DNA from: Alphaproteobacteria bacterium
Lineage (GTDB): Bacteria > Pseudomonadota > Alphaproteobacteria > Rhizobiales > TMED25
Direction of reading: 5' to 3'
Assembly (NCBI GenBank): GCA_963582255.1
Contig: CAUZRD010000002.1
Location: forward strand, 1 to 35,944
DNA length: 35,944 nucleotides
In this document: piece after piece, positions 1 to 35,944 of the stretch
Layout of the letters: the number at the start of each line of letters is the position of its first letter
Numbering within the stretch: position 1 is the stretch's first letter
Made by a program: the position numbers and the translations under genes
The notes under the pieces: model-generated
Told to the model about the DNA's origin: nothing
Seen by the model: only the letters and a program-made list of their open reading frames with translations
Databases searched by the model: none

Positions 1-120
1 GATACTCTTGATTTCCTGCAAGGCGGCGATGTCAGGTTCTGTTTGTCGTAACCAGTCCAGAACGGTTTCGAGACGTGCTTTGATTCCGTTTATATTCCAG
101 GTTGCTACGGTCAGACTCAT
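1..120 (-). CDS. xthA: Exodeoxyribonuclease III, N-terminal 40 codons only (gene runs off the window start)
   Basis: Hand translation of the minus strand from the ATG at 120-118 gives MSLTVATWNINGIKARLETVLDWLRQTEPDIAALQEIKSI. This is the typical ExoIII/AP-endonuclease N-terminus (W/FNINGhRAR ... PDhhxLQE.K). It is too short to appear in the ORF track. Confidence 0.8.
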   Translation of the reverse strand, partial: MSLTVATWNINGIKARLETVLDWLRQTEPDIAALQEIKSI

Positions 121-121
121 T

Positions 122-469
122 TCAGATTGAAAAGCTGGTTCCGCAACCGCAGGCAGCGGTGGCATTTGGATTTTTTATTTGGAATGAGGCACCGATCAGT
201 TCATCCACATAATCAATTTCTGCACCTGCCAGAAACCGTATTGATTCGGAATCAATGGCAACCATCGCGCCCTCGCGCACGATCACGATGTCATCGTCAT
301 TGGTGGTCTTTTCCAGATTAAAAGTGTACTGAAAACCTGAACAGCCGCCTCCGATCACACCTATGCGCAGAATTTTGGTATCATCTTCGCTCAGTACGAT
401 CTCGGTGATGCGCCGTGCCGCGCGTTCTGATAATGTGACAATCTCTGCGTCGGTTCCAGAGTCGGTCAT
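122..469 (-). CDS. erpA: Iron-sulfur cluster insertion protein, HesB/IscA/ErpA family
   Basis: The ORF spans 122..541. It has the family signature GGGCSGFQY and C-terminal CGCGTSFSI. I place the start at internal Met25 (MTDSGTD...), which gives the usual ~115 aa. The stop lies 1 nt before the xthA start. Confidence 0.85.
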   Translation of the reverse strand: MTDSGTDAEIVTLSERAARRITEIVLSEDDTKILRIGVIGGGCSGFQYTFNLEKTTNDDDIVIVREGAMVAIDSESIRFLAGAEIDYVDELIGASFQIKNPNATAACGCGTSFSI

Positions 470-547
470 TGTTTGCTCCGTTGATCTGGCAATTAAGCCG
501 GGAGTTAAGTCTGATATCAGTAGCCGCGACTGTCCTCTCAATCAACT

Positions 548-1768
548 ATGATAGGCAAGAGGAAATCAAGTTTGATGAATAAACACGTTCTTGCTCCATA
601 TGCGTGTCGTTTGTCGTGTTCGCGCGGACGTTTCATTGCGGAGGAAGAAAGCCAAACTAGGTCAGATTATCAACGTGACCGCGATCGTATCATACATTCA
701 TCTGCGTTTCGCCGGTTAGCCCACAAAACACAAGTTTTTGTTTATCACGAAGGTGATCACTATCGTACACGGCTTACTCATAGCCTCGAAGTCTCGCAAA
801 TCGCACGCTCGATAACTCGCTCGTTGGGTGGGGATGAAGATCTCGCCGAAGCGCTGGCGCTTGCCCACGACTTGGGTCACACGCCCTTCGGTCATGTCGG
901 AGAGGAGGCACTTGATGGATCGATGGCCAATTTTGGCGGGTTTGATCATAATGCCCAGTCGGTGCGTATAGTCACTCGTCTGGAAAAACGCTATGCCGCT
1001 TTCGACGGATTAAATTTAACTTGGGAAACACTCGAAGGTCTGGTCAAACACAATGGGCCGCTGACCGGCCCCAATTCCAGACAGAGAATCAGCGAAGGTC
1101 AATTGCCCCACGCTATCGCAGTGGTCGCCCGAGATATTGATCTTCATCTTGATAAATTTACCAGTTTAGAAGCCCAGATATCGGCTATTTCAGATGATAT
1201 TGCCTACAACAATCACGACATCGATGATGGTATCCGCGCCGGTTTGTTCGATCTTGACGATTTACGTTCTATCGATCTAGTTAGGGATATAATCCTGGAG
1301 GTGGAACGCTTGGAAGGTGCAAGTGATTCCACGCGCAAAGTGCATGAGATGATGCGCCGCCTAATGAGCGCGATGGTTGACGATGTGACTAGGCAGGCCC
1401 GCAAATCACTAGAAAAACTGAGGGCGGCTTGCGCTGATGATATCCGTGCTGCGTCGGCACCGATTGTGACTTTTTCAACTGAATTTAGCTCCCAGATCGA
1501 GGTATTGCGAGATTTTTTATTCAATCACATGTACTTTCACGATGAGGTTCGGGAAACCCGAGAAATCGCCGGGCTAATTGTTGTTAAACTGTTTGATCTT
1601 TATATGAATAGGCTGGAACTGCTTCCCACTGAATGGCGAGCTGGTCTGACATCTGGAGAAACTGAATCGACAGCCCGTCGCGTTGCCGATTTTATCGCTG
1701 GCATGACTGATCGTTTTGCTGTTCGCCAACATAATACCTGGTTTGCACCGATATCCAATTTCGGCTAG
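548..1768 (+). CDS. dgt: dGTP triphosphohydrolase-like HD-domain protein
   Basis: Contains QRDRDRIIHSSAFRRL, HSLEVSQIARS and AHDLGHTPFGH motifs (HD phosphohydrolase, Dgt family). An alternative start is the ATG at 575 (MNKHVLAPYA...), which is preceded by AGAGGA. Confidence 0.9.
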   Translation: MIGKRKSSLMNKHVLAPYACRLSCSRGRFIAEEESQTRSDYQRDRDRIIHSSAFRRLAHKTQVFVYHEGDHYRTRLTHSLEVSQIARSITRSLGGDEDLAEALALAHDLGHTPFGHVGEEALDGSMANFGGFDHNAQSVRIVTRLEKRYAAFDGLNLTWETLEGLVKHNGPLTGPNSRQRISEGQLPHAIAVVARDIDLHLDKFTSLEAQISAISDDIAYNNHDIDDGIRAGLFDLDDLRSIDLVRDIILEVERLEGASDSTRKVHEMMRRLMSAMVDDVTRQARKSLEKLRAACADDIRAASAPIVTFSTEFSSQIEVLRDFLFNHMYFHDEVRETREIAGLIVVKLFDLYMNRLELLPTEWRAGLTSGETESTARRVADFIAGMTDRFAVRQHNTWFAPISNFG

Positions 1769-1804
1769 AGACTAAAAACAACGCTTATTGAAGATCTTCG
1801 ACCC

Positions 1805-3571
1805 ATGAAATCCAACATTTTTTCCCTTTATGAAACCGTATTGCGCGAGGCGTGTGCACAGCTTGCCAGCAGCGGTGAGCTGCCGGAAGGCCTTGATACA
1901 TCGCGCATAACCGCCGAAGAGCCGCGGGAAATCGAACATGGAGATATCGCCACCAACGTGGCACTGGTTCTGGCCAAACCCGCTGGCCTCAAACCGCGTG
2001 ACTTAGCTGAGAAATTAGCTGCGAAGCTGGAACAACGTGAAGAGATTGTTTCGGTCGATATTGCAGGGCCGGGCTTTATCAATCTCAAACTCAGCAAATC
2101 TGCCTGGCACGAAATACTGCTTGTCGCACTACGTGAAGGCGAAAGGTTCGGCAAAGCAACATTAGGACAAGGCAATGCAGTGAATATCGAATATGTTTCG
2201 GCCAATCCGACCGGCCCACTCCATGTTGGCCATTGCCGCGGCGCGGTCGTTGGCGATGCGTTGGCAAATCTTCTTGAGCATGCCGGATATGCGGTAACTC
2301 GTGAATATTACATCAATGATGCGGGCACCCAGATAAAAATGCTGTCTCAATCCGTGTACCTTCGCTATCGAGAGGCATTGGGCGAGGATATTGGCGAGAT
2401 TCCTTCCGGGCTCTATCCAGGCGACTATCTCAAGCCTGTGGGAGAGGCGCTTGCTAAAAAGTATGGAGATAGCTTTCTGGACCAGGAGGAGAAGGAGTGG
2501 TTCCCCATCATCTCCGAAGCAACAGTCGCAGCTATGATGGAAAATATACGTCAGGACCTTGCTGTTCTGTCCATCCACCATGACGAGTTTTTTTCTGAGC
2601 GCACATTGTCTGCTTCCAGCAACGATATTACCGGCAAGACCATCGACATGTTGCGCGCGCGCGATCTGGTCTATGACGGACGTCTGCCCCCGCCCAAGGG
2701 TCAGCCGAGTAAAGATTGGGAAGATCGTGAGCAGACCCTCTTTCGCTCTTCCCAGTTTGGCGATGATGTTGATCGGCCACTGATAAAATCGGATGGAACC
2801 TACACATATTTCGCCTCTGATATTGCCTATCATCAAAGCAAGTTTGACCGAGGATTTCCGTTGATGATCGATGTTTGGGGTGCCGACCATGGCGGCTACG
2901 TCAAGCGGATGCAGGCCGCAGTAACCGCGACAACCGAGAATCGTGGTGTTCTCGATGTAAAACTTTGTCAAATGGTGCGGCTATTTCGCGATGGTAAGCC
3001 TTACAAAATGTCAAAACGTGCGGGCGAGTTTGTGACTCTGCGCGATGTTGTCGATGAAGTTGGTGCCGATGCCGTCCGCTTCATGATGCTCTATCGGAGG
3101 AATGATGCGACGCTTGACTTTGATTTCATCAAAGTCGCCGAGCAGTCGCGAGATAACCCTGTATTTTATGTACAATACGCCTACGCACGCATCAATTCAG
3201 TTTTCCGGAACGCGGCTGAGCTATTGCCAGAATTTTCTCCGCGCACAATCTCTATTGATGCTCTCGATATCTCCTGTTTACAGCATGAATCAGAAATAAA
3301 ACTCATCAAGCGGTTAGCCCATTACCCAAAGATTATTGAGGCAGCAGCCCGAGTCCATGAGCCCCACCGCATAGCGTTTTATCTCTATGAACTTGCCAGC
3401 GATTTTCATGCCCTATGGAATCGAGGCAAAGAGTTGCCATATTTACGGTTTATTGATGCTGATCAGGTCGACTGTACAAAAGTGCGGCTGGCCATGTTGA
3501 GCGTGGTAGCCTATGTTTTAAAGGACGGATTGGGTGTGCTGGGAGTAAGCGCTCCCATGGAGATGCAGTAG
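1805..3571 (+). CDS. argS: Arginine--tRNA ligase
   Basis: 588 aa. Class I signatures are PTGPLHVGH (HIGH) and KMSKRAG (KMSKS). It also has the ArgRS-type N-terminal and DALR anticodon-binding regions. Confidence 0.95.
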
Positions 3572-3635
3572 CCAGGTTTGGCGATCGGTTGATGTCGCTT
3601 TTCCGGCCGATCGTGAAAAGTTAGGTTCATTGACC

Positions 3636-4904
3636 ATGAGTGAAAAATATAGGAATAAATCCTCCGCAACCCGCGGCAAACATCTGTATGACGCCTATGA
3701 GGCGGATGTTGGGCGCCCATATGATTCTTTCTCCGATCTTTATGACGATTTCGAGGGCAGCCGGAGCAAAACACCTTTTGTAATCATCGGTGCATTGCTA
3801 GCGGTCGCGATCGTCGGTGGGGGTGTGGCATTTGTCTATATGACTGGTGCTAGTGATGGTAACGATGGGCCGGCCGTGGTGCTTGCGGAACGTACGCCGA
3901 CCAAAGTTGACCCAGAAGATCCGGGCGGTATAAAAATTCCCCATCAGGATCGACAGATTTATGAAAGTGTTTCTGGACAACGATCGTCGATCGTAGCCAA
4001 TGAAGATAATCTTTCCAAGCCCGACTCTGTGAATACGGTTGAAGTCCGGAGCCAGGAGGAAGAACTGAACAGAGCTGGATTTTCCCCGAAAGGCGAGGCT
4101 GGTGCCGAATTGAAGAACGCCCGACTCAATAATGATTTGCCTCTGACAATCGGTGCTTTGGCAAACCGCAATATTGAAAACATTCCTTCTTTGAATTCTT
4201 CAGTGGAATTTCCGCCAACAGTGCCGGCCATGCCAATCTTGTCGGCTGAACCCTTGTCAGAGCTACCCAAAGAGTTCCCAACGGGCATATTTAAGCCGCG
4301 TCGTGTTCAGACTGTGACGATCGGTGCCGATGGCTCGATTATCACCAATGACACCCCAGAAACCTTGAATGTTGTTGATGGGGCAAGAAACGTGCGCACA
4401 TTGACAACACTGCCGGCGGAGGTCCCCCCCCTGTCCGAGGTAATTTCTGACGGTTCCGATGTCGGTGCTGGCTCGATTCTATCAGCTGTAGTAGACCAAA
4501 AAAAACTAGCCGAACAGACGGCATTTTTTTCCCCATCGCCTCGACCCAGACCGCGCCCAATAACACGTCTTGCAGCACGAACACCTGCAGCGGCTGCAGT
4601 AAGACCAAAAATCCCGGCCGCTGCTACCTCGGCCGCCTCAGCCAGAGCCCTTGTAGGCTTTGCCGTTCAGGTGGCAGCTTATCGTGAGCAGGCTGAAGCG
4701 GTTGAACTGTTTGCAGATTTACGGCAGCGCTACCCCGGTCTAATTTCTGGTCTACAACCGCTCATACAGCGGGCTGAAATTCCTGGAAAGGGTATCTACT
4801 ACCGATTAAGGATTGGCCCTGTGGCTGACAAGGGGGATGCCAAGCAGTTGTGCGCGTCACTGAAGAATGCCGGATGGGCAGGCTGCCTTGTGAAGTCGCT
4901 CTAG
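3636..4904 (+). CDS. SPOR (peptidoglycan-binding) domain membrane protein
   Basis: One TM segment (FVIIGALLAVAIVGGGVAFVYM), a long low-complexity Pro/Ala linker, and a C-terminal SPOR-like domain (FAVQVAAYREQAEAVELF...YYRLRIGPVADKGDAKQLCASLKNAG). The ORF opens at a TTG at 3630; the ATG at 3636 is the more likely start. Confidence 0.8.
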   Translation: MSEKYRNKSSATRGKHLYDAYEADVGRPYDSFSDLYDDFEGSRSKTPFVIIGALLAVAIVGGGVAFVYMTGASDGNDGPAVVLAERTPTKVDPEDPGGIKIPHQDRQIYESVSGQRSSIVANEDNLSKPDSVNTVEVRSQEEELNRAGFSPKGEAGAELKNARLNNDLPLTIGALANRNIENIPSLNSSVEFPPTVPAMPILSAEPLSELPKEFPTGIFKPRRVQTVTIGADGSIITNDTPETLNVVDGARNVRTLTTLPAEVPPLSEVISDGSDVGAGSILSAVVDQKKLAEQTAFFSPSPRPRPRPITRLAARTPAAAAVRPKIPAAATSAASARALVGFAVQVAAYREQAEAVELFADLRQRYPGLISGLQPLIQRAEIPGKGIYYRLRIGPVADKGDAKQLCASLKNAGWAGCLVKSL

Positions 4905-4942
4905 CGGCGATTATCATTATTTGAACTAATCAACGGTCTAAT

Positions 4943-5959
4943 ATGGCACCACGTGCTCTAATCGTAGGCTTTGCGGGATCTGAGTTGACAGTTGCGGATA
5001 GTGCATATCTTGCCGATGTTGAGCCTTGGGGCGTCATTATTTTTGCCCGCAATGTGGTAGATCGAGATCAGCTTACAAACCTCACAGGCCAGATCCGTGA
5101 GTGCCTTGCACGTCCTGATGCCCCGATTTTTGTCGACCAAGAGGGTGGGCGAGTTCAACGATTAAGTCCTCCTGAATGGATCTCCTATCCTCCGGCGGCG
5201 GATATAGCAGATTGCTATGACGACAATCACGAGAAGGGATTAGAGGCAGCCTATCTATGTGGGCGGTTGATCTCGCATGATCTCAACGAAGTCGGGATTA
5301 CGTCACCCTGCCTGCCAGTGCTTGACGTTCCGGTTGATCATGCTGATCCTGTCATTGGTACGCGCGCATATGGATTAAACGCTCGGACTGTGACGGCTCT
5401 TGCGTGGGCAGCTGCATACGGTGTGGCTGAAGGAGGTTGCCTGCCGGTCGTCAAACATATTCCCGGCCATGGCCGGGCATTGTGTGATAGTCACCACGCA
5501 TTGCCGTGTGTTGATACGGATCATAAAACCCTCGTTGCTTCTGACTTTGAACCCTTCAGGCTGTTGAATTCTCTACCGATCGCGATGACCGGCCACGTTG
5601 TCTTTAGTGAATATGATCGGGAGCAGCCAGCAACTCTTTCCCGCACTATAATTAGAAAAGTGATTCGTGAACTTATTGGCTTTGATGGGTTGCTGATGAC
5701 CGATGATATATCGATGAATGCGCTCGGAGGTGCAATTGATACGCGCGCCTCCAGTGCGTTGGCGGCAGGGTGCGATGTTATACTTCATTGCAATGGTGAT
5801 GCGTATGAAATGGCGGAGCTTGCCGAGTGTGTGAATGAATTATCTGGCCGGGCGTTAGAGCGGGCTGAGCTTGCACTAAAAACCCGGCGAGAACCGGATG
5901 TTTTTGATGTGGGAGCCGCCCGAGCGCGCCTATCGGATCTTTTGAGTGATTGGAATTAA
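4943..5959 (+). CDS. nagZ: Beta-N-acetylhexosaminidase (GH3, peptidoglycan recycling)
   Basis: 338 aa with FVDQEGGRVQRL, the KHIPGHGRALCDSH catalytic motif, and DDISM. Confidence 0.9.
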   Translation: MAPRALIVGFAGSELTVADSAYLADVEPWGVIIFARNVVDRDQLTNLTGQIRECLARPDAPIFVDQEGGRVQRLSPPEWISYPPAADIADCYDDNHEKGLEAAYLCGRLISHDLNEVGITSPCLPVLDVPVDHADPVIGTRAYGLNARTVTALAWAAAYGVAEGGCLPVVKHIPGHGRALCDSHHALPCVDTDHKTLVASDFEPFRLLNSLPIAMTGHVVFSEYDREQPATLSRTIIRKVIRELIGFDGLLMTDDISMNALGGAIDTRASSALAAGCDVILHCNGDAYEMAELAECVNELSGRALERAELALKTRREPDVFDVGAARARLSDLLSDWN

Positions 5960-6822
5960 GTCCCGTGACCAATGAAGATGATGCCGTAATATTGTCCAAT
6001 GAATCTGTGGTCAATATTGATTTTCCCCCGAGCCCCGTTAACAGTCAAGCTCTTTTGGTTGATGTTGATGGTTATGAAGGCCCACTAGATCTTCTTCTGG
6101 CTCTTGCTAGGGTACGAAAGATTGATATTACTCGCATTTCCATTCTGGATCTGGCTGAGCAATACCTCCTGTTCATCCATGATCTGAATAAGGTACGCAT
6201 CGAGATAGCTGCAGATTATCTCGTGATGGCAGCTTGGCTTGCTTATCTCAAAAGTAAGCTGTTGTTACCAGAAGAAGATGCAGAGGAGGGACCGTCGGGT
6301 AAAGAACTTTCTGCGCGTCTTGCTTTCCGACTTCAGAGACTTCAGGCAATGCGTAATGTTGGCGCCGCATTATTCGCTCGCAATTTGCTGGGTCGCGATG
6401 TGTTCGTTCGCGGCTCTCCAGAAGGGATACACGTTATAAAATCGTCGAAATTTAAAGCTAGTATCTATGATCTTCTTACTGCCTATGCGACCCGGCGCGC
6501 AGTCAATGTCGCGCATAAAATTAGGTTCCGAAAATTGCCCGTAATTTCGATCAAGGAAGCCCGTGTACGGCTAGAGCGGCTTGTCGGCAATCTTGACGAT
6601 TGGACCACGCTCAACATTTTACTGGGCGAGCATCTGGTTGATGATGAGACGCGCCAAAGTGTGATTGCGAGTTCTTTTACCGCGACGCTGGAAATGGTCC
6701 GTGAAGGTGCAATAGAGCTGCGCCAGACGGAGCACTACGATCAGCTGTTCATTCGCCGAAAACCAAAGCCAGACCAAGACCAAGACCAAGACTATCATCT
6801 TGATATGCGAGGGCAATTGTGA
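5950..6822 (+). CDS. scpA: Segregation and condensation protein A (kleisin)
   Basis: YEGPLDLLLALARVRKIDITRISILDLAEQYL is the ScpA signature. The start is uncertain: TTG at 5950 overlaps the nagZ stop, and an in-frame GTG lies at 5965. The stop overlaps the scpB start (GTGA). Confidence 0.88.
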   Translation: MELSPVTNEDDAVILSNESVVNIDFPPSPVNSQALLVDVDGYEGPLDLLLALARVRKIDITRISILDLAEQYLLFIHDLNKVRIEIAADYLVMAAWLAYLKSKLLLPEEDAEEGPSGKELSARLAFRLQRLQAMRNVGAALFARNLLGRDVFVRGSPEGIHVIKSSKFKASIYDLLTAYATRRAVNVAHKIRFRKLPVISIKEARVRLERLVGNLDDWTTLNILLGEHLVDDETRQSVIASSFTATLEMVREGAIELRQTEHYDQLFIRRKPKPDQDQDQDYHLDMRGQL

Positions 6823-7565
6823 GTGAGAATAAGTACTCTAGGGATTTTTCTGCAAACACTGCGCAGATCCGTGAGTTTCAAAATCTAGTCGGAGAGACAT
6901 CTGTTGCCGGCGAGCTTCCTTTAAACGCGGAGGTGTTGACCGGAACGGAGCACATTGAAAAGTTGCGGATTATTGAGGCAGTGCTATTTGCCGCCAGCGA
7001 ACCACTGGATGATGTAACTTTGGCAGAGAGATTGCCCGAAGGAGCAGATGTTGATGGCCTGGTGCGTGAACTTGCCGCTTTTTATTCTACCAGAGGGGTG
7101 AATCTTGTGCGTGTGGCAGGCAAGTGGAGCTTTCGCACCGCCGAGGATCTTGCGTTTGTTATGCGCCGCGAGGCGATAGTGGTTAAACGGTTATCGCGTC
7201 CGGCAGTGGAAACCCTTGCTATCATCGCTTATCACCAGCCCACCACCCGGGCTGAAATTGAGGATGTGCGCGGGGTGGCGGTCTCTAAAGGTACAATTGA
7301 TGTGCTGATGGAAGCGGGTTGGGTTCATATCAAGGGGCGGCGCCAGACCCCCGGACGTCCGGTGACATTTGGTACGACTGATGAATTTTTAAACTATTTT
7401 GGACTTGAGTCGGTGAAGGATTTGCCGGGTGTTGATGAATTAAAATCTGCAGGCCTCCTGAGATCAGAGCCACCAGTCGGCTATGATGTGCTAGACGGAC
7501 TGGAGGACGATGCTGATCGTGATGGTAACGTAGCAATAGATCTCGGTGAAATCACCGAAGATTGA
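6819..7565 (+). CDS. scpB: Segregation and condensation protein B
   Basis: IEAVLFAASEPL... and LETLAIIAYHQPTTRAEIEDVRGV are ScpB winged-helix motifs. The GTG start overlaps the scpA TGA. Confidence 0.9.
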   Translation: MSENKYSRDFSANTAQIREFQNLVGETSVAGELPLNAEVLTGTEHIEKLRIIEAVLFAASEPLDDVTLAERLPEGADVDGLVRELAAFYSTRGVNLVRVAGKWSFRTAEDLAFVMRREAIVVKRLSRPAVETLAIIAYHQPTTRAEIEDVRGVAVSKGTIDVLMEAGWVHIKGRRQTPGRPVTFGTTDEFLNYFGLESVKDLPGVDELKSAGLLRSEPPVGYDVLDGLEDDADRDGNVAIDLGEITED

Positions 7566-7735
7566 TGCTTCCTTGAGCTTGAGGAGAAAGTGAGTGGTTC
7601 AGTGCTGGATGATGCTAAAAATTCCTGCGATGATGAGGATGATTTACGCTTCGAACCGGCTGCGGGCTGAGGGTTATCAAGTCAGTCACAGGGTCATTTA
7701 TTAGTGATTGTTACACATCATCTGTTCTGTGAAAC

Positions 7736-8860
7736 TTGCACTCATGGGTCTTCATGACCAATTTACCACACATGACCATGCAAACTATCTCTCCGATACC
7801 AAACTTGGATTTAACCAAGGCTGGTGCCACTCTTACTTTTGATGGTATTTCTCGGCAGTTCGGAGGGTTGCACGCTGTTCGAAATGTTGATCTTGAGCTC
7901 TCTCCAGGTGAGATTTTGTGTCTACTCGGACCTTCTGGATGCGGTAAAACAACGCTTTTGCGTATTGCTGCGGGTCTTGAGCGCCAGAATAACGGGCGAG
8001 TGTTGATCGATGGTGAGGAGATAGCGGGTCCCAAGCGCTTTGTTCCCCCCGAAGAGCGTGGCATTGGTTTGATGTTTCAGGATTTTGCCCTATTCCCACA
8101 TCTTACGGTTGCTGAAAATGTTGCATTTGGTCTTTCTAACGGCCCCCAGAGTGATGATTCTACCAGGGTTTTTGTCGCCCTAGATCGGGTTGGGCTAAGT
8201 GGTTTAGCTGATGCCTATCCTCACACATTGTCGGGTGGAGAACAGCAGCGAGCCGCTCTGGCGCGCGCAATGGCGCCGCGCCCACGTGTTCTGCTGATGG
8301 ACGAACCTTTTTCTGGTCTCGACCGGTCGCTTAGGCAAAGCGTGCGCGACGATACTCTAACTATATTAAAAGAAAATGGGGCCTCTAGCATCCTGGTGAC
8401 TCACGATCCTGAAGAAGCGATGACAACGGCCGATAGGATTGTACTCATGAGATCGGGATGCTTGGCTCAGGTTGGTGCGCCCGGTGAGCTTTATAACCAT
8501 CCGGTTGATGCTGAGGCAATGCGCTTTTTTTCCGAAGTCAACGAGTTCCAGTCAGTGGTCGTCATGGGCGAAGTTCAAACGCCTCTCGGCAGTTATTCTT
8601 GCGTCGACATTTCCGGTGGGACAGAAGTGGTGATCCTGATCCGTGTGCATGAGATAGGCATATCGACATCCCAAAATGGTGTCGCAGCACAATTAATCCG
8701 AACGCGCTTTATCGGAGAATTCACCCAGATCGATGCAGTTCTAGGCGAAAGCGGTGATCCGATCAGGCTATGCGTTCCTGGGTTGTTTGAATGTCCTGAG
8801 GGCGGTGTGGTGCACGTTGAAACCAAACCAGAAGCTGCGCACGTCTTCGTAGCCGGCTAA
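7736..8860 (+). CDS. ABC transporter ATP-binding protein, FbpC/PotA-like (Fe3+/polyamine importer type), with no partner genes nearby
   Basis: Walker A GPSGCGKTT, signature LSGGEQQRAALARA, Walker B LLMDEPFSGLD, and a TOBE-like C-terminal extension. The real start is probably internal (ATG at 7772 or 7778). Confidence 0.85.
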   Translation: MHSWVFMTNLPHMTMQTISPIPNLDLTKAGATLTFDGISRQFGGLHAVRNVDLELSPGEILCLLGPSGCGKTTLLRIAAGLERQNNGRVLIDGEEIAGPKRFVPPEERGIGLMFQDFALFPHLTVAENVAFGLSNGPQSDDSTRVFVALDRVGLSGLADAYPHTLSGGEQQRAALARAMAPRPRVLLMDEPFSGLDRSLRQSVRDDTLTILKENGASSILVTHDPEEAMTTADRIVLMRSGCLAQVGAPGELYNHPVDAEAMRFFSEVNEFQSVVVMGEVQTPLGSYSCVDISGGTEVVILIRVHEIGISTSQNGVAAQLIRTRFIGEFTQIDAVLGESGDPIRLCVPGLFECPEGGVVHVETKPEAAHVFVAG

Positions 8861-8967
8861 TATTTTCATTCCGTTCAATCTAACTACCCTCGTCTGTTCA
8901 TTGTGTCTTGCCTTTGATTTTGCAATAGTGACCCAATGAGTACTGATGCGCATATGGAGTGTAGAGA

Positions 8968-9204
8968 ATGGTCCCGGGTTGGTTGCAAATACTTGTTGTT
9001 GTGATTCTCGCGCTGATGCTATTTGGCAGCCGCGGCAAGATTCCTGAGCTCATGGGTGATTTTGCCAAAGGCATCAAAAGCTTCAAGAAGGGAATGAAGG
9101 ACGAGGTTGCCGATGTTGTCGAAGAAGCCTCTGAAGCCAAATCCATCGATCACGAAAGTGAAGAGAAAGTCGGCAAAATTGCCAAGAAACATAAGGCAAG
9201 CTAA
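8968..9204 (+). CDS. tatA: Sec-independent translocase protein TatA
   Basis: 78 aa. It has an N-terminal TM helix followed by [26 protein letters not shown] (the TatA/E hinge and amphipathic helix). Confidence 0.9.
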
Positions 9205-9251
9205 GCCTCACTAGGTGTGATCTGGAATTTTAACTCAAAAAGTGATGGGTA

Positions 9252-9632
9252 ATGTTTGATCTTGGTTGGTCAGAACTGCTTTTGATCGCTGTAGTCGCGA
9301 TCGTTGTGGTCGGGCCCCACGATTTACCGCGAATGACGCGCACAGTGGGTCAATATGTGATCAAGATTCGCCGTATTGTTCAAGATCTGCAAAATCAGTT
9401 TAACGATGAGTTGGATAAGGCAAACTTGGACGAAGTGACTAAGGATATTGGCGAGTTGCGAAATCTCAATCCGGCGCGAAAATTCAGGAAAGAACTCACT
9501 AAGCCATTCAGATTTGCTGCCGATGAGCTGACAGGAAAAGTCAATAAAATTAACCAAGAAGGCGAGGCAGAGGACGAAAAAGCTGAGAACATTGCAGTTA
9601 GATTGAATGAGGAGAAACCTGATGGCTTTTAA
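9252..9632 (+). CDS. tatB: Sec-independent translocase protein TatB
   Basis: MFDLGWSELLLIAVVAIVVVGPHDLPRMTRTVG is the TatB N-terminus. It lies directly after tatA. Confidence 0.88.
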   Translation: MFDLGWSELLLIAVVAIVVVGPHDLPRMTRTVGQYVIKIRRIVQDLQNQFNDELDKANLDEVTKDIGELRNLNPARKFRKELTKPFRFAADELTGKVNKINQEGEAEDEKAENIAVRLNEEKPDGF

Positions 9633-9794
9633 TCTCTGTGCGAGCTATCGGTACTGCGGGGCCACGTGTGAAATGCCATGGAAAGGGCGTAATTTTAATA
9701 GGTCGAAGGCGCTAATCTCTTGGGTGTTGAGCAATCACGAGCCATGGCCGAGTCGTAAGTTTCGCATTCAGATGCTCAAACAGGCGATGTTGGC

Positions 9795-10592
9795 GTGAGC
9801 CAGGAAGATATTGAATCAACTCGCGCGCCGTTGGTAACCCATTTAATCGAACTGAGGTCTCGTTTGATCCGGACACTTGCGGTGCTGGGCGTTGCCTTTG
9901 TAATATGCTTTTTATTCGCCGGCGATATTTTCAATATTCTACTGGGTCCCTATGAGTACGCCGTTGGTGATAACTCAAAAGTTGAACTCATATATACTGC
10001 GCCGCAGGAATTTTTATTCACGCAGATAAAAGTTGGCTTATTTGGCGCTATTTTTATAGCCTTTCCAGTGATCGCTATTGAGCTCTACCGGTTTATTGCT
10101 CCGGGGCTCTACCGCGATGAGCGGCACGCGTTTCTGCCTTATCTGGCGGCGACCCCGATATTATTTCTTCTTGGCGCTACGCTGGTTTATTTTGTTATCA
10201 TGCCGCTTGCCATGGGTTTTTTTCTCAGCATGGAGCAATCGGGTAGCGAGGGGGTCGCGTCTATTCAGTTGGTTCCACGCGTTAGTGAGTATCTTGGACT
10301 GATCATGACGCTCATTTTAGCATTTGGAATATGTTTTCAGCTTCCCGTCATACTCACTCTTCTAGCGCGTATTGGTGTGGTCGATGCCGCCGGGCTGCGG
10401 GCCAAACGAAAATATGCGATAATTGGAGTTTTCGCTGTCGCAGCATTTTTAACGCCACCCGACCTCATCAGTCAGATTGGTCTCGCATTGCCAACACTCT
10501 TCCTTTACGAACTTGCCATATTTTCCGTACAGATTGTTGAACGTCGCCGTGCCAAAGAAGGGGTCGCTGACGAAGCTAGCAAGGGTGAATAG
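9795..10592 (+). CDS. tatC: Sec-independent translocase protein TatC
   Basis: 265 aa and polytopic. APLVTHLIELRSRLI, the six-TM pattern and LTPPDLISQ are TatC motifs. GTG start. Confidence 0.9.
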   Translation: MSQEDIESTRAPLVTHLIELRSRLIRTLAVLGVAFVICFLFAGDIFNILLGPYEYAVGDNSKVELIYTAPQEFLFTQIKVGLFGAIFIAFPVIAIELYRFIAPGLYRDERHAFLPYLAATPILFLLGATLVYFVIMPLAMGFFLSMEQSGSEGVASIQLVPRVSEYLGLIMTLILAFGICFQLPVILTLLARIGVVDAAGLRAKRKYAIIGVFAVAAFLTPPDLISQIGLALPTLFLYELAIFSVQIVERRRAKEGVADEASKGE

Positions 10593-10743
10593 CCTAATAA
10601 TTGGCGCGTTTGATATCTTCTCTTGCTGCTGGACGCGGGCCTGTCTTGGACCTATAGACCATCATGTTTATTGTATTCCTCGATTGTAAGGTCGCCATAA
10701 AATATTCTGCGACCGAAAAGTTGCTACACAAAGATTTACCGAT

Positions 10744-12150
10744 ATGCACGACATCCGCTGGATCCGCGAAAACCCGACGTTGTTTGATGAGGCGCTGAAA
10801 AAACGTGGTGCTAAGGAACAAAGCTGCAAGTTGCTTGTGCTCGATGAGCGTCGCCGTGCTGTATTAACTGCCCTTCAGGATCTGCAGTCGCGACGTAACG
10901 ATGTGTCTAAAAAGATTGGCCAAGCTAAAGCCTCGGGAGATGAGGAGCTTGCGCAAACGCTAATTGATGAAGTTGCCGGACTGAGAGATAAAGTTCAGAA
11001 GGGTGAAGATGATGTGCGAAGTTTGCATCGTGAGCTTGAAAAATTGCTTGCTAGGATAGCAAATCTTCCTGCCGAAGATGTGCCGGTTGGAGTGGATGAA
11101 GCTTATAATATCGAGCGAAAGGATCACCGCTTCGGAAAGCAGCGTCTATTCAACTTTAAACCAAAACAGCATTTTGAGTTGGGTGAAGCCGGACGCTTGA
11201 TGGATTTTGAAGCAGCTGCCAAATTATCCGGTGCGCGCTTTGTGGTTCTCCGCGGTGCGATGGCTCGGCTCGAGCGCGCGATCGCGCAGTTTATGCTCAA
11301 TCTGCAAATCGGTAAAAACGGCTACACTGAAATAAGTCCTCCTCTTATGGTTCGAGATGATGTGATGACTGGCACCGGTCAATTGCCAAAATTTGAGGAA
11401 GATTTGTTTGCTGCCTATACTATGCCAAATCTCCATGGCATGGTTGGTAGCGTGATCTCGGCTAGTTCGACTGATTTGGGGGCAGGCGGTACTGTGCAAG
11501 GCGAAGTCGCCGGTGATCGGCATTGGTTGATCCCGACCGCCGAGGTTCCGCTCACAAATCTAGTGCGTGAGAGTATTCTTGATCAAGATCAGCTGCCGAT
11601 GCGGCTGGTCGCCCTCACTCCATGTTTTCGCGCCGAAGCCGGTGCAGCTGGACGTGATACCAGAGGAATGATCAGGCAGCACCAGTTCTCAAAGGTCGAA
11701 CTGGTGTCGATTGTCACGCCCGACCAGTCAGCTAATGAGCATGAGCGGATGTTGAGTTGTGCTGAAGATGTCCTCAAGTCCCTCGATCTTCCATTTCGAG
11801 TGATGACGCTTTCAACTGGAGATATGGGTTTTTCTGCCACCAAGACCTACGACATTGAAGTTTGGCTGCCAGGGCAGAATGCCTACCGAGAGATTTCCAG
11901 TTGTTCCAATTGCGGTGCATTCCAGGCCCGGCGCATGAATGCCCGTTACCGCCCGACTAGTGAAAAACAGGTTCGCCACGTCCATACGCTCAATGGTTCT
12001 GGCCTCGCGGTCGGGCGTACATTGGTTGCCGTGTTGGAAAACTATCAGAACGCGGATGGCTCTGTGGTAATCCCGTCGGCTCTTCTGCCCTATATGGATA
12101 ATATCACCAAAATCGATTCTATTGATGCGCGGGAAGGTGTTGCGTTATGA
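10744..12150 (+). CDS. serS: Serine--tRNA ligase
   Basis: N-terminal coiled-coil arm, [39 protein letters not shown] and [12 protein letters not shown] (class II motifs). At 468 aa it is longer than the usual ~425-430 aa. Confidence 0.95.
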
Positions 12151-12938
12151 AAATAGGACGGATTCTCGTTACTAATGATGATGGAATTAATGCACCAGGG
12201 CTTGATATTCTCGAAGAGGTTGCTCATTCCTTGTCCGACGATGTTTGGGTTGTGGCGCCGGAAAGCGAGCAAAGCGGCACATCTCATTCACTTACTTTGT
12301 CTGAGCCTTTGAGGTCTCGAAAGATTTCTAACCAGCGTTTTGCGGTGCGTGGAACCCCAACTGATTGCGTGATGATGGGAGTGTGCCTGCTTGTTGAAGG
12401 TAGCCGGCCAGATCTTGTCCTCTCCGGCATCAATCGCGGGCAGAATCTCGCTGACGACGTTGGTTATTCCGGCACGGTCGCAGGCGCTATGGAAGGTACG
12501 GCACGTGGGATAACCTCAATTGCTCTTAGTCAAGCGTTCAATATTCATAATCCGGGAAAACCTGCATTTGATACCGCTCGCAACAATGCCCGTTGGGTCA
12601 TAATTAATTTGCTTTTGGCTAGCCCGCATCCACACGGGGTATTCTTTAACGTGAATTTTCCAGACTTGCCAGATCGAGAAGATCTTGAGATTGAGGTCAC
12701 CAAACAGGGGAGGCGTGATCAATCAGCTAATATCATTGAAGAGCGCAAGGATCCGCGCGGCATCAATTATTATTGGCTTGGCTTTCGCCGTGAAAAGCAA
12801 GAAGCGCCTGTTGGCTCTGATTTACGCTCAGTATTTGATGGTAAAATATCGGTAACACCTCTTCATCTCGATTACACTCATGAGGCGAGCCGGCACGACT
12901 TGGCAGCATCTCTCACAAAGACCCAGCGCAGCAGATAA
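12147..12938 (+). CDS. surE: 5'/3'-nucleotidase SurE
   Basis: [21 protein letters not shown] and [25 protein letters not shown] are SurE signatures. The ATGA overlaps the serS stop. Confidence 0.93.
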
Positions 12939-12982
12939 TCACTACAAGTGATAACGTCAAGATCGATGGTGAAGGTAGCTCC

Positions 12983-13102
12983 GACGTCCGTCCACTCGAG
13001 CTGATGATGTATCTTCGTAACGCCGGAATTCACGATACCCATGTTCTGGTGGTGCTAGAGCGTGTTCCGCGCAAACTGTTTGTTCAGGACACTCCTGTTT
13101 AG
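12983..13102 (+). pseudogene. pcm: Relic of protein-L-isoaspartate O-methyltransferase (N-terminal ~32-40 codons only)
   Basis: Hand translation gives ...DVRPLELMMYLRNAGIHDTHVLVVLERVPRKLFVQDTPV, then TAG at 13100-13102. This matches the Pcm N-terminal pattern (L.x.G-I-x-D-x-x-V-L-x-x-x-x-x-V-P-R-x-x-F-V). No methyltransferase domain follows. It sits in the canonical surE-pcm-nlpD slot. Confidence 0.65.
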
Positions 13103-13206
13103 CCAAAGATCAACGGATTGCTATATTAGTAAGATTTTTTTATCTCAGAAACACGTTGTTAACCGCAATTGAGGTCTACTGCGTTCAGGTAGCGAAGGTA
13201 TGAATC

Positions 13207-14358
13207 ATGCGTAACTCTATTGCTTCCGCCAAAATCCGATCTGTAAATATAGGACCCTTGGCGGTATCTTTCATTTTAGCCGGATTTCTTGCCGGGTGCT
13301 CGACTGATGTTCAGCGCTTCGGCCATACGGGAAGTTTAGGCTCAACTGCTGCGGAGATCGCAGCGCCTGTAGTAGAGGTTGAGCGCGCGTTGTTGGGAGT
13401 GGCAGGACTTGCAGAGGAACCTGCTGGGGTAAATGAAGGCTCGGCCTATATGGGGGCCTCGTTAGCAGAGGCATCTGTCACGCCGGGAGCAGGCCGATTG
13501 GTTGAGGTGGAGCCTGGTGACACTGCATTTTCGATTGCGCGACGCAACGGAGTCTCAGTCGCCGTGCTGGTGGAAGCTAATGATTTGTCAGCCCCTTATG
13601 CAATCCTTATTGGTCAGAAAATAATAATACCGGGTGAGGAATTGGCTAGAACACCTGTGAGCGCACCAAAGAGTGTTCCCGCGCGAGGTGGAACCGCACA
13701 CACCGTCTCAACTGGTGATACATTGTTTAATATATCACAGCGCTATGGCATTGATGTCAAAAACCTCTCCGAGACCAATAATCTCGACGTTAGCGGTACT
13801 ATTAGGATTGGTCAGATTCTACGCTTGCCTGGAGATAGAACCCAGAGTGCTACCGGTGGACCATTGAATAGAGTGCTGAAATCACGTGTGGTTGAGGAAA
13901 GCGAAGCTGTAAGTAAGCGGCAAGTTGCGGCACTAACGCCGCCGGTTGAGGCGCTGGCAACGCCGGTTGAGATCACACAAAGTAAATTCCGCTGGCCGGC
14001 GAAAGGTCGCGTTGTGTCTCCCTATGGTGAGGCTGATAATGGCCAGCAAAATGACGGCATTAATATCTCCGTTCCTGAAGGTACGTCGGTGAAGGCCGCT
14101 GAGGGCGGGGTTGTAGCCTATGCCGGCAGCGAGCTGAAACGTTATGGGAATCTGGTGTTGATCAAGCATGACAACGATTTTGTTACGGCCTATGCCCACA
14201 ATAGCGCACTGCTTGTAACCCGTGGCGACAATGTCATGCGTGGACAGGTTATAGCCAAGGCTGGACAAAGTGGTTCTGTCAAAAAGCCTCAGATCCATTT
14301 TGAGGTGCGCCAAGGCTCAAAAGCTGTTGATCCGATGCCTTTTCTTGAAGGGGCCTGA
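13207..14358 (+). CDS. nlpD: LysM-domain M23 metallopeptidase lipoprotein (NlpD-like)
   Basis: Lipobox LAGFLAGCS and two LysM repeats (VEPGDTAFSIARRNGVSV..., VSTGDTLFNISQRYGIDV...). The C-terminal M23 domain shows GINISVPEGTSV, GNLVLIKHDNDFVTAYAHN and HFEVR. Confidence 0.9.
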   Translation: MRNSIASAKIRSVNIGPLAVSFILAGFLAGCSTDVQRFGHTGSLGSTAAEIAAPVVEVERALLGVAGLAEEPAGVNEGSAYMGASLAEASVTPGAGRLVEVEPGDTAFSIARRNGVSVAVLVEANDLSAPYAILIGQKIIIPGEELARTPVSAPKSVPARGGTAHTVSTGDTLFNISQRYGIDVKNLSETNNLDVSGTIRIGQILRLPGDRTQSATGGPLNRVLKSRVVEESEAVSKRQVAALTPPVEALATPVEITQSKFRWPAKGRVVSPYGEADNGQQNDGINISVPEGTSVKAAEGGVVAYAGSELKRYGNLVLIKHDNDFVTAYAHNSALLVTRGDNVMRGQVIAKAGQSGSVKKPQIHFEVRQGSKAVDPMPFLEGA

Positions 14359-14441
14359 CTCAGGCGTTAGCTTTGTTAGTCTATATAAGCATTTTATTTG
14401 ACTAGGAATTTACTGGTTGCGGGCGGGTTACCTGCGGTGCT

Positions 14442-14466
14442 TAGTGCGGCCTGCACTATTTCTGTC
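14442..14466 (+). terminator. Weak candidate intrinsic terminator between the convergent nlpD-like and DUF815 genes
   Basis: TAGTGC-GGCCT-GCACTA hairpin (6 bp) at 14442-14458, followed by TTTCTGT. The stem is short and the T-tract poor. Confidence 0.25.
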
Positions 14467-14484
14467 GACAGGTGTTTGGCTGCC

Positions 14485-15354
14485 TTATGCCAAGGGTACG
14501 CTTAACCGGCCGGCAAGATCTTGAATGAACTGCCAGGCAACACGCCCCGAGCGCGCACCGCGTGTGGTTGCCCATTCAAGGGCGTCACCTCGCAATGTTT
14601 CCTCATCTACTTTTAGCGCGTAGTGATAGACATATGTGCGCACCATCTCTAGATAATCTGCCTGTGAACAATTGTGAAAGCCAATCCACAATCCAAACCG
14701 ATCGGATAGAGAAACTTTTTCTTCTACCGCCTCAGACGGATTGATCGCGGTTGAGCGTTCGTTTTCCATCATGTCACGTGGCATCAGATGTCGCCGGTTC
14801 GACGTTGCGTAAAAGACAACATTTCCTGGCCTCCCTTCGATCCCACCCTCCAGAACTGCCTTCAGAGATTTGTATGTCGCATCTCCTCCGTCGAAAGAAA
14901 GATCATCGCAAAATACGATAAATTGGAGTTTCGGAGCTTCCCGAGTAAGCCCCATTAGATAGGGTAGGGAATCGATATCTTCGCGGTGAATCTCAATCAG
15001 CTTGAGCGTAGTACCAGATTGGATTGAGGCTTCATGATGTACAGCCTTGACAAGAGAACTCTTACCCATACCGCGCGATCCCCATAGCAGGGCGTTGTTG
15101 GCCGGTAGGCCTTTTGCAAATCGAATCGTATTTTCCAGTAGAAGATCTCGGTTGCGTTCGATACCACGTAAAAGTGATATTTCAAGGCGGTTGACCTGTG
15201 TCACCGGGGTTATCGTGACGGGGTCGGTATTCCATACGAATGCTTCCGCCTCAGACCAGTCGGGCTTTAGCTGTGTCTGCGGCGCCAGCCTTCCCAAGGC
15301 GAATTTGATCTCGGCAATTTCGTTGATCAGTAGTTGTGCCAGTCGATCGTCCAC
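14485..15354 (-). CDS. DUF815-family AAA-type ATPase
   Basis: 289 aa with Walker A GSRGMGKSSLVKA and Walker B-like FIVFCDDLSF. It has the conserved alphaproteobacterial position, divergent from yajC-secDF. Confidence 0.8.
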   Translation of the reverse strand: MDDRLAQLLINEIAEIKFALGRLAPQTQLKPDWSEAEAFVWNTDPVTITPVTQVNRLEISLLRGIERNRDLLLENTIRFAKGLPANNALLWGSRGMGKSSLVKAVHHEASIQSGTTLKLIEIHREDIDSLPYLMGLTREAPKLQFIVFCDDLSFDGGDATYKSLKAVLEGGIEGRPGNVVFYATSNRRHLMPRDMMENERSTAINPSEAVEEKVSLSDRFGLWIGFHNCSQADYLEMVRTYVYHYALKVDEETLRGDALEWATTRGARSGRVAWQFIQDLAGRLSVPLA

Positions 15355-15578
15355 TTTCGTCCTCGATTCTAGTTCAATTGTAAATTAGTAGTATACTCGT
15401 CAATTGCCTATAGCATGATCATAATTAGCCGGAGCAGGCGCTCTCGCCAAGGTCTAGATGGTAGTTATGTTTACGCACTTGCATTAGCTGTCTTCGATCG
15501 TATAGTCGCTGCACATTGCAAGCGCTGGCGCACAATGCTACCGGCTAGTGTGTACTATGTATTCATACGGAGCTTTCT

Positions 15579-15914
15579 ATGATTATAACCCCAGCCTATG
15601 CTCAGGTCCCCGGTGGCGGTGGCGATATGTTCGTCCAGCTACTGCCTTTTCTTTTGATTTTCGTGATCATCTATTTTCTGATCCTTCGGCCCCAGCAAAG
15701 ACGGGTGAAAGCACACCGGGAAATGGTCTCGACCATTCGGCGCGGTGATACGATTGTGACGGCTGGTGGTCTGATCGGCAAGGTATCGAAAGTTACTGAC
15801 GAAACTGAGATTCAAATTGAGCTTTCTGAAGGTGTTCGAGTGCGCGTGGTGCGTTCGACCATCCAGGAGGTGCGGGTTAAAGGTGAGCCGGCGGCTTCTA
15901 AAGAAGTTGAATAG
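15579..15914 (+). CDS. yajC: Preprotein translocase subunit YajC
   Basis: 111 aa with one TM segment, then ILRPQQRRVKAHREM and GDTIVTAGGLIGKV (YajC motifs). It lies directly upstream of secD. Confidence 0.9.
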   Translation: MIITPAYAQVPGGGGDMFVQLLPFLLIFVIIYFLILRPQQRRVKAHREMVSTIRRGDTIVTAGGLIGKVSKVTDETEIQIELSEGVRVRVVRSTIQEVRVKGEPAASKEVE

Positions 15915-15944
15915 AATCGTTGTGAATTAGTTTAGATTGGCTCC

Positions 15945-17537
15945 ATGCTGCATTTCGCCAACTGGAAGATTGCAACGGTTCTTGCGGTATCTCTCGCTGG
16001 ATTGCTGTTCGCAATGCCAAATATGTTTTCATCCGAGATGCGTGCGCGCTTCCCGTCTTTGTTGCCTAATCAGGCTGTGAACCTAGGATTGGATCTGCGC
16101 GGTGGTTCGCACCTGCTCTTAGAGGTTGAAACCGGTGTCGTGATCAAAGAGCGGCTTGAAGCTGTGATTGATGATGTGCGCTCAAATTTACGCGAACAGC
16201 GTATTCGCTACACGGGGCTGCGTGCGGATAAGCAGGCGGTTATGGTCCGAATTACCGATCCGGAGCGCTTGGACGAAGCCATCGCGCTGTTGGAAGATCT
16301 TGCCGCGCCAGTTACCAACGGTGTCCTCGGCAGTGTGGCAACAGTAGATCTTGTGATCGAAGTGCTAGACGAAAATCTGATTTCTATCGCTTTGACTGAA
16401 TCGGCGATTGAACAGCGAATTTTATCTGCTGTAGATCAGTCAATTGAGATTGTTCGCCGTCGCATTGATGAACTTGGCACCACAGAGCCTACGATTCAGC
16501 GTCAGGGTAGCGAACGTATTTTAATTCAGGTGCCAGGATTTGATGATCCTGCACGATTGAAGACGCTGCTTGGCCAGACAGCAAAGATGAGTTTTCGATT
16601 GGTTGATGTCACAGCTCGAACCGAAGCACCGCCGGCCGGTACTGATGTGATCTATGATGAGTCAAATCCTCCGCGTGCCTATGTGCTGCGTCGGCGGGTT
16701 GTTGTTTCCGGGGAGAACTTGGTAGATGCACAACCAGGATTTGAGCAACAAACCAACGAGCCGATTGTAACCTTCCGTTTCGATGCCACAGGGGCACGTC
16801 GGTTCGGTCAGGTAACACAGGAAAATGTAGGTCGTCCTTTTGCCATCGTTCTTGACAATAAAGTGATATCAGCACCTGTGATCCGAGAAGCAATTCTCGG
16901 GGGTACTGGGCAAATCTCCGGTGGCTTTTCGGTTGAAGAGGCTAACGATCTTGCAATTTTACTACGCGCGGGTGCGTTGCCCGCACCATTAATAATCTTG
17001 GAAGAACGTACAGTTGGCCCAGGTCTTGGTGCTGATTCAATTGCCGCTGGCGAAATGGCAGCCATAATTGGCCTTCTTATCGTGATTGGATTCATGATTG
17101 TGAGTTACGGCCTGTTCGGTGTCTTTTCCGATATTGCGTTGATGATAAATATTGGCTTAATTCTAGGTATTTTGTCATTGTTGCAGGCAACCTTGACCTT
17201 GCCGGGAATTGCCGGAATTGTTCTAACCATCGGTATGGCAGTTGATGCCAATGTGCTCATTTATGAGCGTATTCGGGAGGAAGTGCGTCAGGGTAAGTCA
17301 CCCATATCGGCAATCGAAGCTGGCTATAAACGGGCTCTTGGGACAATTTTGGATGCGAATATCACAACGTTTATCGCAGCTGTAATTCTGTTCCAGATGG
17401 GATCGGGCCCGGTGCGCGGATTTGCCGTAACGCTTGCTATCGGTATTGTCACTTCGGTCTTTACCGCATTTACGGTTACCCGATTAATGGTGTCGGTATG
17501 GATCCGCCGGCGTCGTCCGGGTGCCGTGCCGCTCTAG
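15945..17537 (+). CDS. secD: Protein translocase subunit SecD
   Basis: 530 aa. LGLDLRGGSHLLLEV, a large periplasmic domain, and a C-terminal six-TM bundle with LTLPGIAGIVLTIGMAVDANVLIYERIREE. Confidence 0.95.
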   Translation: MLHFANWKIATVLAVSLAGLLFAMPNMFSSEMRARFPSLLPNQAVNLGLDLRGGSHLLLEVETGVVIKERLEAVIDDVRSNLREQRIRYTGLRADKQAVMVRITDPERLDEAIALLEDLAAPVTNGVLGSVATVDLVIEVLDENLISIALTESAIEQRILSAVDQSIEIVRRRIDELGTTEPTIQRQGSERILIQVPGFDDPARLKTLLGQTAKMSFRLVDVTARTEAPPAGTDVIYDESNPPRAYVLRRRVVVSGENLVDAQPGFEQQTNEPIVTFRFDATGARRFGQVTQENVGRPFAIVLDNKVISAPVIREAILGGTGQISGGFSVEEANDLAILLRAGALPAPLIILEERTVGPGLGADSIAAGEMAAIIGLLIVIGFMIVSYGLFGVFSDIALMINIGLILGILSLLQATLTLPGIAGIVLTIGMAVDANVLIYERIREEVRQGKSPISAIEAGYKRALGTILDANITTFIAAVILFQMGSGPVRGFAVTLAIGIVTSVFTAFTVTRLMVSVWIRRRRPGAVPL

Positions 17538-17548
17538 GAGCGTTTGTT

Positions 17549-18490
17549 ATGATGAAACCTCTTCAGCTGATCTCGCCCAACACCAAAATTCCGTTTTTGA
17601 CTTACCGCATGATTGCTTTCGTCGTATCTGGTGTTCTGATGGCCACCTCGATTGTTCTGGCGTTAGTCTTTGGCCTTAATTACGGCATCGATTTTCGTGG
17701 TGGTACGCTAATCGAGATTCAGGATAAAACAGGTCCGGCTGATATTGGGAAAATCCGTGATAAACTGAGCAACCTTGGTCTTGGTGACGTTCAGATCCAA
17801 GAATTCGGTGGGCCAAGAGATGTGTTGATCCGCATTTCACAGCAGCCCGGCGGCGATGAGGTGCAGCAACAGGTCATTACGCGCGTTAAGGAAGTGATAG
17901 GAGATACAGTAGTATATCGGCGCGTCGAAGTCGTCGGTCCCAAGGTATCTGCAGAACTTATTACTTCGGGTATCACGGCGGTAATAGCGGCAATTTTTGC
18001 CGTTCTTATCTATATCTGGTTTCGATTTGAATGGCAGTTCAGTATTGGCGCTGTCTCTGCACTGGTGCATGATGTAGTGATTACTATCGGGATGTTTTCT
18101 GCGTTGCAGCTTGAGTTTAACCTCTCGATTATCGCCGCGATTTTAACCATTGTTGGCTACTCGCTGAACGATACGGTGGTGGTATTTGATCGGGTGCGTG
18201 AGGAGTTGCGTCGTTATAAGACGATGGAGCTCTCAGCTCTCCTCAACCTTGCCATCAATCGTACCTTATCGCGTACCATTATGACGTCTGTAACCACGCT
18301 GCTTGCCCTTCTATCCCTCTACATATTTGGCGGGGAGGTAATCCGTGGCTTCACTTTTGCCATGATCTGGGGCGTAGTTATTGGAACTTATTCCTCGATC
18401 TTTATCGCATCGCCCATATTGCTTCTGTTAAAAGTGAAGCGTGACTGGTCAAGAACAGGTGCTTCTCCAGCCAACAATAGTGCGAGCTAG
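17549..18490 (+). CDS. secF: Protein translocase subunit SecF
   Basis: GIDFRGGTLIE and GYSLNDTVVVFDRVRE are SecF motifs. I chose the ATG at 17549, which lies 8 nt after AGGAG. The ORF-track start at 17498 would overlap the secD 3' end. Confidence 0.92.
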   Translation: MMKPLQLISPNTKIPFLTYRMIAFVVSGVLMATSIVLALVFGLNYGIDFRGGTLIEIQDKTGPADIGKIRDKLSNLGLGDVQIQEFGGPRDVLIRISQQPGGDEVQQQVITRVKEVIGDTVVYRRVEVVGPKVSAELITSGITAVIAAIFAVLIYIWFRFEWQFSIGAVSALVHDVVITIGMFSALQLEFNLSIIAAILTIVGYSLNDTVVVFDRVREELRRYKTMELSALLNLAINRTLSRTIMTSVTTLLALLSLYIFGGEVIRGFTFAMIWGVVIGTYSSIFIASPILLLLKVKRDWSRTGASPANNSAS

Positions 18491-18523
18491 ACGGGTTGGG
18501 ACTTATGGCAATGCCGGCAATTG

Positions 18524-19360
18524 ATGGCAAAAAATTCAGGCAAAAATAAAATTGAATCTGCCGCTTGTTGCGATGTTCTGCGGGCGCATGATCGGGACCG
18601 CCTGATTGCAAATCTGTTCGCGCCGCAGCATCATCGGTTTCATCTAAATGCCTTGTGTGCTTTTGCGGCTGAACTGACTTCCATCAGGACGAAGGTGAGC
18701 GAGCCGCTGCTGGGGGTAATGCGCCTTCAATATTGGCGCGATGTCTTGTGCTCGTACAATGAGACTATGAAAACTGGAAATCCACTGGCTGATGCTCTGC
18801 GCCAGATGCTTGGAGAGACAGAATTGACGTTCACTGTGATTGAGCAGTTGATCGATAACCATGAATCACAGCTGCATGATGATTGTCCGCTTGAGCTTTC
18901 CACCTATGAACGCCGATATGCTGAACTTGAGGGCTGGACCATCAGACAGGGTGCGCGCCTGATTCTGCCTGGGATTATTTTAGATGAGATTGCTGATTCT
19001 GCTGGTGTGGCCATAGGGATGACGAGAGCACTCACACAATATTTTCCTGGAAACGATGAAATACGTGCGTTTCCAATAGATATTCTTGCCATACATGGAG
19101 CTGATCAGCGATCCATAGGATCGAATAAGCTAGCTGCTGAAGCGGTGTTGCGAGATCTCATCTCAGCCGTGCGCTATCACCTGAATAAGGTAAGGGAGTA
19201 CGCGCGAGTGATTCCGGTTCAAGTGCTTCCGTTACTGCTACCTCTTGCGGCAGTAGAACTAGATTTACGGAATTTAGAGCGCTATGGATGGGGAGTGAGG
19301 ACCGGAAATTTGCGACGGCAACTTGCTATCTACCAGTCGGCTTGGAGAACAAATGTCTAA
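18524..19360 (+). CDS. Squalene/phytoene synthase family protein (short NDUFAF6-like type)
   Basis: ~278 aa. C..LR..DRDR...LF.P at the N-terminus and RLQYWRD are typical of the short phytoene-synthase-like proteins found in alphaproteobacteria. The family assignment is from memory of these motifs, not from a search. Confidence 0.65.
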   Translation: MAKNSGKNKIESAACCDVLRAHDRDRLIANLFAPQHHRFHLNALCAFAAELTSIRTKVSEPLLGVMRLQYWRDVLCSYNETMKTGNPLADALRQMLGETELTFTVIEQLIDNHESQLHDDCPLELSTYERRYAELEGWTIRQGARLILPGIILDEIADSAGVAIGMTRALTQYFPGNDEIRAFPIDILAIHGADQRSIGSNKLAAEAVLRDLISAVRYHLNKVREYARVIPVQVLPLLLPLAAVELDLRNLERYGWGVRTGNLRRQLAIYQSAWRTNV

Positions 19361-19380
19361 AAATAATGAGAGGGACTATC

Positions 19381-20778
19381 CTATTCGGCAGGTTGCCGAT
19401 TGGAGCCAAGCCATAGACTGAGGTCCGTAAGAGCCCGGCTTGTAAAAGCGCGTTTTCGAGCCTGTGAGCGTTCGCGCTTTGGCACACGGCCGATGGGTCG
19501 TGGAACTTCAACTGGCGGAAACAGGCCGAAATTTATATTCATTGGCTGAAAACTTGGGCTCTCCGGAGAGCCTTCCAGATGACCGATTGTTATGTGAGCG
19601 AGTAGCGCGCCAAGGGCGGTGGTGGGAGGAGGAACGCTGATCTTTATGCAAGCTCGCTCGCTCGCCGCGAACTGGCCAGCAAGAAGACCAATCGCAGCAG
19701 ATTCGACATAGCCTTCAACACCGGTGATTTGACCGGCAAAGCGCAGCGAATGTATGCCGGACATGTTGAGGCGCAAGGTCTCGTTCAGAAGCTTTGGGCT
19801 ATTTAGATAAGTATTCCGGTGAATGCCGCCAAGCCGGGCAAAAACAGCTGCTTCAAGCCCTGGAATCATTCGGAAAACACGAGTTTGCTCGCCATATCTC
19901 AACTTGGTTTGAAAGCCGACCATATTGTAGAGTGTTCCCAGTTTATTGTCCTGGCGTAGTTGCACCACCGCATACGGTTTGGTCCTTGGATCATGAGTAT
20001 TGGTCAAGCCAACGGGTTTCATTGGGCCATGTCGTGGCGTCTCTGCTCCGCGCTCCGCCATCACTTCAATAGGTAGGCAACCCTCAAAATAGGGTGTGTT
20101 GAGCTCCCAATCGTGAAACTCCATCGTTTCTCCTGCCAAAAGTGCGTCGATAAAAGCAAGATATTGCTCCTTGTCGAGAGGACAGTTGATGTAGTCAGCC
20201 CCGCTTCCACCAGGGCCTTCTTTGTCGTACCTGGACTGGAACCATGCGATATTCATATCGATGGACTCGGTATGGATGATCGGGGCAATGGCATCGAAAA
20301 ACGCTAATGAGTTTTGTCCAACGAAAGAGGAAATCGCCTCGCTGAGTGCCGTCGAGGTTAATGGCCCGGTTGCAATGATTGCATTCCCCCAGTCTTCCAA
20401 GGTTAGTTGTTTTATTTCTTCACAGACAATTGAGATCAAGCTTTCATGGTTGATTCGCGCGGTGACCATTTCTGAAAATCCTTCTCGGTCAACCGCGAGT
20501 GCGGAGCCGGCAGGTACCTGATTGGCGTCTGCCGCAGACATAATCAACGACCCTGATCGCCGCATTTCTTCATGCAATAGGCCAACTGCATTGAGCTCAG
20601 CATCATCAGATCTAAATGAATTAGAGCAGACCAATTCGGCAAGTTTTTCAGTCTGGTGAGCTGGAGTGGATTGGGCTGGCCGCATTTCGTGTAAAATTAC
20701 AGGTACTCCACATCGCGCCACCTGCCATGCCGCCTCTGAGCCTGCGAGTCCGCCGCCGATAATATGGATTGGCTTCAT
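19381..20778 (-). CDS. trmFO: Methylenetetrahydrofolate--tRNA-(uracil54-C5)-methyltransferase
   Basis: [19 protein letters not shown] (FAD dinucleotide fold), [11 protein letters not shown] and [21 protein letters not shown] set the start at internal Met44 of ORF 19381..20907. Confidence 0.9.
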
Positions 20779-21046
20779 TTGATGAAAGGCTCCATGGAAT
20801 TGCGTTTTTGTCTGTCCGAGATAAACGGGGCAACTCGTCATAGCTTGCTTGTTTATCTGCAGCCATGAGTTTCGTCTATCAAGGTTGAAAGAGAGGTCTG
20901 TGGTCAAGCGTGTGTTTGCATAAATGATGAGGGGCCTGAGGGGGGCTCAAGAGTTGGGGCGCGATTTAAGTCAAGATTTTAATTTCATGAGACAAAAGGC
21001 AGGTGCTCATTTACTGAAATAAGGCGTGTAATGTTACTTTGTAGCG

Positions 21047-23959
21047 CTATTCAGCCGCTTCCACTGTCTTAGCACCGGCCCGTCGTTCAAACATGTCTCT
21101 TAGATAATGGCCTGTATAGCTTTGTTTCGATTGTGCGATGTCCTCCGGTGATCCGGTTGCGATAATTTGCCCACCGCCATCACCGCCGTCCGGCCCAAGA
21201 TCAATGATCCAATCAGCAGTTTTAATCACTTCGAGATTATGCTCTATCACTATCACGCTATTGCCTTGTTCAACCAGCGCATGCAGCACTTCTAGAAGTT
21301 TAGCCACATCATGGAAATGAAGGCCCGTGGTCGGTTCGTCGAGGATATAGAGCGTGCGGCCGGTCGCCCGCTTTGAGAGTTCTTTCGATAATTTAACCCT
21401 TTGAGCTTCGCCACCTGACAGCGTTGTTGCTTGTTGCCCCACCTTGATATAATCGAGGCCGACACGCTTGAGGGTCTGCAGTTTGTCGCGAACGGAAGGC
21501 ACTACACGAAAAAAAACAGCTCCTTCCTCAACTGTCATGTCAAGCACATCTGCGATTGATTTTCCGCGAAACTGAATTTCGAGTGTCTCTCGATTGTAGC
21601 GTTTGCCCTTGCACACATCGCATGTAACATAAACATCGGGCAGAAAATGCATCTCAATTTTAATTACACCATCACCCTGACATGCCTCGCAGCGACCGCC
21701 TTTGACATTAAATGAGAAACGGCCTGGTTTGTAGCCGCGAACGCGGCTTTCCGGTAGCTCGGAGAACCACTCCCGGATGGGTGTGAATGCGCCGGTATAA
21801 GTTGCTGGATTTGATCGGGGGGTGCGCCCGATCGGAGATTGATCTATGTCGATAATTTTATCGAGCAATTCGATGCCGTTAAGTGCAGAATGGGCACCTG
21901 GAACATCCCGCGTCCCGTTGAGCCGACGGGCCAAAGCGCGGTAAAGAGTGTCCAGAACAAGAGTCGATTTCCCCGAGCCAGAAACGCCAGTGACGCAAGT
22001 AAAAAGTCCTAGAGGAAACTGTACATCAACGGCTTTAAGGTTGTTCTCAGATGCGCCCTTAAGTTCGATGGTCCGCCCAGCGATGATTGTACGCCGAACT
22101 TTCGGCATGGGCACTTTAAGGCATCCGGTAAGGTACTGGCCGGTGATGCTGGCTTGATTTTTCATGATTTCTTGAGGCGTGCCTTGGGCCACTATCTTGC
22201 CGCCATGAACACCAGCACCAGGTCCAATATCAACCACATGGTCTGCGATCAGTATGGCATCCTCATCATGTTCTACCACGATGACTGTATTCCCGAGGTC
22301 GCGTAATCTTATCAATGTATCAAGAAGACGCTGATTGTCGCGCTGATGCAACCCGATTGAGGGCTCGTCGAGTACATATAACACCCCCGTTAGACCAGAC
22401 CCTATTTGGCTTGCTAGTCGGATACGTTGAGATTCTCCTCCAGAAAGTGTTGATGAAGAGCGCGCGAGCGTCAGGTAACCAAGGCCAACATCATTAAGAA
22501 ATTTTAGCCTTTCGCGAATTTCCTTTAAGATACGCTCGGCGATTTCGTTCTGTTTCTGGGTAAATGAGTGCGGTACGTCTTCAAACCATCTTGCAGCATT
22601 GGCAATCGATAGGCTGGCGACCTCACCAATATGCTTTCCATTGATTTTTACTGCCCGTGGTTCGGGCTTTAGGCGAAATCCACAACATTCTTCGCATGGT
22701 TTTTTTGACTGATAGCGCTCGATCTCTTCTCGCGCCCAGTTGCTCTCAGTTTCGCGCCAGCGCCGCTCAAGATTCGGAATAACTCCCTCAAATGGCTTTT
22801 CGACATCATAAACTCGAACACCGTCATCATAGGTAAACCGAACTTTTTCACCAATAGAGCCATAGAGGATCACATTGCGTGCGCTTTCGCTGAGTTGTGT
22901 CCACTTGGTTCCCATATCAAAATCGAAATGGCGTGCCAGGGCTTCTAGCGTCTGCGTATAATACGGAGAAGTTGAGCGCGTCCAAGGCGCAATCGCCCCT
23001 AATCTAAGCGTTCTATCGCCATCTGGTACCACCCGATCTGGATCAACCATTTTCTGGCTGCCAAGACCATCGCAAACCGGGCATGCTCCATGCGGATTGT
23101 TGAATGAAAATAGTCTTGGTTCAATTTCATCGATAGTAAACCCAGATGATGGACAGGCAAACCGGGCTGAAAACACAATTCGTTTGTGATTTTCATTTTT
23201 TGACAAATTGGGCGCTGCCAGGCGCGCAGGATCAAGAGCTTCGTCGGCGAATTCGATCACTGCTAGGCCATCGGTAAGTGTGAGGACAGTTTCAAATGAA
23301 TCTGCCAATCGTTGCATGATATCGGAACTCATCACCAGCCGATCGACAACGACATCAATGTCGTGATTAAATTTCTTGTCAAGCGGTGGCACGTCGCCTA
23401 CTTCAAAGAATTCTCCATCAACTTTGATGCGCTGAAACCCGCGCTTGATTAGGTCGGCAAGATCTTTGGCGAATGTGCCTTTGCGCCCACGTACGATTGG
23501 CGCAAGCAGAAAAAGCCGCGTTCCTTCATCAATTTCCATCACCCGATCAACCATTTGACTGATCGTCTGGCATTCAATAGGAAGCCCCGTTGATGGCGAA
23601 TAGGGCACCCCTACGCGCGCAAACAACAGTCTCATATAGTCATGAATTTCGGTTGCCGTTGCGACGGTAGAGCGTGGGTTTTTTGATGTGGTCTTCTGTT
23701 CAATCGAGATTGCAGGCGAAAGACCGTCAATTTGATCTACATCGGGCTTTTGCATTATCTCCAGGAACTGGCGTGCATAAGCTGAAAGACTTTCTACATA
23801 ACGCCGCTGTCCTTCTGCATAAATAGTATCAAAGGCCAGTGATGATTTTCCCGAGCCAGAAAGTCCGGTCACGACAATCAATTTCTCGCGCGGCAAATTA
23901 AGATCAACATTCTTCAGATTGTGTTCACGCGCGCCACGAATGGAAATTGATTTTAACAT
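21047..23959 (-). CDS. uvrA: Excinuclease ABC subunit A
   Basis: 970 aa. [16 protein letters not shown], two ABC modules ([18 protein letters not shown], two LSGGE signatures), and zinc-finger Cys clusters. Confidence 0.97.
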
Positions 23960-24506
23960 CGACGACTTAACTTTCCGCTATATAAACTGGCGCACTATTG
24001 GCTCAACAGTCATGACGTTGGGTAATAAAATGGCGATGCGGGTGCCCCGCGTGAATTCTGCTGTCTGTATATTTCAGGTCAAGCTTGTGAATAACCTGTA
24101 GCGAGCGATCGTTTGTCGGCGTGTACATTGTAATGATCCAATTGAAATTCAAATATATACTATAACATTGAGTGATAACCGATTTAGGTATCGTAGGATT
24201 GACCAATCGATTGCAAATCACCTCGTTAATAAAAAAAGGAGTGCCGTCAACAGAGATCTGGTCTGCTGGAAATAGTACTCATAAGTCCAGTCAGTTCCGA
24301 CTAAGGAGAAATCTCTTTGGCAGCCCTTTCATGCTCACTCTGCTCTAATGGATGTTGGCGCTAGAATTTAATTAGTGGTTTGCCATCAGTCTATGTAACA
24401 GCTGAAACTGTATTGCACAGATGGGGGGTGTGTAATCAAATAGGTCTCTGACGAGCCGAGGAATTTAAAAATGAGTTTAAAGATACGTTGTAGCTTGATT
24501 TTTGGG

Positions 24507-24521
24507 GAACATTATAAGAAC
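24507..24521 (+). promoter_or_regulatory. Alphaproteobacterial-type LexA (SOS) box, GAAC-N7-GAAC
   Basis: Exact GAACattataaGAAC lies about 120 nt upstream of the ssb start, within the uvrA<>ssb divergent intergenic region. It is the only such direct repeat I found in that region. Confidence 0.55.
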
Positions 24522-24639
24522 TTTTTCCCATGAGCAACTGTGGATGGCGTAGTTTGGTGCATAGTCGCCGGGCCCGCTATCCGTTAATATTGTTGCCAAT
24601 AGGTAGAGTTGAATATTATGGAAAATGGGGAGCACCATC

Positions 24640-25110
24640 ATGGCCGGCAGCGTGAATAAGGTTATTTTGATTGGAAATCTGGGTGCTGATCCGGAAATTC
24701 GCCGTACCCAAGATGGTCGTCCAATCGCGAATTTACGTCTAGCAACTAGCGAAAGCTGGAAGGATAAAAATTCTGGTGAACGCAAGGAACGCACCGAGTG
24801 GCATCGAGTGGTAATTTTTTCTGAAGGTCTATGCCGAATTGCTGAGCAATATCTAAAAAAAGGTTCGAAGGTCTATGTGGAAGGCCAGCTTCAGACACGA
24901 AAATGGGAAGATCAGTCAGGGCAAGAGCGCTACAGCACTGAGGTTGTTTTGCAGAATTTTAACTCAACCCTCACCATGCTTGATGGACGCCGTGAGGGTG
25001 GTGGATCATCGGAATTCTCATCCGATAGCGACTTTGGTTCCGATCAACCTGTGAATTCAACGCAAAATAAATCCAGTACAGAAGAGTTCGATGATGAAAT
25101 ACCATTTTAG
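24640..25110 (+). CDS. ssb: Single-stranded DNA-binding protein
   Basis: [21 protein letters not shown]..., TEWHRVV, and an acidic tail ending DDEIPF. I set the start at Met6 of ORF 24625..25110. Confidence 0.95.
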
Positions 25111-25615
25111 TACTAATCTGACTGACTCTGCGCTGATAAATCGGCTTGTCTATCCGTCATAGACGCCCATAGATGGCATGGTCATCTACGGATACCTTTA
25201 AGGTTCTCAGCATAATAAAAGACTCTGTCTATAGTTTTAATTTGCATCCATTTAGTGGTAAATGTCTAAGACTTTTAGATTGTATCTACTTACATTAATT
25301 CATTGTTTTACAATATCTTATAAAGAATACATCACTTAAGACTTAAATGGTTCGGGTGATAGCAAGCTTTAAGTTTCATCTAAGTCAGTCACTATGAGAT
25401 ATCTGATTAATTGATTTTTATGTTAAACTTTACTGTAAACGTTACCCTTTGTGTCTGATGTCGTGTTGAGGTTGGAAAATACCTTCACGCTTCTTGCTCT
25501 GACAATAGATTTTTCGAAAATTATTTATTTTAGGCGTGAGAGTGATTGCGTCTTGACCGTCGCGCGAATATACAAGCGCGCGAAATAGCGAGTTGTCAGC
25601 TCGGAGTGCTAATAT

Positions 25616-26041
25616 ATGGCAAAGCGTCAAAATAATTATATGAACGACTATCGGCCGAATGATGGTGAGGCGTTCATGAATACTTTTCAGCGTACCTATT
25701 TCAGGGATAGGCTGCAGGTATGGCGTGAAGATATTTTACGCGAAAGCCGGGGAACCATTGCTAATCTTCAAGAAGAGCAGAGGCAACATCCCGATGTGAC
25801 CGATCGCGCCTCATCCGAGGCTGACCGCGCATTGGAGCTGCGTACCCGTGACCGCCAACGCAAGCTTGTCTCGAAAATTGATTCGGCATTGCGTCGGATT
25901 GAAGATGGAACGTATGGTTATTGCGAGGAAACTGGTGATCCAATTGGCTTGTCCCGCCTGGTTGCTCGACCAATCGCGACGCTTTCGATAGAGGCGCAGG
26001 AGCGCCACGAACGCCGAGAACGATTTTATCGAGATGAATAA
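25616..26041 (+). CDS. dksA: RNA polymerase-binding transcription factor DksA (zinc-finger-less variant)
   Basis: Coiled-coil tip motif D-V-T-D-R-A (DxxDxA). The C-terminal region is GTYGYCEETGDPIGLSRLVARPIATLSIEAQ, with only one of the four canonical Cys present. Confidence 0.88.
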   Translation: MAKRQNNYMNDYRPNDGEAFMNTFQRTYFRDRLQVWREDILRESRGTIANLQEEQRQHPDVTDRASSEADRALELRTRDRQRKLVSKIDSALRRIEDGTYGYCEETGDPIGLSRLVARPIATLSIEAQERHERRERFYRDE

Positions 26042-26272
26042 CACTTAGCTACTCATTGTTGTCGTGCCTCCGGTGTGCCGTATTAGATTAGACATGTTTT
26101 AGCTTCAGGTTTGTGTCCTTCCGATAACAGTAAACTTCGACATTGGTTGGCGTTGCGGGAGCATCTGTCGTGTGGTGTTGGTAACTTGAAGGGGAAAGCT
26201 TCACCGTTCACCGCTTGCCGACAATATAGTTATTCTGTTATAGACCGCTCGCTTAGGCGCATAGCCGAATGT

Positions 26273-26348
26273 TCCCCGGTAGCTCAGTTGGTAGAGCAAG
26301 CGGCTGTTAACCGCTGTGTCGTTGGTTCGAGTCCGACCCGGGGAGCCA
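26273..26348 (+). tRNA. tRNA-Asn (anticodon GTT), CCA encoded
   Basis: Folded by hand. Acceptor TCCCCGG/CCGGGGA, D arm GCTC-AGTTGGTA-GAGC, anticodon arm AGCGG-CTGTTAA-CCGCT, variable loop GTGTC, T arm GTTGG-TTCGAGT-CCGAC, discriminator G, then CCA. Total 76 nt. Confidence 0.93.
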
Positions 26349-26373
26349 TATTTCAATCACTTAGCACCTTTTC

Positions 26374-26482
26374 AGCAGCACCAATTGGGTGCTGTTTTTG
26401 TTTTGACGTAGGTATAGTAGATAACTTCTTCCGCCTAGTATTACCACGATCACGAGATTGGCGGTTGTTGGGCGTGTTGACG
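26374..26482 (+). repeat. Direct repeat, left copy (DR-L, ~109 nt) immediately 3' of tRNA-Asn
   Basis: Aligns by eye with 35752-35861. The last ~75 nt (GTATAGTAGATAACTTCTTC.GCCTAGTATTACCA.GATCACGAGATTGGCGGTTGTTGGGCGTGTTGACG) differ at only 2 positions. The first ~35 nt (terminator hairpin) are more diverged and include a 1-nt indel. Confidence 0.9.
26376..26404 (+). terminator. Rho-independent terminator downstream of tRNA-Asn
   Basis: CAGCACC-AATTG-GGTGCTG hairpin followed by TTTTTGTTTT. Confidence 0.7.
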
Positions 26483-26560
26483 TGTTGCTCTAAGAAGTGT
26501 CCAAATGTCCGGGCTGTGGGCGATACTCAAAATAAGTAATCACAACATTGGAGTGGAAAT

Positions 26561-28225
26561 ATGATCATACGTTGGATGCGATCAGGGTTTGTCTGGATAG
26601 TCGGAGCAATCATATTTTCTGGAGTTGGCTTGGGCGGAGTCGCTCATTCCCAAGATGCAGCACCGGTGGTTGTTGCAGTTGAGGATCTCGGAGCCGGCGA
26701 TTGGATGCCGCAGCTCAACTCCGGCACCAACCGCGTCATCTATGATCTCGTAAACGAGACGCTGATCGGCCTCGATGCTGAGCGCAATCATGTGCCGCGT
26801 CTCGCCAAGTCCTGGGATCCATCCGAGGACGGACTGACATGGCATTTCACGCTTCAAGAGGGTATCCAATTCCATGACGGATGGGGTGAGATGACTGCGG
26901 ATGACGTCAAATTTACCTGGGCGATGTACCTACGGGATAGCTCGCTCATGTCGCGCTCCAAGAGGTGGTCGGCGGCCGTTTCTGGCGATGTTGAGAAGAA
27001 CTTCGAGATAGTCAATGACTATGAGTTTGTCCTCCACGGTAACAAGCCGAACTTTCTTTTGCCGGCGCAGCTCTCCTACTCCATTGATACGCTACAGATT
27101 CAATCAAAGAAATACTGGGACACCACTGGCGAAGAAAAGGCGCGGACCCATCTGATCGGAACCGGGCCTTATAGGTTCGTCGGCCAACAGCCAGGAATTG
27201 AGGTTGAACTCGAGGCGGTCGAGAACCACTGGCGGCACACACCGAGCGTCAAGCAACTGATTATAAAAGTGGTGGCGGATAACGCTGCACGGATGGCGCA
27301 GACCCGGACTGGAGAGATTGACGTGGCGGCGATCCCTCCGTCGCTCGTTCCTGAGGCCAAGGCGGTCGGTCTTAAGCTGCTTCAGTCAGAGAATGCTTAT
27401 CAGTGTAACGTTCACTTTGGCGGTATCTATCCGTTTGAGCACCTTGAGAAGGAGGCCTCGGGCCTCCATAAGCCGAACTTGCCGTGGGTCCAGGATGATC
27501 ATCCCGAAAAGGGAATGGCTATCCGCAAGGCTATGTCTCTATCCATTGACCGGCAGCTGATTGCAGACTCGCTGCTTTCGGGATTGGGAAAGCCCGTGCG
27601 GGCGCCACTGCAGCTTGCTTTTATCACCGACAAGACCTTTGAGCTTGAGGTTTTCGATCCAGAGCAGGCCAAAAACTTGATGGAAGAAGGCGGGTATCCC
27701 GATGGCTTTACCATCGATATGCCAATTTTCAAGCAGGGTGGACGCTTAGCCGCTGTTGACGTCTCCAACGCCCTCGCGGGCATGTGGGAAGAGCACCTTG
27801 GCATCAAAGTCAACCGCGCACCGATGGAATTTAAGCCGACTTTCCGTGCTCATATCGAGAAAAAAACCACGGGCGATCCATTGCCCGGTTCGGACGCTGT
27901 TGGCAAGGTCTGGGGGTTCTGCCAGAACCCTGCCGATGAGCCGGCCGAACAGCTTTCGGGAGGGATTATGCCTGGCGGCTCGTTCACGAATTTCCACCAC
28001 GAGGCGGCGCAGGAACTAATTCCAAAGATCCTGCGGACCGGTAATGCCGAAGAGCGCACGCTCCTGCATGCCGAGCTTGGGCGCCGACTCGCAGAGGATT
28101 ACACCTCCTACGGCGTCGTCGCACCGAGTGCTCCGTGGGTCATAAGCGAGAGGGTTGCGAGCCTTCCTGTCCTGCCAGGTAGGGGAGAGTTCACAAATCT
28201 TGAATATCTTGAACTTAACGAGTGA
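26561..28225 (+). CDS. ABC transporter substrate-binding protein, family 5 (peptide/nickel/opine; DppA/OppA/GsiB-like)
   Basis: 554 aa with an N-terminal signal peptide (WIVGAIIFSGVGLGGVAHSQD). PRLAKSWDPSEDGLTWHFTLQEGIQFHDGWGEMTADDVKFTW is the SBP_bac_5 signature region. An RBS GGAG precedes the ATG. Confidence 0.9.
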   Translation: MIIRWMRSGFVWIVGAIIFSGVGLGGVAHSQDAAPVVVAVEDLGAGDWMPQLNSGTNRVIYDLVNETLIGLDAERNHVPRLAKSWDPSEDGLTWHFTLQEGIQFHDGWGEMTADDVKFTWAMYLRDSSLMSRSKRWSAAVSGDVEKNFEIVNDYEFVLHGNKPNFLLPAQLSYSIDTLQIQSKKYWDTTGEEKARTHLIGTGPYRFVGQQPGIEVELEAVENHWRHTPSVKQLIIKVVADNAARMAQTRTGEIDVAAIPPSLVPEAKAVGLKLLQSENAYQCNVHFGGIYPFEHLEKEASGLHKPNLPWVQDDHPEKGMAIRKAMSLSIDRQLIADSLLSGLGKPVRAPLQLAFITDKTFELEVFDPEQAKNLMEEGGYPDGFTIDMPIFKQGGRLAAVDVSNALAGMWEEHLGIKVNRAPMEFKPTFRAHIEKKTTGDPLPGSDAVGKVWGFCQNPADEPAEQLSGGIMPGGSFTNFHHEAAQELIPKILRTGNAEERTLLHAELGRRLAEDYTSYGVVAPSAPWVISERVASLPVLPGRGEFTNLEYLELNE

Positions 28226-28266
28226 CTGACATATCGGTCATTTTTGACAAAAATGCCTAAGAGGTT

Positions 28267-28300
28267 TGCAGGCAGGATGGCTAATGCCTTCCTGTCTGCA
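28267..28300 (+). promoter_or_regulatory. Strong intercistronic stem-loop between the SBP and permease genes
   Basis: TGCAGGCAGGA pairs with TCCTGTCTGCA (11 bp, one G-U). After one mismatch, GGC pairs with GCC around a TAAT loop. It is followed by TCTCTT. This could be an attenuator or an mRNA-stabilising hairpin, as seen after many SBP genes. Confidence 0.5.
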
Positions 28301-28368
28301 TCTCTTCCGCCTGGACGAATCGGGGTGATCTCGAAAATCAGGTCACCCAGTCAAAGGGCGAAGGAACA

Positions 28369-29292
28369 ATGATTCGCTACATCCTGGAACGTCTACTGCA
28401 ATCGATAGTCAGCTTAATCGGTGTCACTATTATCGTATTTGCAATGGTGAATCTAACGGGTGATCCTTCACTCGTGATGTTGCCGGAGGACGCGACGGCT
28501 GAGCAGATTGCGATGGTTCGCCATGAGCTCGGTCTCGATCGGCCGCTCGTCGTAAGATACCTGCAGTATTTGGGTGGCCTACTCCAGGGTGACCTCGGAA
28601 CGTCGATACGCGGTCTAGCCTCCGTGCCAGTCGGGAAGATTATTGCGGAGCGCCTGCCAGCGACTCTGGAGCTCGGCGCGGCAGCGGTTTTCCTGACGTT
28701 CCTCGTCGGGATCCCGCTCGGCGTCTATGCCGGGTACTGGAAGGACAGCCCGCTCGACAAGGGAGCGCGGATCTTTGCAGTGCTTGGCCAGTCCGCTCCG
28801 CCGTTTTGGGTTGGCATCATCCTGATCGTAATCTTCTCTATCCATCTTGGTTGGCTTCCGGCGGGCGGCCGTGGGGGATTGCTGCACATCATCCTGCCGG
28901 CCAGCACCATGGCTTGGGCGTCGATCGCGGGCGTCACGCGACTGGTCCGGTCCAATCTGCTCGAGACCCTCGACACCGACTACGTCCGGTTCTGCCGGAT
29001 CAAGGGGCAGTCGGAGACGAATGTTGTCTGGAAGCACGGGCTGAGGAACGCCGGTATTCCCGTGATGACATTCAGCGCCATCATTATGGCGAGCCTTATC
29101 ACCGGCTCGGTGATCACCGAGACCATCTTCACCTGGCCGGGGCTCGGCAAACTTCTGATCGACTCGATCGGCTTTCGCGATTTGCCGGTTATCCAAGGTT
29201 GCATTCTTGTGTTTGCGGCGGTCTATCTCGCCCTCAACCTCGCGGTTGACCTGCTCTACGCCTATCTCAATCCAAGGGTGAGGGTCGGCTGA
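28369..29292 (+). CDS. ABC transporter permease (DppB/OppB-like)
   Basis: 307 aa. MIRYILERLLQSIVSLIGVTIIVF is the typical OppB/DppB N-terminus. It is polytopic, with an EAA-like loop DYVRFCRIKGQSE..V..HGLRNA. Confidence 0.9.
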   Translation: MIRYILERLLQSIVSLIGVTIIVFAMVNLTGDPSLVMLPEDATAEQIAMVRHELGLDRPLVVRYLQYLGGLLQGDLGTSIRGLASVPVGKIIAERLPATLELGAAAVFLTFLVGIPLGVYAGYWKDSPLDKGARIFAVLGQSAPPFWVGIILIVIFSIHLGWLPAGGRGGLLHIILPASTMAWASIAGVTRLVRSNLLETLDTDYVRFCRIKGQSETNVVWKHGLRNAGIPVMTFSAIIMASLITGSVITETIFTWPGLGKLLIDSIGFRDLPVIQGCILVFAAVYLALNLAVDLLYAYLNPRVRVG

Positions 29293-30194
29293 TGAGCATG
29301 CACTCGGCGCCAGTTGGTATGCCCGGCCTGTCGGCGATTGTCCGCGGTGTCATTCGCGGTACTAGGGAAATGCCGCCGACCGTGCTGGTTTGTGTGTTCC
29401 TACTTGTGACGCTTGTGCTTAGCGCCATGTTTGCACCGCTTCTAGTCGACCACTCTCCAACCTACCAGGACCTTATTCGTAGGATGCAGCCGCCGGCATG
29501 GGTCGAGGGCGGCTCTGCAGACTATCTTCTGGGAACTGACGGTCTCGGGCGCGACATGCTTAGCCGGCTGCTGTATGGCGGGCGGATCTCGCTCGCGGTC
29601 GCCGGACTTGCGATGCTGTTCGGGGCTAGCTTTGGAACGCTACTTGGCCTGTGGGCCGGGTATTTTGGGGGGATTGTTGATGCTGTGGTCATGCGTGTGG
29701 TTGATGTCCTTCTGGCATTGCCGACGCTGCTTGTGGCCATCGTGCTTGCGGTCGCGATCGGCCCTTCGTTCTGGAACGTGGTCTTCGTCGTGTCATTTCT
29801 GCTGTGGCCTAAGATCACCCGACAGATTCGTGGCGAAGTCCTTGCCGTCAAGGAGCAGGACTATGTCAAATATGCGGAAGGTATTGGTCGCAGCAGGCTG
29901 TCGGTCATGCTGCGGCATCTGCTCCCGAATGTGACTCCGAGTTTGGTTGTCGTTGCGACGCTCGAGCTGGGCCACGTGGTGCTGCTCGAGGCGTCTCTCA
30001 GTTTCATTGGGGCGGGCATTCCGCCCCCAAATCCATCATGGGGCGTGATGGTTGACGAAGGTCGGGCACTTCTGGCGACGGGCTGGTGGCTGTCGCTGTT
30101 CCCCGGACTTGCAATCATGGTGACCGTGCTCATTTTCAACACGCTTGGAGATTGGCTGCGCGATATCCTAGATCCGCGACTAAAACTCAGATGA
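29292..30194 (+). CDS. ABC transporter permease (DppC/OppC-like)
   Basis: 300 aa with LGTDGLGRDMLSRLLYGGRISL (OppC N-terminal motif) and EQDYVKYAEGIGRSRLSVMLRHLLPN (EAA loop). The start overlaps the previous stop by 1 nt. Confidence 0.9.
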   Translation: MSMHSAPVGMPGLSAIVRGVIRGTREMPPTVLVCVFLLVTLVLSAMFAPLLVDHSPTYQDLIRRMQPPAWVEGGSADYLLGTDGLGRDMLSRLLYGGRISLAVAGLAMLFGASFGTLLGLWAGYFGGIVDAVVMRVVDVLLALPTLLVAIVLAVAIGPSFWNVVFVVSFLLWPKITRQIRGEVLAVKEQDYVKYAEGIGRSRLSVMLRHLLPNVTPSLVVVATLELGHVVLLEASLSFIGAGIPPPNPSWGVMVDEGRALLATGWWLSLFPGLAIMVTVLIFNTLGDWLRDILDPRLKLR

Positions 30195-31219
30195 GGATGT
30201 CGAGCGACAGCGTGGGTGCAGATGCCGCCACTCCGGCTCTTGAGGTTAAGAACCTTTGTGTGAGTACGGGCAGGAAACGCGACAAGGGTAGGCAACTTCT
30301 CGACGGGATCTCGTTCAAGCTCATGCCCGGGGAGGCGCTCGGCGTTGTCGGTGAGTCGGGCTCAGGGAAATCTCTCACGAGCCTCGCTATCTTGAGGCTT
30401 CTGCCCAGGGGCCTAAGTGTCGACGCGGGCGAAATCCTGCTCGGCGGAGTTGATGTTCTCGCGATGTCGGCGCGTGACCTGCGTCAGGCGCGGGGCAGAA
30501 AATTTTCTATGGTTCTGCAGGATCCGATGAGTTCGCTCGATCCCTGCTTCCAAATACGCTCGCAGATGCGCGAGGCGCTTCAGAACGTGGTGTCGGCTTC
30601 AGGAAAATCGCGGCGGGAAATTGATGAAATTTGCGAGGACCTGCTGCAGCGGGTTAGGATGCCTGAGCCCGACGTTGTGCTGCGAAAGTATCCCCACGAA
30701 CTGAGTGGTGGTATGCGCCAGCGCGTTACTAGCGCAATCGCTCTGTCGGGAGGGCCAGATGTTCTGATCGCCGACGAACCGACGACCGCGCTTGATGTCA
30801 CGACTCAGGCCCTCTACTTGTCGATGCTGAAGCAGCTCCAGATCTCCACGGGTTTCTCGTTGATGTTCATCAGCCATGATCTTCTTCTGGTGAAGCAGAT
30901 GTGTGACCGGCTGATCGTCATGTATGCAGGACAGGTTGTGGAGGAAGGACCGCTTGGCGAGGTCCTGGCCAGTCCTCAGCATCCCTATACGCGTGCGCTG
31001 CTGCGATCGATCCCGAAGCCTGACGTGGATGCAGAGCTCTTTCCTATCGATGGCTATCCGCCAGACCCGGCCGCCTATCCACCCGGATGCAGGTTTGCAC
31101 CGAGATGCGCACATGCCCGTGATGCCTGTGATGGGGGAGTTCCAGACGCCGCGCCGCGTTCGGCAAGTGGCCATGTGGCGCGGTGCATAGGCACCGCAGA
31201 CGGCGGATGGGTCGCGTGA
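30191..31219 (+). CDS. ABC transporter ATP-binding protein (DppD/OppD-like)
   Basis: Walker A GESGSGKS, signature LSGGMRQR, Walker B LIADEPTTALD, and HPYTRALL plus a Cys-rich C-terminal oligopeptide-ABC domain (CRFAPRCAHARDAC...C). I took the start as the ATG at 30191, overlapping the permease stop (ATGA). Confidence 0.9.
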   Translation: MRMSSDSVGADAATPALEVKNLCVSTGRKRDKGRQLLDGISFKLMPGEALGVVGESGSGKSLTSLAILRLLPRGLSVDAGEILLGGVDVLAMSARDLRQARGRKFSMVLQDPMSSLDPCFQIRSQMREALQNVVSASGKSRREIDEICEDLLQRVRMPEPDVVLRKYPHELSGGMRQRVTSAIALSGGPDVLIADEPTTALDVTTQALYLSMLKQLQISTGFSLMFISHDLLLVKQMCDRLIVMYAGQVVEEGPLGEVLASPQHPYTRALLRSIPKPDVDAELFPIDGYPPDPAAYPPGCRFAPRCAHARDACDGGVPDAAPRSASGHVARCIGTADGGWVA

Positions 31220-32295
31220 CTGTCGCAAATTCACAGAGAGACACAAGTCTTGTCGGAACTCGGGTATTGAACCCGTCTCCTGCCACTCCTCTTATCGAAC
31301 TTGATCGTGTGGTCGTAGACTTCGAGAAGCGTCAGGCAGTGTTTCAGCGCGGCCGCCCCGACCTCCTGCGCGCGGTCGACGAGGTCAGCCTTTCGATAGC
31401 GAACGGGGAATCTCTTGGCCTGGTTGGAGAGAGCGGTTCGGGAAAGACGACCGTCGGCCGCTTGGCGGCGGGGATGCTGGCGCCAACCAGCGGTATTGTT
31501 CGCGCGAATGGGCAGGTGCTGGGACAGGATCGCGGTGCGCTTGCCTCCTACCGTCGAAACGTCCAGATCGTGTTTCAGGACCCTTATTCATCACTCGATC
31601 CGCGAATGCGGGTGGGGAGTATTATTGCCGAGCCTCTGTTCGGGCGCGAAGGAGCGTGGTCGACACGGTCCGCTCGAAAAGAGAGGGTCGATGAGCTGCT
31701 GAATCTCGTTGGGCTCCTGCCGGATGCAGCTAGCATGTATCCGCACCAGTTCAGCGGCGGACAGCGCCAGCGCATCGCCCTTGCGAGGGCGCTGAGCTCG
31801 GATCCAAGGCTAATCATACTTGATGAACCGACTTCGGCGCTCGACGTTTCAATCCGCGCCCAGATTCTCAAACTCCTGAAAGATCTGCAGCGGAGGCTGA
31901 ACGTTTCCTACCTCGTCATCTCCCATGATCTCGGGTCGGTCGCCTATCTTGTCTCGCGCGTTGCTGTCATGTATCGGGGTCGGATCGTCGAACAGGGCTC
32001 GCCGGCGCAGATCTATCGCACGCCACAGCATCCCTATTCGCGTTTGTTGCTGGCGAGCGTGCCGCGCGAAGATACGAGTTTCATCATGACCGAGGATATT
32101 GCGGTCAACGAGCCCGAAGCCATAGATGCCGGGACGGGGTGTGGATTCCGCAACCGATGCAATCTACGCTGTCAGCTCCCCGAACCGTCGCGTTGTGAAG
32201 ATACCCGCCCGAGACTTCTCGCGGCGACTGATAACCATTTCGTCGCCTGCCATGGCATAGGCGCGCGGAGTGGCGTGGACAACGGGGAGAGCTGA
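31207..32295 (+). CDS. ABC transporter ATP-binding protein (DppF/OppF-like)
   Basis: Walker A GESGSGKTT, signature FSGGQRQR, Walker B LILDEPTSALD, and HPYSRLLL plus a Cys-rich tail (CGFRNRCNLRC...C). The start is the ATG at 31207 or the GTG at 31216; both overlap the preceding stop. Confidence 0.9.
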   Translation: MGRVTVANSQRDTSLVGTRVLNPSPATPLIELDRVVVDFEKRQAVFQRGRPDLLRAVDEVSLSIANGESLGLVGESGSGKTTVGRLAAGMLAPTSGIVRANGQVLGQDRGALASYRRNVQIVFQDPYSSLDPRMRVGSIIAEPLFGREGAWSTRSARKERVDELLNLVGLLPDAASMYPHQFSGGQRQRIALARALSSDPRLIILDEPTSALDVSIRAQILKLLKDLQRRLNVSYLVISHDLGSVAYLVSRVAVMYRGRIVEQGSPAQIYRTPQHPYSRLLLASVPREDTSFIMTEDIAVNEPEAIDAGTGCGFRNRCNLRCQLPEPSRCEDTRPRLLAATDNHFVACHGIGARSGVDNGES

Positions 32296-32309
32296 CATGA
32301 TCGCGCGCC

Positions 32310-32492
32310 ATGTTTGCGAGCGCAAATCAGGCGCTGGGTAGTTTCATCGACGAAGGCTTAATTTTCTTTACGCTGCAGTGGATCGATGAGGAGTTTGAGA
32401 AGATTCGCGGCCACTCGCCTGCCTGCACGTCGGTGCTTGTGCACCGCGGTGGAAAGCCAAATTTGAATGAGGAGCTAGTATGTCGGAATTGA
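32310..32492 (+). CDS. Hypothetical small protein (60 aa), uncertain
   Basis: This ORF fills the gap between the ATPase gene and the next gene and overlaps the latter's start by 13 nt. I recognise no family. It could equally be a non-coding spacer. Confidence 0.25.
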   Translation: MFASANQALGSFIDEGLIFFTLQWIDEEFEKIRGHSPACTSVLVHRGGKPNLNEELVCRN

Positions 32493-33406
32493 TACGTGTC
32501 TGTCACTCGGTCCACGGGGCGGCCAATGCTATCATGGCGCTCGGCGTCGCATCGGGATTTTTCGCTGATGTCGGACTGAACGTCTTCATGGAGGAGATGC
32601 CCCGAACAGGGGACGCCATGAGGAAACTCATCGATGGGACAACCGAGTTTGTCGTCGTCGGTGCTGTGCCCGTCATCAATGCTGCACGTGCGGGCCATCA
32701 TCCGTTGATCGTCATGAGCATTGAAGCAGATAATGTTTTTGCAGTGATGGGTTCAAGTTCGATCCGCTCGCCGAACGACCTGAAGGGCAAGATAATTGCC
32801 ATTAGTGGACGACACGAGCAGGACGACATCATGGTGCGTCGCGCTCTTGCGCATTGGGGAATTGATCCAGACAATGATGTGACGTTCGAGGCGCGGGGTA
32901 GCCGCGGGAAATGCTGGGATGCGATTATTTCCGGCGAGGCCGTTGCGATGTGTGCAACTATTCCTCAGCCGATTCTTGCACGAGCAAACGGGCTGCCTGT
33001 CCTCATGGATTTTGCGAATTTGCACGAGCCCTATCAAGCGGGCTCAGTGGTGACGACGCGGGCCTACGCCGATGCAAATTCGGACACTGTGACCCGCTTT
33101 CTTGAGGGCCAGCTTCGCGCTGTCCGTCAGTTTCAGAGCGATTTCGAGTTGTCGCTGCCGCATTTGAAGGCCCGGAGCAAACTCGATGATGTCGAAGTTT
33201 TGCGTGAAACGCATCGATTGTTCGGTGAGGCCGCGGAGGACTACATCCCCAATCCGGCGGCTTCGGCCACGGTGTTGTGTAATCTCGCCGCCGCCATCGG
33301 TGAGCCGATTGATATTGATTTGGACCGGATCATCGATGCCAGTTTCGCGACTGCGCTTGAAGGCCGCAAGCCGTACCCGTCCGTTGGCCGCGCCCCGAGC
33401 ACCTGA
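32480..33406 (+). CDS. NMT1/THI5-like (SsuA/TauA/ThiY-fold) binding-protein-domain protein without signal peptide, paralog 1
   Basis: 308 aa. AGGAG lies 5 nt before the ATG. The protein starts directly with the first beta-strand and helix of the type-2 periplasmic-binding fold (IRVCHSVHGAANAIMALGVASGFFADVGLNV), with no leader. The family call is from the sequence pattern, not a search. Confidence 0.75.
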   Translation: MSELIRVCHSVHGAANAIMALGVASGFFADVGLNVFMEEMPRTGDAMRKLIDGTTEFVVVGAVPVINAARAGHHPLIVMSIEADNVFAVMGSSSIRSPNDLKGKIIAISGRHEQDDIMVRRALAHWGIDPDNDVTFEARGSRGKCWDAIISGEAVAMCATIPQPILARANGLPVLMDFANLHEPYQAGSVVTTRAYADANSDTVTRFLEGQLRAVRQFQSDFELSLPHLKARSKLDDVEVLRETHRLFGEAAEDYIPNPAASATVLCNLAAAIGEPIDIDLDRIIDASFATALEGRKPYPSVGRAPST

Positions 33407-33434
33407 GTTTTCTCGTGAATTCAAGGCGGGTTTG

Positions 33435-33521
33435 TTACACCCTCTTTAACATCTCCAACATCCTAAACACCCCCCGCAGCAGCTTCAGGATGTCCTCGTC
33501 TAAATACCGTTTCCCTGTCAT
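33435..33521 (-). pseudogene. Possible relic of an IS3-family transposase OrfA N-terminus (28 codons)
   Basis: Hand translation gives MTGKRYLDEDILKLLRGVFRMLEMLKRV*. The first 16 residues fit the IS3/IS407 OrfA start pattern (K-R-Y/F-x-D/E-E-x-I-x-x-x-L-R). The rest does not fit. The match is very short. Confidence 0.25.
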
Positions 33522-33668
33522 CTCCCATCCCCCTTCTCAGACCACAATAGTGGCCCAGTTTTAAGGGGGAAGGACTACTGCTTAAACTCAAACTAAGGAT
33601 GTGCCAGGCTCTCCGATCCTGAGACTATTAGCTTATCTTAAGATATTTGAACCCGGACATGCTACGAG

Positions 33669-34142
33669 CTACTTCTTGGACTCTTTTCGTTTGATCCATT
33701 GGATCAAATCCGCTGGTTCGAGCCGAGCCAGCGGGCCATCACTGTAGCTGGAAAATATGACCTTGCCGTCGGGGTTCAAAATGAATTCCGAGGGCTGGAT
33801 GATCGAGCGTCGCTCTTCCCAGAAGGAGCCAAGCATATGGGCGTTGGAGCGTGTCACACCATAGCCAACCGAAAACGAAACTTCGGTGGAAACTTCCTTA
33901 GCCTTGTCAATTGGATCAACACTAGCGCTGACCAATATGCGAGCGCCAAGGGCGTCAAGTTCAGGCTTAATTTTCTCGAGGCCGACTAACTGACGGCGAC
34001 AGTATGGTCACCAATGGCCGCGATAAAACAATATCACCCGATATTTCGCGTCCATGCTGTCTGGCAGTTCCAATGTTGAACCGTCAACCAAATTAAGCTT
34101 CATCCATGGGAAACAGTCGCCAATGCCAAGCTTTTTCGTCAT
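33669..34142 (-). CDS. Peroxiredoxin-like thiol:disulfide oxidoreductase (AhpC/TSA, PRX_like2-type) with in-frame TGA at 34010-34008; candidate selenoprotein (U-P-Y-C)
   Basis: ORFs 34008..34214 and 33669..33935 are in the same frame, separated only by one TGA and 24 sense codons. Read-through gives 157 aa: MTKKLGIGDCFPWMKLNLVDGSTLELPDSMDAKYRVILFYRGHW-[TGA]-PYCRRQLVGLEKIKPELDALGARILVSASVDPIDKAKE... In the family motif FYRGhWCPxC the TGA replaces the first Cys. AAGGA lies 8 nt upstream of the ATG at 34142. Confidence 0.65.
33981..33997 (-). ncRNA. Candidate bacterial SECIS-like hairpin within the coding sequence
   Basis: The minus-strand RNA GCCGUCAGUUAGUCGGC starts 11 nt after the UGA. It has a GCCG/CGGC stem, a U-U mismatch, a C-G pair, and an apical loop AGUUA with G as its second nucleotide. 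I folded it by hand. The stem is short. Confidence 0.35.
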
Positions 34143-34546
34143 GAAAATTATCCTTCGATTGACGCTTTGAAGTGAGTCAATATCGATACCACATTCCAAC
34201 TCTACGGCGCCCACTTTTTGAAGGCAATCGCTTAATCAAAACCATTTTCTGATGTTCTTATCCAACTGAGCTTCGTAAGTTCAATAGTCGTTTTCTCTCG
34301 ATTATTAGTTCCCACGTTGCTGCTGAACAATCCGGCAGAAGCTACCTGGCGCAATTGTCAGCGTCCAAGCATCGAGGAATTCCAATTGTCCTGATAATGG
34401 CTGCATGTCAGCGCGTTGATGCGTAGAAAGTCGACAAACGAGCTTAAATATATGAAATCAAATGACTACAGATACCTCTCAGCCGATTCCCAAAAAAGTG
34501 GAAAGTATATGTGTTTCCAATAAGGCTCCTACTTCTTGATCACACT

Positions 34547-35473
34547 TCAAGCGCCGGGCGCGATTTGGGTGGTGCTGTAAGGTGCACGGCCCTCCAATGC
34601 GATGGCAAATTTAGGATCAATGATCTTTTCGAGATCTACATCGAGGGGTTTGCCAAGGGTCTCCGACAAGTTGCGCAGGACATTGGCCGACGCCACCGGA
34701 TTGGGGATGTAGTCCTCCGCGGCTTCACCAAACAATCGATGTGTTTCACGCAAAACTTCGACATCATCGAGTTTGCTCAGGGTGATAAGATGGGGCAAGG
34801 CCGCCTCGAAATCGCTCTGAAAAAGTCGAACCGCACGCAGTTGGCCGGCAAGAAAACGGTGCACATTGTCGGGCTTGTCGTCAATATAGGCGCGCGTTGT
34901 TCCGATGCAGCCAGCCTGTAATGGCTCATGAAGTTCGGCGAAATCTTTCAGCACTGGCAGGCCGTTGGCGCGTGCAAGGATTGGCTGGGGAATAGTCGCA
35001 CACATTGCTGCGGCCTCGCCTGAGACGATTGCCTTCCAGGTATCGCCCCGGCTGCCATACTCGACGAAGATGACCTCCCTGTTCGGGTCGATTCCCCACT
35101 CGGAAAGGGCGCGGTGAATCATCACATTGTCCTGTTCGCCGTGGCCGGTGATGGCGATAGTCTTGCCCCTCAGATCTTCGGGCGAGCTGATCGATCGTGC
35201 CCCAATGATAGCGAACACGTTCTCTGCCTCGATGTTCATGACAATGACAGGGTAATGGCCGGCATATGCGGCACTCAAAATTGTCGCGGCACCGACAACC
35301 ACAAACTCCGTTGTGCCCGCTATTAGCTTTTTGACGGCATCTCCAGATCGAGGAATCTCCTCCATGATAACATCGAGTCCTTCCTCGGCGAAGTACCCGG
35401 AGGCGACGCCGAGCGCCATGATTGCATTGGCCGCTCCGTACGCCGAGTAACAGACGCGTATTATCTCAGCCAT
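34547..35473 (-). CDS. NMT1/THI5-like binding-protein-domain protein without signal peptide, paralog 2
   Basis: Roughly 70% identical by eye to the 32480..33406 product over the full length (MAEIIRVCYSAYGAANAIMALGVASGYFAEEGLDV...). I set the start at Met18 of ORF 34547..35524, which aligns with the paralog 1 start. Confidence 0.8.
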   Translation of the reverse strand: MAEIIRVCYSAYGAANAIMALGVASGYFAEEGLDVIMEEIPRSGDAVKKLIAGTTEFVVVGAATILSAAYAGHYPVIVMNIEAENVFAIIGARSISSPEDLRGKTIAITGHGEQDNVMIHRALSEWGIDPNREVIFVEYGSRGDTWKAIVSGEAAAMCATIPQPILARANGLPVLKDFAELHEPLQAGCIGTTRAYIDDKPDNVHRFLAGQLRAVRLFQSDFEAALPHLITLSKLDDVEVLRETHRLFGEAAEDYIPNPVASANVLRNLSETLGKPLDVDLEKIIDPKFAIALEGRAPYSTTQIAPGA

Positions 35474-35530
35474 GCAATAGACTCCCCCAAGCATCAAAGC
35501 CGTTGGCACCTGTCCAGCTGACATTTTTGC

Positions 35531-35559
35531 CCTGATGCAGCATGTATTGCTTCATCAGG
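35531..35559. promoter_or_regulatory. Near-perfect 12-bp inverted repeat upstream of paralog 2
   Basis: CCTGATGCAGCA-TGTAT-TGCTTCATCAGG (11 of 12 positions pair), 58 nt upstream of the ATG at 35473. It could be an operator or a 5'-UTR hairpin. Confidence 0.35.
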
Positions 35560-35751
35560 ATGCAAACAAGACTCAGTGCCTACAATATTTCATAACTGTC
35601 CAAAAAAACCGCAGCGCGTTACCGCCAAGATTCAACTACTTTTCTTTGTCATCTAGTCCGGAAATAGCGTTGACTGCATCGACAGGTCAGCCGGTTGCCA
35701 TGTTAGTCGGATAGTTATTCGCTTGAACCTGCGGCAACAAACCTTGCCACA

Positions 35752-35861
35752 AGCAGCACCGATTTAGGTGCTATTTTTGTTTTGGCACGGGTATAGTAGA
35801 TAACTTCTTCTGCCTAGTATTACCAAGATCACGAGATTGGCGGTTGTTGGGCGTGTTGACG
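35752..35861 (+). repeat. Direct repeat, right copy (DR-R, ~110 nt)
   Basis: Matches 26374-26482. It includes a second copy of the terminator-like hairpin (AGCACC-GATTTA-GGTGCT followed by ATTTTTGTTTT), although no plus-strand gene reads into it. Confidence 0.9.
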
Positions 35862-35944
35862 AAGCGTCTTCTGGTGCTTGGTGATTATATTATCGATGGC
35901 TCATCTTGGTGATCAGTCAGTTAGATCGGGAGAACTCCATAGAC

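Follow-up and report, generated by a model that had tools for sequence, protein, structure and literature searches.

A block of about 9.3 kb that lies beside a tRNA gene, is bounded by long direct repeats and carries no recombinase gene raises the question of how it was inserted, and of whether it can still move. The block was identified in a stretch of 35,944 nt from a marine alphaproteobacterium with 49.6% GC; this window, an entire contig, stops 83 nt past the right repeat, the region beyond having been confirmed from other assemblies. The left anchor of the block is a tRNA-Asn (GTT) gene on the forward strand (26273-26348; Rfam RF00005, 65 bits), the sole tRNA-Asn identified by ARAGORN in the assembly. 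The repeat pair proposed in the first-pass annotation was recovered by blastn as two copies in the same, forward orientation, R-left (26374-26482) and R-right (35752-35861), aligning over 110 nt with 90.9% identity (E 1.5e-37), and a repeat-finding search of the window returned a shorter version of the same pair (26385-26482 and 35764-35861, 98 nt at 92%). The internal structure that the first-pass annotation had described holds up equally well. The distal 72-75 nt of the copies differ at 2 positions, versus 8 (one of them an indel) in the proximal ~37 nt, and each copy opens with a hairpin and a T-run (hairpin and T-run at 26374-26396 on the left and 35755-35772 on the right). In R-left, after this terminator segment (26374-26404 in full) come a 6-nt spacer, which is variable, and a block of 72 nt that is conserved (26411-26482); in R-right, an orphan hairpin and T-run is likewise followed by the 72-nt block. 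The right hairpin terminates nothing, because it sits between a divergent NMT1-like gene on the reverse strand and an M24 peptidase gene on the forward strand, the latter lying on contig C70, ~200 nt downstream of R-right. R-left remains the terminator of tRNA-Asn, now ahead of a foreign operon. As had also been noticed, the repeat lies wholly 3' of the tRNA: it begins at 26374, the last position of the tRNA being 26348, which leaves a gap of 25 nt to the repeat and of 134 nt to the foreign DNA. No tRNA-like sequence was found upstream of R-right. Reconstruction by parsimony from two strains indicates that, at the divergence of the strains, the repeat copies were still identical at all but 4 of their 110 sites, which points to a single duplication; gene conversion between the copies is not needed to account for the pattern, the additional differences all being lineage-specific single changes.

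The composition of the DNA between the repeats was computed against the genome average, and the GC enrichment suspected from the sequence proved to be distinct. The GC content of positions 26483-33482 is 57.5%; the genome, in 847 windows of 7 kb, averages 49.8% (sd 1.6), which yields a z-score of +4.9. The third-position GC content (GC3) of all eight island genes is 0.58-0.73, versus 0.49±0.06 for the genome and 0.41-0.52 for the flanking genes (uvrA, ssb, dksA and four genes to the right). This shift in composition coincides exactly with the repeats, and the cumulative GC skew climbs across the whole window with no switch. The island encodes a peptide ABC importer of the Dpp/Opp type, along with a pair of cytoplasmic NMT1-like proteins and a redoxin that is probably a selenoprotein. 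The importer operon, on the forward strand, starts with a family-5 solute-binding protein (SBP) of the peptide/nickel type (26561-28225; Pfam SBP_bac_5, 5e-60; GC3 0.63) and continues with two permease genes (28369-29292 and 29292-30194; Pfam BPD_transp_1, OppC_N; GC3 0.73 and 0.65) and two ATPase genes with an oligo_HPY C-terminal domain (~30191-31219 and ~31207-32295; Pfam, gene calls in L013). Next, on the same strand, comes a first NMT1/THI5-like gene (32480-33406); its product lacks a signal peptide and shares 72% identity with the NMT1 gene of relative L025. A second NMT1/THI5-like gene (34547-35524), on the reverse strand, is expressed and is the ortholog (85% aa identity) of the gene that relatives carry upstream of SBP.

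Judged by SBP identity, the nearest relatives of the ABC operon stand at 85%, 80% and 75%. Those at 85% and 80% reside on contigs of uniformly 58-60% GC, with different neighbours, which argues that the block is foreign to the genome analyzed here; none of these contigs carries the tRNA-Asn, dksA or the repeat. The SBP gene is missing from family members, and a search of 300 genomes sampled from the class returned no SBP homolog at E<=1e-60. A plasmid origin was considered and dismissed, the only matches being distant (~66%) ABC ATPases on rhizobial plasmids.

Gene order in the relatives suggests how the block might have been inserted. In L110 (SBP 75%) and L025 (SBP 80%) the SBP gene is preceded by a divergently oriented NMT1-like gene, which directly adjoins it in L110, where NMT1 is on the reverse and SBP on the forward strand, and is separated from it by one gene in L025. 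In the window, the ortholog of this gene is the last of the island and the SBP gene is the first. The placement of the NMT1 ortholog at the far end, versus its adjacency to the SBP gene in relatives, makes the island a circular permutation of the donor order, and linking the island ends via one repeat copy gives the donor order back. Such a permutation is in keeping with a circle having integrated through a single crossover, an event that would also generate the repeats. The permutation argument draws on two relatives, since the contigs of the closest (85%, L023/L024) contain no sequence 5' of the SBP gene; SBP relatives at a greater distance (69% and 64%) have no NMT1 neighbour. Two features of the repeat count against integration of a circle: it is absent from the intergenic regions of the relatives, and it does not extend into the tRNA as the att sites of classical tRNA-targeting integrases do. 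When the island-edge spacers were compared with the NMT1-SBP intergenic region of the relatives, a single exact identity of 12 nt was obtained, which is non-significant after correction for 20 tests.

We estimate at roughly 0.6 the probability that the 9.3 kb between the repeats are a horizontally acquired metabolic island, derived from a lineage of ~58-60% GC, that entered as a circle through a single crossover; of this, the circular intermediate and the type of crossover are what we infer from the arrangement. The circle would have carried, between its NMT1-like and SBP genes, a 110-nt match to the sequence 3' of tRNA-Asn, and a Campbell-type single crossover at this match would have placed a copy of the repeat at either end of the insert. 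This step may have been performed by a recombinase that has since been lost, by one acting in trans, or by RecA, and would have left the right copy as an orphan ahead of the native M24 peptidase gene. An IS3 element would later have inserted into the island and then been deleted. Today the island is fixed in the genome of the species, expressed and, on this reading, no longer mobile. The putative IS relic that had been suspected from a 28-codon stub is real: it corresponds to the left end of an IS3-family element (33475-33575, reverse strand), comprising the upstream end and ~17 codons of orfA, and is 78.6% identical (E 1e-9) to the start of orfA on Sulfitobacter plasmid NZ_CP139711, with further matches to left ends on Roseibium and Ruegeria plasmids (roseobacter plasmids). 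The 28-aa stub itself has no Pfam match. This internal relic is the sole IS trace, with no IS-like sequence at either island edge. The reported absence of a recombinase gene was also corroborated, as no integrase or transposase ORF was found in the island after listing ORFs of at least 40 aa and scanning the plausible ones. The island had been called decayed, a term that fits its mobility functions alone, since the cargo genes remain intact and are transcribed.

The locus has the same layout wherever it was recovered. Both island junctions are crossed by individual contigs, up to 53 kb long, in at least five independent assemblies (ENA k141 and JGI, from other samples and assemblers), and all 15 contigs with the terminal island gene (9 displayed, 6 listed as similar) show the same organization; four of them (L112, L113, L114 and L116) are colinear at 99% from ssb/dksA to the M24 peptidase gene, and a single junction is covered in each of L013, L107 and L108. 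The six DNA runs whose coverage was usable present this arrangement and no empty site, and depth in run X3 is even (left flank 13.5, island 14.3, island right end 14.7, right flank 13.5). The contigs of ten runs contain no deletion or circle joint; their 31-mer graphs, unable to resolve 35-72 identical bases, are blind to the difference between an integrated island and an excised circle plus empty site, and hence a minority excised form is possible. The searched collections hold no genus-level relative (the top DksA match among JGI metagenome contigs is 78%, and the closest M24 peptidase relative 62%). The empty site that the first-pass annotation had proposed to look for in related genomes was not found in those of the family, which are too distant, do not have dksA followed by tRNA-Asn and lack an M24 peptidase ortholog (25-30% identity). 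With no empty site, circular junction or sister species found, the insertion event itself remains unobserved. Relatives carrying both repeats and the same cargo, which the first-pass annotation would have read as ancestral core, are found among strains of the species only. The SBP gene, the permeases and the second NMT1-like gene are represented among the RNA contigs, with the SBP as the top-expressed island gene (contig depth up to 32, versus 9 for dksA). At the strain level, the island is thus anchored, fixed and transcribed in situ in every strain sampled. Present-day mobility is unsupported: the trans-mobilization or cassette exchange once suggested has left no sign in the 15 contigs and six DNA runs.

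These data also bear on whether the region might simply be ancestral core DNA of odd composition, or a chimeric contig in a metagenome-assembled genome. The assembly is split into 245 contigs with an estimated contamination of 5.5%, the window ends shortly after R-right, and all known strains carry the region. Nevertheless, the junctions are crossed in independent assemblies, island and flank depth are equal in several runs, the relatives of the cargo are located elsewhere in genomes of matching composition, and family members are devoid of the SBP gene. The chimera version is effectively refuted, and this explanation as a whole is very improbable. A further proposal is that the repeats are working attL and attR sites of a CIME-like remnant, mobilizable in cis or in trans by a recombinase that is encoded elsewhere or is incoming. 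The flanking direct repeats, the foreign cargo and the lack of a recombinase gene of its own are all in keeping with such a remnant, as is the near-invariance of the 72-nt block across copies and strains (0-2 differences) in comparison with the 8-11% variation on both of its sides, which includes the hypervariable spacer or leader that separates R-left from the SBP gene (26483-26560, forward strand; 8 of 78 sites). Moreover, the assembly is only 85% complete, so that a cognate recombinase could have been missed. Against this, the level of conservation seen in the block is normal for intergenic DNA here (0.8-3.3%), its flanks being the unusual part, and the evenness of depth and arrangement reported above comes with no joint that skips the island. 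The first-pass annotation had envisaged a recombinase gene located elsewhere beside a copy of the repeat, but no third copy was found by blastn in the 2.17-Mb assembly, and the only two Phage_integrase matches genome-wide, on contigs C82 and C53, are not near a repeat. Two exact-pattern scans of 185,579 species genomes (GTDB) returned no match to the repeat, which among 124 fetched loci was absent except in those of the same species. We therefore regard a mobilizable remnant as quite unlikely.

The same conserved block with variable flanks could alternatively reflect a functional module, composed of the terminator and a leader or regulatory block, that was copied so that the importer and M24 operons share control. 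Both copies lie upstream of forward-strand operons whose functions are related, one serving peptide uptake and the other encoding an Xaa-Pro-type peptidase, and the regulatory region common to the donor lineages is missing here. One RNA contig of run X30 (26407-26592, depth 3x) extends from the block into the SBP gene, and one of run X25 runs over the right block and 165 nt of the right flank toward the M24 gene, but the depth of RNA contigs over the repeat blocks is low (3-6) and DNA carry-over is possible. No match to a sigma-70 promoter was identified in or after the block. A structured RNA or riboswitch in the block was likewise rejected, with no Rfam match, a fold no better than that of shuffled sequence (z ~0 on both strands) and two substitutions in R-right that are non-compensatory. 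A shared module would also leave unexplained why the copies mark the edges of the compositional shift, and why a useless terminator was duplicated, and we deem it unlikely. An idea that combines regulation with integration, and that we find more doubtful still than either the shared module or the mobilizable remnant, is that the 110 nt would constitute a recombinase-free landing pad at which circles enter and leave by RecA single crossover, with the terminator and the transcribed 72-nt block lending a foreign operon the host control shared with the peptidase operon; if true, this would amount to regulatory capture by integration.

Insertion of a foreign circle by one crossover, the reading that we favour, makes this an ordinary genomic island of a known kind, which opens no new mechanism. 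In islands inserted at tRNA genes by tyrosine integrases, the att core usually includes the 3' end of the tRNA, and the integrase gene sits next to one att site. The island resembles these classical cases in its location beside a tRNA, foreign composition, transport cargo, direct repeats and IS remnant, and departs from them in that its repeat starts past the tRNA instead of including its 3' end, in its lack of an integrase gene, in the length of the repeat (110 nt) and in its presence in every strain seen. Campbell-type single crossover via short homology is known with suicide plasmids in the laboratory. The island is similar in that the insert has the homology at both of its ends and a gene order that is circularly permuted with respect to the source, and dissimilar in that it would be a natural event, with a host-like 110 nt on the incoming circle. 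Additive flexible genomic islands located by tRNA genes in streamlined marine bacteria vary between strains. The present one shares with them a marine free-living host, a transporter cassette beside a tRNA and foreign cargo, but is invariant in all samples examined. It also differs from a composite transposon, with no IS copies at its ends and one internal IS3 relic. Xer-dependent integrative elements (IMEX) have dif-like sites of 28 nt on their flanks, located at the replication terminus; the cumulative GC skew in the window shows no switch. CIMEs are described mainly in streptococci. They derive by decay from ICEs or IMEs, having lost the genes for integration and transfer while retaining attL and attR (PMC5704250). 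Like them, the island is flanked by repeats and made up of cargo only, with no recombination or transfer genes; unlike them, it shows no tandem accretion, and neither a cognate element nor an integrase was found for its candidate att repeats.

The island provides a well-bounded case of a small-genome marine bacterium gaining a nutrient-uptake module from a compositionally different lineage, in which the integration scar is still readable and circularization recovers the source gene order. It also illustrates that repeats located by a tRNA without an integrase need not signal a mobile element, which is of practical use when annotating genomes and when studying gene flow among uncultured marine alphaproteobacteria. 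The remaining gene of the island, on the reverse strand at 33669-34214, encodes an AhpC/TSA-type redoxin (Pfam AhpC-TSA, 3e-15; GC3 0.58). The gene was not considered a pseudogene, because its single in-frame TGA falls at the active-site position (W-U-P-Y-C, with TGA translated as U) and a tRNA-SeC gene is present in the assembly (C4:19504-19596); it is probably a selenoprotein gene.

The assembly, of which the window is one complete contig, comprises 2.17 Mb in 245 contigs at 49.6% GC (85% complete, 5.5% estimated contamination); among the genomes compared it is the sole representative of its genus, and its family relatives are distant. The source runs containing the window sequence are seawater metagenomes. 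Its sole tRNA-Asn (GTT), at 26273-26348, stands beside the left copy of a 110-nt direct repeat (26374-26482 and 35752-35861; 90.9% identity, E 1.5e-37), of which no further copy was identified elsewhere in the 2.17-Mb assembly or in 185,579 species genomes. Both copies open with a hairpin and T-run, and they differ from each other at 2 positions in the distal 72-75 nt and at 8 in the proximal ~37 nt. The distal 72-nt block yielded neither an Rfam nor a promoter-like match, and it folds no better than shuffled sequence. The right hairpin lies between divergent genes, an NMT1-like gene (34547-35524, minus strand) and an M24 peptidase gene on the plus strand of contig C70, which continues to the right of the window, and there is therefore nothing for it to terminate, as the first-pass annotation had held.

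The same annotation had described repeats beside tRNA-Asn with GC-rich genes between them, a description upheld by base composition. The segment 26483-33482 has 57.5% GC versus a genome mean of 49.8% (sd 1.6; 847 windows of 7 kb; z = +4.9), a value equalled by one other region of the genome alone, positions 1-6000 of contig C25. GC3 ranges from 0.58 to 0.73 in all eight genes between the repeats (genome-wide 0.49±0.06) and from 0.41 to 0.52 in the flanking genes, namely uvrA, ssb and dksA to the left of the island and four to its right; the compositional shift thus coincides with the two repeats. A sample of 300 genomes from the class contained no homolog of the island's solute-binding protein (SBP) at E≤1e-60. 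In a large protein collection, SBP relatives at 85% and 80% lie on contigs uniformly of 58-60% GC, and one at 64% lies on a uniform contig of 63-70% GC; a relative at 75% (locus L110) also has neighbors different from those in the window, and dksA, tRNA-Asn and the repeat are absent from the contigs of all these relatives. In composition the operon thus resembles other lineages and not the host in which it now resides. We conclude that the block between the repeats is foreign and was probably integrated across the repeat. The C25 region, at the contig start, holds a second Dpp/Opp-type ABC cluster of ~58% GC (permease, permease, SBP, ATPase, ATPase), which is probably another acquired block.

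The island encodes a Dpp/Opp-type importer, composed of a family-5 SBP (26561-28225, plus strand), two permeases and two ATPases, as well as two NMT1/THI5-like proteins without signal peptides that share 69% identity and are encoded in inverted orientation to each other (paralog 1, 32480-33406, plus strand; paralog 2, 34547-35524, minus strand). Between the latter lies an AhpC/TSA redoxin gene (33669-34214, minus strand) with one in-frame TGA, at the active-site W-x-P-Y-C position (FYRGHW-U-PYC). Because the genome encodes a tRNA-SeC (C4:19504-19596), this reading frame is probably a selenoprotein gene carried on the island. A pseudogene was considered and rejected, given the single TGA at that position and the tRNA-SeC. 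The suspected IS relic proved to be the left end and first codons (orfA start) of an IS3-family element (33475-33575), with 78.6% identity to a Sulfitobacter plasmid copy (E 1e-9) and ~79% identity to IS3-type orfA starts on plasmids of Roseibium and Ruegeria. It is the island's sole trace of a mobility gene, and it sits at the join of the part holding the ABC genes and paralog 1 and the part holding the redoxin gene and paralog 2. Nitrospinaceae MAGs (L121-L123) have a gene whose NMT1-like product shares 80% identity with paralog 2; it adjoins an rve_3 transposase gene, and the ABC operon is missing there. Hence the NMT1-like gene also moves independently of the operon, and between phyla.

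L110 has an NMT1-like gene immediately upstream of, and divergent from, the SBP gene, and in L025, the locus of the 80% SBP relative, the two are separated by one gene. The L025 NMT1-like gene shows 85% identity to paralog 2 and only 72% to paralog 1. In the window's island the SBP gene comes first and paralog 2 last, and joining its right end to its left end via one repeat copy gives the relatives' order: NMT1 (minus), ~415 nt, SBP (plus). A single Campbell-type crossover joining a circle to the chromosome would produce such a permuted order. We prefer this putative origin of the repeats mainly because end-joining restores the relatives' gene order, an argument that rests on two relatives. 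Contigs of the closest SBP relative begin just upstream of the SBP gene, and no significant similarity was detected between the island's spacers and the relatives' NMT1-SBP spacer. L110, L025 and the locus of a third relative, L023, have in common a conserved ~65-nt element carrying the palindrome TTTAGTCGGCCGACTAAA, ~110 nt ahead of their SBP genes; it is probably an operator, and the window's island lacks it. The island works like a tRNA-linked genomic island whose integrase was lost or never present, and resembles a CIME as defined in PMC5704250, its repeats being putative att sites. In classical tRNA-integrating islands, by contrast, the repeat takes in the tRNA end and an integrase is present; since both defining features fail here, the island was not filed among them.

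While the foreign island of the first-pass annotation stands, its mobile or exchangeable cassette found no evidence. Contigs from other samples and assemblers (L112, L113, L114 and L116) are colinear at ~99%, running from ssb through the island to the M24 peptidase operon; L013, L107 and L108 span a single junction each; and an alternative arrangement occurs in none of the 15 contigs carrying paralog 2. Contig depths in sequencing run X3 were 13.5 for the left flank, 14.3 for the island, 14.7 for its right end and 13.5 for the right flank, with the shared 72-nt piece at 25.9, equivalent to two copies. No joint bypassing the island was found in any run compared, although the 31-mer contig graphs could miss a minority excised form. 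The genome was searched for a recombinase beside the repeat elsewhere, as the first-pass annotation had suggested, and the only two Phage_integrase-family genes, on contigs C82 and C53, are away from any repeat. At ~32366 and ~34200, contigs from several independent assemblies and runs (L013, L107, L108 and pieces of run X2) break off, pointing to strain heterogeneity or low coverage locally, around the redoxin gene and the spacer between ATPase and paralog 1 genes. Metatranscriptome contigs cover the SBP gene, permeases and paralog 2, with a depth of up to 32 for the SBP gene versus ~9 for dksA. One RNA contig extends from 26407 across the block into the SBP gene, and a second comprises the right block plus 165 nt in the direction of the M24 gene.

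The evolution of the repeat was followed by comparing the window (strain A) with L112 and similar contigs (strain B). Between strains, the 72-nt block has no variable site in the left copy and 1 in the right, the proximal parts vary at 4/37 and 3/38 sites and the spacer 26483-26560 at 8/78, against 0.8-3.3% in ordinary intergenic DNA of the region. By parsimony, the copies differed at just 4 of 110 sites at the strain split, and all later changes are lineage-specific. This sequence pattern fits a single duplication that somewhat predates the split of the strains, and it requires no gene conversion and no strong constraint. Strain divergence peaks at 26374-26410, 26483-26614 and 35752-35789 (8-11% versus 0.4-3% elsewhere), hot spots that directly flank the invariant 72-nt block on both sides and extend 54 nt into the SBP gene. 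Further differences of strain B are a 25-nt insertion between ssb and dksA (window ~25566) and a 7-nt duplication (TTCACCG) upstream of tRNA-Asn (window ~26199).

What the first reader, a model, noticed from the sequence alone, without database searches (positions are those of the whole stretch)
33669..34142. In-frame TGA at the redox-active Cys of a peroxiredoxin-like gene: candidate selenoprotein (W-U-P-Y-C) with a SECIS-like hairpin
The ORF track shows two minus-strand fragments (34008..34214 and 33669..33935) that would normally be read as a broken gene. I checked the codons by hand. Both fragments are in the same frame, and the only interruption is one TGA (34010-34008) followed by 24 sense codons. 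The joined product reads ...VILFYRGHW-TGA-PYCRRQLVGLEKIKPELDALGARILVSASVDP.... In AhpC/TSA PRX_like2-type redoxins the equivalent motif is FYRG-h-W-C-P-x-C. The stop therefore replaces exactly the first (attacking) Cys of the CxxC pair, which is the classic position of selenocysteine in thioredoxin-fold selenoproteins. The 3' portion is intact, with no further stops or frameshifts, and still looks like the family. A hairpin (GCCGUCAGUUAGUCGGC, 33997-33981) begins 11 nt after the UGA and has a G in its apical loop, which matches bacterial SECIS geometry. Standard gene callers would miss this gene or label it a pseudogene.
Basis: partly seen in the sequence, partly recalled or inferred. Interest (0 to 1): 0.82.

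Follow-up and report, generated by a model that had tools for sequence, protein, structure and literature searches.

The report
Selenocysteine-containing peroxiredoxin-like redox protein gene
The apparent broken gene is very probably an intact gene for a small redox protein whose in-frame TGA codes for selenocysteine; it belongs to a selenoprotein family described since 2005, so it is a real but ordinary find that gene callers routinely miss.

Summary
One minus-strand reading frame (34142..33669, 157 codons) is interrupted only by TGA at 34010-34008, inside FYRGHW-TGA-PYC.

- All 80 species-level homologues fetched, out of 307 found (58-69% identical, Alpha-/Betaproteobacteria), carry TGA at this column. 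Only two metagenomic homologues carry TGC or TGT.
- Both halves of the gene are under similar purifying selection.
- The 17-nt hairpin 11 nt after the TGA is predicted independently by RNAalifold. It shows compensatory changes and strongly restricted synonymous codons.
- tRNA-Sec, often with selA and selB, lies beside the gene in about a quarter of the homologues. It is present in the same assembly in at least 41 of 80, sometimes megabases away.
- TGA is an ordinary stop codon in 11 of 29 window genes.

The protein has a peroxiredoxin/thioredoxin fold with a U-x-x-C motif at the start of helix 1. This matches the published "Prx-like thiol:disulfide oxidoreductase" selenoprotein family (PF00578, UxxC).

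Two things remain untested. I could not check for selA, selB, selC and selD in this organism, because its genome is not in the searchable collections. The substrate is unknown. One side observation may be new: the family sits directly after selC, often followed by a DsbA-like selenoprotein.

The parts
33669..34142 (-). Complete coding sequence of the Prx-like selenoprotein (157 residues, Sec at position 45, stop TAG 33671-33669)
   Evidence: Single frame with one internal TGA. Pfam AhpC-TSA 57.2 bits against a cutoff of 26, and Redoxin 38.9 bits. The length and start match homologues that begin M-x-E/K-K-L-G-I-G.
34151..34156 (-). Shine-Dalgarno-like GAAGGA, 8 nt upstream of the ATG
   Evidence: Read directly from the sequence. 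Not tested further.
34008..34010 (-). UGA codon 45, read as selenocysteine (the attacking residue of the U-P-Y-C motif)
   Evidence: TGA sits at the same alignment column in 83 of 85 aligned homologous genes; the other two carry TGC and TGT. In the AlphaFold model of a Cys-form homologue this position lies immediately before helix 49-60.
33999..34001 (-). UGU codon for Cys48, the resolving residue of the UxxC motif
   Evidence: Cys is invariant at this column in A3 and in all loci.
33981..33997 (-). SECIS hairpin. Stems are 33997-33992 and 33986-33981, the loop AGUUA is 33991-33987, and there is a U.U mismatch at 33993/33985
   Evidence: RNAalifold on 72 distinct sequences predicts exactly these 6 pairs. 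96.5% of cells are paired, against 5-55% for slid controls, and two pairs show double changes. Synonymous codon choice is restricted here. The hairpin starts at the 11th nt after the UGA, and the loop G-U is invariant.
34547..35524 (-). Upstream neighbour on the same strand: NMT1-family substrate-binding protein. This is context, not part of the element
   Evidence: Pfam NMT1 and NMT1_2 on the identical gene in L002. A 404-nt gap separates it from the selenoprotein start. No promoter-like or terminator-like site was found in the gap.
32480..33406 (+). Convergent downstream neighbour: a paralogous NMT1-family substrate-binding protein. This is context
   Evidence: 69% amino-acid identity to the other copy. 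The two genes form an 887-nt, 71% complementary inverted repeat around the selenoprotein gene.

Best explanation
The locus is one intact gene for a cytoplasmic, thioredoxin-fold, peroxiredoxin-like oxidoreductase of 157 residues.

Translation (inferred). When the ribosome reaches UGA-45, SelB carrying Sec-tRNA(Sec) binds the 17-nt hairpin that starts 11 nt downstream. The invariant G-U in the loop is the likely contact. SelB then delivers selenocysteine instead of terminating.

Chemistry (inferred). Sec45 sits at the N-terminal end of helix 1. It acts as the nucleophile of a U-P-Y-C redox centre. It attacks a disulfide or a peroxide, and the oxidised selenium is then resolved by Cys48 as a selenenylsulfide. 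A thiol donor such as thioredoxin reduces it again.

What is shown: the frame, the fold family, conservation of the TGA and of the hairpin, purifying selection on both halves, and linkage of the family to tRNA-Sec, selA and selB.

What is inferred: actual Sec insertion in this organism, SelB binding, and the substrate (disulfide reductase versus peroxidase).
For: Codon conservation
- The frame holds a single TGA. The AhpC-TSA/Redoxin domain spans both halves.
- TGA is conserved in all 80 fetched GTDB species homologues (of 307 found), in L001, and in six near-identical contigs of the same organism.
- It is also conserved in closer relatives at about 77% identity (L088 and L214).
- Database proteins that show Trp at this column come from TGA read with another genetic code.
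- Hundreds of database hits are fragments of 87-88 or 105-107 aa that begin just after the motif. This is what gene callers produce when they stop at a TGA.

Selection
- dN/dS against L088 is 0.161/0.538 upstream of the TGA and 0.121/0.673 downstream. Mean pN/pS over all pairs is 0.33 upstream and 0.34 downstream.

Hairpin
- RNAalifold independently predicts the hairpin.
- Pair 15-29 switches C-G to G-C in 4 of the 72 distinct sequences (five loci), through Arg CGC->AGG together with Gly->Ala. Pair 18-26 occurs as G-U, G-C, A-U, U-A and U-G.
- Leu at +7 is TTG or TTA in 83 of 83 sequences, while the other conserved Leu columns use CTN codons in more than 80% of sequences. Gln at +6 is CAG in 83 of 83.
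- The Cys form L092 is the only sequence with CTA at that Leu.

Sec machinery in relatives
- tRNA-Sec lies within 1.5 kb in 21 of 80 genomes, confirmed by Rfam RF01852 at 69-76 bits.
- L001 has the order selA-selB-tRNA-Sec-gene.
- tRNA-Sec is present in the same assembly for at least 41 of 80 genomes. In some it is 0.5 Mb away (L073), about 1.8 Mb away round the circle (L052), or on another contig. These genomes include nine with the same U.U hairpin variant as the window.

Genetic code and fold
- TGA terminates 11 of 29 window ORFs, so the code is standard.
- The model has pLDDT 87.8. The closest solved folds are Bcp/Prx and ResA, at TM 0.7-0.8.
Against: - No selA, selB, selD or tRNA-Sec lies in the 36-kb window or in the 10 kb beyond its end. 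The rest of this organism's genome could not be examined.
- The window's hairpin is the weak variant. It has a U.U mismatch at pair 18-26 and an energy of -5.5 to -7.9 kcal/mol, against -10 to -11.5 in relatives. Its closest relatives L088 and L214 have G.U at that pair.
- Single-sequence folding does not recover the hairpin.
- No Rfam family matches the region. I did not look up whether Rfam holds a bacterial SECIS model, so this null may carry little weight.
- Sec insertion and enzyme activity have not been shown experimentally for any member I could find.
Confidence: 0.9

Rival explanations
1. The gene is a pseudogene. A chance nonsense mutation (TGC/TGT to TGA) killed a Cys-type peroxiredoxin-like gene, and the two fragments are decaying.
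For: Gene callers split the gene. Cys forms of the family exist: L092 has TGC and L093 has TGT. No Sec genes lie in the window.
Against: TGA sits at the identical column in every one of more than 160 independent loci that were not picked for a Cys form. No other stop or frameshift occurs. dN/dS is well below 1 on both sides of the TGA. Six contigs of the same organism from different samples share one allele, which keeps the TGA and differs from the window at 7 other sites.
Confidence: 0.03
2. The family is a genuine selenoprotein family, but this organism has recently lost Sec decoding, or its U.U hairpin no longer binds SelB. Here the gene would then yield only a 44-residue peptide and would be on its way to decay.
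For: The window hairpin is weaker than in its closest relatives, because CGG changed to CGU. The gene is not next to selC, and the Sec genes of this genome could not be found.
Against: The same U.U variant occurs in 12 other distinct sequences. At least nine of those genomes carry tRNA-Sec (L028, L039, L043, L049, L051, L055, L072, L075, L081) and two more have it adjacent (L054, L084). Purifying selection downstream of the TGA against L088 is 0.121/0.673. In relatives with complete chromosomes, the gene lies far from selC as a normal arrangement.
Confidence: 0.05
3. UGA is decoded here by something other than Sec: a reassigned genetic code (UGA = Trp or Gly), or near-cognate read-through that inserts Trp or Cys.
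For: Several database entries show Trp at this position.
Against: Those entries are TGA translated under another code table (the locus does not translate to the stored protein under code 11 and shows TGA). TGA ends 11 of 29 ORFs in the window. The hosts are Alpha- and Betaproteobacteria. The gene is tightly linked to tRNA-Sec, selA and selB and has a SECIS-type hairpin.
Confidence: 0.02

Closest known systems
Prx-like thiol:disulfide oxidoreductase selenoprotein family (PF00578, UxxC/UxxU). It is called 'Prx-like protein' in the Sargasso Sea study and 'Prx-like 1' in the GOS study, and the reviews give WP_010940744.1 as its representative
   Same: AhpC/TSA (PF00578) domain. Sec is the first residue of a thioredoxin-like UxxC motif, not the TxxU motif of true Sec-peroxiredoxins. 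Cys homologues exist. The family is predicted by bioinformatics and has no assigned substrate (PMC1088965, PMC2398784 Table 2, PMC9312934, PMC13188914).
   Different: I could not align the window protein with the published representative, so whether they share a sub-clade is unknown. Here the family is almost entirely Sec (3 Cys forms among the top 120 clusters, and 0 of 80 fetched genomes). It is found in uncultured Alpha- and Betaproteobacteria rather than the Deltaproteobacteria listed in PMC1794560. It is often the first gene after selC. I did not find that placement in the papers I read.
Sec-containing peroxiredoxin (Prx, PF00578, TxxU)
   Same: Same Pfam domain and overall fold. The nearest solved folds are Bcp4 3hjp, Prx1 and Prx6, at TM 0.76-0.80.
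   Different: In Sec-Prx the Sec replaces the peroxidatic Cys in a T-x-x-U motif. Here Sec lies three residues upstream of that Cys (W-U-P-Y-C), and the Thr/Ser of the Prx triad is absent.
ResA/TlpA and tryparedoxin-type CxxC thiol-disulfide oxidoreductases
   Same: These are the best sequence matches among solved structures (4fyu 5e-4, 3c71 1e-3, 4nmu 2e-3). The query's Sec column aligns with the first Cys of their WCP(P/H)C motifs. The fold match to ResA has a target-normalised TM of 0.81.
   Different: ResA and TlpA are membrane-anchored and extracytoplasmic, whereas this protein has no signal peptide or anchor (read from the sequence). NCBIfam scores of 16-19 bits fall far below their cutoffs of 170-210.
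Escherichia coli fdhF-type bacterial SECIS (from my own knowledge of the SelB literature)
   Same: A short hairpin inside the coding region, starting 11 nt after the UGA, with a 17-nt minimal element and a G-U in the apical loop.
   Different: The sequence is unrelated. The stem here is a plain 6-bp G+C-rich helix with a 5-nt loop, AGUUG or AGUUA. The window variant replaces one pair with a U.U mismatch.
Peroxiredoxin-like family (cd02970) UxxS selenoprotein and SelL-related redox protein (NF040769)
   Same: Both are peroxiredoxin-like thioredoxin-fold proteins with Sec at the first position of the motif (PMC13188914).
   Different: The motif here is UxxC, not UxxS. The NF040769 score is 29.8 bits against a cutoff of 120.

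Membership tests
Prx-like thiol:disulfide oxidoreductase selenoprotein (PF00578, UxxC) | AhpC/TSA (PF00578) domain | tested here: met
   57.2 bits against a gathering cutoff of 26, covering residues 7-129 and so spanning the TGA.
Prx-like thiol:disulfide oxidoreductase selenoprotein (PF00578, UxxC) | In-frame TGA at the first position of a UxxC motif, with Cys in some homologues | tested here: met
   The motif is W-TGA-P-Y-C. 83 of 85 aligned homologues have TGA, one has TGC and one has TGT.
Prx-like thiol:disulfide oxidoreductase selenoprotein (PF00578, UxxC) | Bacterial SECIS hairpin immediately downstream of the UGA | tested here: met
   A conserved 6-bp hairpin at +14..+30 with compensatory changes, an invariant loop G-U and constrained synonymous sites. 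The window copy is the weaker U.U variant.
Prx-like thiol:disulfide oxidoreductase selenoprotein (PF00578, UxxC) | Host genome encodes selA, selB, selC and selD | not testable with these tools
   None lies in the window. The genome is not in genome contigs, and the metagenome tRNA-Sec scan hit no contig of this organism. The feature is met in relatives: tRNA-Sec is in the same assembly for at least 41 of 80, and selA and selB are confirmed in L001. selD was not examined.
Prx-like thiol:disulfide oxidoreductase selenoprotein (PF00578, UxxC) | Sequence relatedness to the published representative (WP_010940744.1) | not tested
Membership rests on the domain-plus-motif definition that the reviews use (PMC9312934).
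Sec-containing peroxiredoxin (TxxU) | Sec at the peroxidatic position of a T/S-x-x-U motif | tested here: not met
   The motif is H-W-U-P-Y-C. Sec lies three residues before the Cys, and no Thr or Ser precedes it.
SelL-related redox protein (NCBIfam NF040769) | Score at or above the curated cutoff | tested here: not met
   29.8 bits against a cutoff of 120. No other NCBIfam model reaches its cutoff either.
ResA/TlpA extracytoplasmic thiol-disulfide oxidoreductases | Family-model score above the cutoff, and an N-terminal membrane anchor or signal peptide | tested here: not met
   PRK03147 ResA scores 16.3 bits against 170, and StoA 18.9 against 210. The N-terminus MTKKLGIGDCFPWMKLNLVDG has no hydrophobic segment.
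No CDD library was available.

The most novel reading that the evidence does not exclude
This UPYC redoxin may be more than one selenoprotein among many. It may be the 'anchor' selenoprotein of a mobile Sec module (selA-selB-selC, then the Prx-like(U) gene, then a DsbA/FrnE-like(U) gene) in uncultured aerobic Alpha- and Betaproteobacteria. In that reading it is the main reason these lineages keep the Sec trait, in place of the formate dehydrogenase that plays that role in cultured relatives (PMC1794560). It might even serve selenium handling for the pathway itself. The window copy would then be a relocated member of that module.
Probability: 0.15. Interest if true: 0.6.

Novelty: new member of a known kind. 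Interest (0 to 1): 0.33.

Why it matters
For annotation, the gene should be called as one 157-residue selenoprotein. At present it appears as two fragments. Public records label such pieces 'hypothetical protein' or 'peroxiredoxin', and no NCBIfam model reaches its cutoff for it.

For biology, the gene implies that this alphaproteobacterium decodes UGA as Sec and depends on selenium for part of its thiol redox chemistry.

The family-level picture is a modest addition to what is known of bacterial selenoproteomes. At least 307 species carry a relative, Sec is used almost exclusively, and a tightly constrained SECIS is embedded in the C-R-R-Q-L-V-G codons. The gene also frequently sits directly after selC, together with a DsbA-like selenoprotein. 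This gives a compact natural UGA-plus-SECIS cassette that could be tested experimentally.

Tried and rejected
- Single-sequence folding of the 63 nt after the UGA gave a different minimum-free-energy structure and a z-score of -1.8. It is uninformative alone.
- Rfam scans found only tRNA-Asn in the window. Nothing appeared in 33300-34700 even at E <= 10, so there is no tRNA-Sec remnant upstream of the gene.
- NCBIfam has no model above its cutoff.
- The promoter and terminator scan of the flanks found nothing.
- I tried three ways to reach the Sec genes of this organism, and all failed. The exact-peptide scan of genome contigs found only a 67%-identical betaproteobacterial MAG. A look-up of the first window protein to walk beyond the window found no record.
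- Clustering of neighbouring ORFs across loci was noisy, because high-G+C DNA gives spurious ORFs in all frames. Only the DsbA-like neighbour was usable.
- The 44-of-120 figure for selC adjacency is biased. The tRNA-Sec search pattern was derived from tRNA-Sec genes that sit next to this gene family, so it should not be read as a general frequency.
- I considered and rejected three alternatives: a code-4 or code-25 host, a sequencing error (six independent assemblies agree), and a true peroxiredoxin with TxxU (motif not met).

Full report
**1. Observation**

On the minus strand, a single frame runs from ATG 34142 to TAG 33669.
- It has 157 coding positions and one internal stop, TGA at 34010-34008 (codon 45), in the context FYRGHW-TGA-PYCRRQL.
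- The ORF lister splits the frame into 34008..34214 and 33669..33935. The 24 codons between the TGA and the next possible start are all sense codons.
- A GAAGGA motif lies 8 nt before the ATG.
- The joined product, with U written as C, matches Pfam AhpC-TSA (57.2 bits, residues 7-129) and Redoxin.

**2. Is the TGA conserved?**

A protein search returned 733 relatives.
- A few are full length. Hundreds are fragments of 105-107 or 87-88 aa that begin just after the UPYCRRQ motif. That is the signature of gene callers stopping at a TGA.
- At the DNA level, 307 GTDB species genomes encode a relative. The best 80 (58-69% identity) are mostly Alpha- and Betaproteobacteria MAGs, plus a few records labelled otherwise (for example Gemmatimonadaceae).
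- All 80, plus L001 and six near-identical contigs of the window's own organism, have TGA at the same column.
- 'Full-length' database proteins with Trp at this position are TGA read under another code table.
- Genuine Cys forms exist but are rare: L092 has TGC and L093 has TGT.
- Closer relatives at about 77% identity (L088, L214) also carry TGA.
- TGA terminates 11 of 29 window ORFs, so the genetic code is standard.

**3. Selection**

Nei-Gojobori estimates between the window and L088 give dN/dS of 0.161/0.538 upstream of the TGA and 0.121/0.673 downstream. Over all pairs, pN/pS is 0.33 upstream and 0.34 downstream. Both halves therefore evolve as one protein under purifying selection. That is incompatible with a nonsense-mutated pseudogene.

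**4. The hairpin**

I aligned TGA plus 45 nt from 72 distinct sequences. Positions below are counted from the U of UGA.
- RNAalifold predicts one helix, positions 14-19 paired with 25-30, and a loop AGUUG.
- 96.5% of cells are paired, against 5-55% when the 3' partners are slid by 1-3 columns.
- Pair 15-29 changes C-G to G-C in 4 of the 72 distinct sequences (five loci). This uses an Arg CGC->AGG switch together with a Gly->Ala replacement.
- Pair 18-26 occurs as G-U (23), G-C (21), A-U (12), U-A (2, with Val->Asp) and U-G (1). It is unpaired in 13 sequences (12 U.U, including the window, and 1 U.C).
- Synonymous usage is strongly restricted in the hairpin codons. Leu +7 is TTG or TTA in 83 of 83, while the other conserved Leu columns use CTN in more than 80% of sequences. 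Gln +6 is CAG in 83 of 83, against 64 to 19 at another Gln column. Arg +4 is CGC in 78 and AGG in 5. Gly +9 is GGC in 70 and GGT in 7.
- The Cys form L092 is the only sequence with CTA at that Leu, as expected once the SECIS is no longer needed.
- The geometry fits what I know of bacterial SECIS elements: a 17-nt element starting at the 11th nt after the UGA, with G-U in the loop.

Two caveats apply. The window's own hairpin is the weak U.U variant, at -5.5 to -7.9 kcal/mol against -10 to -11.5 in relatives. Folding the window sequence alone does not recover it.

**5. Sec machinery**

The window contains none. It holds tRNA-Asn only. Its genes are housekeeping:
- ArgRS, ScpAB, TatABC, SerRS, SurE, SecDF, UvrA, SSB and DksA;
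- a peptide ABC transporter;
- two NMT1-type binding proteins.

In relatives the linkage is striking.
- ARAGORN finds tRNA-Sec within 1.5 kb of the gene in 21 of 80 genomes, usually 40-350 nt upstream on the same strand. Rfam RF01852 confirms 20 of them at 69-76 bits.
- In L001 the order is selA (Pfam 1e-72), selB (GTP_EFTU, Beta-barrel_SelB, SelB-wing_2/3), tRNA-Sec, then the redoxin.
- Two genome-wide scans with tRNA-Sec subtype patterns returned 53 and 49 genomes. Combined with the adjacent cases, at least 41 of the 80 redoxin-carrying genomes have a tRNA-Sec in the same assembly.
- From the coordinates, the gene can lie far from selC. The distance is 0.5 Mb in OY763326.1, about 1.8 Mb round the circle in OZ220750.1, and 20 kb in CBDBHH010000005.1. 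In six MAGs the two are on different contigs.
- Nine of these genomes carry the same U.U hairpin variant as the window.

So the window's arrangement is normal for the family: the gene away from selC, with the U.U variant. That this organism has the machinery is still an inference. Its genome is not in genome contigs, the metagenome scan did not reach it, and walking off the window failed.

**6. Fold and mechanism**

- An AlphaFold model of the Cys form P0001, built with 22 homologues, has pLDDT 87.8 and pTM 0.84. The U/C position sits immediately before helix 49-60, the classic CxxC location of the thioredoxin fold.
- Foldseek finds Bcp4 (3hjp, TM 0.80), Prx1/Prx6-type peroxiredoxins and ResA.
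- By sequence, the nearest solved structures are a WCPPC thioredoxin (4fyu) and ResA. The Sec column aligns with the first Cys of their motif.
- The N-terminus shows no signal peptide.

The most likely chemistry is nucleophilic attack by Sec45, followed by a Sec45-Cys48 selenenylsulfide that a thiol donor then reduces. Whether the physiological substrate is a disulfide or a peroxide is not known.

**7. Comparison with what is known**

- UxxC selenoproteins with a PF00578 domain are an established predicted family. [quoted passage not shown]
- The GOS study lists 'Prx-like 1, pfam00578, UxxC', with 225 sequences (PMC2398784).
- The reviews list 'Prx-like thiol:disulfide oxidoreductase, PF00578, UxxC/UxxU', defining families by domain plus Sec motif (PMC9312934; PMC13188914).
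- By that definition the window gene is a member. I could not align it to the published representative.
- It is not a TxxU Sec-peroxiredoxin, not a SelL-related protein (29.8 bits against 120) and not a ResA-type protein.

**8. What may be new**

These points concern the family rather than this window.
- The family is almost exclusively Sec-using and is widespread in uncultured Alpha- and Betaproteobacteria.
- It is very often the first gene after selC. It appears in 44 of 120 metagenome contigs chosen by a tRNA-Sec pattern, and in 11 of 53 and 28 of 49 genomes for the two tRNA-Sec subtypes. Those patterns were derived from this family's neighbours, so the fractions are biased upward.
- In 31 of 128 loci it is followed by a DsbA/FrnE-like gene with its own in-frame TGA, FSDYV-U-PWC.
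[quoted passage not shown] I found no mention of the redoxin placement in the papers I read. I could not read Haft & Tolstoy 2025.

**9. Verdict**

This is a genuine, mis-called selenoprotein gene of a known kind. The interest is moderate to low for the locus itself. There is a somewhat more interesting family-level lead in the selC-linked two-selenoprotein module.

Noticed in passing
L001:3489-4097 (+), and 30 other loci listed: A DsbA/FrnE-like gene (Pfam DSBA 2.8e-25) lies directly downstream of the redoxin gene in 31 of 128 loci. It has its own in-frame TGA in the motif FSDYV-TGA-PWC-YLS, so it looks like a second UxxC selenoprotein in the same operon. The window has no such gene.
   Followed up: partly
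L001:45-2957: selA, selB and tRNA-Sec lie immediately upstream of the redoxin gene. The tRNA-Sec (2862-2957) overlaps the 3' end of the selB reading frame (ORF ending at 2909). A selB/selC overlap of this kind was reported for Alphaproteobacteria in PMC8124441.
   Followed up: partly
window 32480-33366 and 34587-35473: The selenoprotein gene sits in the 1,220-nt spacer of an 887-nt, 71% complementary inverted repeat. The repeat is formed by two NMT1-family substrate-binding paralogues with 69% amino-acid identity. Closer relatives (L088, L214) have a completely different neighbourhood, so the gene has moved.
   Followed up: partly
L088:9182-13384; L214:8404-9695: In the 75-77% relatives (L088, L214 and the P0096 contig), rhodanese and OsmC genes lie 1-3 kb downstream. 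Both are thiol-redox families with known Sec forms elsewhere. In L088 and the P0096 contig, small ORFs with faint to clear NHase_alpha hits lie just upstream and might be RiPP-type precursors. Neither was examined for in-frame TGA.
   Followed up: no
L092:9054-12077: The Cys form P0002 (TGC) lies about 2.6 kb from a DDE transposase gene, which is followed by two phage-integrase-family genes. This Cys copy may therefore sit in mobile DNA.
   Followed up: no
L281, L310; L083 with L292: Some Burkholderiales genomes carry two copies of the TGA-containing redoxin gene. In two cases both copies are in one 8-kb block. In one MAG one copy is next to tRNA-Sec and the other is on a different contig.
   Followed up: no
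P0003, P0025: Two database proteins show Arg (GHWRPYC) or Gln (GHWQPYC) at the Sec column. I did not check whether these are real substitutions, other stop codons read under odd codes, or degraded copies. P0003 also has aberrant termini.
   Followed up: no
P0121-P0134: Public records (for example MAQ03557.1 and PPR66327.1, from marine Rhodospirillaceae and MarineAlpha MAGs) annotate the 59-residue N-terminal piece that ends at the TGA as 'hypothetical protein'. The mis-annotation is systematic across databases.
   Followed up: partly
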